A DNA stretch of 63,850 nt, filler included, from Octopus bimaculoides (taxonomy: Eukaryota), in assembly GCF_001194135.2 (NCBI RefSeq). It is 6 parts of 6 records of this genome, joined end to end, with 100 filler letters (N's around TTAATTAATTAA, not from the genome) between each part and the next. Parts side by side here need not be neighbours in the genome. Positions count along the whole stretch, not along the records: positions 28,846 to 37,809 come from NW_026423565.1; 5 more parts are not named here. One strand, given 5' to 3'. Made by a program: the position numbers and the translations under genes. The notes beneath the pieces are model-generated. The model was given only the letters and a program-made list of their open reading frames with translations, was not told the origin of the DNA and made no database searches. Shown in pieces: positions 1 through 63,850 of the stretch (positions within the stretch are counted from its first letter, which is position 1; each line of letters opens with the position of its first letter).

Positions 1-30
<30 letters not shown>
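1..30. repeat. (TA)n microsatellite
   Basis: Direct reading of the sequence. Confidence 0.95.
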
Positions 31-32
<2 letters not shown>

Positions 33-799
33 AAATATTAGTTATAGAATAAAAAGACTGGGTTAACGACTCAACATATCACACCCCGTCAATGAACATA
101 TATAACAAATACAGCATAATCCGTCAAACATAAAGAATAAGAAGAAATAACGCAAGAAGAAATAATAAATAAAAATATAGCATATAGTAAAAAATTTTAT
201 ACACGAATATATTGTTTCAACCGATAACATGGAACTGAAAAAAATTGAGTTAAAGGTATAATACAATACACGTGAATATCATTTCATAGAAGTTAAAAAA
301 GTTAAAATTAATACGAATAAAAATTAATGCGGAAGGAGTAAAAATTTCAAATATATAATATAATACTATAATATAATATAAGTCGATATAGTAAAATAAA
401 ATGAAATGAAGAAATGAGGTACTATAAAGTAGTCTATCGGTTGAAAATACAAGGACAGAAGTGATTTAACACCACTTAGAGTTAAAGTTCAAAGTTCTTC
501 AACTCCCTCGGGTACATTTCACACCTCAAAACAAGAGTGAACAACAGGCACTCAGCCAGTAACAACAGGCAAAAGTTCAATTCCACTCACCATGTCCAAA
601 AAGGTTCACTACACATGAGTCAAAAACAATGACAGCACACCGCAGGTATCCATCAGTAAAAACAATTTCACAAATTTCATACAATATCTATGGCCATTTC
701 AGAGGTACACCACTGTATTTCAAAACACAATAGAGTGTAAACTGGTGATGACCCCCTCGTCAGGGTAAACACACGTACAAGGTCACGACATGCACAAGG

Positions 800-2500
800 A
801 AAAAAAAAATCTCTTTATTACCCACCAGGGGCTAAACATAGAAGGGGACAAACACAACCGGGGAACTAAAATTATAAAATGGAGGTAAAAAGAAAAAGAA
901 AATAAAAGAAAAGAATGAATTATGAAAAAGATGATATAATGAGGCAGAATGCTCATTCGACCCCCGACGTCGAGTGGTTGCATTGATACCGTTTTGTCGT
1001 TCAATGCCTTGAATCTAGCAGTTCAATTCCATAGCCCTCTTTCAGTTTAGTATAATCAGTCCTTTTCGGCAACTTGTCTCTATCACCGATGACTTTCCAC
1101 CAATCAATGCCTTTATCATTCTTTTTTACTATTTCCCATTGTTCTTTGTTTACCAAATAACACCTTGTAGTCTCACCATCATCATCATCATCTACGAATT
1201 ATACTTCTACCATATCCTTCCACTCGTTCAACCGTTTAAACATGTCATCTCCTGCGTTCTCATACATAACGCAAGCAAAACAAACAGGGGGAGGGGAAAT
1301 CTTATTTTCTTCGTATGTGTTTGTATTTTGTTTGTTTTCTTGTTGGAGGGAATTGGGTAGGTTTGGTGTCTGTATGGGTAGGGTGAGGTGAAAAGGGAGC
1401 GTATGGGCCCTGGGTGGGTTGGGGTGCACAATTACTTACTTTCTTCCTTTTTCTTTTTTTCCTCCTCACGGCTGTTTCCCATTCCTTATCTTCTGGAGTT
1501 TCCTTTTCCACTTCTTGTGTCCTCTCTTGTGGTGGTGGCCATCTCTCCTCTATCATTTTGGGTGGTGTAGGGCAGTTTGCTCTTATGTGTCCCTTCAGGC
1601 CACATTTGAAGCAACGTGGAACTCTTCCTTCCACCCTCACAGTCATAGTTATTTTATCCATGGTTATAGACTCTGTAATCTTTTCTACCATTTCTTTTGA
1701 CCCTTGGACTATCATCTCCAATTGCTGACCTCTCCAGTTAACGCAGTCTTTTTTCTTGGCCTGGAGCACTACTATGTTGTCCTCATTACCACAGAGGACC
1801 GCATCAGCCACCCAGGACACATCAATCTCCGGTGGGATTCCTTCCACCGTGATCCTTGTCGCTCTCGTGCCTCTATACGTGGGCAACAGTATCACATCTT
1901 CACTTCAAATTGTTGAAGCTGCATGTTTCCTTGCTGCTGCTGCATTCCGGAACCTTACTTCTACTGTTCCAAAAGTGGAACCTCTAGCCAGGTATGTTAT
2001 ATCATCCCAAATCTGCCTCAGCGCCTTTTCTATTTTCTCTGTCGTGACGACATCAATTTTTCCTTTATTTATCGAATAGGTTCGATAGTTTATCGTTTTC
2101 TGCGGTATTCCATCTTTTACTTCTTGCGGGGGCTTCAGCTTCACTTTGAACCCATCTCGTGTCATTTCACTTTTATGCTTTCCTAGTTCGCTGATATTCA
2201 GTTCCGTCTCCTTACACCTTGCTGCATCAGCAAAATTCCTGTTCTGTGTTGTCAGCATTTGGTCCATTAATTTCACATCCTCCCGCAACTCCTCGTCGGA
2301 CGAAGACAGGTTTGAATAACTGTCTTCAGACATTCTTTAACCGGCTGTCTCATCTCTTACAAGAAGAGAAGGCACAACCAAAACACGCAAATACTCAAAC
2401 CGCTGCAAAGCAGCTCAAAAAATCATTCCTCAAAAATCACCAGCACAAAATTAAGACAATCAACTTCAAGGATTCAAAAAAACAAAAAACAAAGTGTCAT
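800..2500 (-). mobile_element. L1/Tx1-like non-LTR element carrying only ORF1 (HAL1-like), decayed
   Basis: A gag-like ORF1 is followed by a ~200 bp 3' UTR with AATAAA (814-819 on minus). No endonuclease or RT lies between them. The 5' boundary is approximate. Confidence 0.65.
1001..2333 (-). pseudogene. Disrupted ORF1/gag-like protein with CCHC zinc knuckle (~440 codons)
   Basis: ORFs 1905-2333 and 1302-1895 are in one frame, split by TGA at 1905-1907. The knuckle reads CFKCGLKGHIRANC (CX2CX4HX4C). A frameshift near 1430 enters the 1199-1429 frame, which continues past a stop to TGA at 1001-1003. Confidence 0.75.
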
Positions 2501-2799
2501 TTTAAAATAGCCAAACAGGCTGCAGTATCAAAACCAATGTACAAGGTTTCAATTCACCCTAACGTAAACTATTACACTTGTTATTATTCATTATTACTTT
2601 TAAATTTATTGTTCCCTTAGTGAAATTTCTTTTTCATGTGATAGTTTTAGGTCCAGTTCGATGTTCTTCCCCCCCCCACCACCACCACCACCACCATTTC
2701 AACTTTTGAGAAAGTTTGGTTTTTTAGTTGTTTTGTTGGTTTGGTTCTGTTACACATTAATATCCATCTATCTTGTGGAATCAAGTGCTTGTGGGAATA

Positions 2800-3760
2800 G
2801 CTGTACTTTTATGGGTCATGCTTTCAACAGATCCTGATTAACTCTTCATACAGAAACTTCATTCCTCGTTAACATTGGGGTTCCCAATATGCAGAGACCA
2901 GTTTGTTTTAAGGATTTCAGTTTTGATTTCCTTCTACTTGGCCTTCTTGAAATTCAAGTTCATGCGGAGTAAGTTGTTTGATGTTATTTGTGTGTGTTGC
3001 TCTTCTTGATACTTGTCTTATGTTATGGTTGGAAATAGCTGTGGGAATGACCTGAACACTGTGAATGAAGTCTGTATTGGTGGTAAAGACTAGGTCGAGT
3101 AAGTTATTTTCCTGTAGTTGGACGGGTAATGATTTGTTGCATGAGGAAGTCTTTAGTGGTATCAAGAAGAGCATCCATATCTCACCTATTCAGTTGTTTA
3201 ATTTCAAATTGGATATAACCCTCAGGCCAGCTGAGACTAGGAAAATTAAAGTCCCCTGCTAAAAGTACACTGGTCTGTGGGCTGGCCTCATTTGGGGCTT
3301 GATTTATGAGCAACAAAGCATCTTTGAAGTGATCTCAGTGGTAGGCTGCATCAGGCAGACAGTTGGTAATACTTATGATCAAATTGAGGTCAATCATATG
3401 CATTATTAGTGTATTGCACACTGTATTGGAATGGGAGAGGAGGACATTTATTGTCAGGTCTTCTTGGATGAAGATCGCTATTTCTCCTTGTTTCTGTATT
3501 CTGTAGTTAGTTCTGAGTAGTATATAACCTAATGTATGTATTTCCACATCCAGTATGTCTGGGGTCAGGTGCATTTCACTTAGTGCTACACATATTGTCT
3601 TCTTGCTGTGCAAGATCTCTAACGTATGATACTGTTCTTCGATTTGTGAAGTGTGAAAGACCTTGTACATTCAACATTATTATTGAGTTGAGATTGTGGG
3701 TTAATGACAGCAATGGTGTGGTTGTGCACTGGGGTAGGGGCATTGGCTGTTGCTGTACGA
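2800..3760 (-). mobile_element. CR1/Jockey-group LINE fragment, APE endonuclease region, decayed
   Basis: Translated pieces include EIHTLGYILLRTNYRIQKQGEIAIFI and NNLLDLVFTTN...ISNHNI (LDLVFT/SDH-like). Confidence 0.7.
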
Positions 3761-3900
3761 GAGCTAGAAGTTTTTTTTAATTTCTTTTGCCAGATTCATC
3801 ATCAGTAAATAAGAGTTTTCTTGTTTTGGGAGGGTTTGCTGTCTGGAGTTAGTCTGGTTGCACTGTTGAATATAGTTATAGTTATATGGTTTGCTGTGAA

Positions 3901-4283
3901 TGCGCAATGGCCCAGTGGTTAGGGCAGTGGACTCGTGGTCATAGGATCGCGGTTTTGATTCCCAGACCGGGTGTTGTGAGTGTTTATTGAGCGAAAACAC
4001 CTAAAGTTCCACGAGGCTCTGGCAGGGGATGGTGGTGAACCCTGCTGTACTCTTTCACCACAACTTTCTCTCACTCTTACTTCCTGTTTCTGTTGTGCCT
4101 GTAATTCAAAGGGTCAGCCTTGTCACACTCTGTCATGCTGAATATCCCTGAGAACTACATTAAGGGTACACGTGTTTGTGGAGTGCTCAGCCACTTGCAC
4201 ATTAATTTCATGAGCAGGCTGTTCCGTTGATCGGATCAACTGGAATCCTCAATGTCGTAAGCGACGAAGTGCCAACAACAACA
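3901..4283 (+). mobile_element. tRNA-derived SINE, near full length
   Basis: Box A TGGCCCAGTGGTTAG, box B-like GGTTTTGATTCCC, a body and a (CAA)n tail. Confidence 0.75.
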
Positions 4284-4868
4284 TTAGTTGTGGCAAGGGT
4301 AGTAGCAGTAGAACATGATGGCAATGATGATGATGATGGGCCAGTTATGGTATACAGAGGAAATGAAGAATTGGATAGCTACACTATGAAGGGTACTTGA
4401 TTGTGAAGTTTAATAGTTCATCAATTGTGCTAGTATCAAGAGAGTGGCCACAGTTGTTGAATTTATATATATATATAATTTTAATTTTAATGTTGAGGAT
4501 GCTTTAGTTCAGTAATATATCTTTCTAGGGATTTGGGGGAATTTTCTTTTTATTTATTTTAGTTCTTTGTTTTCATTTTGTGAAGAAACCTAACTTCAAC
4601 CAAATTTTTACAAATCAATTTTTAAACAATATTTTCTAAGCTTGAGAAAGATATGTAGGGGGTGCAATATTGAATTAGTGCATCTCCTGCACCCTCTGTT
4701 CCCAGGTCCACGAGTGTATATAGTATATAATATTCATATAGGTAATTTAACCAGTCCTTTCTATTCACATAATTGTTATGTCAGTTAACCAGACATCAGT
4801 TTACTAATCTCACGTGACAAATATAGATAAGTTAAAATAAAACAAATATTTAAAAAAAAAACATATAA

Positions 4869-4870
<2 letters not shown>

Positions 4871-4914
<44 letters not shown>

Positions 4915-4950
4915 ACACACACACACACACTCTCACACACACACACACAC
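4871..4950. repeat. (AC)n microsatellite
   Basis: Direct reading of the sequence. Confidence 0.95.
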
Positions 4951-5399
4951 AAAGTGGTATTTGAATTTAGAATTTGGGATAGAGGGATTGGCAGGAGTTC
5001 TGCTGTGTGAAAAGCTAATGATTCATTCTTGTGTTTATCAAGGTTTATCTAAGTTCCTCATTGTGTGCGATCATCTACATGATAAAACTATGAGACAGAA
5101 ATGCTTCAAGTCTTTTTTTTCACCTGAATGATCAAATATCATAAGAAATTTAGTGGTTTTCACTAAATAAACTCTACTATATTGTGTAGAGCCTCTTTTG
5201 TTTCTAATCCAAATAATGTGAATACATATATACACACACACATACACACACAATTTAAATAATATGAATACATGTGTACATACATACACACCCATTCTAT
5301 TGATAGATAAACAAGTGCATTTTTTCCTGACTCGGACTTGTAGACAACTTACACACACACACACACACACACGTGAGAGAGAGAATTGTGATGTCGTAG

Positions 5400-7135
5400 G
5401 AGAGAAATGTGTTGGCATGGATGATGGCTCATTTTTATTTAATGATATTGCAAAGACAGACACTGGGAGAAACCACTATGAAAGATTGCTAAATGAAGAA
5501 AATGAATGGGAGAAAGAGAGTTTGCCAAATGTCAACCCAGTAGAGGGATCAGCTATTTGAATTGACAGTACCTTGGTAGATAAAGCAAATAATGGAATGA
5601 AGACAGGGAAAGCACCCAGCCCATCAGGAATCACTGCTGAGATGTTTAAAATATCTGGTGGTGTGGGCTATAGTCCACTCACCCAGGTGATACATTAAGG
5701 AGTCATACCCAATGACTGGTGTAGCAGCACCATAGTCAACTGCTATAAAGGTGAAGGTGACGCATTATATAGGAATAATTACAGAGGTATCAAATTGTTG
5801 GATCAGGTGATGAAACTTGCGGAGAGGGTCATAGCCCAACTAATTAGGGAGAGATAGAAGCACCATTGATGCTATATTTCTGGTAAGACAGCTGCAGAAG
5901 AAATTCCACGCCAAAGATAAGCTTCTGTACTTGGCTTTCGTTGACATGGAGAAAGCCTTTGACAGGGTCCCCTGATCCCTTATCTGGTAGTCAATGCAGA
6001 AACTAGGGATAGATGAGTGGTTGGTGAGAGCTGCACAAGCTATGTACAAGGATTCTGTCAGTAAGGTGAGGGATGGTAATGAGTATAGTGAAGAATTCAG
6101 GTTAGAAGTAGGAGTTCACTACAGATCAGTCATCAGTCCCCTCTTATTCATCACAGTCCTCCAGGCAATAACAGATGGATTCAAGTCAGGCTGCCTGGGA
6201 GCTTCTGTATGCTGATCTAGCAAAGCCCAAAGTCTTAGTAAGTAGGGAGGCAGATAAATCACAAATCCCTTGATCTGTAGAAAAGGCATAGGTAGAATCT
6301 CCATAAGATGTACCCAGTGTAACTTATGGACACATAAGAGGTGCAGCAATATCGAAGGAAAGTTAACTGGGAAGATAGTTTTTATGTGTGACAGATGCAC
6401 AGGGCAATAAATACCAAAGTTGTACAGAAAACAGATTCCGTCACATGCCAGGGGGAAAAACTAGAAGTAGTTGATAGTTTCCGTTACCTAGGTGACCAAG
6501 TCAGTAGTTGGGGTGGATGCTCTGAGAGTAGTGCCACTAGAATAAGAATAGCCTGGGCAAAGTTGAGAAAGCTCCTACCTCTGCTGGCAACAAAGGGCCT
6601 CTCACTCAGAGTAAAAGGTAGACAGTATGATGCATGGGTGCGAAGAGCCATACTACACGGCAGTGAAACATGGGCTGTGACTGCCGAGGACATGTGTAGG
6701 CTTGAAAGAAATGAAGCTAGTATGCTTCACTGGATGTGTAATGTCAGTGTGCACACACAACAGAGTGAAGTGCCCTGAGTGAAAAGTTGGACATAAGAAG
6801 CATCAAATGTAGTGTGCAAGAGAGGTGAATGTGCTGGTATGGTCATGTGTTGTGTATGGATGAAGACAGTGTCACATCCTAAAAGTGGAAAGAACCTGTG
6901 ANNNNNNNNNNNNNNNNNNNNNNNNNNNNNNNNNNNNNNNNNNNNNNNNNNNNNNNNNNNNNNNNNNNNNNNNNNNNNNNNNNNNNNNNNNNNNNNNNNN
7001 NNNNNNNNNNNNNNNNNNNNNNNNNNNNNNNNNNNNNNNNNNNNNNNNNNNNNNNNNNNNNNNNNGTTGTGTATGGATGAAGACAGTGTCACATCCTAAA
7101 AGTGGAAAGAACCTGTGAAAGAGGTAGACTCAGGA
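5400..7135 (+). mobile_element. RTE-clade LINE, RT and C-terminal region, decayed
   Basis: KTGKAPSPSGITAEMFK, RGIKLLDQVMK, FVDMEKAFDRVP, FRYLGDQV and LHGSETWAVT occur in order, with frameshifts. A gap interrupts the 3' part. Confidence 0.9.
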
Positions 7136-7149
7136 AGGCCTGGTTAGAG

Positions 7150-7318
7150 ACCCCATCTTCTGAGTTCTTTTTAAAGGGCTTACAAATACTGAAAGACCAC
7201 TGCAATAAGTATATGAATCTAAGAGGGGAATATTTTGGATAAAATCATAATTAACTGATCCACTGATCCTCCTGGATTTTCTTTTACCCAAATCCAGGAA
7301 CTTTTCAGAACCCCCTAG
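7150..7318 (+). mobile_element. mariner (Tc1/mariner) 3' end with TIR
   Basis: The C-terminus HCNKYMNLRGEYFG* resembles the mariner KC..L.GEYVE end. The terminal CCAGGAACTTTTCAGAACCCCCT is TIR-like. Confidence 0.65.
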
Positions 7319-7332
7319 CATATATGTACGTA

Positions 7333-7377
<45 letters not shown>

Positions 7378-7399
7378 CATTGTCATCATCATCATAAAT

Positions 7400-7550
7400 G
7401 TAGGTATGGCTGCATGGATAAGAAGCCCACTTTGGAAACCATGTTGGTTTCAGGTTCAGTCTCACAGCAGAGTACATTGGGTCAATTGTTTTTATTATAA
7501 GCCTCAGAGCAACAAATGTCTTGTGAGGGAATTTGGTAGATGGAAACCTA
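7400..7550 (+). mobile_element. Degenerate 5' half of the abundant tRNA-derived SINE
   Basis: Diverged match to the copies at 11792, 14526 and 61383. Confidence 0.6.
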
Positions 7551-7557
7551 CTGTGTA

Positions 7558-7614
<57 letters not shown>

Positions 7615-8438
7615 GTATACACACATACTTATATGTATGTATGTATGTATGTAGTATATCTTCTGTACACAGTCAGATATACAACTACTACTGTTGAATT
7701 TAGAGCTCCAACTAGGGTATCATCATCCAGTTTACTTCCAGTATATCGGTCTGGTTACTATTGTACTATACATAATGCAATAAAGTGTTCCCTTGTGGAT
7801 TCATCATGGGTCAGCATCCAATTTCACTTGAAAGATCCAATGCAGAGGTTGTGAATAGCCAGAATGGTAAAACATAAAATAAGAACAAATGATATAAACC
7901 AAATCAATAATTTACCTTATGGCATGGATGAATTAACTAACTGTAACCTCCCCATTCTTATAAACACAAAGTATGTATTTAATTTGCTGTGTGAGCTAAT
8001 GTGTGCCAAACCATGCATGTGCGTTTGCTTATATCTTCATGTAAGTTTGTATGAGCAAGTGTATGTGTGCCATACAACCAAAGTGAAGGTGTTTATACAT
8101 CCATATCTGCTAATGGTTATAGTTAATAATTTTTTCACTGTATTGTATTTTTGTTTCTTTTTGTAGCTGATTTTTATTGATCTTCTATAATAATGAAGCT
8201 GTATCCATTAATTTGCTGCTTCTGTATACACATACTGATAAGAAAACTTGAGGAACAGACATTATTTTAATGAGATATATCTTGTAATCACCTGAAGAGA
8301 CACATCTACACCGATGGGTACTCCTAAACCAGTTGTTAAGTATCTCACCCATGAGAGGTTGATGCTACATGGGTTGAAACAATTGTAGTGATCAATAAGC
8401 ATTCCTGTATCTTCCATCCTTCATCTCTCTCATTAAAA

Positions 8439-8499
<61 letters not shown>

Positions 8500-8501
8500 C
8501 A

Positions 8502-8537
<36 letters not shown>

Positions 8538-10284
8538 TATCGCAGACAGATAGATAGATGCTTCTATTCTTTGAACATCCTTTTTGCCATACTGGCATCA
8601 GCTGGATGGGGAAGTGTTTGAGGCACGCTTTTGTGACTGGATGTTATTTCTGTGGCCAACCTTTACATGCTTTTCAAGCAAGTTCTAAAAAAGCACAGAA
8701 CAACTGATCATAGTGTCGACAAGGGATGTAAACATCAGTCATAATTTCTCTGAGACATATGAGAAGTCAACATTCATGCACATGCACACAAATATATACA
8801 CATATGCATATATGTATGCGCATGATTGTATATATATATGTAAATATATATATATATATATGTACATGTATGCATGTGTACATACACGTGTGTGTGTATA
8901 CACATATGATAGGTTTTCTACAGTTTCTGTGTTCCAAAGTCACTCATAAAACATTGGACGGCCTATGAATATTGCAGAAAATATTTGTCTGAGTTGTGAT
9001 TGAACTTAAAATCTCATGCTTACGAAGCAAACTTCTTAACTACATATCCACATTTGAGCTGATACAATCAACTCTCTCTTCTTGCAAAATGTGTAGCTAT
9101 ATCAATAGAATAGCACTTAAAAAGAAACAGTACACCAACAATGTCTAACGATAGACATTTATTCTGCTAATGTTTTAAGTATTAACCACACACATGTGTT
9201 GCATACATGACACATATATTGATTGATTGATTGATTGATTGATTCGTTGGTTCATTGATTGATGTATAACTCTTGAGTATTGATGATCTGGTATTTTATT
9301 ACTGTAATTGTTATCTCAGCAAATAAAGTTATCAATTTGGAACCAAAGCTATTTGCTGTTACTAACTTACTTAATGCTTTTCGACACCACAAAAACTTCT
9401 GTCTCTGCTAGTAAAATAAATATGTTCTCTTGGTCTCTCTTAACAATTAAACTTTATTTTTGTCGTTCATATTGCTCTAAAATAGTGTTCTTTTTCTTCA
9501 TGTGCTTAGGTCACCACAGTCACCTTAGCAGATAACCTCATTCTCTTTGGGTGGGAATATTCACAAGATATTTGACTTGCTGAATATTAATCAAAAGTGA
9601 AGAAGTTAGGGAATAAATCTGACAAATATAGTTTAACAGTAGCTGTTTGACCTTGCAACACCTCTTGTGTGTATGTGTGTGTGTGAGAGAGAGAGAGAAA
9701 GTGTGTGTGTATGTGAGAGAGAGAGAGAGAGAGAGAAAGTGTGTGTGTGTGTGTGACTGAGTGTGTGTGTGTCTGAGTGCGATGAGTGTGTGTGTGTTTA
9801 TAAATAAGTACATATGCATACATATACATACATGTACATATATATATATATATGCCTTAGAACAATCATAGGCTCATAGAAGTACTGCTTGAAACATCTG
9901 ATGAGAGGGAAGACCATATCGAGATTTATAATCTTGAGAGAAAAAAAAAACTAGCAGATTCTATGAGACAACCTTCTGAAGGCCAAGGTTAAGATATAAG
10001 TTTGATACAAAGCCCCAACCTGATGTAAATGCATGTGGGAATGGAATAGTGTGATAAATAGGTCTATAAAAGATAAGAGACAGGCCTGAGCAGACTTGAA
10101 GGAAGCATGAAGCAAACAACTATAATACAGTCAGAAGGGAATTTAGACAGCAGATATACTTAGCTAGAGGAGAAGGAGGAAGAAAGAAGGTCATTCATGC
10201 TATGTGATGAGAGGATCAGAGGCAAAAGGCATACAGAATAGTGAAACCATGTACTAAAGGGAATTGAGATGTTATTTGGAAGAA

Positions 10285-11262
10285 GTATAATGACTGAGTG
10301 GTTAGAGTGTCAGGCTCACAATCATGATGTATTAAGTTCAATTCCTAGGCTAGGCTGTGTGTTGTGTTCTTGAGTAAGACACTTTATTACATGCTGCTCC
10401 ACTTCACTCAGCTGTAGAAAACAATTGGGATCTATTTCAAAACGGGGGCACCAGTTTTCATTTATGTTTTATGTAGTGTTTTTGGTACCGAAAGACTTTC
10501 AAACTTCGTATACTTATCTATTTTGTGTTATAGAACAGAAAAATATTTTTGTATTCGAATTTATTTCATGTAAAAAATTGTCTTATTTCGATAATTTCTA
10601 CTAATCACTGACGTCTATTCAGTTGAAAACAGTTAGCGCTGTAACGGTGTATATCGTATTAATCCCCTAACCCTAACCCTAAAACTAACCCTAACTCTAG
10701 AATCCGAACTCTAAAATTGTTACACACATAGATACACACAGCGTAATTTATTATATAAACAATATATGCGTATAAATTACGATTAAACCGGATGAAATAT
10801 GTCACAGGGAATAACATTTTTATGACCGCCCAGCAGTAACTCTATTCAGCTGAATAGACATCAGTGATTGGTTGAAATTACAGAAATACGACAACTTTAA
10901 CATGGAATAACTTGCGATGTACGTTTTTTTTGTTAAGAAGACTAAGAGTAAAAGATGTTTTATATGACACATTCTACCAGTGTCCCAAGTTTCAAAGTGT
11001 TTCGTTAGTGTTTCGTTAAGAAAATACTGGTGCCCCCGTTTTGAAATAGATCCAAGAATTGCAATGTCACTGGTGCCAAACTGTATTGATTGGCCTTTGC
11101 CTTTCCTTTGTATAACATCGGTGGCATGGAGAAGGGAGGCTGGTATGTATGAGTGACTGCTGGTCTTCCATAAACACCCTTACTCAGACTTGTGCCTTGG
11201 AGGGGAACTTTCTTAGGTGCAATCCTATGGTCATTCATGACTAAAGGAGGTCTTTATCCTTA
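10285..11262 (+). mobile_element. tRNA-derived SINE interrupted by a MITE
   Basis: Box A TGACTGAGTGGTTAG and box B AGTTCAATTCC are present. The body resumes after 11061. Confidence 0.65.
10428..11053. mobile_element. MITE with perfect 28-bp TIRs and 8-bp TSD (Merlin-like)
   Basis: GGATCTATTTCAAAACGGGGGCACCAGT and its exact reverse complement bound the element. The flanks are AACAATTG and AAGAATTG. Internal (CCCTAA)n is present. Confidence 0.85.
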
Positions 11263-11329
11263 TATACAGTGTGATGGTGGTGCAGTTATTCTCACTGACA
11301 TTAAAAAGAAAGAGCTATTATGAGAGATG

Positions 11330-11770
11330 GTTGAATGTGGAGAAAGCATAGGAGAGAGTGAGAGCTTGATCTCAAGCAGACATGACAGAAGGACCAACCA
11401 TTCAAGTAGGGTAAATTGGGTGATTGTGGATATGAATGCAGGGAAAGCAGCAGCCCATTAGAAATAGTGACAGATATGCTTGAAATATTTGGGTGAAGTA
11501 GAGGATAGATTAATCAGTCAAATAGTTAATTAGGTAATAGAATGTATCCTATCCAATGACTAGTGTAGCAGCATTTATTCAAACTATTACAAAGGTAAAA
11601 GAGATACTTTAGAGAGAGGAAACTACAGTGGCATGAAATTGTTGGAACAGGCCAGGCAAGTTACAGAAAGAGAAGTTGCAAAATTGATCAGGAACAGAAT
11701 TAGCCTTGAACAAACATATGTTTAGTTTTGTACCAGGAAGAGGTACCACTGATGTCATATTCCTAGCAAC
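11330..11770 (+). mobile_element. RTE LINE RT fragment
   Basis: GMKLLEQ and MFSFVPGRGTTDVIF; homologous to the 5400-7135 copy. Confidence 0.75.
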
Positions 11771-11791
11771 AAAAACAAAAAAAAACTATAG

Positions 11792-11960
11792 GCACAGGAG
11801 TGTCTGTGTGGTAAGTAGCTTGCTTACCAACCACATGGTTCCGGGTTCATTCCCATTGCGTGGTACCTTGGGCAAGTGTCTTCTACTATAGCCTCGAGCC
11901 GACCAAAGTCTTGTGAGTGGATTTGGTAGACGGAAACTGAAAGAAGCCCGTCGTATATAT
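11792..11960 (+). mobile_element. Abundant tRNA-derived SINE, 5' half
   Basis: GGAGTGTCTGTGTGGTAAGTAGCTTGCTTACCAACCACATGGTTCCGGGTTC is shared with the other copies. Confidence 0.85.
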
Positions 11961-11989
11961 GTATGTTTTTGTATATGTTTGTGTGTCTG

Positions 11990-12770
11990 TGTTTTACAGC
12001 TGGATGCCCTTCCTAATGCCAACCCTCCAGGAGTACAGTGGGTGCTTTTTACTTGCCACTGGCACAAGGGCCAGTCAGGCAGCACTAGCAACAACCAGGT
12101 TCAAATGGTGCTTATTATGTGCCACCGGCATGGGACCAGTCAGGCGGCACTAGCATTGACCACACTTGAATGGTGATTTTTATGTGTCACCAGCACGGGT
12201 ACCAATCAAGTGGTACTGTCATCGGCCACAACAATGACTTCACTTGACACAACAGGTCTTTGCAAGCACAGTTTATTGCCCTATGACTGAAGGGTACTCT
12301 TAAATGGGCCGGTTATACTGCACTAGCATAGACCACAGTTTTGGTCTAACTTGGCTTGCCGGGTCTTCTCAAGCACAGCGTATTTCTAAAGGTCTTGATC
12401 ATTTATCATCATCTCCATGAGCCCAATGTTCGAAGGTGGCTCCACCACCTTATCCAGCTCTTCCTGGATCTACCGCTTCCACAGGTTCTCTCTACTGCTA
12501 GGGTGTGACACTGTTTCACACAGCTGTCCTCATCCATATGCAAAACATGACCATACCAGCACAGACATCTCTCTTGCACACTACATCTGATGCTTCTTAT
12601 GTCCAACTTTTCTCTCAGGGTACTTACACTCTGTCGTGTATGCACACTGCACATCCAGTGCAGTATATTAGCTTCATTCCTTGCAAGCTTATGCATGTCC
12701 TCAGTAGTCCCATGTTTCACTGCCATGTAGCATGGCTGTTCGCACACATGCATTATACAGTCTACTTCTG
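11990..12770 (-). mobile_element. RTE LINE 3' portion with minisatellite-bearing 3' UTR
   Basis: LARNEANILHWMC...LREKLDIRSIRC...WYGHV, followed by ~60-bp tandem repeats. Confidence 0.85.
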
Positions 12771-13264
12771 AACATCTTCTGGTTTCAACTCCATGTGGCA
12801 AGGTATTAAAATATGAGGTAGGGGTATCTGAATGAGCTTGTTTATATAGGGTGTGGTGGTGTTGGGTGGGGGAGTAGAGGTAAAATGTTGGGAGAAGCAA
12901 GTGGTTAATGAAACTCAGAGAGAGAGAGAGAGACCAGAGTTAGGCTTGTAGAAGACAGAACACGAGGAGACAGAATTTTGTGATTTAGGGTAACATAATT
13001 GAATGAATGGGTTTAACATTGCCACTGCCAGAGTGAAAGAATAGTAATTCTGATAATGAGATAGAATTGGGCACCGCGAAACAGCAAAAACTCAGGCTCC
13101 GGTGTGAGAGAATATTAATGATAATAATGAGACAGAATTGGGTATTTGAATTCTTAACTAGAGCTATAACCAACAGGTTTTGGTCAGCTAAACTATGACA
13201 AAATTAGATAAATGAATGAATGAATAAATGACAATAATAAATGAGTGTGAAAGAGAGGGAGAAA

Positions 13265-13299
<35 letters not shown>

Positions 13300-13304
<5 letters not shown>

Positions 13305-13480
13305 TCTCCGTGTTTTTCTCCTTGTCTCCGTTTTCTTTCTGTTGAAGAGCGTAGCTCGAAACGTCAAAGACTTTCCGTATTCCCGAGCGTCATACTAATA
13401 TATACTTTTGTTATTTACACCACCTGTCCTCGTCTGTTGTTATTATTTGTATATTCTCCCATATATGTATATATGGTCTT
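13300..13480 (+). mobile_element. Penelope-type terminal repeat remnant with hammerhead-like motif
   Basis: GAAGAGCGTAGCTCGAAACGTCAAAGACTTT is shared with 29760-29860 (minus) and 55560-55710. Confidence 0.55.
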
Positions 13481-13489
13481 GTATGTGTG

Positions 13490-13705
13490 CCTTTGTGTTT
13501 GTGTTTGTCCCCCTCACCATCACTTGACAACCGATGGCTGTGTGTTTATGTCCCCATAACTTAATGGTTCAGCAAAAGAGACCGATAAAATAAGTACTAG
13601 GCTTACAAAGAATAAGCCCTGGGGTCGATTTCTTTGACTAAAAAAAACCCTTTTAAGGTGTTGCTCCAGCATGGCCACAGTCAAATGACTGAAAAGAATA
13701 AAACA
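13490..13705 (+). mobile_element. Abundant SINE, 3' half
   Basis: CTTGACAACCGATG...GGGGTCGATT...CCAGCATGGCCACAGTC. Confidence 0.85.
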
Positions 13706-13741
13706 ATATATATATATATATATTGTTTTTTAACCACTGGT

Positions 13742-13812
<71 letters not shown>

Positions 13813-14492
13813 TAAACTTAAGTCACAATGTATGGATTCAGGTAATCCAGTAGTACTCATAAAGAAAGGTCCTTAATCTATCATTCTTCAAAACAGAATA
13901 TATAGTATGATGCAAGAGAAAATAATGAGTATATCAAGACATAAAGGACTGAGAAATAGTTTGATGAAGTTTATTTAACAATTAGAAAATTCAAATATCA
14001 CAACAAATTGTTTCATAACTTAAAAACATGTATATAATTTATATTATTATATTTAATAATAAATAAATTACTTACATGTCTGTACTAATGCAAAATGCAA
14101 AAAATCTTTCAAGATAATGCAGAATTTAAGCTATGTCCTCAGGTGAAAAAGTTTTTCTTAAATAATAAATTCTCAACGTAATATTTAAAAGATTATGGAA
14201 GACAATAATAAAATTGATATAAAATAATAAAATGATTGTATAATAAACGGAAGGGAATTTTAGTAATATAATTAAAAAGTAACTATTATTAGTACAATAA
14301 AAGAAATTTATTTATTACTAAAAATCTAGAAAATAATTATTATAAAAATAGAGACAAAATAACTGAAACTAAATAAAAGTATTTAGAGATAATATTTACG
14401 AAATATAGGGATCGATATCAACAAGAAAATATGAAATATGAACAATATCATGCCACTGTAGTTGCCCCCCCCTCTCTCTCTCTCTTTCTCTT

Positions 14493-14525
<33 letters not shown>

Positions 14526-14526
<1 letters not shown>

Positions 14527-14952
14527 CTCTTACTCTTTACTTTTTATTCTTTTACTTGTTTCAGTCTTTTGACTGTGGCCATACTGGAACACCGCCTTTA
14601 GTCGAGCAAATCGACTCCAGGACTTATTCTTTGGATGCCTAGTACTTATTCTATTGGTCTCTTTTGCCGAACCGCTAAGTTACGGGGACGTAAACACACC
14701 ACCATCGGTTGTCAAGCGATGTTGGGGGGACAAACACAGACACACAAACATATACACACACATACATTATATAAATATATACATATATACGACGGGCTTC
14801 TTTCAGTTTCCGTCTACCAAATCCACTCACAAGGCTTTGGTCAGCCCGAGGCTATAGTAGAAGACACTTGCCCAAGGTGCCATGCAGTGGGACTGAACCC
14901 AGAACCATGTGGTTGGTAAGCAAGCTACTTACCACACAGCCACTCCTGCACC
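14526..14952 (-). mobile_element. Abundant tRNA-derived SINE, full length
   Basis: Head, central (TA/TG) tract, body and AGAGTA-type tail are all present. Confidence 0.9.
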
Positions 14953-15970
14953 TATATNNNNNNNNNNNNNNNNNNNNNNNNNNNNNNNNNNNNNNNNNNN
15001 NNNNNNNNNNNNNNNNNNNNNNNNNNNNNNNNNNNNNNNNNNNNNNNNNNNNNNNNNNNNNNNNNNNNNNNNNNNNNNNNNNNNNNNNNNNNNNNNNNNN
15101 NNNNNNNNNNNNNNNNNNNNNNNNNNNNNNNNNNNNNNNNNNNNNNNNNNNNNNNNNNNNNNNNNNNNNNNNNNNNNNNNNNNNNNNNNNNNNNNNNNNN
15201 NNNNNNNNNNNNNNNNNNNNNNNNNNNNNNNNNNNNNNNNNNNNNNNNNNNNNNNNNNNNNNNNNNNNNNNNNNNNNNNNNNNNNNNNNNNNNNNNNNNN
15301 NNNNNNNNNNNNNNNNNNNNNNNNNNNNNNNNNNNNNNNNNNNNNNNNNNNNNNNNNNNNNNNNNNNNNNNNNNNNNNNNNNNNNNNNNNNNNNNNNNNN
15401 NNNNNNNNNNNNNNNNNNNNNNNNNNNNNNNNNNNNNNNNNNNNNNNNNNNNNNNNNNNNNNNNNNNNNNNNNNNNNNNNNNNNNNNNNNNNNNNNNNNN
15501 NNNNNNNNNNNNNNNNNNNNNNNNNNNNNNNNNNNNNNNNNNNNNNNNNNNNNNNNNNNNNNNNNNNNNNNNNNNNNNNNNNNNNNNNNNNNNNNNNNNN
15601 NNNNNNNNNNNNNNNNNNNNNNNNNNNNNNNNNNNNNNNNNNNNNNNNNNNNNNNNNNNNNNNNNNNNNNNNNNNNNNNNNNNNNNNNNNNNNNNNNNNN
15701 NNNNNNNNNNNNNNNNNNNNNNNNNNATATATATATATATATATAAGCTTTACAACCATTTGAAACACAAAGAACTGAATATTCCATTTTGAAATGAGCC
15801 CTTTGCAAACTTGACCTCAATCCCAGATAATCCTTGGCTTAAACATGTTTGTAATGTTTGCAGTAGGTGCCTGTTTATCTAAAGTTGAACTTGGTAATCA
15901 TATGAGATCTCATAGCAACACTTACTAATTAAAGATATGACTGTCTTCTGTAAAGGAGAGGAAACTACAC

Positions 15971-16008
<38 letters not shown>

Positions 16009-16324
16009 GCACACATGCAAGTAAGCGCCCAGGCACAAAACAAGGTGGAAAAATAGTACTCAAATAACAAAGACAGAGTAAAATACTGTTTTATTGAAAC
16101 CAAAAACCCCGAGATTCACGTAATCATTCATCACAAAGAATATATATATATATATAATACATTATGTATTATATTATTCTATATTATATTGTGTATTATA
16201 TTACATTGTTATATTATATCACATTATATATTATATTATATTATATTACATACACACACAAACACATATATATGTACATAGATATATATAAAATCCAAAT
16301 AAGAATAGAAGAAAGATTTTATCA

Positions 16325-17405
16325 CCTCTTTATCACCTGAGGGAACAACTACCTGAATTGACAGTACCCTGGTAGATAAAGCAATTAAGGATATGAAGAC
16401 AGGGAAAGCCCCTGGCCCATCAGGAATCACTGCAGAAATGCTTAAAATATCTGGCTGTGTGGGTTATAGTTTAGTCACCCATATCATAAATCAGGTAGTT
16501 CATGAAGGAGTCATACCCAATGACTGATGTAGCAGCACCATAGTCAACTGTTACAAAGGTAAAAGTGATGCTTTACATAGAAATAACTACAAGGGTATCA
16601 AATTGCTGGATGAGTTGATGTAAGTTATGGAGAGGGTCATAGCCTAACTAATTTGGGAGAGAGCTAGCCTAGATGAGATGCAGTTTGATTTTGTGCCAGA
16701 TAGAAGTACTACTGATGCTATATTTCTAGTAAATACCTAGCCAAAGATAAACCTCTATACTTGGCTTTTGTTGACTTGGAGAAAGCCTTTGACAAGGTCC
16801 TCTGATCTCTTATCTGGTGGTCATTGCAGAAACTAGGGTTAGACAAGTGGTTGGTAAATGCTGTACAAGTCATGTACAGGAATGCTGTCAGTAAAGTGAG
16901 GGTTGGCAACGAGTGTAGTGAAGAATTCCGGGTAGAAGTAGGGGTTCACCAAGGATCAGTCCTCAGCCCCATGTAATAAACACCATTCGAGCATGTTTTG
17001 ATGCTTGTGCTGGTGCCGCTTGTGCTGGTGGCACATAAAAAGCACTATGTGAATGTGGTCAATGCCAGTGCTCCCTGACTGGCTCCTGTGCCGGTGGCAT
17101 GTTAAAAGCACCTTCCAAACGTGGTCAATGCCAGTGGCCCCTGACTGGCTCCTGTGTTGGTAGCATGTAAAAAGCACCATCTATATGTGGTTATTGCCAG
17201 TGCCGCCTGACTGGCTCCCATGCTGGTGGTACATAAAAAGCACCCACTACACTCTCAGAGTGGTTGGCATTCGAAAGGGCATCAAGCTGTAGAAATCTTG
17301 CCAGATCAGATTGGAGCCTTATGCAGCCTACTGGCTTTCCAGTCCTCAGTCAAGCCTTCCAACCCATGCCAACATGGAAAGTAGACATTAAACGATGATG
17401 ATGAT
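16325..17405 (+). mobile_element. Internally deleted RTE LINE (RT fragment fused to 3' UTR with (GAT)n tail)
   Basis: The RT reads up to HQGSVLSP at ~16970 and then jumps to the 3' UTR tandem repeats and ...CATTAAACGATGATGATG. Confidence 0.85.
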
Positions 17406-18047
17406 TTAACCACCAGCAACAATTCTGTTTACAATGACAGTTCACACTGTACTTCTAATGAAAACTTAAATATTTTTTGCAGTTTCAAATATCAGAGTGA
17501 CACTAATTCAGACCTGCATCAAAGGTGTGCTTTTACATTGTGCATCTGCCAGGCTTTGTGTTTTGTCTATCATTAAAGATATGCTAAGATCTTTCTTTGT
17601 CTTCTTATTTGGATTATATTTTACTCTTTACTAAACCCACACAATCTTTTTATTGTTTTAACACCTGGATTTTCTACACCTGACTATAATCTGAGAGTGC
17701 AGATAGCCTAAAGCTCAGGTTGAGTGCTATGTTGGAAATACCCCATCTTTCTACTCTCCCAGGACCTTATATATATATATATATATNNNNNNNNNNNNNN
17801 NNNNNNNNNNNNNNNNNNNNNNNNNNNNNNNNNNNNNNNNNNNNNNNNNNNNNNNNNNNNNNNNNNNNNNNNNNNNNNNNNNNNNNNNNNNNNNNNNNNN
17901 NNNNNNNNNNNNNNNNNNNNNNNNNNNNNNNNNNNNNNNNNNNATATATTTATATAAGTATATATATTTTTTGTATAATTAGATATTGTTAATATAACAA
18001 TACATAAAAATGGGCTAGAGTTGAAGTGCTCAGCATGAGCTAGAATT

Positions 18048-18289
18048 CAAATTATGGTAAGAATGGATACATAAGGGTGGAAGACCACAGGAACAATACT
18101 GTGTATCCAACACAAGATTTAATATATGTGCGTGTGTGTGTTCAATTCATTCTAGAATCAATGAATATATATTTATTGATTCTAGAATGAATTGAACACA
18201 CACACGCACATATATTAAATCTTGCATTGGATATACGGTATTGTTCCTGTGGTCTTCCAACCTTATGTATCCATTATTACTATAATTTG
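18048..18289. repeat. ~240-bp near-perfect palindrome
   Basis: The left arm CAAATTATGGTAAGAATGGATAC...TCTAGAATCAATGAAT mirrors the right arm, with almost no spacer. Confidence 0.95.
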
Positions 18290-18507
18290 TATAAGTATAT
18301 ATATATATATATTTATGTAAGTATATATATATATATTTATGTAAGTATATATATATATATTTATGTAAGTATATATATATATATTTATATATGCATATAT
18401 TTATTTTTATATATGTGTATATATATATATTTATATATGTATATATATTTTTATATGTGTATATATGTATATATATGTATATATATATGTATATATATAT
18501 ATATTTA

Positions 18508-18538
<31 letters not shown>

Positions 18539-18560
18539 ATGTATATATTTATATAATAAC
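18290..18560. repeat. (TA)-rich compound microsatellite with repeated TTTATGTAAG units
   Basis: Direct reading of the sequence. Confidence 0.9.
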
Positions 18561-18657
18561 ATTTGTTTGTTTACTTTCATCGTAAAGTTGAATTTAACGT
18601 TAGCGTCTTATGAAGCTTAATTTATAAGTTCTAAAATTGCAGAAGAATCCATTGCTG

Positions 18658-18730
18658 GGCAGTTTAGTTTAATGGTAAAACACTGGATGCGTAATCACAG
18701 AGATGTGAGTTCGAGTCTCATGGCTGGCCA
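18658..18730 (+). tRNA. tRNA-like sequence or pseudogene (possibly Thr-CGT-like)
   Basis: It has a D arm TAGTTTAATGGTAAAAC, a T arm GTGAG-TTCGAGT-CTCAT, an acceptor stem with one mismatch and an irregular anticodon arm. A T5 run follows ~9 nt downstream. Confidence 0.5.
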
Positions 18731-18849
18731 GTAACATATTTTTCTGCAATATATGGATAATTTATCCCGATCACACTATTTATTGCATTATCACACGTTT
18801 GAGAAATAAATTTATTTCTGTATCTTACATAAATAATATATAACTATAT

Positions 18850-19110
18850 GCATATATCCATACATATATGTACATACCTACATCCATATGTATACATTCA
18901 TGCATATATAAGTATAGGACATCACAAAAAACGTTAAACACAATGAGAAATGAAAATATAAAGATGAAGACAGAAAATGAACTTTTTTTTCGAACAACAA
19001 AAAAAACAGAGAAACAAGACAAGCAACATAAAGAATATTTCCCTTCTTCAGTTGTCCCTGTTCTATCTACTCTGCATTTCGAAGGCAAGGACAATATGTG
19101 ACTTCTTTGG
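18850..19110 (-). mobile_element. Retroelement 3' terminal remnant (probably Penelope-type)
   Basis: Similar to 62880-63190 (TATAGGACATCAC...; GACAACTGAAGAAGG on minus). Confidence 0.4.
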
Positions 19111-19484
19111 AACAAGCCTTCCCGCAAAGCAAATCAAATTAAATTTGGAATTTTTTGTGGAGGGTAAAAGTGTAAACAAGAACAGGACAGTGAGAACAAG
19201 ACAGTAAAAACAAGACAGAACAGTGAAAACAAACGGTAAGGGCTGTTAGGCCAAAATGATAGAAAAATTATTATTTTGAATGCGAAGTTAGATGTTTATG
19301 AGAGACAAAAGAATTCACGTCTTCTCTATAAGAAGGCAGGAAGTAGAAAGAAAGAATCCCTTTCATCACGTGTCAGCGACAAGAGGGTCAAGGAGGAGTG
19401 AGAGAGAGGGAATAATGAAAGGAAGAGAAGAATAGGGGAGGGTTGGGAGAGAAAAACAGAAAGGATATATGCATATATATATGA

Positions 19485-19542
19485 TATCATCATCGTCGTT
19501 TAACGTCCGCTTTCCATGCTAGCATGGGTTGGACGATTTGAC
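19485..19542 (-). mobile_element. RTE 3' tail, cut by a scaffold spacer
   Basis: CATCATCGTCGTTTAACGTCCGCTTTCCATGCTAGCATGGGTTGG. Confidence 0.85.
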
Positions 19543-19642
19543 NNNNNNNNNNNNNNNNNNNNNNNNNNNNNNNNNNNNNNNNNNNNTTAATTAATTAANN
19601 NNNNNNNNNNNNNNNNNNNNNNNNNNNNNNNNNNNNNNNNNN
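19543..19642. other. Artificial scaffold-join spacer N44-TTAATTAATTAA-N44 (also 28790, 37854, 60282, 62723)
   Basis: An identical six-frame-stop 12-mer is embedded in N runs five times. Confidence 0.95.
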
Positions 19643-19659
19643 AATTTTTTTTTTTTTTT

Positions 19660-21190
19660 GCAACCAGCCTTCCAGCCTTTAAATGGAGAAATGGCCAGAA
19701 AAGTTAGTGTTTCACTGAAAAGAAAAAGTATAAAAAGGTTTGTAATTGAAGAGGTCCAATATAAGAAAGAAGAATTTTAAAAAGTCTAAAGGAACGCTTT
19801 GTCTTTATTAAAATGGATGCCTACAGAGCCAACTATTTTGCCATTAACGTCAGGTTTGTTGATAAGAATGATAAGGTGGTGGCACAGACATTGGCAGTAA
19901 AGGACACTCAGGTACAACACTATTGCATATCTTCAGAAGTTGGTGGAAGAAGTATTTTGTTGTAACTGATAATGCTTCAAATATGTTGAGTACAACTGAG
20001 AAAATAAATTAAGCTACTGAAGAAGGTACAAAAACATGGGATGATATAGAGAACATTCCTGGAACAGTAGCAGAACTAATAGAAGAGCCAGAGGAGAACT
20101 CTAATGTTTTAGGAGAAGTATCCAGATTATTTACAATTCAACATATGTGTTGTGCTGCACATTCACTACAACTAGCAATAAAAGATGGATTGAAAGATTG
20201 ACATGCAGCTACTCTCATTGGAAAGCTGAGGCAAGTAGCTGTTGCAGCCCAAACACCCAAGACAGATGCCATTCTGAAGAGACGTGCTGGAAAGGGGGCT
20301 ATTTTAGATCTAGCAACACATTGGGGTAGCACCTATTTGATGATCAAACTAAAAACTTTTCTGAAGGATCTAGTTTACCAAAATATTTCACTAACTGAAA
20401 ACGAGTAGACACAAGTAAAAGAACTGGAAAGTTTGCTTTCTCAGCCTTATATCAGCACCAAGAAGTTGCAATCTGGAGATTTAACCCCTGGTGGATTCTT
20501 GTTGGAGTGGTAAAAGTTGATATTTAACCTGGAACAAAAAAGGAGGATTAATTTCTGATCGTATTGTTCTTTCAATGAGAAAAAGAGAATCTCTCTTGCT
20601 GGACAATAAAATTTTGTTAGCTGCTATTTACATTCATCTGATGAATCGAATTTTAATAAACAATAAGCAAATTGATGAAAGAAAACAGGCACAGAGTGAA
20701 ATAGTGAAAGGACATGAGAGGCAACCCGAAACTGAAATTAAAGATGTTCACAGTATCAGTAACGTGAAAGCAGCCTATTCAGAATCAAATGAAGAATTAG
20801 ACTTTGAAGCTGTTTTGGACGAAATGGAGCATTCAAAAGTGAAGTGACAGCAATTGAATGAAGAAACTACAAAATACCGTTAGAACTTTGAAAAAGAAAA
20901 TTTCAGCAAGATGTTCTTAATGATTTAAAAGAAGTGGAACAGTATGATCAGTCATCAAAACTTACTGTAGAAGAAGCCAGCCTTCTTTATCCAGAGATTA
21001 TTAGGGATGTAACCAGAACTTTAACAGCAATGTCACCAACCCAAACACTGGTTTGGGTTGGTGGCATTGCATTCTGCTCTAAAGATATTTAAATCTGATT
21101 TAAGGGTTTCTATGAAGGAAGATGTGGTAGAAGCAATTCTGTTTTTAAGAACAATTTATTAGTTGATTCATGAAAAACCTTAACACCAAT
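19660..21190 (+). pseudogene. hAT transposase remnant
   Basis: VTDNASNM, HMCCAAHSLQLAIKDGL, ATHWGSTYLMI (RWNSTY-like) and a C-terminal dimerisation region (ALKIFKSDLRVSMKEDVVEAILFLR). Confidence 0.85.
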
Positions 21191-21589
21191 TGAACTTTTT
21201 TTTCATTTCTTAGGATATTCCTGACTATATAATTAATAAAATCTTACATTATAGACATTTTATTTTTGTCATGTCTTTAATAACCTGTCAAAGATTATAT
21301 TTCAACTTGTTAGTAGTATTATTTTTTGATGTACTTATTTCTTATTTGCTAAGATATACATGTAACAAGTCTTACATTTATAGCATTTTTATTTCTATTG
21401 TCATTTCATCCATATCCTTTCAAAAACTGTCTCTAATTCTGTTAGAAAATATTGAAGATTGAATAGGTATGATATAATAAATCACAATATCTTTATTCTT
21501 TAATATAAACCAGTTATAACATATAGGCCTACTCAAAGTACAAGTGTATGCATATACTTTATGAGATATGTAGACCACAATTACTTAAT

Positions 21590-23340
21590 TACATAAAGAG
21601 GAGTTGAAATTTTTTGTTTCAACTTCAAAACCCTATTTTAAAATATGGATTTATTCCATCTGTAAATAACCAGTAATTGTCACTGTATTTGATATATGAA
21701 AAAACATTCCGAGATGAAGTAATGAAGCCTTCAAGAATGATTGAACATTTGCAAAAAAATGCATCCAGGTAAAGCTGGAAAAGATGATTACTTTCACCAA
21801 ATAAAAAATGGATTTTAAAAACTGTTTTACTCTCAAAGAGTTGTTTACCAGAAAAAAAAGGCAAATAGAATTAACTGTGAAATGTAGAAAACCACATACT
21901 AGTGACAAAACTCTTCTCTTACCACCTATAAACGAAGCTTTGGATACTATGATTTGCTCAGGTAAAAGTGCTAGAACAGCACCAACTCCTATCAGTAATA
22001 GTACAGTAGAGCAAGAATAGATGACATAGCCAAAGATGAAAGTAAACTATGTGATGCTTTAAATAATGAAGAATTTTGATGAGTCAACTTTACGTGACAA
22101 TGAATCTTTGCTAACAGCCTACGTCTGTTTTATAAATCCAAATCAGGAAATTATTCAAGAGTGTCTGTTTGTTGTAAAAATGTTACTTGACACAAAAGGT
22201 TCTACAATTTTTAAGGTTGTTAAAGAATGTTTAATGCTAAGAATATTCCTCTCACAAATATTGCATTTGCAACAGATGGAGCACCAGCTATGATAGGCTG
22301 TTATCATGGATTTATAGCACATATAAAGGAACTAGCTCTACATATATTTGCAGTTCACTGTGTTATTCATTGAGAACACATGGCTGTAAAACATCTTAGC
22401 AATAGACAACATAATGCATTAAATAGTGTAATTAAAACAAGTAACATCACTGAAGGACTATCTTTTGAAAGCTTGCCATGGGAAAGAAGAAAACTTTAAG
22501 TGTCTGTTGCTTCATACTGAGGTGCAATGGCTCAAATGGAAATTGTTTAAATCGTTTTTATGATCTCTATGATAATGTTTTGGAATTTCTTAACTCATAT
22601 GATGAGAACATATATAACAAGAGCACAAACTTCCACTAAGGCAACACCAATGTCCTCTCAACAATTAGCCAAAGATGATTTTTAAAATGAGAATATCTGA
22701 AATAAACTTGACTGCTGTCACAAATGAGAATGCTAAAAATGAACCCGACCACTCATAAAATTTAAGTAAAAAAAACAGGAAAAATAATCCAGAATTCTTG
22801 TCTGGTACTGGATCAATCCCAAAATCTAATCAGTTTGTGCCAGTCATGAGACCAAACATCTCTGAAAGTTTCATCCAAATCTATCCAGTGGTTCTTGAGA
22901 GATCTTGTCCACAGACAAACAAACAAACACGATTGAAAACAATACTTCCACCTTTGCTAAGGCAGAGGTAATAAACTAAGCAACCAAAGAGTTGACATTG
23001 CATATCTTTCTGATATTTCACTAAATTAAATGAGGCTAACATTAAGTTGTAAGGAGATAATAATTCCTTTTAATCAAAGCAAAAGGAATTATAAATGTAT
23101 TTTTCAGTAAATTATTATTCCACAAAGAGAGATTATTGAAAAGAGAAGGTTTTAGTTTCGAAGCCTGCACATAATAGAAAACAATGATAGCAATTTAATA
23201 TTAGATATAGATTACTATTGTTCTCATCTGCAGACACTGAAAGAAGACTTAATGATAAGGTTTAAAGATTTTACTGATCCTAAAGTATCTGATTGGGTCA
23301 TAAATCCATTTGACAAAACTTTGCATACATGTTAAACTAA
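21590..23340 (+). pseudogene. Charlie/Buster-type hAT transposase remnant, interrupted by an insertion
   Basis: MKPSRMIEHL, DESTLRDNESLL, ATDGAPAMIG, HCVIH, LLLHTEVQW and DIAYLSDIFTKLNE. Confidence 0.85.
22616..22972. mobile_element. DINE-1/HINE-like non-autonomous Helentron-type element
   Basis: It splits the hAT frame (DENIY|KLSNQ) with no clear TSD. It has a subterminal CTTCCACTAAGG motif, a (CAAA)n tract and a terminal hairpin. Confidence 0.55.
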
Positions 23341-24399
23341 AATCCAGTTCAATTATACTCTAATTGGGTTTCAATAAAAATCTATAATGGGCCCCATAGG
23401 AGGGTTGGGCTATTATTTCATAAAATGAGAAGGATGCAAAAGTGTTAATATGATGGAAATGTGGTGGTGTAGTGACTGTGGTTGATATTAGGGAAGGAAA
23501 GAACAGCATTGTGTAAGTGATAAATATGGAGTGGCAGTGGGATGATAACGTTAATACAGTTGTCATTGAGGGAAATATATGCAATGAGGCATACATACTT
23601 TTGTAAATACATAGATACATACATGCACACATACACATAATTAACTTTGAAAACACCAAGGAAGGGAAAGAAAAGTCGATGTGAGGAATATGTAGCTTTA
23701 AGGAGAGAGGGGGTAGGTGGCTTTTCTGCTGTCCATCGCAAAGAAACACTCACACACACATACATATATATATCCATACATAAGTACATATATACATGTC
23801 TATTATACACCATTTTAAACTTGTGATTACCTGTGTGTACATTTGTAAATGTGTATGTGTGTGATGTCATATAACTGTCTGTCTCTCTAATTTTGTAGGA
23901 TTTTCCCTATTGCTGTAACATATAAAATTTTAAAATTATGTCAAAATTTTCAAATTTGGTATATCAAAATAATTTTCTGTGTTAAATCCAATTTTGTTAT
24001 TTGTTCCAGAAAAATTGCAGGAAAATGCTACTGAGGTTTAAAGTTTAATCAATTTTACCTAATCAGAAAACAGGATTTGGAAGCTGGCATTTTCTGCATG
24101 ATAGCTGTATATCACAAAATGAAAGCAAAATCATTACACGGAGGAATTTTTATTAAACAAACAAAAGCAAAGCATTATAATGACCAAAGTTGTAAGAACT
24201 TCTGAAGCTTTAATAAGTTTCAATGAATAAAGTCATGTGAAACAGTCGAACAGACATGTAAATAATTTGAAAAGGGGAAAAAAAATCCTCAATGAAGATT
24301 TTTATGAAAAATTGCACAAATCTGTCCTGATCAAGAGGCCTATCTGTTGGGGAAGGCATGATGTGACATGGAATAAACAAAAATTTATATAAGACATTC

Positions 24400-25780
24400 T
24401 ATTGTAAAAATTGCTAGGCAATGACAGGCTGTTCAGCTAGTACATGGTCTGATCAATAAGTATCTGGACTGTTGCCATAGTAACGAAGCAATGAAAAATC
24501 TTGCATCCTTAATTCATCTACCTGGAAAAGGCTAGACAGAAAAAGAAATAGATTATATCATGAACTTTAAATGTAAACGTAATCTTTTCTACAGCCTACC
24601 TAAAATACACAAGAGCCAGGTAATTAATGAAGCCTGCAAACAATCACTAGGCACAAACATTAATATCCTAGAAGATTTAAAGTTAAGACCCATTATAGCT
24701 GGCCCAGCCAATGAAACCCACAACCTAAGAAACTTTCTAGACATTCTACTGAAATCCTTGGTGAAATACATTAAGAGTTTCATTAGAGACAATCTAGATA
24801 TGCTGAACCACCTACCAAAAACAACTAATGAGAGACATTATTGGTTTCCTTCGATATTACAAAATCTGTACACCAATATCTCACATGACTGTGGAATAGA
24901 ACCAATAAAATTCTAGCTGGAAAAGTATCCCAAAGAACTTCCGGAATGCATAAATCAGGTTTTTATTATTGAAACTTTAAAATTTATACTTCAGAACAAT
25001 TATTTCCTATTTGATGGCACATACTGGCGACAAAAATGTGATGGGAATGAAAGCAGCTCCTGTTCTTGTGAACCTAATAATGGGATATTTTGAATTCACT
25101 ATATATGAACTGTCACTGCAAAAATATGGATACCCATTTCACCATTATATAAAAGAGAACTAGAAAAGATATCTGGATGACTGCTTTATCACACCACACC
25201 TCATCCCATATTGACTCACAACCCTAGAAAAAATGAGGCATACAACACCATTGTACAAAATCTACCAAAGCTCACTAGGGATCCAAAAATTAATTACATT
25301 CTTAAAACACATAAATTCATCAAATGTAAAAGGCAATCCAAATCACTAAAAAGACTAGTTACAAATGCAAAACTATACACTACAAATGCAAACTATACAC
25401 AAAACTGTGGAACATGCCCCAACCTACTGGAAGACTTGGAATTCCAATTCAAACAAGAAGAGAGGTTCACAATTAAGATCAACTTCACATGTGCATCTGA
25501 AAATTTAATTCATGTCATAACTTGTTCAGGTTGTGGACACAACTATATAGGACACTTAGATGAAGAACCACACTGCATAAGGAACAGATCCATTTTCCAA
25601 GGTATAGACTGATACCCTTGAGTGAACACATAGAGAGATATGCAGGGAATCTCCAACCAAATTTCACAGTTTTCCCCATCTACCAGGGTAAAGAAACAAT
25701 TTCTGTACAAGAACGTTTAAATAAAGAAAATTTATTCGTTGAAAAATACAGAACATGCCTAAATATGAATGCGTAATCAA
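24400..25780 (+). mobile_element. Penelope-like element, RT plus GIY-YIG, decayed
   Basis: YSLPKIHKS, LRPIIAGP, NLYTNISHD, RYLDDCF and CASENLIHVITCSGCGHNYIG. Confidence 0.9.
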
Positions 25781-26191
25781 CTTTGGTCTCAGTATATATT
25801 TCATTTCATGATCACATGTCTATCACTGAACATATTTCATGTCACTACTTTAGCTCATGAGTTTTTGTTGTTTATTTATCCTACCCAAAACATGAGCAAT
25901 TACCTTCCCTGTCTCAAATAAAAACTATCACCAATTACCTCCCTTCAGATTTTTCTACTTTTCAATTCATTCACAAACTTTTATACTAGAATACGGACTA
26001 AACATTTTGTAAGAAATATGAAATTACAATAATTTCAATGTCATGATTAGTGAAACCAGTCGACAACCACAATACTCTTTCCTTTAAAATATATCAAAAC
26101 TATGTAAACTGTGTGCATTTTTCTTCTTTTATTATATATATATATATTATTTTGCATTACAACTCACCACAAAATTCTCTTCCTCTCTTTT

Positions 26192-26264
<73 letters not shown>

Positions 26265-26266
<2 letters not shown>

Positions 26267-26520
26267 CTGAGAATATGTATGTATATGTATGTGCATCACT
26301 AAAAGTTGAGAACTACCCAACCGATTTCATTCAAGTTTTACACATGCCTTACTTAGGGTCCATTCAGTGTCATGGGCCCCCAAAAAGTTTCAACTTCTTA
26401 CCTAATGCAAGCCCGGAGCAATCTCTTATCTCTTACACTATATCAGTATTACGTGTCAAAAGTGAAACAATAACATCTCTAATGTAATGTGAGATAATAC
26501 TTTCACTATTAATACTGAAA
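26265..26520 (+). mobile_element. Probable non-autonomous Helitron fragment
   Basis: CAACCGATTTCATTCAAGTTTTACAC motif typical of Helitron-N/HINE-like elements; assigned from recall. Confidence 0.4.
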
Positions 26521-28032
26521 CTATTATCTCACATGTATAGATGCATACACACACACACACAGACACACACATATATATATATATATAAATATTATGTTTA
26601 TATATATTTTTGCATATACATATATATATTGTGCATATATATATATATGTGTGTATATCTATTACATATATATATTATATTTATGTATATACTAGCTGGT
26701 GTACCTGGTAATTCCTGGGGGTAAAGATGTTCTATTGAAATGCCTTATTACTCTGATATAAGAAACCAATTTCCTTATAACTGTCACAAAAAGTGTATTT
26801 TCCAATGCAAAAACGTACAAAAAACTGTCAGCTGGAGGAGGGAGAGATTGTTGGAGATTGGAGAGAGAGGTTTTCAGAGGTTGGCAAGAAAGTACTCTGA
26901 CTCATCCTGGCATTTTAAAGGTGAACTTTATGAAGGCTAATGTATTACAGGTAATATATAAATGTAGTACATATGTATATGAATGAAGTGTTTAATGTTT
27001 AAGAATGAAATGAAGAAAGTGCAATAATAACATTCACACTCACTGATAGTAGCCCTCAGTAACTGCCTTTAGCTCATGGAGTTCTTCTTTTTATAACTAT
27101 TGAAAAGCAGCCAGAAAGATAGACATATTGTTGAGAACAAATGATTTTGTTGGAGATCTGTTATCTCCATTCCAACCCCTAGTGGCCTGGAAGAGGTTAG
27201 AAGGGTCAAGTGGTAACAGACATTATTCTGCTTAGTGAAGGAATCTCGGAAATGTATAACTGCTGTCATTCATAGAAAAACTATTGTTTTACTGTGAGAA
27301 AAGCGCTGTTGAAGTGTTTAATGAAATTTGGCAATTGAGGATCGAATCGACGCTAAGTCTGCAAGAAGCCACTACAAATATGTTGTGGAACAAAAAATTT
27401 ATCTACTGTCATGAAAAAAGTGTGACTGTAAAAATGCAGAATTATCAGAGTAATAGGCATTCAAAAAAGTATGTATGTATAGAAATGTATGAATAAAGTC
27501 TTCAAGGTTTAAGATTTAAATCAAGGAAATGCAATAATAATGTTTAGCAGTTTCAGCTGATCATGAGAATCAAATATTGATCGCTTCACTAAAAACTACA
27601 GGTGGTATGGGTTATTTCCCTTGGGTTGTTTAAATGAAATATTAGTAATATGTAGTAGATAGAAGGATCCATTGGAGAGGACCTATTATCGAATTTTTTC
27701 AACGATCTAAGTATGTCACGAGGTTTCCAAACTTGAGTTCTACTCATGTGTCAAATAAAGTATAAAAGTGATATTGTCAGCAAAAATTAGAAATTGGGCA
27801 CACAAAAAATCAATATTCAAAGTAATTGAACATAAACAATGAAACCTGTAAAACATTTCTAAATTCGATGGGTCAATTAGTTTTATGAAAATGTATGAAT
27901 ATTATGATTTGTAAAATAAGTATAAGTGATACACCTGAATGTGGTGTGGAAGTTTGGTTTCATTTTTTAAGAATTTTAAGCATTCAAAATATGAGTTCAT
28001 TGTACTGGGACACACTTATTAAACACATTCTT

Positions 28033-28350
28033 GAATCAAAAATTTATGTAGTGCTATCAAAAAATTTTAATTGGAAAAATACAGAATTATCAGAGTTATG
28101 CGCATTGAAAGTGTACATGCCTCAAGAAAGTGGAATAATAAGGTTTAGCAGTTCAAAACTGTGAGTAGTGAAATGCAGAATTAGGTCCACTGAATCTGGA
28201 ATCAAAAATTTATGTACTGTCAACGGAAACATTTAACTGGAAAAATGTAGAATTATCAGAATTATGGGCTTTGAAAGTGTACAATCATCAGGAAAATGCG
28301 ATAATAAGGTTTAGCAGTTGAAAACTATGAGTAGTGAAATGCAGAATTAG
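28033..28350. repeat. 166-bp tandem repeat (2 units, with a decayed unit near 27390-27560)
   Basis: GAATCAAAAATTTATG occurs at 28033 and 28199; AAATGCAGAATTAG ends at 28184 and 28350. Confidence 0.85.
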
Positions 28351-28745
28351 ATTGGCTGACATAGATTAGTAGTTAGCGACTTTGGGATCGAGGCAAAATG
28401 GGTGCCCAGAATTAGACCAGCTTGGAGGAGAAGGGTGTGGAAGCTTAAAGACCCTGCAAATGGACAGAGACTTAGAGACAAGTTACTTGAAGCATTTAAC
28501 GAAATAGAAGGGGATATAGCATCATACAACGTGGAAGACAATTGGAGATTTCTGCGGGACAACCTGTTGAAAGCCACGGACCAGATCTGTGGGTGGTGTA
28601 AGGTCCCCTCTCGACCCAGAGTAACGTGGTGGTGGAACAAGGAGGTAGACAGGGCTATTAGACAAAAGAAACAGGCTTGGAAGGACTGGAAGAACGGTGG
28701 TAGCAGGGAATTGTACCAATGTGCCAGAAGGGAGGCTAGGCGAAA
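28351..28745 (+). mobile_element. RTE LINE fragment (post-endonuclease linker)
   Basis: RRRVWKLKDP...VEDNWRFLRDNLLKATDQICGWCK...TWWWNKEVDRAI. Confidence 0.85.
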
Positions 28746-28845
28746 NNNNNNNNNNNNNNNNNNNNNNNNNNNNNNNNNNNNNNNNNNNNTTAATTAATTA
28801 ANNNNNNNNNNNNNNNNNNNNNNNNNNNNNNNNNNNNNNNNNNNN

Positions 28846-28887
28846 TTCGTTAAGAAAATACTGGTGCCCCCGTTTTGAAATAGATCC
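28846..28887. mobile_element. Right TIR end of a second Merlin-like MITE copy
   Basis: Identical to 11012-11053. Confidence 0.85.
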
Positions 28888-28888
28888 C

Positions 28889-29211
28889 TTATTCTATCAG
28901 TGTCTTTTGCCGAACTGCTAGATTACAGGGACATAAACACACCAACATCGGTNNNNNNNNNNTTTTGCCGAACTGCTAGATTACAGGGACATAAACACAC
29001 CAACATCGGTTGTCAAGCGATGGTGGAGAGACAAACACACCCACACAAGCATATACATACATGCTTCCTTCAGCTCCCATCTACCAAATCTGCTCAAAAG
29101 CTTTGGTCAGCCTGAGGCTACAGTAGAAGACACTTGCACAACATGCCATGCAGTGGGACTGAACAAAGAGCCATGTGGCCGGGAAGCAAGCTTCTTACCA
29201 CACAGCCACGC
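28889..29211 (-). mobile_element. Abundant SINE copy
   Basis: Homologous to 14526-14952. Confidence 0.85.
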
Positions 29212-29349
29212 TGTGTATATATATATACACACACATATATATATATACACACACACATATANNNNNNNNNNATATACACACACATATATATATATACACA
29301 CACACATATATATATATATATGAAATTTTTAATTAATCAACGGATATAC

Positions 29350-29448
29350 TAAGTATGTCTACCTGCTTGAAATAACAGTAAAAACTCATTAAATCGCCAA
29401 AAAATACAGTGAGTTTTGACTGTTATTTCAAGCAGGTAGACATACTTA
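29350..29448. repeat. Hairpin with 39-bp arms (1 mismatch) and 21-nt loop
   Basis: TAAGTATGTCTACCTGCTTGAAATAACAGTAAAAACTCA ... TGAGTTTTGACTGTTATTTCAAGCAGGTAGACATACTTA. Confidence 0.9.
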
Positions 29449-30624
29449 TTANNNNNNNNNNCTGTTATTTCAAGCAGGTAGACATACTTATTATGTCCTT
29501 TGATTAATTTTAATCCCATGGCTATTTAAATGCTATTTTTTGACCTGCTGTCGCCTGTATTGTTGATTCTGTTATTATCATTCTTAAATTAGTGACATTG
29601 GATNNNNNNNNNNNNNNNNNNNNNNNNNNNNNNNNNNNNNNNNNNNNNNNNNNNNNNNNNNNNNNNNNNNNNNNNNNNNNNNNNNNNNNNNNNNNNNNNN
29701 NNNNNNNNNNNNNNNNNNNNNNNNNNNNNNNNNNNNNGGTGTAGAAAACAAATAGATGTATTAGTATACCGCTCGGGAATTGAAAAAAGTCTTTAACGTT
29801 TCAAGTCTACGCTCTTCCACAGAAAGGAACACACAAAGAAACAAGGAGAGAGAAAAAAAATGTGTGTNNNNNNNNNNACAGAAAGGAACACACAAAGAAA
29901 CAAGGAGAGAGAAAAAAAATGTGTGTAGTGGTTAGCGATCTATAGCCAAGACTTTCGCTATGCTGTCTCTCTTCTTTCACCTCTTTGTGGGGTAATAATC
30001 TTCATCTTTAGTTACAGTTCCTCATTCAAACTATATAATACACAGNNNNNNNNNNNNNNNNNNNNNNNNNNNNNNNNNNNNNNNNNNNNNNNNNNNNNNN
30101 NNNNNNNNNNNNNNNNNNNNNNNNNNNNNNNNNCATGTAGAGGTCTGAACTTAATTTTCATTCACATATTTGCATTTCAAAAAGTTAACACAATCTTTTC
30201 CCTAAATCAACTATCGTAAAAATTTTCTACCATGACCTCACATTTTCTATGTNNNNNNNNNNATCGTAAAAATTTTCTACCATGACCTCACATTTTCTAT
30301 GTATGTGTGTGTGCCTTAAAAGATGTGATTAGACAGAGGTCCATTAAGAATACCTCTCAGAAACAGACTACGTATAAATTCTTTCTTCACAACTTCTGGA
30401 GCTATTTTCTGACAGTGGGGTGGGGTGGGGGCAGAAAAATTTCATACAACTGGAGGCTCCAATAGAAACAGGGGACCCGAAATAAGGCTGAAAAACGCTG
30501 TTATAGATTATGCCTAACCAAAAACAATCACAGCCACANNNNNNNNNNTATAGATTATGCCTAACCAAAAACAATCACAGCCACATCATCCAAACAGATC
30601 GAGTGAAACCAGACTTATCTGCTA

Positions 30625-30658
<34 letters not shown>

Positions 30659-30669
30659 NNNNNNNNNNA

Positions 30670-30700
<31 letters not shown>

Positions 30701-30704
<4 letters not shown>

Positions 30705-30889
30705 GAGTAGAACAGCTAGTTTTAAATCTCTGAATGAGATTTAAGTAGTAACTATACTGCATAGTTAAAAGGTAGTAACATGGTCCTGCACAGGACTGCC
30801 ACCTTATGTTAGCAAATCGATTTTACTATGCAGTATAGTTACTTCTTAGATCTCATTCAGAGATTTAAAACTAGCTGCTTTACTCATTA
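30701..30889. mobile_element. Fold-back MITE with ~65-bp inverted arms
   Basis: TAATGAGTAGAACAGCTAGTTTTAAATCTCTGAATGAGAT... and its reverse complement, with a few mismatches. Confidence 0.8.
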
Positions 30890-32996
30890 CAAGATCAGTG
30901 ACTCTCTGTCACTTCTATATTTATATACTGTAAGCATTTTTTTTCTCATCAATTAAAACCAGCTGAACGTCGTTACAGTACGTTTGATNNNNNNNNNNNN
31001 NNNNNNNNNNNNNNNNNNNNNNNNNNNNNNNNNNNNNNNNNNNNNNNNNNNNNNNNNNNNNNNNNNNNNNNNNNNNNNNNNNNNNNNNNNNNNNNNNNNN
31101 NNNTGGACTACATTTCCCAGTTCACGAGTGACATTCGGCATATACCTGGAACAAAGAACGTGCCTGCTGACGCAGTCTCTCGTCTCCCTGTATGTTCTCT
31201 TTCAACTCCTGCTGCAATCGATTTANNNNNNNNNNNNNNNNNNNNNNNNNNNNNNNNNNNNNNNNNNNNNNNNNNNNNNNNNNNNNNNNNNNNNNNNNNN
31301 NNNNNNNNNNCTATCTTCCACTTCCATCTGCTGACGGCACAATCCTTTGTGACACAGCTATTGGTTCTCCCAGACCGTTTGTTCCTGCGACCCACCAGCG
31401 TTCTGTTTCGATGCCTTGCATTCACTATCACATCCTGGCATTGCTGCCCAAGTGAAGCTTATTACGGCTCAGTTTTTCTGGCCTAATATGCGCCATATTA
31501 TCACCGCTTGGACACACGCTCTTGTGCGAAATGCCAGCGTTCTAAAGTCCACAGGCACATTCGTGCTCCTCTTGGATAGTTTTCTCCACCGGAGACTCGC
31601 TTTCGCCATGTCCACGTTGATCTGGTTGGACCATGGCCTGTCAGTCGCAGGTTCTCTTACATGTTGACATGCGTTGATCGTTTCTCTCGTTGACCTGAAG
31701 CCATTCCAATAGTGGACATTTCCGCTGAGTCAGTTGCTCNNNNNNNNNNNNNNNACTGGATTGCTCGCTTTGGTGTCCCAGCTAAAATAACCACTGATCG
31801 TGGATGACTGTTCGAAGCCTCCTTATTTCGTGAACTGTCACAAACACTAGGTGTTCATCATATTCGTATGACCAGCTACCATCCAGCTTCCAACGGGATG
31901 GTTGAACGTTTTCACAGGCAACTGAAGGCTGCTCTACGCGCCACTCCTGATCCACAGTCNNNNNNNNNNTCACAGGCAACTGAAGGCTGCTCTACGCGCC
32001 ACTCCTGATCCACAGTCTTAGACAGGAATTCCTGCCTATCGTTCTTCTTGATGGTCGCACTGCTACTAAGACAGACTTAGGTTTCTCCTCTGCTGAACTC
32101 CTTTACGGTACCATCCTGGCNNNNNNNNNNAGACTTAGGTTTCTCCTCTGCTGAACTCCTTTACGGTACCATCCTGGCACAATGTTTGGCATCAGACAAT
32201 TCATCACGTCCTGATTCAACGTCGTATGTCACCAGACTTCGCTTGTATTTCTCAAATCTTCCACCCATGCATCCGCGTGACCAATCTATTCCCTCTCACA
32301 TCCCACCAGACATTGACAAATGGACTCACGTTTTTGTTCGGGATGATTCTGTCAAGGGACCTCTCGTTTCTTCTTATAAGGGACCATTTTGTGTGCTATC
32401 ACGCACACCCAAAACTTTTAGTCTCGACATCAATGGTCGGGCAGAGACTGTGTCTGTCGACAGACTTAAAAGGGCACATTTTGAAGTGTCCGCACCCTTC
32501 GATGACACCCCAACCACGCCGACCTTTGATCCTTTACAACCACCTACACATGCACCTTTGACCACACCATCACCTCCACCTTCGTCGCCACTACCTAACA
32601 TGAACAAACCTTATGTCACNNNNNNNNNNCACCTCCACCTTCGTCGCCACTACCTAACATGAACAAACCTTATGTCACCAGGACAGACCGCACTGTGCAT
32701 TGGCCCAAACAAACTCACTAGAACTATTTACANNNNNNNNNNCAGACCGCACTGTGCATTGGCCCAAACAAACTCACTAGAACTATTTACATCTAACTTT
32801 TTTCCTTTTTCTTCCTGTGATAGACAATTGTTTTCTTGTAGACTGAACAATACCGATGCCTTGTCATTGAACTCTGTAAAATAATGTTTTGTNNNNNNNN
32901 NNNNNNNNNNNNNNNNNNNNNNNNNTTCTCAATTTCACATTTTGTATTATATTTTGTACCACATCTTGTTGTTTGCTTTCTTGTACATGCTCCAGT

Positions 32997-35043
32997 TATA
33001 GAAAAGTTGGTTATACACCATTAGGTGTACACCTGCTTTCCTATATTAAATTCTGAATAAACAGAACGCAGAACTCCGAACTATCAACACAACGATATTT
33101 ATTTATGTAGGAAAATAGACATCTTTAATCTTGGTTGTTGAGACGCCTTCTGTGAGAGAACATGGTTGCTGAGACGTTGGAATGTTGATGTGAGCTGTCC
33201 CCAGAGTTGANNNNNNNNNNNNNNNNNNNNNNNNNNNNNNNNNNNNNNNNNNNNNNNNNNNNNNNNNNNNNNNNNNNNNNNNNNNNNNNNNNNNNNNNNN
33301 NNNNNNNNNNNNNNNNNNNNNNNNNNNNNNNNNNNNNNNNNNNNNNNNNNNNNNNNNNNNNNNNNNNNNNGCTCCCCTTGCCAGTGCGGAACGCACGAAA
33401 ATAGAAAATTGGAGGAACGCTTGAGGCAGGATGGCCACTGAAAACCACCCACAAAGAAAATCAAAGAAATGAATGTACACTTGTGAGATACATGCATGCN
33501 NNNNNNNNNNNNNNNNNNNNNNNNNNNNNNNNAAGTAATATGGGCAGTAAATGCCACCTAGTGAAAAACAAATGAGACAATGTTAAAACAATCGTGATGA
33601 CCACTGTCCAGGAACTGATATCACGAGATGTAAAAGTCTGATTGTTTGTTTTTTTTCTGAAAGGAAAGAAAATGTATGAGTGCACAAGTGTGTGTGTGAG
33701 NNNNNNNNNNNNNNNNNNNNNNNNNNNNNNNNNNNNNNNNNNNNNNNNNNNNNNNNNNNNNNNNNNNNNNNNNNNNNNNNNNNNNNNNNNNNNNNNNTTA
33801 TAGCATGTCCATACGCAGGAAGTTGTGGTCAAAGGAGCAGAGCTGTATTTGAGCGTCGGATGCTGGGACTTGTGTTACCTGGTACGGAATATCCTATAAA
33901 AGTTACACNNNNNNNNNNNNNNNNNNNNNNNNNNNNNNNNNNNNNNNNNNNNNNNNNNNNNNNNNNNNNNNNNNNNNNNNNNNNNNNNNNNNNNNNNNNN
34001 NNNNNNNNNNNNNNNNNNNNNNNNNNNNNNNNNNNNNNNNNNNNNNNNNCTGGAAAATGCTGTCATGAATTCGGAGCTGCGAGCGAAAATGACCAAAGAA
34101 TCCCGATGCAAATAAAGATAAGCCAATAACTCTTCCATTCTCCGGCCGAGAGAAACGGAGAGGTGTGAAATATGCTNNNNNNNNNNNNNNNNNNNNNNNN
34201 NNNNNNNNNNNNNNNNNNNNNNNNNNNNNNNNNNNNNNNNNNNNNNNNNNNNNNNNNNNNNNNNNNNNNNNNNNNNNNNNNNNNNNNNNNNNNNNNNNNN
34301 NNNNNNNNNNNNNNNNNNNNNNNNNNNNNNNNNNNNNNNNNNNNNNNNNNNNNNNNNNNNNNNNNNNNNNNNNNNNNNNNNNNNNNNNNNNNNNNNNNNN
34401 NNNNNNNNNNNNNNNNNNNNNNNNNNNNNNNNNNNNNNNNNNNNNNNNNNNNNNNNNNNNNNNNNNNNNNNNNNNNNNNNNNNNNNNNNNNNNNNNNNNN
34501 NNNNNNNNNNNNNNNNNNNNNNNNNNNNNNNNNNNNNNNNNNNNNNNNNNNNNNTGTTGTTGTAGCTCAGCGGGCTGCGTGTTTGAATCACGTCGGGGTC
34601 ACCAATTATAGGAATAGTGGTTATGTGAACTTTTCAAATTGGCTGCGTGTTTGAATCACGTCGGGGTCACCACTTTTTAGGAAAGTGGTTATACACCATT
34701 AGGTGTACACCTGCTTTCCTATNNNNNNNNNNTGGTTATACACCATTAGGTGTACACCTGCTTTCCTATATTAAATTAGGAAATAACGGAACGCAGAACT
34801 CCGAACTATCAACACAACAATATTTATTTATGGTNNNNNNNNNNNNNNNNNNNNNNNNNNNNNNNNNNNNNNNNNNNNNNNNNNNNNNNNNNNNNNNNNN
34901 NNNNNNNNNNNNNNNNNNNNNNNNNNNNNNNNNNNTGTTGATGTGAGCTGTCCCCAGAGTTGGAATGATGGAGAGACAGCTTGACGCGTCCATACTCATA
35001 GCGCACGAGACTACGCATGCGCACGAGACACGGCGTTACTACA
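32997..35043 (-). mobile_element. Non-autonomous LTR retroelement (~2 kb) nested in the Gypsy 3' UTR
   Basis: A 4-bp TSD CAGT sits at 32993-32996 and 35044-35047. Two homologous LTRs of ~370 bp (32997-~33370 and ~34676-35043) are present, with a PPT AAGGGGAGC at ~33371-33379 on minus and a PBS beside the 5' LTR. Confidence 0.85.
34573..34672 (-). promoter_or_regulatory. Tandemly duplicated tRNA-Trp primer-binding site, 32 nt each
   Basis: The plus strand carries GGCTGCGTGTTTGAATCACGTCGGGGTCACCA twice (34573-34604 and 34641-34672). This is the 3' end of eukaryotic tRNA-Trp including CCA. Confidence 0.85.
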
Positions 35044-36048
35044 CAGTCATTCTAATTTTTACACTGGTGTTCTCGGGGGAGGGGAGCTCCTGTAGCGTGA
35101 CACAAGAAGCCAGTGCCATTTTATACGAGATCTCGCCGGCGGCCATTGCTAGGTTCGAGAAAAGAGCGAAATCTTGCCTACAACCATGTTTGCCATGCGC
35201 GTGACCACAGTGAGGCTCTCGTGGGCAACATCTATTTAAGGAGGTGTATTGAACAATCCCACTCTCTTCTCTCGCGTTGGCGTTCACATTGAACAACACT
35301 GCAACCTAGCAGCTCACAGCGGGTTCTTAACCCGCTCTAACTTTACCCGTTATCTGCAGAGGTAATGTACCTCTCACGAACGGAGCTAATGAACTACGTA
35401 CTGACATACAGATGGTCGCCGGGAGCAAACCCCATGAAATGAGAACCAATTAAACAACCATTGAATTGCATCCACTTGTAAACCTCTTCTTCTTCTTCAA
35501 TTTCCAGAATCCTAAGACTACAGAAAATAATTGTAATGGGAGAAGGAGATACTTCACAGGTATCAGTAACCTTCTAGTCCCATTATAGACAGTTCGACAG
35601 GAGCTGACCAGGCAGAAGACTGCACCAGACTTCTGTTTGTTTTGGCATTGTTTTTATGGCTGGATGCCCTTTAAAAAAAGTGTTATTAATATGAAAAAAT
35701 TGTGAATCAAATGTTTTAATGTTCACAAGAATATGTAAGTAGATTTAAAAGTTGTTGGTCACCATATTTGTCTCTGATTGATCATTGTTCTGAAGAACAT
35801 ACCCACAAAACACACACACATACATGCAAGGAGGATAGAGGAATAACCCAGCTTCGAATTTTTTTACACATTCTTTATAATAACCACTATCTGCATATTT
35901 TAATAATACATTGACAGTCTTTCTCTTTCTCTCTCTCTTTGTTCTCCCTTTCCTTCCCTCTCTCTCTTTCTCTCCCTTTCCCTTCATCCCCCATCTTTCC
36001 CCACTCTCCCTGTCTACTGCCCGAATACAAATAATTGATTTATAAGCA

Positions 36049-37809
36049 CTAGCAGAATCACCGCCCTCCAGGTGGTCGATTCAACTAGTAAATATCTGAA
36101 CTCCTGTTTGTAGTTTGAAAGTAAAATGTGAAACTTACTACAATTTTCTTAAAGAATTTNNNNNNNNNNTAGTTTGAAAGTAAAATGTGAAACTTACTAC
36201 AATTTTCTTAAAGAATTTCCTTATTGACAATGTTGCCAGTGTAGATTCCTTTCATATCCTTATACCCTGAATCCAAAGCCAATATTATATGCACATTGTT
36301 CCCAGAACCAAAGCCAATACATGCACATTATTCCCAGAAACAAAGCCAATATATGCCCATTGATCCTAGAACTTTGGATTGGTTGTCATAGTGATGAAGT
36401 AGTCTGGTTTTCCAAACTCTCTCACCAAANNNNNNNNNNGGTTGTCATAGTGATGAAGTAGTCTGGTTTTCCAAACTCTCTCACCAAAGCCATTCCAGCT
36501 TGGAAACACTCCCTGTAAAACCAAGAACCAATATGTGATGGCAGAAGAATGATTTTAGACCCTATGTCATTCATGTCACCATTTGCAATAGCATCCAGAA
36601 GGCCCTGGTACTTTTCAGNNNNNNNNNNTTCATGTCACCATTTGCAATAGCATCCAGAAGGCCCTGGTACTTTTCAGCCTTAACCTGTTTCTGATGAATT
36701 CTAAGGAAGTGTAATCGATCTTGCTCTATCTTTGCATATTGATCTACTGCATATTGTTNNNNNNNNNNCTTTGCATATTGATCTACTGCATATTGTTGCA
36801 TCAGACGTCTACTTTTCACTATGCCATTGAACTCGTCCTTTCTTACCTGAACCGATAAGAACAAAAGTCACATTCAGTGATATTTTTACTTCGGTCATTG
36901 TCTTTCAAGAGCACATTCCAGCCATCTTCCCCGTAGGTAAACAGAAATACATAATGAAGACGGTCATAGCTTTGACTAATGTAGTCTAACTTCCCATTGC
37001 TCTCTCTGTACTGCACAACAGCATCCGCAGGTTTAATGTTTGGATTATTGGTATCATCTCCCACCATGATCACAGCANNNNNNNNNNAATGTTTGGATTA
37101 TTGGTATCATCTCCCACCATGATCACAGCAACTTCTGCTGCAGTCAGTGGATTATAGGTTCTCTCATGTGTCCCAGCAGGAATCAGCTGTTTGTCATGAC
37201 TTATAATATTATCACTGGTAGAACATTTTCCTGGTGCAGAGTATTCTTTAATTATATTAGTAGCCTGTTTAAAACTTTTGACATATGGATTATGCATATG
37301 CAGTGCTCTTTACAAGTCTAGCAGGATGTCCTCATTAAGGTCATTGTCAGCTTCTCTGAAATGACAACCTGTTTCTCATCTCATTTTCAGTATCAATGAA
37401 ATATAACTATGCGTAGACTGGCTTCCTATTTACTGCTGGTAGGAGACTTTCTATGCAGTTGTACAACTTTCATTGAATCTTGAAAGTGCTACCATAAAAA
37501 AGCATAAAAGCGCTACCACCTTGTGGTCCAGCTGGTGGATTATCCAGTCCAAGTGAAGCCATAGCCAGTAAATTATTGTAGNNNNNNNNNNNNNNNNNNN
37601 NNNNNNNNNNNNNNNNNNNNNNNNNNNNNNNNNNNNNNNNNNNNNNNNNNNNNNNNNNNNNTTTTTTTTTTTTTATCTGTGGAACTTTGTCATTGCTAAT
37701 TTTTCCTTTGCCACAGCAGGGGGTAGTTTTCTCAGAACTCTAAAGGTAAGCTATGCAGCCAGGGCATGTTCTGTTAAAAATGTTTCCACAGTAGTGCAAC
37801 ATAAGGCTT
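36049..37809 (-). mobile_element. Internally deleted Helitron (Rep N-terminal region fused to the helicase C-terminus, 3' hairpin plus CTAG)
   Basis: HNPYVKSFK, AAEVAVIMVG, RLMQQYAVDQYAKIE and GKPDYFITMTTNPK are followed by YTGNIVNKEIL*. A degenerate hairpin then CTAG|T lies at 36049. Confidence 0.85.
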
Positions 37810-37920
37810 NNNNNNNNNNNNNNNNNNNNNNNNNNNNNNNNNNNNNNNNNNNNTTAATTAATTAANNNNNNNNNNNNNNNNNNNNNNNNNNNNNNNNNNN
37901 NNNNNNNNNAAATATATATA

Positions 37921-38865
37921 TCATCATCATCATCGTCGTTTAACGTCCGCTTGCCATGCTGGCATGGGTTGGACGGTTTGACTGGGGACTAGCGAGCCAG
38001 ATGGCTGCACCAGGCTCCAATCTGATCTGGCAGAGTTTCTACAGCTGGATGCCCTTCCTAACAACAACCACTCCGAGAGTGTAGTGGGTGCTTTTACGTG
38101 CCACCAGCACAAGGGCCAGTCAGGCAGTACTGGCAACGGCCATGCTCAAATGGTGTTTTCTATGTACCACCAGCACAAGCGCCAGTAAGGCAACGCTGGT
38201 AACGATCACACTCGAATGGTATTTTTTACATGCCACCGGCACGGGGGCTACACAGCGGCCCAGCCCATGATCATGCTAGGATGGTGCTCTTAGTGCTCCA
38301 CTAGCACGGATGCCAGTCATCCAGTGCTGTCATTGAATTTGATTCCAATTTCACTTGCCTCAACAGGTCTTCACAAGCATAGTTTAGTGTCCAATGGAAA
38401 AAGGTATGACTAAATGGGCTGGTTACACCACCGACATAGGCCAAAGGTTATGGACTCATTTGGCCTGCTGGGTCTTCTCAGGCACAGCATATTTCCAAAG
38501 GTCTCGGTCACTAGTCATTGCCTCGGTGAGGACTAATGTTTGAAGGTTGTGCTTCACCACCTCATCCCACGTCTTCCTTAGTCTACATCTTTCAGTTTCC
38601 CTCGACTGCTAGGGTGTGACACTTTTTCACACAGCTATCCTCATCCATTCGTACCACATGACCATACCAGCACAGTCCTCTCTCTTGCACACCATATCTG
38701 ATGCTTCTTAGGTCCAACTTTTCTCTCAAGGCACTTATACTCTGTCTAGTATGCAAACTAACATTAAACATCCAGCAGAGCATACAGGCTTCATTCCTTG
38801 CAAGCTTACTCATGTCCTCAGCAGTCATGGCCCATGTTTCACTGCCATGTAGCATGGCTGTTCAC
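37921..38865 (-). mobile_element. RTE LINE 3' ~950 bp with (GAT)n tail
   Basis: MLHGSETWAMT...WYGHVVRMDEDSCVKKC, then the 3' UTR repeats and tail. Confidence 0.9.
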
Positions 38866-39088
38866 ACAACCTTCGAACATTGGGCCTCACTGAGGCGATG
38901 ACTTCTGACCGAGACCTTTGGAAATATGCTGTGCGTGAGAAGACTCGGCAAGCCAAGTGAGACCTAAATCCAAGGCCTCTGCCAGGGGTGTAGCCAGCTC
39001 ACTTATGCGTACCTTTCCTCCATTGGACACTAAACTCCGCTTGCGAAGACCTGTTGAGGCAAGTGAAATCGAAATCGAACTAAATTCG
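38866..39088 (+). mobile_element. RTE 3' fragment in inverted orientation
   Basis: It begins with the reverse complement of ~38490-38550. Confidence 0.75.
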
Positions 39089-39769
39089 NNNNNNNNNNNN
39101 NNNNNNNNNNNNNNNNNNNNNNNNNNNNNNNNNNNNNNNNNNNNNNNNNNNNNNNNNNNNNNNNNNNNNNNNNNNNNNNNNNNNNNNNNNNNNNNNNNNN
39201 NNNNNNNNNNNNNNNNNNNNNNNNNNNNNNNNNNNNNNNNNNNNNNNNNNNNNNNNNNNNNNNNNNNNNNNNNNNNNNNNNNNNNNNNNNNNNNNNNNNN
39301 NNNNNNNNNNNNNNNNNNNNNNNNNNNNNNNNNNNNNNNNNNNNNNNNNNNNNNNNNNNNNNNNNNNNNNNNNNNNNNNNNNNNNNNNNNNNNNNNNNNN
39401 NNNNNNNNNNNNNNNNNNNNNNNNNNNNNNNNNNNNNNNNNNNNNNNNNNNNNNNNNNNNNNNNNNNNNNNNNNNNNNNNNNNNNNNNNNNNNNNNNNNN
39501 NNNNNNNNNNNNNNNNNNNNNNNNNNNNNNNNNNNNNNNNNNNNNNNNNNNNNNNNNNNNNNNNNNNNNNNNNNNNNNNNNNNCTAGAAATAGATCACAT
39601 TTTGTGTCTATTAAGACCTAAAAAGTTCTCAACATGAAATATAGCAGCATACCAAAAACGTGAGCGGGCAAGACATTTAAAATCACCTAAAAAAATCATT
39701 ATTAAACAGGAACCAGGTTTCGGATTTAACAAATTCTTACCGTAAACACACACACACATATATGAGAGT

Positions 39770-40620
39770 GAAAGGTAGACTATGATGCCTGTGTGTGAAC
39801 AGCCATGCTACAAGGCAGTGAAACATGGGCTGTAACTGCTGAGGACATGCATAGGCTTGAAAGAAATGAAGCTAGTATGCTCCACTAGATGTGTAATGTT
39901 AGTGTGCATACAGAGTGTAAGTGCCTGAGAGAACAGTTTAACATAAAAACATCAGATTTGGTGTGCAAGACAGACGATTGCACTGGTATGATCATATGTT
40001 GTGTATAGATGAGGCCAGCTGTATAAAGAAGTGTCACACCCTAACAGAGGAGGGAACCTGTGGAAGAGGTTGACTCAGATAGATGTTAGATGAGGTGGTG
40101 AAGCACGGCCTTTGAATGCTGGGCTTCACAGAGGTGATGACAAATAACCAAGACCTTTGGAGATATGCAGTGCTTGAGAAGACCCAGAAAGCCAAGTGAG
40201 ATCATAGCGTGGCCAATGCCAGTGTCACATAACTGGCCCATTTAAAAATACCCTTCAATCATCGGGCAGTATACTGTGCTTGTGAAGACCTAGTGCCGCC
40301 TGACTGGCACCCATGCCAGTGGCACGTAAAAAGTACCATTTGAGTGTGTCTGATGCCAATATTGCTAGACTGGCTCCCATGCCAGTGGCATGTAAATAGC
40401 ACCATTCAAACGTGGTCAATGCTAGTGCTGCCTGACTGGTTCCCATGCTGGTGGCAAGTAATAAGCACCATTTGAGCATGGTTGATGCCAGTGCTGCCTG
40501 ACTGGCTCCCATGCCAGTGGCAAGTAAAAAGCACTCACTACATTCTCAGAGTGGTTGTTGTTAGGAAGGGTACCCAGCTGTAGAAACTTTGCCAGATCAG
40601 ATTGGAGCCTGATGCAGCCT
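39770..40620 (+). mobile_element. RTE LINE 3' portion
   Basis: LQGSETWAVTAEDMHRLERNE, followed by the 3' UTR tandem repeats. Confidence 0.9.
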
Positions 40621-41202
40621 CCATTTTCTTTTCTTCTTTTAAGTGGATATAAACTATATGCTTAATATACACCTATTGTTTTAAGGGAATTTATTTCCCT
40701 AACAGTACTAGGTATTGAATCAGTATTTCCTTGGATGCAACCATCCCTTCACAAGGTTAACATATCCTCCATATTAAATATATATACAGCTTAATTGTTT
40801 GAAGGATTCATGTGAATCAAGGTATTTTAAAAACAAAGACACCAGGACAACTCTTGCCGGCTTCACAGCATACCCAACCAAAGGACGTAACTCCTAAAGT
40901 AATCCCCTGACCCCTTTTTCGTTTCACTAACTTTTTCACAGCAGCCACTGACCAGTTGTGCTAATCCACCTCCGACAATAGAGAACAGTCACCATATTCC
41001 CTTCCATATCGTCTAACTCTGATGAGCGTAAAGTTATATAATTGGTTTGTTACCTAACACTCCATTGTATTTTTCACGTGAAACTGATTGGTTTCACCAG
41101 CCGTGATGGATGTTTAATAATATATATATATATATATCGTCGGTAAAACATAAATTTGAAAAAGAATCATACTCTAAGTTATAAAGCAGTATATGATATA
41201 AA

Positions 41203-41404
41203 GCTAGATAAGGCAGGTTTATGGGATTACCCTAGGTTTCACGTCCATAAAGTGCTTAGCTTTCCGGCGTATCATCAGATCCCCAAAGCTAACTCACTTC
41301 AGAGGCTTATGACAATAGGTTTCAGGATCTGATGATACGCCGTAAAGCTAAACACTTTATGGACGTAATACCCAGGGTAATAGCATAAACCGGCCTTACC
41401 TAAC
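41203..41404. mobile_element. Fold-back MITE with ~80-bp inverted arms
   Basis: 41203-41282 matches the reverse complement of 41325-41404 at roughly 85% by eye. Confidence 0.85.
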
Positions 41405-42789
41405 GTTCCAAAACCCATCGCGATAGGTGAAAATCCGCGAAGTAGGAACAGTACTGTACTGTATATTTTTTTAAATTATTTTTATAACTTGTATATATTT
41501 ATTTTATTATAAATGCAAAACCACACCACAGAGGAATCGAGGTAAGCTTAAATAATAAACCGCGATATGGCGAGAGATTACTGTATATATGGAAAGAAAA
41601 TATTAGATAGAATTAAGTAAACATATTAGACACGTTTATGTTTTGTTTTCAATTTACATAAGTGTAACAATAAAATGTAATTCGTTTGCTATTAAGAGTA
41701 CAACCAATACATTCTTACATTAATATTACGTAAAAACCAGATGTAGTTAATTGAAGTCACCGCATACTCTACTTAGATTTGATTTCATCAGATCACTGGA
41801 AGACGAAAGGGCTAAATGGGAAGTTTTATTCAGATTGGGAAGAGTATATAGTTAATAAACTACTACACATGTGAATAGAATTTGAGGATCATGAACATTT
41901 TCGAATATATACAAATAATGATTTCTAATATTAATAGAAATAACCAAGATGATTTTTTAAAAATAACTATCAACTGATTCTAATATAAGATATGGGCCAG
42001 AATTTAAAGCGAAGGAAGATAGACGATTAAAATGACCATAGATTACTACTTTATTTCATCGACCCCGCTGGACAGAGGAAATACAAAGTTGACCTCAGCA
42101 GACAAGCTCTAACCTCGGAACTTAGAGTGCAAGAACAGTTTCTTTATAAGCTCGAAACATGCAAAAACTTCACGAAAAAGGGTGAGGTGGGACAAATAAC
42201 TTACATAAAATCCAAAGGAAGGGGTGAAAGACAATTAATTATAGGCAAAATTAAAGATTTCCAATAACATTCGAACGAGTAAAAAGAACAAGTAAAAACA
42301 TTAATAAGAATTTTTTTCTCCGGTAATTTTCTTTCATGTAAATAAATGTTTATGTTAATTTAAAAATCTGCCAGCAAAATCTTATCAAATGACAATGTTC
42401 TAAAAGATATACATGTTTATATGTTATATATGAAAATAAAAAAATCTCATGAGGAACACCATATGCCAAAACACGAGTCTCTGCATGTCGGTCGATCTGC
42501 TGGAAATAACAGCCAAATCATCTTTAGATCACAAATTACCGTCTTAAAAACGAAAAATTGAAATGACACGTAGTATACTCTTGGCTTAACTACATAATGC
42601 CCAATAGAAAAGGCAGGAGAGATCTCGCCGATAATATCTGGATCCGAGTTGTTCTGGGACTAAACAACATAAACAGTTGAGTGGTGGGTTACAGTGCGTG
42701 TATGTGTGATAAAAGAAAAACGTAAAAAACAAATTAAAGAATAACAAACAATAACAGCTTCATTAAGAATAAAGATATATTGGATTTAC

Positions 42790-42980
42790 CTAAAATTTGG
42801 CACATAGAGTACGAAGACAAACAACAACGTCGAGATTCCATTGCCTACTAGAAGTGGACTTAAAATCAATAATTCTTTTAGTTGATAGCGACCGAAGCCG
42901 CCTATTTTTGTCAGAATGTCTTTGTTACCCAGTAATTCTGTACGTTCGTTGACCGTCTCCTCTTCATTATCTTCGTTCAT
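42790..42980 (-). CDS. First coding exon of an SLC22-family (MFS) organic cation/anion transporter
   Basis: MNEDNEEE...DILTKIGGFGRYQ...TLLFVFVLYVPNFR matches the SLC22 N-terminus (GxFGRYQ, TM1, then P.xRC). It ends at AG|GTAAAT, a phase-2 donor. Confidence 0.85.
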
Positions 42981-43399
42981 TTTGTTTGCTTTTTCTTTCT
43001 TTTTAGAGCAAAATCAATATAAATAAATCAACATACAAACAAGAATAACAAATAAACAAAACCAACAAGAAAACCTCTTGTCACATTGTATATCGTATAT
43101 CACCCTGTTTGTAAGTGCGGCGAGCAAAACATTCTGGAGGTTAACTAATTAATCACGATCAATCAAAAACTAGGAAGATGAATCGAGGACAGCAAGCATA
43201 AATTTATAATGATGATAAACGAAGAAGATAATGTTGATGGTTCTATTTTAAACGCTTGGTTCGCTGGTATTTTTTCTTTTCTTTTCTTTTTTTCTGTCCT
43301 TGTAGCACCTGTCACATTATAAGCAGTTCAATTCTTTCTGTCTTCAACGTTTGTAAACAATTCAGACCGGAAATGTGGTGACTATTTCACTGACGACTC

Positions 43400-43544
43400 C
43401 TACCACTTTACATCCACCACTACTACGACAGCAACAACAATAAAACAGAATCTACTACTACCACTACTACTGCTGCTGCTGTTACCACTACCGTCGTCAC
43501 CACCACCACCACCACCACCACTACCACCACCACCACCACCACTT

Positions 43545-43591
<47 letters not shown>

Positions 43592-43712
43592 GTCACCATC
43601 ACCACAACCACCACTACCATTACTACTAACAATACTGCTGCCAACTGCACCACAACTACTACTATATTTTTTACCAGCACAACTACAACTACCATTATCA
43701 CCACCACCACTT

Positions 43713-43771
<59 letters not shown>

Positions 43772-44060
43772 TCACCACCTACATCAACACCACTACAACG
43801 TCACCACCACCGCTGTTGAAACTATTACTACAACCACCATCACAACTATCACTACCAACACCACTACTACCACCACCACCACCACCACAATTACCATCAC
43901 CATAACTAACATCACAGCTGCTACTACTTTTTACCACCACTACTACAACTACCATCACCACAACCGCCAGCACAACTACTACCACCACAACCACCACATC
44001 TACCATCACTCTACCCATTATCACTACAGCTACAAATTCTGCTGCAACAGCATTCCCACC
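43400..44060. repeat. Compound (ACT)n/(ACC)n trinucleotide microsatellite upstream of the SLC22 start
   Basis: Direct reading of the sequence. Confidence 0.95.
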
Positions 44061-44654
44061 ACGAATATAATTTAAAAGTTTCCTCCTATTGTTTTATTTT
44101 GAAGTTTTTGTTTATTTTCAAATTTATAAAATGAGTCAAATATTTTGTAAATAGTTGCTTTTCTTGTCAACTATTTGACAACTAAGGTTCTTTTTACATA
44201 TCTTTTTTTAATTTGGTATCTATTTTATTTATATTTTTTTGTACCTTTTAGTCAGAAGGTAGGTAGAGTCCATTTTCTTTTACAGGATCTCCAAGACCTG
44301 GTAGAAGGGAAGGGGAAAACAAGAGTCTTGGCGCAAATGCTTGCGACATAGAAGATTGCATATAGGCACTCAAGGTACAAGATGGCCTTATTGAATCAAG
44401 AGGTGGTTTAAATCTATCATCTAAATATACCATAGCGGGATTACAGGACGCAACGAGCTATAACATTTACTGCAAAGTATTTGGTCTAACGTTCTAATAG
44501 TCCCTTGAATCCAATGCCTTGGTTCATTTATTTATTTATTTACCCCGGAAGAATGAAAGGCAAAGTTGACCTCAATGGGATCTGCACTCAGAGCGCAGGG
44601 ATTTAGAGCAAATGGCTCGAAACATCCTGTTAATATATTACTGGGAAAGTGAAG

Positions 44655-45270
44655 GCGGCCAGTTGGCAGAACCACTAGCACGACGGGGAAAATGCTTAGC
44701 GGCATTTCGCTCGTTTTTACGTTCTGAGTTCAAATTCCGCTGAGGTCGACTTAACTTTTCATCCTTTCGGAGTCAACAAAATAAGTACCAGTTGAGCTCT
44801 GGGGTCGATGTAATCGACGTACCAATTCACCCAAAACTGCTAGCTTTGTGCCAAAATTTGAAATTAATATATTCGAGGGCGAGCTGGCAAAATCGTTAGC
44901 ACGCCGGGCAAAATGCTTAGCGATATTTCGTTCAGATTTCAAATTCGGCCCCAGTCGACTTTACCTTTCATCATTCCGGGATCTAAAAACTAAGTACCAC
45001 TTGAGAATTGGGGTTGATGTAATCAACTGGACCCCACTCTCAACATTTCAGGTCTCGTTCCTGTTGTAGAGGCGGCGAGCTGACAGAATCGTTAGCACGC
45101 CGGATAAAATGCTAGGCGGCATTTCATCTGTCTTTACATTCATAGTTCAAATTCCGCTAAAGTTTACTTTCCATCCTTTCGAGTCGATGAAATAAGTACC
45201 AGTTGAGCACTGGGATCGATGTAATCAGCTCACCTCCTTTTTTTTAATATTTCAGGCCTTGTGCCAATAG
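44655..45270 (+). mobile_element. Three head-to-tail copies of a ~200-bp tRNA-derived SINE
   Basis: GGCGAGCTGGCA.AATCGTTAGCACGCCGG...GAGTTCAAATTCCG...CTTTCATCCTTTCG...AAGTACCAGTTGAG...GGGTCGATGTAATC starts near 44655, 44878 and 45071. Confidence 0.85.
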
Positions 45271-45499
45271 AAGCTCGTTTTATTTCATTGCTACAGTATA
45301 ATGCAAAATAGGGGTTCTCTTTTGTTTACAGTCGACCTCATATCTACACTAGCAGGACTGGGCAAGAATTGTCTTTTTTCTTTCTGCTTTGGTTTTATTG
45401 CTCATGCATGCAAATCCCTCTCTCCACCTGATGTTGTCTCCGGAAAAGACTACAGTTTTAGGCAGAGCCGCTTTAACAGCATTATTAACCCCTTCGGGC

Positions 45500-45653
45500 C
45501 AGTAGCGTAGCTAGATGGGGACGATGGGGGAAGTCTGTCCCGAACAGCGGGGAAAGCAGTTCGTCACTTTTAGGTTTGCAGTATTAGCCAGTATTGAGGG
45601 CAGTGGGATGCGGCAAAGGCTACCAAGGGTGACACACTCCAGCTATGCAACCG
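45500..45653. mobile_element. Possible hAT-type MITE
   Basis: Degenerate TIRs CAGTAGCGTAGCTAG and CCAGCTATGCAACCG. Confidence 0.35.
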
Positions 45654-46139
45654 CCCCGGACAAAGCAATATAGTAGCGTTTATAGTATATATTGACATCA
45701 ACCTGCAGCATACTTAGATTAGTATTGGGTTCCTAAAGCCATAGGATCGACTCCTCCCCCACAACATACACCTCGGGGTATGTAATTATGCATATGGCTC
45801 TAAGACCGATACAGCTTGGCACCAGCGTCGTCAAAGGGTGGAAGCAAATTCTGCCGCACATCTCTACCGATGATCTAACATTTCTGCCAATCTATCACTC
45901 TGTATTGGCACCTTTTTTAAAAAAAATTTTATTAACGATTCCAAAAGCTTGAAAGGCAAAGTGAACTGTGACGGGATTTAAATACAGAGTGCAGCGAGTC
46001 AGTGCAAATAACGTGAGGTATTCTAGTTCAATACTCTAATGATTCTGCCAAATCACTGCTTTACTACAGAGTCTCTATAGATTTCAGCCAACTATGTAAT
46101 AGATAGATTTGAACATTCTGTCTTTAGATACATACATAG

Positions 46140-46520
46140 TCATCATAGAGGTCAGCGGTACTTCTCATGCGAATATCTCTTTGAAAATCAAAGAGAAATA
46201 GGATAACTACGAACAACAGCTTAGAAACTTTCAGTTTCAATATCCAGATTATAAAGTTACAAAAGTTTCATTTATACCGATAATAATTCGAGTATTTGGT
46301 TTTGTAAGTAAATGCTTGAGAGACCATCTGGATAAGCTAGAGTTTTCAGGAAAAGAAATCAATCAGTTCACTCTCACAAAGCAAATAAGTCTGTAAGTGG
46401 AACAGTAAAAATGTGTGAGACTTTTCTCACGTTCAAGAAACATTCCAACGACAGAACTTTGTCTCTGAGTAAGAAATCAACTCGTTCCTTACAGGGGGAT
46501 TTCTAACCAAAAGCAGAAGA
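46140..46520 (+). mobile_element. R4/Dong-clade non-LTR 3' end (REL endonuclease C-terminus plus 3' UTR)
   Basis: IIEVS...IKEK.DNYE...YPDYK...FIPIII...SGTVKMCETFLTF. Confidence 0.75.
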
Positions 46521-46521
46521 G

Positions 46522-46569
<48 letters not shown>

Positions 46570-46570
<1 letters not shown>

Positions 46571-48487
46571 TATTGTCCTTGCATTACACCCAGCATTGAT
46601 GGTGATACCCTTGTAACTGATTCAGAAACTTCAGGATGGAAAAGTGGAAAAGCACCTGGAAAAGATTTGATTTTTGGATATTGGTACAAGAAGCTAACCT
46701 TCTACCGACTATATCTTATCAACCTGTGCCAGCAAGCTCTCAATGGAAATAGTAGATTACCACACTGGTTTTCTCTGTGGCAGAGACAAAACTGATCTCC
46801 AAATGCAGAACCATCCACATGGCAAATAAACTATCGGCCAAATGCATGCTAGAACTTAATGTACAAAATATATACAGCATGTTTAAACCTCTTCCACCAA
46901 GACCATTGTGAAAGCAATAACATCACAGCAGAACAAGCAGCTGGGAAGAAGGGAGTCTGGGGATATGCTGAGCAATTGTTAATAAACAAAACTGTAATGT
47001 TAGAAGTGCGGGAGCATAGAAGGAACGTGGTTAGACGACAAGAAAACCTTTGACTATACTCCCCGCTTATGGATGCAAGAAGCCCTTCAATTTGCTAAAG
47101 TTTCAGTGAACATAGTCAAACCATAGCTGATTTGACTTCTTCTTGGTCCACCATCTTGAAATTAAACACAGAAACTGTATTATCACTGATAGAATATAGT
47201 ATCGCAGAGGCATATTCTAAGGGGACAGCCTCTCTGTGATGTTATTTATACTTTTTGTAAGCTCCTTGTCATTCATGTCAAGGAAGTCTGAAGGATATCG
47301 CACCGGTTTATAAGGAAACAGAAATACCAAAATTACTCACAGTTTCTTTGTGGATGACTTGAAACTATATGCTAAGAAAATGCACAAGATGAAAAAGTGC
47401 CTTGACCTAGTTACAATATTCTCAAAGGATAGAGGGTGGAATTTGGTCAGGATAAATGTTACTATATGGTTGTGAAAAGAGAGAAAACTGTAAACTAGAT
47501 TAGCAACATCTCCATCAATGATTTAACTGTTTCCCCTATATCTGATGAGGAATGTTACAGGTATCTAGTGGTGGATGAAAACATATCTTACAATGGCACC
47601 TGTAACAAAACACGTGTCACTAAAGAATATTACAGCCGAATAGAGAAAACTTGGACCTCGGAAGTCTCTGTATCCAATAAAACAGTGGCCCACAATGCAT
47701 TTGCTGTACCAGTACTCATACCAACATTTGGGCTGCTTGATTTAACGTTTGATGAGATCCGAGCCATTGATGTGAAAATCCTGAAGATACTAACAAGCAC
47801 ACATAATCTCCACATCCACAGTGATGTAGACCGCCTCTACCTAAAACGAAAAAAAAAAAAGGCGGCAGAGGCTTTACATCGATCCAAACTGCTTTAAATG
47901 TCGTATCACATCTCTTCGGTAACATCTTTTAATCACCAAGCGTTGAAGTGCAGCCCTTAACCAAGTTTGCATACATGCGGATAATAACATCATAAGACTT
48001 GGAAAGCAGCTTTTTGAGCAGCATTCTTTGTCTTATAACCTGAAATAAATGCCCAAAGAAGTCGCACGATTTCTACCGCAACATATCAACAGATGAAAGG
48101 ATGAGCGTATATGAGCAGAAGACCATGAATGGATATGTTAGTAGAAAACAGAGATGATACTAACGTTAATCATCAAAGCAGTCTATTATGGACCAACAAC
48201 CGGATTACTAGCTCCGACTCTGAAGGGTATACGTTTGCGATCCAGGAACGGGAAATATCAACCAAATGGCTGGTGCACAAAAGGAACAGAGATGCAGGAA
48301 AGGCAGTAAAATGTGACGACTGATGAAAACTTTGTCCGAAAATGTCATCACGGTATTATCTGTCGATGAGACATAATGTAGTTAGGACACTGTATAACGA
48401 GATCCATTGAAAGGATAACCCTGAGTACAAAGAAATAAGAACCCACAGTATGGTGGAAGCCATAACCACTCATAATAAAAAGGAGTA
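46570..48487 (+). mobile_element. R4/Dong-clade non-LTR element, RT to CCHC region, decayed and truncated by a pogo insertion
   Basis: GVWGYAEQLLINK, FFVDDLKLYAK, HNAFAVPVLIPTFG, SDVDRLYLKRK and EGYTFAIQE. Confidence 0.85.
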
Positions 48488-50236
48488 GGGGAAACCGGGG
48501 CAAGATGGACCACTGGGGTAAAACGGACCAGCTCCATTTTAGACATATAGATGGGACTTAACCGTCATGAACACTTTCTAAGTCAAAGTTACTTCCCTTC
48601 GATCTCACATCCCGAAAGTTGCATTTTGGCGGCATATTTCACGATACAGGAAGAAAAATAGTGAAATGCAAGTCTTCAATGTAAGTATTGCTTTGAAATA
48701 TATCATGTTAATGAAATAAATACCAACACCTTAGGTAAGTATGCTCTATCATGTTTTGAAACATTTCAAATGTCAATGTTTAAGCAGCAACAGCCTTGAT
48801 TATTCCTTAGGTTTGAATGCAGAGCAGACATATTTTTGTTGTAACCTGAATGGGGCGAAACGGACCAAAGTGTGTTGGGGCAAAACGGTCCACTGTCCCG
48901 TTTTGCCCCATATGTGTGTATGTTTATTTGTGTGTGCATGTGTGTTTGTGTATGTATGCATATACGTGTGCATGTGTGTGTATGCGGGTGTTTGTATGGG
49001 TGTATGTGTATGCAAATGCAAGGGTATGCATGTGTGTTTTTGTAAATGTGTGTGCATGTGCGTGTGTGTGCAGGGGTGTATGTGCAGGGTGTGTGTGTAA
49101 AGGTTTGTGTGCAGGGATGTGAGCGCCGGTGTCAGTGTGGGTGTGAGCACGCATGAGTTTTATCTCACTTTCTTCATCCCATTTTGTTTATTATTTTCAG
49201 ATGGTAAGAAATTAACATTCGTAAAACTGGAAGAGGCTCTTGGACTCCAGATAAGCTACAAGCAGCCATGCAATCTGTTCGACAAGGAAGTTCTCTTCGC
49301 CAGGCAGCAAAACAGTACGAAATCCCCAAGACAACCCTGAAGAGACAACCGGAAGGCAAAGTGTCTTCTCCTGGCCAGCTTTCTTTAGGGCATTTTCAGC
49401 CAACACCAAAGAATTTTGAAGAGGAACTACTAGAGCACTGCGTCTACCTGCAACGGACTTTTTATTGTCTCACTTCAAGAGGTTTGCGTTCCTTGGCTTT
49501 TGAGGTTGCTGAGGCCAACAAGGTCTCTCATGAATTCAATAAAGAAAAAAGAGAAACTGGAGCAGACTGGCTGGTTTGTTTTTTAAAGCGTCACCCAACA
49601 CTGAGCTTGCGCACTGTTCAGTCAACGAGTATTGGTCGTGCAGCAGCATTCAACAGGGTCCAGGTTGGCAGATTTTTTTGATGTTCTAAAAGATGTTTAC
49701 CAGCAGCACCATTTCACAGCAGATCGGATTTTCAACATGGCTGAAACAGGTCTGCCCTCAGCGCAGAGAGTTCCAAAAAAGTTACCTTACTGAAAAGAGC
49801 GAAGCAGATTAGATGAATTGTTAGTGCTGAGAAAGGATGAACTGTGACAGCTTTGTGTGCAATGAGCGTCACCGGGCATTTCATACCGCCTGCATTTATC
49901 TTCAAGAGGACGCGCATAGCCGACCCATTGCTTCATGGTGCACCAGAAGGTTCAGTTGCCTATGGAAGTAAAAATGAATGGATTGATCTGGAAATATTTT
50001 CTAAGTGGCTACGTCATTTCATTCAACATATAAATCTATCTACTGAGAGAAAAGTGCTCCTCCTTTTGGACAATCACATCAGCCACATTAACTTGGATGC
50101 AATTGAGCATGCTTGCAAGCATGGCGTAGTCATGGTATCAGTTCCACCTCATACCAGCCACAAGCTTTAGTCCTTAGACAGGACCTTTTTGCGCCCCTCA
50201 AAACTTTTTATCACCAGGAAGTTGAGAAAAATTATT
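48488..50236 (+). mobile_element. pogo/Fot1-like DNA transposon (psq HTH, CENP-B HTH, DDE_1), 3' truncated
   Basis: It starts after TA with GGGGAAACCGGGGCAAG. The transposase from 49201 reads LRQAAKQYEIPKTTL, WLVCFLKRHP, PPAFIFK, LLLLDNHISH and PPHTSHKL. Confidence 0.9.
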
Positions 50237-51200
50237 GAGGAAGGAAGACCACCTTGGAATTGAAAAAGGTGTTGGGTGCAGTGCAGTACGGTACTGAACG
50301 CATGGGTTGGAGTAGGACGGACACAGAACAAATGAATTCTTGTCAGAATAAAAACAGACGAGATATTGTGATCTAAGAAATTAACCAAACTGAAAATGAG
50401 AATTGGGCATCTAAAAGAGTGAAGTTAGGAAGGCAAAACGTATGGGTAGTATGGGAAACAGCTGAACCAGAAAAATTTCATCAAGCATGTTGTGGAAAAC
50501 GGAGACATCTAGATTACGATTCCTTTCGAGGGCGTGTATGACGTGCATCCAACCATGACCAATGAATATACTGATCGCCATTGGTGCAAGTTTATGCTTC
50601 AGTGCAATGTGTTCAGGCAGCATGCAAGTCATGTCTTGTAGTGTATGCCAATATAGCTTAATCAAGTCTTGAGTATCCTTGCAGATGCTCAAAAACAATT
50701 GTGTAACAAAGTCAATGAAATTCGAATCAGTTGTATCGTATTGTTTTCCACAAGGAGGAAAAAGAACAGTGCATAAGCATAAACAAAGGAAATTCGCTAT
50801 CCAAACTTCTACATGATGTTAATGACAGATAGATTTGAAAGAAACGCTTGTGCTTCCAACCATATTTCAATAACAAATCAATGCCCTGGCATTTTAATAT
50901 AGTCTGATTTGATGAAAAAGTCTTCATTGTTGAGTTGACGGTACCTTGGGAAAGTAATATGGAGTGGGTACATGAAAAGATGGGCTTAAAAATGAAGAGC
51001 TTAGGAAAGTTGTACCGATGGCAGTGTACAGCGGTTCGAGGGGAAGTAGGCTGTCGTGCGTTTGTGGGTAGATTCATTATGGCCTAGCTAGTTGACAGTG
51101 GACATAACAAAAACTGCAAAACAGTTATGCTTAAACTGAGGTCGTCATAAGAAAAGGTCCGTCATTTACAGGGCTTTCGCATGTGAAGAAAAGAGCAAAT
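50237..51200 (+). mobile_element. HERO-like (R2 superfamily) non-LTR 3' portion
   Basis: VLGAVQYG, IRFLSRACMT-type region, VELTVPWE and EVGCRAF REL motifs, with frameshifts. Confidence 0.7.
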
Positions 51201-51492
51201 GTGAGAGTGACAAGTAAGGCATCAATAGTTGCTGCATACTTGAAGTATCTAAAACTGCACTAATTTGGTACGATGACCACATGATAACGAATGGAAAGTG
51301 CTCTCGGATATTGTTTGGTAGCATTAATGTTGCTAAACATCGCTAGAAGCGGAGATACAATGGGAAAGTGCTGAAATTCCAGTCAACAGCTGACGAGGAG
51401 AGGATACAGCAGTACAAGTTGGGTGCAAACTATTAAATATACATAGGGTTAAGTAGGAACAACGCAAACAAGAATATCGTAAGGATATTGTC

Positions 51493-51543
<51 letters not shown>

Positions 51544-51639
51544 ACTATAACTATGGTAATACTATAACTATGGTAATACTAGCACTCAGCGCACACATAT
51601 ACCCAACATAGACATTCATACACGTACATCTAACATTGA

Positions 51640-53110
51640 TATTCGTACACTCGAACACGACCATAATAGATCCCAGCCCACTAGTATACCCAGAAATAAT
51701 ACTACAATATCTTATAATAATAACAATAGAGGGAATAATATCTATAACAGTAATGATTGCATTGATCTAGATTCTTCTGCGTCCTCATATAACATATCCT
51801 CCAACAATATCGCCTCATCCACCACAGAACACAACCCCCAAGTTTCATCTACTTGTAACTGTCACTCCGGGACAATCTGCTCGCTGCAAACGCATTGCGT
51901 AAGATATAACGTAATATATAAAAGCACTGTAACCAATCTGCTACATAACTCTACAGCTGCATACATAGGTTCAACTAAACATTTCAAGCAGCGCTATGCA
52001 GCCCACCTTCACTCTTTTAGATATGACAAGCACAGCAAATCTACAACACTAGCCAACCACATTCACTACCTCAAAAACACAAATACCCAGTATACTTTAA
52101 CATGGTCCATTCTGGACTCTGGAATTCCATAGCAAAGCCAGCGCTCTAATTGCAAGTTTTGCTTGAAGGAGGCGTTCCATATTTTAAAATACAATTCTCC
52201 CACACTATTTAACAGATATAACGAAGCCCTTAGCCCCTGTAATCACCGTTTCTTCCATACATTCAAATTCTACCACAGACACAAATGCACAAATGACCAC
52301 ACAATGTACTCCCACAACTCCCCATAAGTAACCCCAACCAACTTGAGTTAGCAAATAGGTCCCCCTTCTACTATCTTTAAAATAGTTTTCAGCTCTATTT
52401 ATAGAATATTAACACTACTCACTTTCTCTCTTATTTTACTTTCTTCCTTTAATACTATTCTTCGAATGCCACCAACACCATTACCCCTTACAGGTTCCTT
52501 CCTATCCTGACACTGTACACAATTATAACTACCTCCCTCTTACTTCTTCACACTCCTTTTCTCCACCTATCCATTTCTTTACTAAACTTATACTTCCACC
52601 CCCGTCTTCTTCCCTTTGTTCTCTTTACTCCTTCCTTCCTTTCTGTCAGTATAAGTGACCTCACAATCGCCTACTACTGGCACCAATACCTTCATTTCTC
52701 CCTTAAATTATCTCCTCCTCCTCCTCCTTTCCTTCCTATCTTAAGGCTTGACCTCTTAATCCTACACACATCTTCCACTCACTTCGGACTATCCTTTAAG
52801 TAAACAACCCACAGAGTAAACTGGATACAATATGATATATATCCACCATTGCAACTATAATTATCTCTGGAAAATACCCACACGGATTCTTTACATGAAT
52901 GGTTACTGTTGGAATGGAACTATACTCCAAGTACTTTTTCTTTTTTTCTTCTTTGTTCTTTTTTCTACGCATCGTTCTCATTTCTTACTGTAAATCTCCT
53001 CATATAGATGTAATAATCCATTCTTCTACTATTACCGTCTCCGATGAAGGGATACATTGAATTTTCCCTGAAACAGCTGTAAGACTTTCTATATAAAATA
53101 TGATTTTACT
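51640..53110 (+). mobile_element. Penelope-like element 3' part (GIY-YIG, tail, terminal repeat)
   Basis: CNCHSGTICSL...NVIYK...YIGST.HFKQRY..HLHSF...STTLANHI and C.FCL.E, followed by a pyrimidine-rich tail. Confidence 0.85.
53037..53085 (+). ncRNA. Minimal type I hammerhead ribozyme candidate (U4C variant)
   Basis: GTCT-CCGATGA-AGGGA(12 nt)TCCCT-GAAA-CAGCTG-TA-AGAC. Stems I and II pair, and stem III is the palindrome ACAGCTGT. Confidence 0.65.
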
Positions 53111-54523
53111 TACACCATTNNNNNNNNNNNNNNNNNNNNNNNNNNNNNNNNNNNNNNNNNNNNNNNNNNNNNNNNNNNNNNNNNNNNNNNNNNNNNNNNN
53201 NNNNNNNNNNNNNNNNNNNNNNNNNNNNNNNNNNNNNNNNNNNNNNNNNNNNNNNNNNNNNNNNNNNNNNNNNNNNNNNNNNNNNNNNNNNNNNNNNNNN
53301 NNNNNNNNNNNNNNNNNNNNNNNNNNNNNNNNNNNNNNNNNNNNNNNNNNNNNNNNNNNNNNNNNNNNNNNNTATTATACAACACAGTATATTGATATTA
53401 CCACTTTGATTTCAGGTTCGGTAATGGAGAGAACATTGTTTTACAGATATATATAGTTATAAAGGGAACCTTGATTGCTCTTACCGCCAAAATTGAATAA
53501 ATTACGCTTTTCAGCTTGAAATAAAACCCGGTCCTGCCGTTCCGAAATAGATTTTCTGGATCGAACAGTGGCAGCCCGTAGATAAAATTAGTTGGGGTGC
53601 TGCTTCAGAAAATTTTTAGCCGTTGTTTTGATATTGTGTAAAAGGAAACAAACATATAAAAAGAATATTTATGCATAAACTTGATCGGTTCGCATTTTAG
53701 CCACTGCCGGGTAGTGTATTTAATTTGTTCACTGAACACCGCCACGAATTCCCCATTGTTTTTCAAAAATTCCTCCTAAATCACAAAATAAGGGAAGCAA
53801 ATGTGCCCTAATTTTCAAATCCTGGCAGCAACACTAAAGCTGGAAGCAGGATTATTATCTAATTCTACACTTTATCACATTCAAGGATATAAACGTTTTT
53901 AAGCACAACACACGCGGAGCCAAAAAGAAACACTACCTTTCACTCGGCACTCTCGTTCATACAGTGTTCTCTCTCCCTTGTGTGAAGCTTCCTATCTCGG
54001 ACATGTGAGCATGCGCAGAACAGCCAAACACCGCGTCGCTGAAACTGTGAAGCGCACAATTCCATGCATGGATTTTGGTATTTTTTTCATAAACTAGGGG
54101 ATAGCTACTGACATTAAGCTTAAAGATTATATAATGTACAAGTATAAAGAAAGAATTAAAGAAAAAAAGAACTCATTATATTGAATGTTATCGATAATAT
54201 CGAGTCGAAATAGGGGGTGCTGCAGTTCCGCAGCTCCTATACACAAGCCGCCACTGAGATCGAAGATACTTGATGGCTTACCAACTGGTTCTACCGTGAT
54301 TATAAACGCTAGGACCTCTACCGTCGGTCTTTCCTCGATAACATCTTGAGAACTCAGCAAAGTTTAACTAAGCTATACACGCATAGACACACATACGCAT
54401 ATGCATCCACATGCGAGGTTAAAGGTATTTGCTCGATTCGTCTCCAACTCCACCTACACACATACCAACTCTGCCTACATATCAGTTTTTCAACCTCTCC
54501 TACACATAATTTAACCCACTACA

Positions 54524-54646
54524 CTGCATTTATCTTCAAGAGGAAGCGCATAGCCGACCCATTGCTTCATGGAGCACCAGAAGGCTCAGTTGCTTATGGA
54601 AGCAAAAATGGATGGATTGATCGGGAAATATTTTCTAAGTGGCTAC
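54524..54646 (+). mobile_element. Isolated 123-bp internal slice of the pogo-like transposase
   Basis: Matches 49890-50012 with 7 mismatches. Confidence 0.9.
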
Positions 54647-54888
54647 CCAGGTTCCACAACTCACCCAGGTTTTTTGGGGGTACAAGGGACATAAGCCTAG
54701 TAATTGTCTGCTACGACCTCATTTCGTTTTTTTCACAGCAATCACCAACCGGATGTGATACTTCCTCACCTCCAGTAATAGGGAATAGTCACCGTTTTTT
54801 TCATGCCATCTAATCTCTGATGAGCACATTTATTAAATAACTGTCCGATTGCCTAATATCCGTTGCGAATCCGATTGGTAAGATCGGC

Positions 54889-55264
54889 TGTAATGAATCT
54901 ACAATGCTTTGTTTATAGAACCATTACTCTATTGGCAAGTATGGGTGTGTAGGCGCAGTTACCTCCCTTGACAGCGAGTTTAAACAAGCTCGCTAGAGCG
55001 TGAGATTCTGATACGAGGCCTTACGACTCTCTTTTCTCACCAAGAAGTCAGACCGTAAAGACATGATCTAGTCGGCTCTCTGACACCACACGCCAGCTAG
55101 CAGACAGGAGGCAACGCACAGGAGATCATGGCCTTCACGCACCAACCATTTACATTTGTCAATCAGTTTGTATATATACGTGTGGCCGGCATTAAAGACA
55201 TTTAAAGTTACAGCCTTGTTTCATATATATTCTTTATACCGTGTTCCTGTCAAATGATATTACA
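54889..55264 (+). mobile_element. Probable solo LTR
   Basis: TGTAAT...ATTACA termini and an internal ATTAAA; the TSD is not evident. Confidence 0.5.
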
Positions 55265-55299
55265 GCCTTCTGAAGAGAGTCATATTTAGATAGTGCTGG

Positions 55300-55706
55300 T
55301 ATCATGGTTGTGGATCCATCTAAAAGTGTCTATTTTTTCTGGATTTTTGGACGTACATACATACATACTGGACTATTCTACCTTGATTCTCTACCTGGAC
55401 TTTCTACTCTCCTACACTCGGACTCCTACACTTCGGCTGTATCTCTCCTACCCATGGATTATACTGGACTCTTCTGTTGATGAGAAATCGCTCCATTACA
55501 CCACGATGTTTTAACCTTTTGAACTTTCTGCTTTTTCCTATTATCGTTTCTCTCAATCCGCTCTCTGTTTATTTCTGTGTTCCTTTCTGTCAAAGAGCGT
55601 AGGCTCGAAACGTAAAAGACTTTCTCACTTCCCGGGCGTTAAACTAATACATCAGTTTGTTGTTTACACACCTGTCTTAGTCTTTTGTTCTTTTGTAAAG
55701 TCTCAC

Positions 55707-55715
<9 letters not shown>
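55300..55715 (+). mobile_element. Penelope-type terminal remnant with hammerhead-like motif (55583-55618)
   Basis: Same family as 13300-13480. Confidence 0.55.
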
Positions 55716-55773
<58 letters not shown>

Positions 55774-55819
55774 TTCTGTGTCAGTTAGAGGTTGGGAAAC
55801 CAACCAAGGAATAGTACCT

Positions 55820-56290
55820 ATCTAATATACTGTTGGTAGTGTGCCCAGTTATTCATACCCAAGTGTTGGTTATTGCGTGGCAATCTTGCAATTGAGTGTT
55901 ATATATGGGCGGGGGTAAAAAGTGGTATACCCCTAATTAATACGGCAAATAAGAAAATGGGGAGGATACAAAAACGACATACATCAGCCGGTAGACATTC
56001 TAGTATGTCTATTTATTCCAAAGTATTAGAAAGTATTAGAAGAATACATACACATGTAATAACTATACACACACATGTACTAATATTACAGAAAAGAGCA
56101 AAAGATCAGATTGACAGTAGATGCTAGTTCCTTACGGCTGTTTCTGCCAAGAAATTCTCCATGCCATCTCCATCTCCTTAGTGTTCTGTAGGGATGGGCA
56201 GATAAAGTTTGGATGATGAATGTGCCTCTAGGCTTCTTCAGAGGGTCTAAGTGGTTGGGAGGGTTAATACATATAAGAAACAGTTAACAA
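55820..56290 (-). mobile_element. Penelope-type terminal remnant with hammerhead-like core (56130-56244)
   Basis: The minus strand reads CCT-CTGAAGA-AGCC...GGCA-GAAA-CAGCCG-TA-AGG. Confidence 0.45.
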
Positions 56291-58389
56291 TTGGTACAGT
56301 GTGTTTGTCTTTTTAGAAGGGCAGAAAAAGAATATGAGTGTGTGCCTGTGTGTTTGTGTGCGCACACACACACACGCGCGCATGCACACGCGCGTGCGTA
56401 CACACACAGATATTGAAGAAGACAAAAAATATCAAATATCATCTGTACGATTTGAACAACACATCAATAAAAACTGTATAGTGTATGTTGTGCTCTTCTG
56501 GCAAGACCCTTAATCTAAGACCTGTGTGCTGAAATCGAAGTAATTGCAACATGGAAAAGTAGTTTTAGTCATTTAAGAATTCATAGAAATTAACATTTAC
56601 TTTGTCATACTTTTGTGACCTGGCCATTAACACAATTCTATTAAACCTGTTGAAAATAAGTTACTAAGTTACTGCCTAAATTATTTAAGTTGCAGTAGAT
56701 TTTCTCATCCATTTTGGTAGTTTCTTTGTTCGTTTATTATTTACATTTTTATTCAGGAACTCGAACAGTTAATGATCTTTTTTATGCGTCAGCTTAACTT
56801 ATGAAGTCATTCATTTATGTTTAAGAAGAAAAGGAAAGCAAAAAACGATATGAATTTGAAAGTAACAAAACGCCCACAAGTATAATGCATAAAAAGAGGG
56901 AAAATAAAAGAAAAAAACATTCAAGAAGTTTATAAGGTTTCAGCAGATACAAAAACATTGAATCATTAACCAAGCATTAGAAGTGCGAGAAATCTTTTTG
57001 ACACTTCATAGTAGACAATATTATTAAGAAATAAATGGAAATAAATGTAATACTTTTTAAGTGTACTTCAACGATTAAAAGCCTTTTCTTTGTTGTAAAT
57101 GTTTTAGTTTCGATACGCAGACTCAGATCAAGGTACTTGCCAAACTAATGCATTTTAATTTCTCTTCACAGAACTCATACATTTTCTCTCTTTTGCTCGT
57201 TTCAGTTTAAACATTTCTTCTTGGGTGTTTGTACTCCTTCAGTTTCACTTACATCTATCACATCTATCACATTCCTCATGCCTTCCCATTTGCCTCACCA
57301 GCAACTGTTTTCCTCACACGCACGCTCGCTCTCACTCCCTCACATTGATGCTTTCTTACCATACACAGCGATTGCACGCGCACATACACATGCACATACA
57401 CACACATCGAGATTTCATAATCTCGTAAATCTACACCAATATACTTTCGTATATGCATACCTCTACATAAAAGCACATAAATCCAGACACGGATATACTC
57501 CTATAGCTGCACATATACCATGTTCCTCTTCTTTACTTAACTCCTTCCATAGAACCGTATCCCCAACTTCGTCCTCTGTTCCTCTCTTTTATTCATAATG
57601 TCTTTTTCTCACTCCTTCAATGTTTTATTAGTCATTCTGATGAATTACTAACGTCCGAAACGTTAAAACAATTTTTATTTCCATGAAAGTTTTAAACCAA
57701 TACCACCCTTGTTAAAATTTATTTCTCCTTTGTTCTTTGTTGTCTCTTTTATCGTTCATTACATTTACAAACTTGCAAGATATATATATATATATATATA
57801 TATANNNNNNNNNNATGAAAAATATATAGTTTATTGACTAGTTTTTCTTCTTGTTAGACCACTGGTAGCACAAAGAATTTCTTAATTTTTGTTTGCTACC
57901 CTGAAATTTATTAATAATGATATAATGACGTTTTGGCTAATTTCTAGAAGAAAATCGTAATTTTTTGTATTTGTTGCCAATAAGAAAGCCGCACATGCGC
58001 GGTAGATATGAAAAATTATAACATATAAGCACGAGGCATGTTCTATGTATTGCCTCGCGTTTATATGTTGATCTTGGCTTTCCTACTGATGATAGCTGGC
58101 CTAGCAAATTATTTTATTTTGCTGAAAATAGCTTGAAACCATGGTACAGGAAATAGATGGTAAATGTTTTTATTTTTCATTCCCTTCCGAAATTATCCCT
58201 ATTTGCGGTTTGGAGTTTGACTGCTCCTTCTAGCGGGTTAGATGTCCTATTATGGACATCTCCTGTGTTTAAATGTACACTGCATTATTTATATGAATAG
58301 TATATAGTCTAATGACTGGTTTTTCTTCTCGCTAGACCACTGGTAGCAAAAAGAATTTCAAAATCTTTTTGCTACCCCGAAATTTATTA

Positions 58390-58470
<81 letters not shown>

Positions 58471-59419
58471 CACACACATACNNNNNNNNNNNNNNNNNNN
58501 NNNNNNNNNNNNNNNNNNNNNNNNNNNNNNNNNNNNNNNNNNNNNNNNNNNNNNNNNNNNNNNNNNNNNNNNNNNNNNNNNNNNNNNNNNNNNNNNNNNN
58601 NNNNNNNNNNNNNNNNNNNNNNNNNNNNNNNNNNNNNNNNNNNNNNNNNNNNNNNNNNNNNNNNNNNNNNNNNNNNNNNNNNNNNNNNNNNNNNNNNNNN
58701 NNNNNNNNNNNNNNNNNNNNNNNNNNNNNNNNNNNNNNNNNNNNNNNNNNNNNNNNNNNNNNNNNNNNNNNNNNNNNNNNNNNNNNNNNNNNNNNNNNNN
58801 NNNNNNNNNNNNNNNNNNNNNNNNNNNNNNNNNNNNNNNNNNNNNNNNNNNNNNNNNNNNNNNNNNNNNNNNNNNNNNNNNNNNNNNNNNNNNNNNNNNN
58901 NNNNNNNNNNNNNNNNNNNNNNNNNNNNNNNNNNNNNNNNNNNNNNNNNNNNNNNNNNNNNNNNNNNNNNNNNNNNNNNNNNNNNNNNNNNNNNNNNNNN
59001 NNNNNNNNNNNNNNNNNNNNNNNNNNNNNNNNNNNNNNNNNNNNNNNNNNNNNNNNNNNNNNNNNNNNNNNNNNNNNNNNNNNNNNNNNNNNNNNNNNNN
59101 NNNNNNNNNNNNNNNNNNNNNNNNNNNNNNNNNNNNNNNNNNNNNNNNNNNNNNNNNNNNNNNNNNNNNNNNNNNNNNNNNNNNNNNNNNNNNNNNNNNN
59201 NNNNNNNNNNNNNNNNNNNNNNNNNNNNNNNNNNNNNNNNNNNNNNNNNNNNNNNNNNNNNNNNNNNNNNNNNNNNNNNNNNNNNNNNNNNNNNNNNNNN
59301 NNNNNNNNNNNNNNNNNNNNNNNNNNNNNNNNNNNNNNNNNNNNNNNNNNNNNNNNNNNNNNNNNNNNNNNNNNNNNNNNNNNNNNNNNNNNNNNNNNNN
59401 NNNNNNNNNNNNNNNNNNC

Positions 59420-60237
59420 TATTGTACGTGCGTGTGTTGTTTATGCCCATGTGTGTGTGATTGTATGCGTGTCTGCGTGAGTGTGTAGTGTTGGTGAGAA
59501 GTGTGTGTGCGTGTGTGTGTATGTGGGTGTGTGCGTGTGTGTGTATGTGTGTGAATGTGCGTGTGTGTGTCGGATTGTGAGTGTTAGGTTCGGGTGTGTG
59601 TGTGTTTATGTGTGTTTATGTGTGTCTGTATGTGTGTTTCCGTGTGCGTGTGTGTGCGCGTGTGTGTATATTTTTTGTGCGTGCGTGTATGTGTATATTG
59701 TGTATGCTTTCGTGCGTGCGTGTGNNNNNNNNNNTGTGTGTATATTTTTTGTGCGTGCGTGTATGTGTATATTGTGTATGCTTTCGTGCGTGCGTGTGTG
59801 TTATGTATGTGAGTGAGTATTGTGTATGTGAGATGTGTGTGTGCGTGTGTGCATGTGTGTATATGTGCATGTGTGCATGTGTATATGTGTATGTGTGTTG
59901 TGTATGTGTGTGTGTGGTTTTGTGTATGTGTGTGTTTATGTGTGTGCGTGCGTATGTGTGTGAGAGCGTAAGGATGTGTGCCAGGTATGTGTATTATTTT
60001 GTGTGTGCACTCCTGTGTGTATGTGTGTGTATATATGTGCGTTCGTCTATATGTGTGTGTGAGGGCGCTCATGTATGTTTGTCATGTATGTGGGCGGTAT
60101 ATAAGTAAGGTGTGTGGGAGGTGTGTGTGTAGGTGTATGGGAGGTATGTGAGGTATGTGTGAATGGGGGTATGTATGGGTTGTCAGGTGTGTGGGAGGTA
60201 TTTGTGAATGGGGGTATATGTGGGTTATGTGTGCAAG
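59420..60237. repeat. Long cryptic (GT)n/(GTGC)n low-complexity tract
   Basis: Direct reading of the sequence. Confidence 0.95.
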
Positions 60238-60337
60238 NNNNNNNNNNNNNNNNNNNNNNNNNNNNNNNNNNNNNNNNNNNNTTAATTAATTAANNNNNNN
60301 NNNNNNNNNNNNNNNNNNNNNNNNNNNNNNNNNNNNN

Positions 60338-60645
60338 TAGCCTTTCTATGTCAAATTTTGGGTGGTGCAACCTATATCCTGTCATTATTTTTCTTGTTTT
60401 CCTGTCTATTTTACATAGTTCGTTTAGTGACCAGTTAAGGATGTTGTAGCTGTAGCTTATAACTGGGACAGCTAAAGTGTGGATACCCATTATCTTGTTT
60501 TTAGCATTGAGCTCTGTTTTTAGTATTGATCTAACTCGTCTATAGTACTCTTTCTTTATTTTTTCTTTCATTTGTGTATGTTGTATCCTATCTAGTTCAT
60601 TGACTCCTAAATACTTATATGGTTGGCTTTCGTCTAGTTCTCTTT
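60338..60645 (-). mobile_element. R4/Dong-clade fragment (post-RT region)
   Basis: PYKYLGVNE...KEYYRRVRSILKTELNAKNKI...DRKTRK...HHPK.DIERL. Confidence 0.85.
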
Positions 60646-60960
60646 AAGTTTCTTTGGTATGTATTATTCCTTAGTGGGTGTCGCTTAATTTTTAGGTTCC
60701 TAATAGTATCCCATAGTTCGTTCGCAAAAGCGTCAAGGCAGCTGTTTGGTGGGGGTGTTTTTTTACTTTTTAAAATTCCTTCGGTAAAATCCTTGCTGTT
60801 GTGATTGGTAATCTCTGTTTGGATATTTTTATCGTAGAATAAGGCTTTCCATCGTAAATGGTGGGTGAAGTCTGTTAATTTTGCAATCACTTCTTTTAGA
60901 GATTCATCTTTTGGTGGAATCGGTATATCCTTTAATGATGCTTCTATTATTATTTACTCC
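60646..60960 (-). mobile_element. Penelope-like N-terminal fragment
   Basis: DIPIPPK...FTHHLRWKALF...KSKKTPP...LDAFANEL. Confidence 0.65.
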
Positions 60961-61382
60961 TGTCAATATTCCTCCGATAAACTCTAAATCATTCTGATGA
61001 TGTTTGTTACATGGAACGAAATAAATGCAAATTTACCGAAAAAAAAAAACAAACTGTAAATATTATTTTAACTACAATTAAACTATGATAATTTAATACC
61101 AATGATCAATTTCTAATTGTTAATTGTTGCTCCATTTCTTTTCTTATCTGTGTATACATACTTGCATACGTGCATGCATACATACATACATACATACATA
61201 CATACATACATACATACATACATACATACATACATACGTATATATGAGTGTATGTGTATATAATACGAAAGACAAACAGAACAAGTAGAGACGCGGTTAC
61301 AGTAAGAGAGTAGAAACGCATTTGGATAATTTTTAAAAGTCAGTGTTTCATTGAACACAATGAGATAAATGCAAACAATGAA

Positions 61383-61705
61383 GAGGCGCAGGAGTGGCTG
61401 CGTAGTAAGTAGCTTGCTTACCAACCACATGGTTTCGGGTTCAGTTCCATTGCGTGGCACCTTGGGCAAGTGTCTACTGTATATATGGGGGGCGTATATG
61501 TTTGTGTCTGTGTTTGTTCCTTCCACCATCGCTTGACAACCGATGCTGGTGTGTTTACGTCCCCGTAACTTAGTGGTTTGGCAAAAGAGACTGATAGAAG
61601 AAGTACTCGGCTTACAAAGAATAAGTTCTGGGGTCGATTTGTTTGGCGAAAGGTGGTGCTCCAGTATGGCCGCAGTCAAATGAGTGAAACAACTAAAAGT
61701 ATAAA
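61383..61705 (+). mobile_element. Abundant SINE with internal deletion
   Basis: The head and 3' body match the other copies. Confidence 0.85.
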
Positions 61706-62412
61706 TGAATGTTCATTACCTTACAAAAATTGTATCAGTTAAGCAAATGACCTCTGAATGCATTTAAAACACTATAACGTATACAAAACACCTTCTGAAA
61801 ATTATCTCCGTTCTCTTTGAGCATATAAAAGACAAATTTAGCCGGGGCAAAATGTACAAAACAAAGTAAAGTAAATTTGCTTCTCCAGTTCTCCAAAATT
61901 ACATTTGAAAAAAGACCCATACACATCAGGAAGATCACAAGTGCAAAAAAAGAAATTAAATATCTAGGTCAAATCAAAGAGGATCATGGAAAAATGGCAC
62001 ATGATATGAAATTAACGAAACTCAGGTAAATCGAAAACCTCAACGTAAAATCTTATCTATAGCTTCTTTATGATCTGCGGGAGTGTCTCTATTCCTGATA
62101 TATTTTGGTACCTTGCAATAATAAAAAAAAAAAAACATGGTTGAAGTCAGCCATTACTTATTTTGCCCCACTACAGACTTTTTTTTTTTTGAAAACTGAA
62201 AACTATCAAATTACATAAGTGTGAGAAAAAGTTGACTTGGAATCCAACAGAGAAAAGAATATTGATTGTTAGACGTCAGAAATTAAATCATCCAGGTATT
62301 TTAACAATCTCAGTTGCAACCGAGTCAAAGTTGTGGAAAAATTTCTTGAAAGAAGTGTCAGCCGTGTTTCCATCTCCCTCAACTTCAACAGCAACAACAA
62401 TAACAATTATAC

Positions 62413-62676
62413 TGTTATATGGACTGTTAGATATGTAATTCGTCTGACGTTCCGTGTGTCATGTGGTTCGTCTGAGTTCATTGTTTCATTGTTGTTGTCT
62501 TGTGGGACTGTCGTAGTAAAATGTCATTGATATATATATGGCGGACATGACTTTTGTTTATTCATAACGAACATTGGGTGAGTGCGTTCTTTGTATGTAA
62601 TTGAACAATAAATGTAATAATTAAACTGTATAACTCGTTGTGTTATCTCTGCGAGTCACCCGAGGGAAACATAACA
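62413..62676 (+). mobile_element. Solo LTR
   Basis: TGTTAT...ATAACA termini and an internal AATAAA. The left flank TATAC and right flank TA(n) are compatible with a 5-bp TSD. Confidence 0.65.
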
Positions 62677-62879
62677 TANNNNNNNNNNNNNNNNNNNNNN
62701 NNNNNNNNNNNNNNNNNNNNNNTTAATTAATTAANNNNNNNNNNNNNNNNNNNNNNNNNNNNNNNNNNNNNNNNNNNNATCTGATGTCGATGTTACTTAT
62801 TTTGGTTTGAAATAAAGCACTTGATCAATTAATAATCCTAGCTTAATCCCGAGCAGCGCTGGGCTATACTGCTAATTAT

Positions 62880-63190
62880 AAATAAATGTAAGAACTGACT
62901 GTGGACAAGATTTCATGTCGTTCGATTATAAATAAATTAAAAATAACTATTAAGTACATCAGCAATGAGTGAAAAATATGTAAACACACAAGAGATAAGT
63001 ACAGGACAAAATAACAAAAAAAACAAAAAAACAAACTATAGGACATCACCAACGAGTGAAAAATACATAAACACATAATGAAAAACAAGTATGGGACAAA
63101 ATACCAAAAGAAGTTTAACTCCTTCTTTGTTGTCAACTGTTTAATATTCCCTATTTCAAGCTTTCAATGGCAAGATAGGAAAACTTGAGA
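62880..63190 (-). mobile_element. Retroelement 3' terminal remnant related to 18850-19110
   Basis: Shared TATAGGACATCAC and GACAAC.AAGAAGG blocks. Confidence 0.4.
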
Positions 63191-63234
63191 CAGCAGCATC
63201 CAGAATTTTTTTAAAAAGTATATATATGTATTCT

Positions 63235-63615
63235 TTTATTCTTTTACTTGTTTTAGTCATTTGACTGTGGTCATGCTGGAGCACTGCCTTTAGTTGAACA
63301 AATCAACCCCAAGGACTTATTCTTTGTAAGCCTAGTGCTTATTCTATCGGTCTCTTTTACTGAGCTGCTAAGTTATGGGGACATAAACACACCAAGATTG
63401 GTTGGCAAGTGATGATGGAGGGACAAACACTGACACATATACACATACATATACAATGGGCTTCTTTCAGTTTTCGTCCACCAAATCCACTGACAAGGCT
63501 TTGGTTGGCCTAAGGCTATAGTAGAAGAAACTTTCCCAAAATGCAATGCTGTGGGACTGAACCCAGAATCATGTGGTTGGGAAGCAAGCTTCTTACCACA
63601 CAGCCATTTCTGCAT
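63235..63615 (-). mobile_element. Abundant SINE, near full length
   Basis: Homologous to 14526-14952. Confidence 0.85.
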
Positions 63616-63850
63616 GCACTCAAAGCAATGACTAGTAACATTACGAAACCGGTATGCTTTTGAATCTCTCTAACAACTCAATAATGACTTTTATTACTTT
63701 TATTCCTACCTCAGTTCATCTAAGTGTATATATCTATCGTTACTTTTCCTAAAAAGCCTTTACTCTTTTTGATCTTTTTGATTTCCAATGTGTATTTTCT
63801 CTTATTTTTCTTCTTACTTTCCCCTTAGATTTCCACGTGTAGTTTCTATT

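What the first reader, a model, noticed from the sequence alone, without database searches (positions are those of the whole stretch)
34573..34695. Tandem, over-long tRNA-Trp primer-binding sites (2 x 32 nt, 68-bp period)
Seen: two exact copies of the last 32 nt of tRNA-Trp including CCA (about G45-A76, both with TTC>TTT in the T loop). Each is preceded on the minus strand by a copy of the last ~20 nt of the LTR, and no N gap separates them. Known: PBSs are normally 18 nt or shorter because RT stops at m1A58. Inference: read-through of the primer into the variable loop was fixed and then duplicated. This could give two priming sites, stronger primer capture or a decoy for 3' tRNA fragments, and may represent an expandable tRNA-fragment array.
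Basis: partly seen in the sequence, partly recalled or inferred. Interest (0 to 1): 0.8.

Follow-up and report, generated by a model that had tools for sequence, protein, structure and literature searches.

The report
Doubled over-long tRNA-Trp primer site
A small, non-coding jumping gene (LTR retrotransposon) in an octopus genome carries two identical 32-base docking sites for tRNA-Trp where one 18-base site is normal. This is an unusual variant of a well-known feature, and the doubling rests on one tiny contig of a fragmented assembly.

Summary
The 32-mers at 34573-34604 and 34641-34672 are identical. Read on the minus strand, they are the complement of tRNA-Trp(CCA) G45-A73 plus CCA, matching 31/32 against tRNA-Trp genes fetched here. 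Both share one mismatch, C56>T.

They sit 2 nt downstream of the 5' LTR of a ~2 kb, non-coding, minus-strand LTR retrotransposon (32997-35043). It has a perfect 4-bp target duplication (CAGT) and is nested in a broken Ty3/Gypsy element of an Octopus genome. An O. sinensis paralog shows the uninterrupted site.

Over-long tRNA-Trp sites are not unique. Nine unrelated metagenome contigs carry CCA-bearing copies of 29-50 nt. Two more end exactly at G45. One (L036) has the same "LTR-end + site" reiteration.

The second unit is not a plain tandem duplicate. Its 18-nt LTR end differs from the adjacent LTR, and a 16-nt unrelated filler separates the units. That fits reverse-transcriptase template switching, or recombination, between two family members.

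Function (two priming sites, decoy) is untested. No other family copy with a primer site could be retrieved, and the doubling lies on one 168-bp contig. Verdict: a real PBS, a new variant of a known kind, moderately interesting.

The parts
34641..34672 (-). LTR-proximal primer-binding site, 32 nt, complementary to tRNA-Trp G45-A73 plus CCA
   Evidence: Exact 32-mer. First 18 nt equal the Rfam RSV_PBS consensus PBS. 31/32 to tRNA-Trp gene variant A; mismatch at PBS nt 21.
34673..34674 (-). 2-nt spacer between the 5' LTR end and the proximal PBS
   Evidence: LTR end defined by the solo LTR in L125 (TGTAG...CTATA with TSD AACG) and by the A/C LTR alignment.
34675..35043 (-). 5' LTR of the nested element. 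It is interrupted by an N10 gap with a duplicated 37-nt contig overlap (34723-34732) and an N101 gap (34835-34935).
   Evidence: 94% identical to the 3' LTR over 49 and 100 nt, and 27/27 further on. Starts TGTAG directly after the TSD. A U5 hairpin is predicted just 5' of the PBS, z=-2.8.
34625..34640 (-). 16-nt filler between the two units (minus strand AATTTGAAAAGTTCAC). It has no counterpart after the distal PBS or in the LTR.
   Evidence: Direct reading.
34605..34624 (-). Second copy of the LTR end (18 nt, 34607-34624) plus the 2-nt spacer (34605-34606). It diverges from the adjacent LTR end.
   Evidence: 14/20 ungapped identity to 34673-34692; all 6 differences of the 52-nt unit lie here. 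18/23 to the 3' LTR end.
34573..34604 (-). Distal primer-binding site, identical 32 nt
34555..34572 (-). Leader after the distal PBS, cut by an N378 gap. tRNA similarity stops here (no match to tRNA nt 44 and upstream).
   Evidence: The Rfam tRNA model gives only 12.2 bits against a gathering score of 29.
33211..34554 (-). Internal region of the nested element: four short sequence islands between N gaps, plus the unsequenced start of the 3' LTR. No coding similarity.
   Evidence: Six-frame translations and tblastx against Gypsy loci found nothing. N-run map.
32997..33210 (-). 3' LTR of the nested element (the sequenced part; it continues into the N gap)
   Evidence: Aligns to the 5' LTR pieces at 94-100%. 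Ends ...CTATA next to the TSD.
32993..32996 (.). Target-site duplication CAGT, left copy
   Evidence: O. sinensis paralog L002 has GCTC-CAGT-CATTC uninterrupted at 10687.
35044..35047 (.). Target-site duplication CAGT, right copy
30935..35587 (+). Host element: a 5'-truncated, degenerate Ty3/Gypsy remnant comprising the RNase H end, integrase, 3' region and LTR. It is split by the nested element. The integrase frame is broken by at least three frameshifts and at least two in-frame stops, plus the one insertion.
   Evidence: The integrase C-terminal ORF is 78-84% identical to Octopus proteins. tblastx to L097/L036 pol. 35044-35587 is 71% identical to L002 10691-11221, directly downstream of the homologous gene.

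Best explanation
The finding is the 5' LTR/leader junction of a small (~2 kb in scaffold coordinates), non-coding and therefore non-autonomous LTR retrotransposon. It lies on the minus strand and is inserted, with a 4-bp target duplication, into the 3' part of a dead Ty3/Gypsy element in an Octopus genome.

Its primer-binding site pairs with the last 32 nt of mature tRNA-Trp, not the usual 18. The extra 14 nt cover the T loop, the 5' strand of the T stem and the variable loop up to G45.

Inferred: the extra 14 nt are a heritable copy of the primer itself. It would have been made when plus-strand strong-stop synthesis ran past position 58 and the product was retained. It would since have been transmitted through the element's own RNA. 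That would explain why a mutation at PBS nt 21 (tRNA C56), outside the 18 nt recopied from the primer in each cycle, persists in both units.

Inferred, with lower confidence: the second unit (18 nt of LTR end, 2-nt spacer, 32-nt PBS) behind a 16-nt filler is a reverse-transcription error. Minus-strand synthesis on one RNA ran through its PBS into the U5 hairpin. It then switched to a second, slightly different co-packaged family RNA 16 nt downstream of that RNA's PBS.

Both sites could anneal tRNA-Trp. Whether both are used is not shown.
For: Shown:
- The PBS is exact and non-random.
- It matches the tRNA-Trp 3' end at 31/32 including CCA, which genes do not encode.
- It sits 2 nt from an LTR end.
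- The two LTRs are in direct orientation at 94-100% identity over the aligned parts.
- There is a perfect CAGT duplication, with the uninterrupted site in L002.
- A solo LTR of the same family in O. bimaculoides (L125 792-1198) has TSD AACG and fixes the termini as TGTAG...CTATA.
- The internal islands show no coding similarity.

Comparators:
- Nine metagenome contigs have CCA-bearing tRNA-Trp complements of 29, 29, 31, 32, 32, 37, 39, 49 and 50 nt.
- L097 and L036 are Ty3/Gypsy elements with a DUF7041 gag, RT, RNase H and integrase. L042 has a retroviral-type protease.
- L036 carries an array: LTR, PBS14*, PBS35*, an 18-nt LTR-end-like piece, a perfect PBS32, 12 nt, a perfect PBS14, then gag.
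- The endpoints at nt 27/28 lie just before G26, which by established knowledge is a hard RT block when it is m2,2G.

Hybrid origin: all 6 differences between the units fall in the LTR-end part (P=0.0019). A stable hairpin is predicted in the last ~45 nt of U5.

Octopus relatives of the host family also use tRNA-Trp, with single short sites (L001 6441, L128 6097).

Literature: m1A58 is the plus-strand stop, and read-through products are non-complementary (PMC8599865). The PBS lies 2-4 nt after the LTR (PMC7472051).
Against: - The tandem arrangement rests on one 168-bp contig in an assembly full of unmerged overlaps and gaps.
- No second family copy with a PBS was recovered, so neither the 32-nt length nor the doubling is shown to be a family trait.
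- The octopus tRNA-Trp gene was not available. If it carried T56, the 'inherited mutation' argument would fail.
- How a non-complementary read-through tail becomes fixed is inferred, not shown.
- The metagenome search pattern required PBS nt 4-28, so it could only find long sites and says nothing about their frequency.
- L026, the 50-nt case, sits next to a NADAR-domain ORF and may not be a retroelement.
- A DNA-level rearrangement, such as a truncated second insertion or recombination between copies, would give the same structure as a template switch.
Confidence: 0.6

Rival explanations
1. The doubling is an assembly artefact. Two family members, each with one 32-nt PBS but different LTR ends and leaders, were threaded into one short contig through the shared 32-mer.
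For: The island is only 168 bp, between N378 and N10. Every N10 gap in the piece is flanked by duplicated contig ends, so the assembler's handling of repeats is poor. The two LTR ends look like different family members.
Against: The junctions TGGTTAT|GTGAAC and CAAATT|GGCTGC are unique sequence on both sides of the filler. A graph assembler cannot invent them without reads that contain them. The only sequence shared at the first junction is about 8 nt. An independent assembly (L036) shows the same LTR-end plus PBS reiteration.
Confidence: 0.2
2. The long and doubled site is an adaptation. Thirty-two base pairs capture the primer more firmly by taking up the T arm, which the canonical pairing frees. 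A second site adds a second chance to prime, or soaks up inhibitory 3' tRNA fragments. The nt-21 mismatch spoils the seed of a 22-nt fragment without touching the 18-nt priming duplex.
For: There are zero differences in 2 x 32 nt against 6 in the adjacent 20 nt. The same G45 endpoint occurs in three unrelated elements. An array is kept in front of a gag-pol element in L036. [quoted passage not shown] PBS nt 21 pairs with tRNA nt 56, which is nt 2 of a 22-nt 3' fragment (arithmetic).
Against: There is only one copy and no population or expression data. The element is non-coding, and the other family copies recovered are LTRs without a PBS. In L036 the upstream units are decayed, which argues against constraint on every unit. 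Identity of the two PBS is equally explained by a recent hybrid origin.
Confidence: 0.15
3. The sequences are not primer sites but remnants of a tRNA-Trp retro-pseudogene or tRNA-derived SINE on the plus strand. Alternatively, the repeat is a plus-strand LTR preceded by a polypurine tract.
For: On the plus strand the tRNA reads in sense with CCA. A weak purine run (AGGAAAG) precedes TGGTTAT. The host integrase is on the plus strand just upstream of the first LTR copy.
Against: ARAGORN finds no tRNA, and the Rfam tRNA model gives 12.2 bits against a gathering score of 29. Only nt 45-76 are present. The uninterrupted site in L002 shows that the LTR pair is an insertion into the host, not the host's own LTR. 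In plus orientation the 3' LTR would be preceded by CGGGGTCACCA, which is not a purine tract. In minus orientation a perfect PBS follows the 5' LTR by 2 nt. The solo LTR in L125 ends before the purine run's complement, exactly at CTATA plus the TSD.
Confidence: 0.03

Closest known systems
Canonical tRNA-Trp primer-binding site of avian sarcoma/leukosis viruses (Rfam RF00467 RSV_PBS)
   Same: The first 18 nt are identical to the model's PBS. It has the same primer species and the same position just after U5.
   Different: Here the complementarity is contiguous for 32 nt, not 18. The flanking U5-leader structure of the Rfam family is absent (16.5 and 15.2 bits against a gathering score of 47). 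In RSV the T arm of the primer is contacted by a separate U5 segment (my own knowledge), not by a longer PBS.
CsRn1-like Ty3/Gypsy elements of trematodes and insects
   Same: tRNA-Trp PBS and 4-bp target duplication, as stated in PMC2582038.
   Different: That clade is defined by its Gag (CHCC motif) and pol. The nested element has no coding sequence, so this cannot be tested. The coding comparators found here (L097, L036) and the octopus L128 copy have a DUF7041-type gag (faint hit in L128). No over-long or doubled PBS is mentioned in the passages read.
Extended primer-template contacts in Ty1, Ty3 and HIV-1
   Same: These also use more of the primer than the 3' 18 nt. HIV-1 pairs the first 22 nt of tRNA-Lys3, and complementarity is conserved up to nt 55 (PMC7472051, PMC8599865). 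Ty1 has an 'extended PBS' (PMC3681743, title list).
   Different: In those cases the extra contacts are short or discontinuous boxes. Here it is one uninterrupted 32-nt complement that includes the T loop and variable loop, and up to 49-50 nt in other contigs.
Retroviral vectors engineered with two primer-binding sites (my own knowledge: MLV- and HIV-1-based dual-PBS studies from about 2003-2004)
   Same: Two PBS in tandem in one leader.
   Different: Those are laboratory constructs. This is a natural genomic copy whose second unit brings its own LTR end. None of those papers was retrieved in the library searched.
Non-autonomous LTR retrotransposons (TRIM / LARD type)
   Same: LTRs, PBS and target duplication, with no gag-pol.
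   Different: LTRs of ~300-400 bp and up to ~1.4 kb of internal sequence (by gap estimates) exceed the usual TRIM size and fall short of LARDs. The polypurine tract cannot be seen because it lies in an N gap.
PBS array of metagenome contig L036 (Ga0131853_10026270)
   Same: LTR, PBS-like unit(s), an LTR-end-like piece, a perfect 32-nt tRNA-Trp PBS ending at G45, and a further partial PBS.
   Different: It is an autonomous Ty3/Gypsy from an unknown host. Its upstream units are decayed and of unequal length, and there is no 16-nt filler of the kind seen here.

Membership tests
LTR-retrotransposon primer-binding site | Complementary to the 3' end of a host tRNA including the non-encoded CCA | tested here: met
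   31/32 to tRNA-Trp nt 45-73 plus CCA. 18/18 to the Rfam RSV_PBS consensus PBS.
LTR-retrotransposon primer-binding site | Lies within a few nt of the 3' end of the 5' LTR, on the element's sense strand | tested here: met
   2-nt spacer after an LTR end defined independently by the solo LTR in L125. PMC7472051 gives 2-4 nt.
LTR retrotransposon (complete insertion) | Two direct LTRs and a target-site duplication, with the uninterrupted site in a paralog | tested here: met
   LTR pieces are 94-100% identical. CAGT/CAGT duplication. L002 has GCTCCAGTCATTC uninterrupted, and L003 also lacks the insertion.
LTR retrotransposon (complete insertion) | Polypurine tract directly upstream of the 3' LTR | tested here: inconclusive
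   The junction lies in the N gap 33211-33370. A purine run AAGGGGAG borders the gap at 33371-33382 on the minus strand.
Autonomous Ty3/Gypsy element | gag and pol (protease, RT, RNase H, integrase) between the LTRs | tested here: not met
   The internal islands have no coding similarity. About half of the interior is N, so small remnants cannot be excluded.
CsRn1-like Gypsy clade | tRNA-Trp PBS and 4-bp TSD | tested here: met
   Criteria taken from PMC2582038.
CsRn1-like Gypsy clade | Gag with CHCC motif; pol phylogeny | not testable with these tools
   The nested element has no coding sequence.
TRIM (terminal-repeat retrotransposon in miniature) | Very short LTRs (about 100-250 bp) and an internal region of a few hundred bp | tested here: not met
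   The LTR is ~300 bp here and 407 bp in L125. The interior is up to ~1.4 kb by scaffold coordinates. The size limits are from my own knowledge.
tRNA gene or pseudogene / tRNA-derived SINE | Cloverleaf, or at least the 5' half with internal promoter boxes | tested here: not met
   ARAGORN finds none. The Rfam tRNA model gives 12.2 bits against a gathering score of 29. Similarity stops at G45.
Rfam RF00467 RSV_PBS | Score at or above the gathering threshold, including the U5-leader stem | tested here: not met
   16.5 and 15.2 bits against 47. Only the PBS itself aligns.

The most novel reading that the evidence does not exclude
A set of invertebrate tRNA-Trp-primed Ty3/Gypsy-type elements, found here in octopus and in hosts behind several metagenome contigs, habitually copies its primer far past position 58. 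The copy runs to the variable loop (G45) or to just before G26, and the elements inherit it. Their genomes would then be a natural record of where reverse transcriptase stops on a mature tRNA in vivo. LTR-end plus PBS units can be reiterated into small arrays. The octopus family's shared nt-21 mismatch would sit at seed position 2 of a 22-nt 3' tRNA fragment. That would let a long site keep priming while escaping fragment-guided silencing.
Probability: 0.15. Interest if true: 0.7.

Novelty: new variant of a known kind. Interest (0 to 1): 0.45.

Why it matters
Retroviruses and LTR retrotransposons are taught to carry an 18-nt primer-binding site because the methylated A58 of the primer stops plus-strand strong-stop synthesis. 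The in vivo weight of that stop was still called questionable in 2021 (PMC8599865).

Genomic copies that carry 29-50 contiguous nt of a mature, CCA-tailed tRNA-Trp are fossils of events in which the stop was passed and the product survived. Their endpoints (G45 three times, nt 27/28 twice) point to the next obstacles on the tRNA.

The doubled unit adds a natural example of a leader with two primer sites. It also shows template switching at the U5/PBS border, which until now I know only from engineered vectors.

None of this changes what a PBS is. It widens the known range of its length and copy number, and gives a simple sequence signature to search for in other genomes.

Tried and rejected
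1. Plus-strand reading (polypurine tract plus LTR belonging to the plus-strand integrase). I took this seriously because the integrase ends ~330 bp upstream of the first LTR copy. It was rejected by the uninterrupted site in L002/L003, the CAGT duplication and the L125 solo LTR.

2. tRNA gene, pseudogene or SINE: rejected.

3. Scan of viral contigs for the tRNA-Trp core: 0 hits.

4. Partial PBS repeats after the long PBS as a general 'footprint'. Only L036 (14 and 12 nt, 0/300 shuffles) and L119 (10 nt, 2/300) are significant. L097, L122, L022, L026 and L042 are not. I dropped the general claim, and with it the microhomology model as anything more than an idea.

5. Long PBS in octopus host-family copies L001 and L128: alignment beyond 12-16 nt is not better than shuffles (164/2000 and 808/2000).

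6. Coding remnants in the internal islands: none.

7. More family copies. All twelve octopus loci (about 245 kb; all 12 look-ups used) gave two LTR copies without a PBS (L125, L128) and no 5' LTR-PBS copy. No eukaryotic genome can be searched by DNA with these tools.

8. Octopus tRNA-Trp gene: not present in eleven of these loci (only a tRNA-Arg in L125); L132 was not scanned.

9. Literature. Four searches for over-long or doubled natural PBS and tRNA read-through found nothing specific. The assembler's k-mer size for the octopus assembly was not found.

10. L026, the 50-nt case, turned out to lie next to a NADAR-domain ORF, so it is not counted as a retroelement.
Full report
WHAT IS IN THE SEQUENCE

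The piece (28846-37809) is a very fragmented short-read scaffold. It has 31 N runs. Every 10-N gap is flanked by an exact 37-49 nt duplicate of the contig end. These are unmerged overlaps, not biology.

The finding lies on a 168-bp island, 34555-34722. That island overlaps the next contig by 37 nt across an N10 gap (34686-34722 = 34733-34769).

Within the island the 32-mer GGCTGCGTGTTTGAATCACGTCGGGGTCACCA occurs twice, at 34573-34604 and 34641-34672. There is no other copy at up to 3 mismatches and none in shuffles.

IDENTITY OF THE 32-MER

On the minus strand the first 18 nt equal the PBS in the consensus of Rfam RSV_PBS. Otherwise the family is not matched (16.5 bits against a gathering score of 47).

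To obtain a comparator beyond 18 nt, I scanned metagenome contigs with a 25-nt degenerate core and got 120 loci. About 115 of them are ordinary eukaryotic tRNA-Trp(CCA) genes. Four 72-nt variants account for 71 loci.

The window's 32-mer is G45-A73 of the variant with C47/G57, plus CCA, at 31/32. The one mismatch is C56>T, in both copies. No hit had T there, although the pattern allowed it. tRNA similarity stops at G45 on both copies. ARAGORN and the Rfam tRNA model see no tRNA.

WHICH ELEMENT, WHICH STRAND

The integrase-like ORF at 32186-32617 is 78-84% identical to 'uncharacterized' proteins of Octopus bimaculoides and O. sinensis. I fetched twelve octopus loci around such proteins.

In O. 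sinensis L002 the sequence GCTC-CAGT-CATTC is continuous at 10687. In the window, GCTC-CAGT (ending at 32996) and CAGT-CATTC (starting at 35044) are 2 kb apart. L003 also lacks the intervening DNA.

So 32997-35043 is an insertion with a perfect 4-bp target duplication. Its two ends are direct repeats. 32997-33210 aligns to 34675-34722, 34733-34834 and 34936-34962 at 94%, 94% and 100%.

A solo LTR of the same family in O. bimaculoides (L125 792-1198, 78-88% identity) is flanked by AACG/AACG. It fixes the termini as 5'-TGTAG...CTATA-3' on the window's minus strand. A further copy without a PBS is in L128.

With these termini, the proximal 32-mer starts 2 nt after the 5' LTR, which is where a PBS belongs (PMC7472051). 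The four internal sequence islands show no coding similarity. The element is therefore non-autonomous, with the caveat that about half of its interior is N.

The host is a 5'-truncated Ty3/Gypsy remnant on the plus strand. Its integrase frame has at least three frameshifts and at least two in-frame stops. Its 3' region continues at 35044-35587.

Octopus relatives of the host family also start their leader with a tRNA-Trp site, but a single short one (L001 6441, L128 6097).

ANATOMY OF THE DOUBLING (minus strand, 5' to 3')

- 5' LTR
- AG (spacer)
- PBS32
- AATTTGAAAAGTTCAC (16 nt)
- ATAACCACTATTCCTATA (18 nt of an LTR end)
- AT (spacer)
- PBS32
- CGCTGAGCTACAACAACA
- N gap

The two 52-nt units match at 46/52, and all six differences are in the LTR-end/spacer part (P=0.0019). 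The 16-nt filler has no counterpart after the distal PBS.

So this is not a head-to-tail 68-bp duplication. It is the leader of one family member joined to the U5 end, PBS and leader of another.

An RNA fold of the region puts a stable hairpin in the last ~45 nt of U5, immediately before the PBS (z=-2.8). The retained 18 nt are its 3' arm.

COMPARATORS

Nine of the 120 metagenome loci are not tRNA genes. They are CCA-bearing antisense copies of the tRNA-Trp 3' part with non-tRNA flanks:

- 29 nt: L119, L122
- 31 nt: L022
- 32 nt: L036, L097
- 37 nt: L106
- 39 nt: L061
- 49 nt: L042
- 50 nt: L026

L097 is a compact Ty3/Gypsy with an LTR pair, a DUF7041 gag, RT, RNase H and integrase. L036 is similar. 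L042 has a retroviral-type protease. L026 sits near a NADAR ORF and is left unclassified.

Three independent elements (window, L036, L097) end at G45, and two end at nt 27/28.

L036 has an array (oriented coordinates): LTR end at 5272, decayed PBS units at 5274-5287 and 5288-5322, an 18-nt piece resembling the LTR end, a perfect PBS32 at 5341-5372, 12 nt, and a perfect PBS14 at 5385-5398, followed by gag. L119 has an extra 10-nt PBS piece (2/300 shuffles). The other loci show nothing significant.

The scan could only find sites of 28 nt or more, so it shows recurrence, not frequency.

HOW IT MOST LIKELY WORKS

Shown: this is a PBS for tRNA-Trp in the correct place of a bona fide LTR insertion. 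It is 32 nt long and present twice on the contig.

Established knowledge: the plus-strand strong-stop DNA copies the primer up to m1A58, and a product that runs further no longer matches the minus strand (PMC8599865).

Inference 1. Contiguous, CCA-tailed complements of 29-50 nt are copies of the mature primer. They are not gradually evolved complementarity. The endpoints before G26 fit the known block at m2,2G26. The G45 endpoint coincides with the start of the 26:44 pair and the anticodon stem.

Inference 2. Once fixed, the extension is transmitted through the element's RNA. This explains a mutation at nt 21 that primer recopying of the first 18 nt does not erase. It also explains why both units carry it.

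Inference 3 (weaker). The second unit arose by template switching between two co-packaged, slightly different family RNAs at the U5 hairpin. A DNA-level rearrangement between two copies would look the same.

Function of the second site is unknown. A 32-bp duplex would use T-arm nucleotides that the canonical pairing already frees. That resembles in effect, but not in form, the U5-TΨC contact of avian retroviruses (my own knowledge).

RELIABILITY OF THE DOUBLING

The junctions on both sides of the filler are unique sequence, and only about 8 nt are shared at the left one. A graph assembler could not have produced them without reads that contain them. L036 shows the same design in an unrelated assembly.

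Even so, one 168-bp contig in a repeat family is thin support. I put the chance of an artefact at about 0.2.

COMPARISON AND NOVELTY

tRNA-Trp priming with a 4-bp target duplication is known for CsRn1-like Gypsy elements (PMC2582038). Longer or additional primer contacts are known for HIV-1 and Ty1.

I found no description of contiguous sites of 29 nt or more, or of natural U5-end plus PBS reiteration. However, the four searches were narrow and much of the older retrovirus literature is not in the library.

I file the finding as a new variant of a known kind. Interest is moderate (0.45). It would rise if a census showed that the 32-nt, T56, doubled form is a family trait, or that the endpoint spectrum is general.

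Noticed in passing
window 28846-37809, e.g. 28905-28952/28963-29010, 32571-32619/32630-32678, 36111-36159/36170-36218, 34686-34722/34733-34769: Every 10-N gap is flanked by an exact 37-49 nt duplicate of the contig end. These unmerged overlaps create spurious '58-59 bp period' repeats and shift reading frames.
   Followed up: yes
window 36366-37300, minus strand: Helitron remnant. The ORF at 36422-36571 matches Pfam Helitron_like_N (E=8.5e-7, 29.8 bits against a cut-off of 28.9). Neighbouring ORFs gave no hit.
   Followed up: partly
window 30935-32996 and 35044-35587, plus strand: Host Ty3/Gypsy remnant. It is 5'-truncated. The integrase is broken by at least three frameshifts and at least two in-frame stops, and the 3' region is split by the nested element. 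Related octopus copies carry a single short tRNA-Trp PBS right after their LTR (L001 6441, L128 6097).
   Followed up: partly
window 29331-29378/29462-29509, 29347-29388/29410-29451 and 30701-30769/30821-30889: Long, near-perfect inverted repeats (93-95% complementary) that look like small hairpin-forming (MITE-like) elements. The first pair straddles an N10 gap, so it may be partly an overlap artefact.
   Followed up: no
window 36286-36381: Three tandem copies of a 32-nt unit (91% and 66% identity to the first) next to the Helitron remnant.
   Followed up: no
window 33371-33382, minus strand: The purine run AAGGGGAG borders the N gap that hides the start of the 3' LTR. It could be the polypurine tract of the nested element, but this cannot be tested.
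   Followed up: no
L036 (Ga0131853_10026270), oriented 5272-5398 = locus 5079-5205: A Ty3/Gypsy element with four tRNA-Trp PBS-like units of 14, 35, 32 and 14 nt between the LTR and gag. One unit is preceded by a copy of the LTR end. The upstream units are decayed and the downstream ones perfect.
   Followed up: partly
L026 (JAAUYA010329291.1), oriented 351-400: A perfect 50-nt antisense copy of tRNA-Trp nt 27-73 plus CCA lies ~480 nt upstream of an ORF with a NADAR domain. It is not an obvious retroelement.
   Followed up: partly
L035 (Ga0126328_10001127) 151-175: The 3' part of tRNA-Trp without CCA and with a T run after it, but non-tRNA sequence upstream. It looks like a truncated tRNA pseudogene rather than a PBS.
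   Followed up: no
L125 13242-13314: A tRNA-Arg(ACG) gene, the only tRNA found in the 11 of 12 fetched octopus loci that were scanned. No tRNA-Trp gene was available for direct comparison.
   Followed up: no
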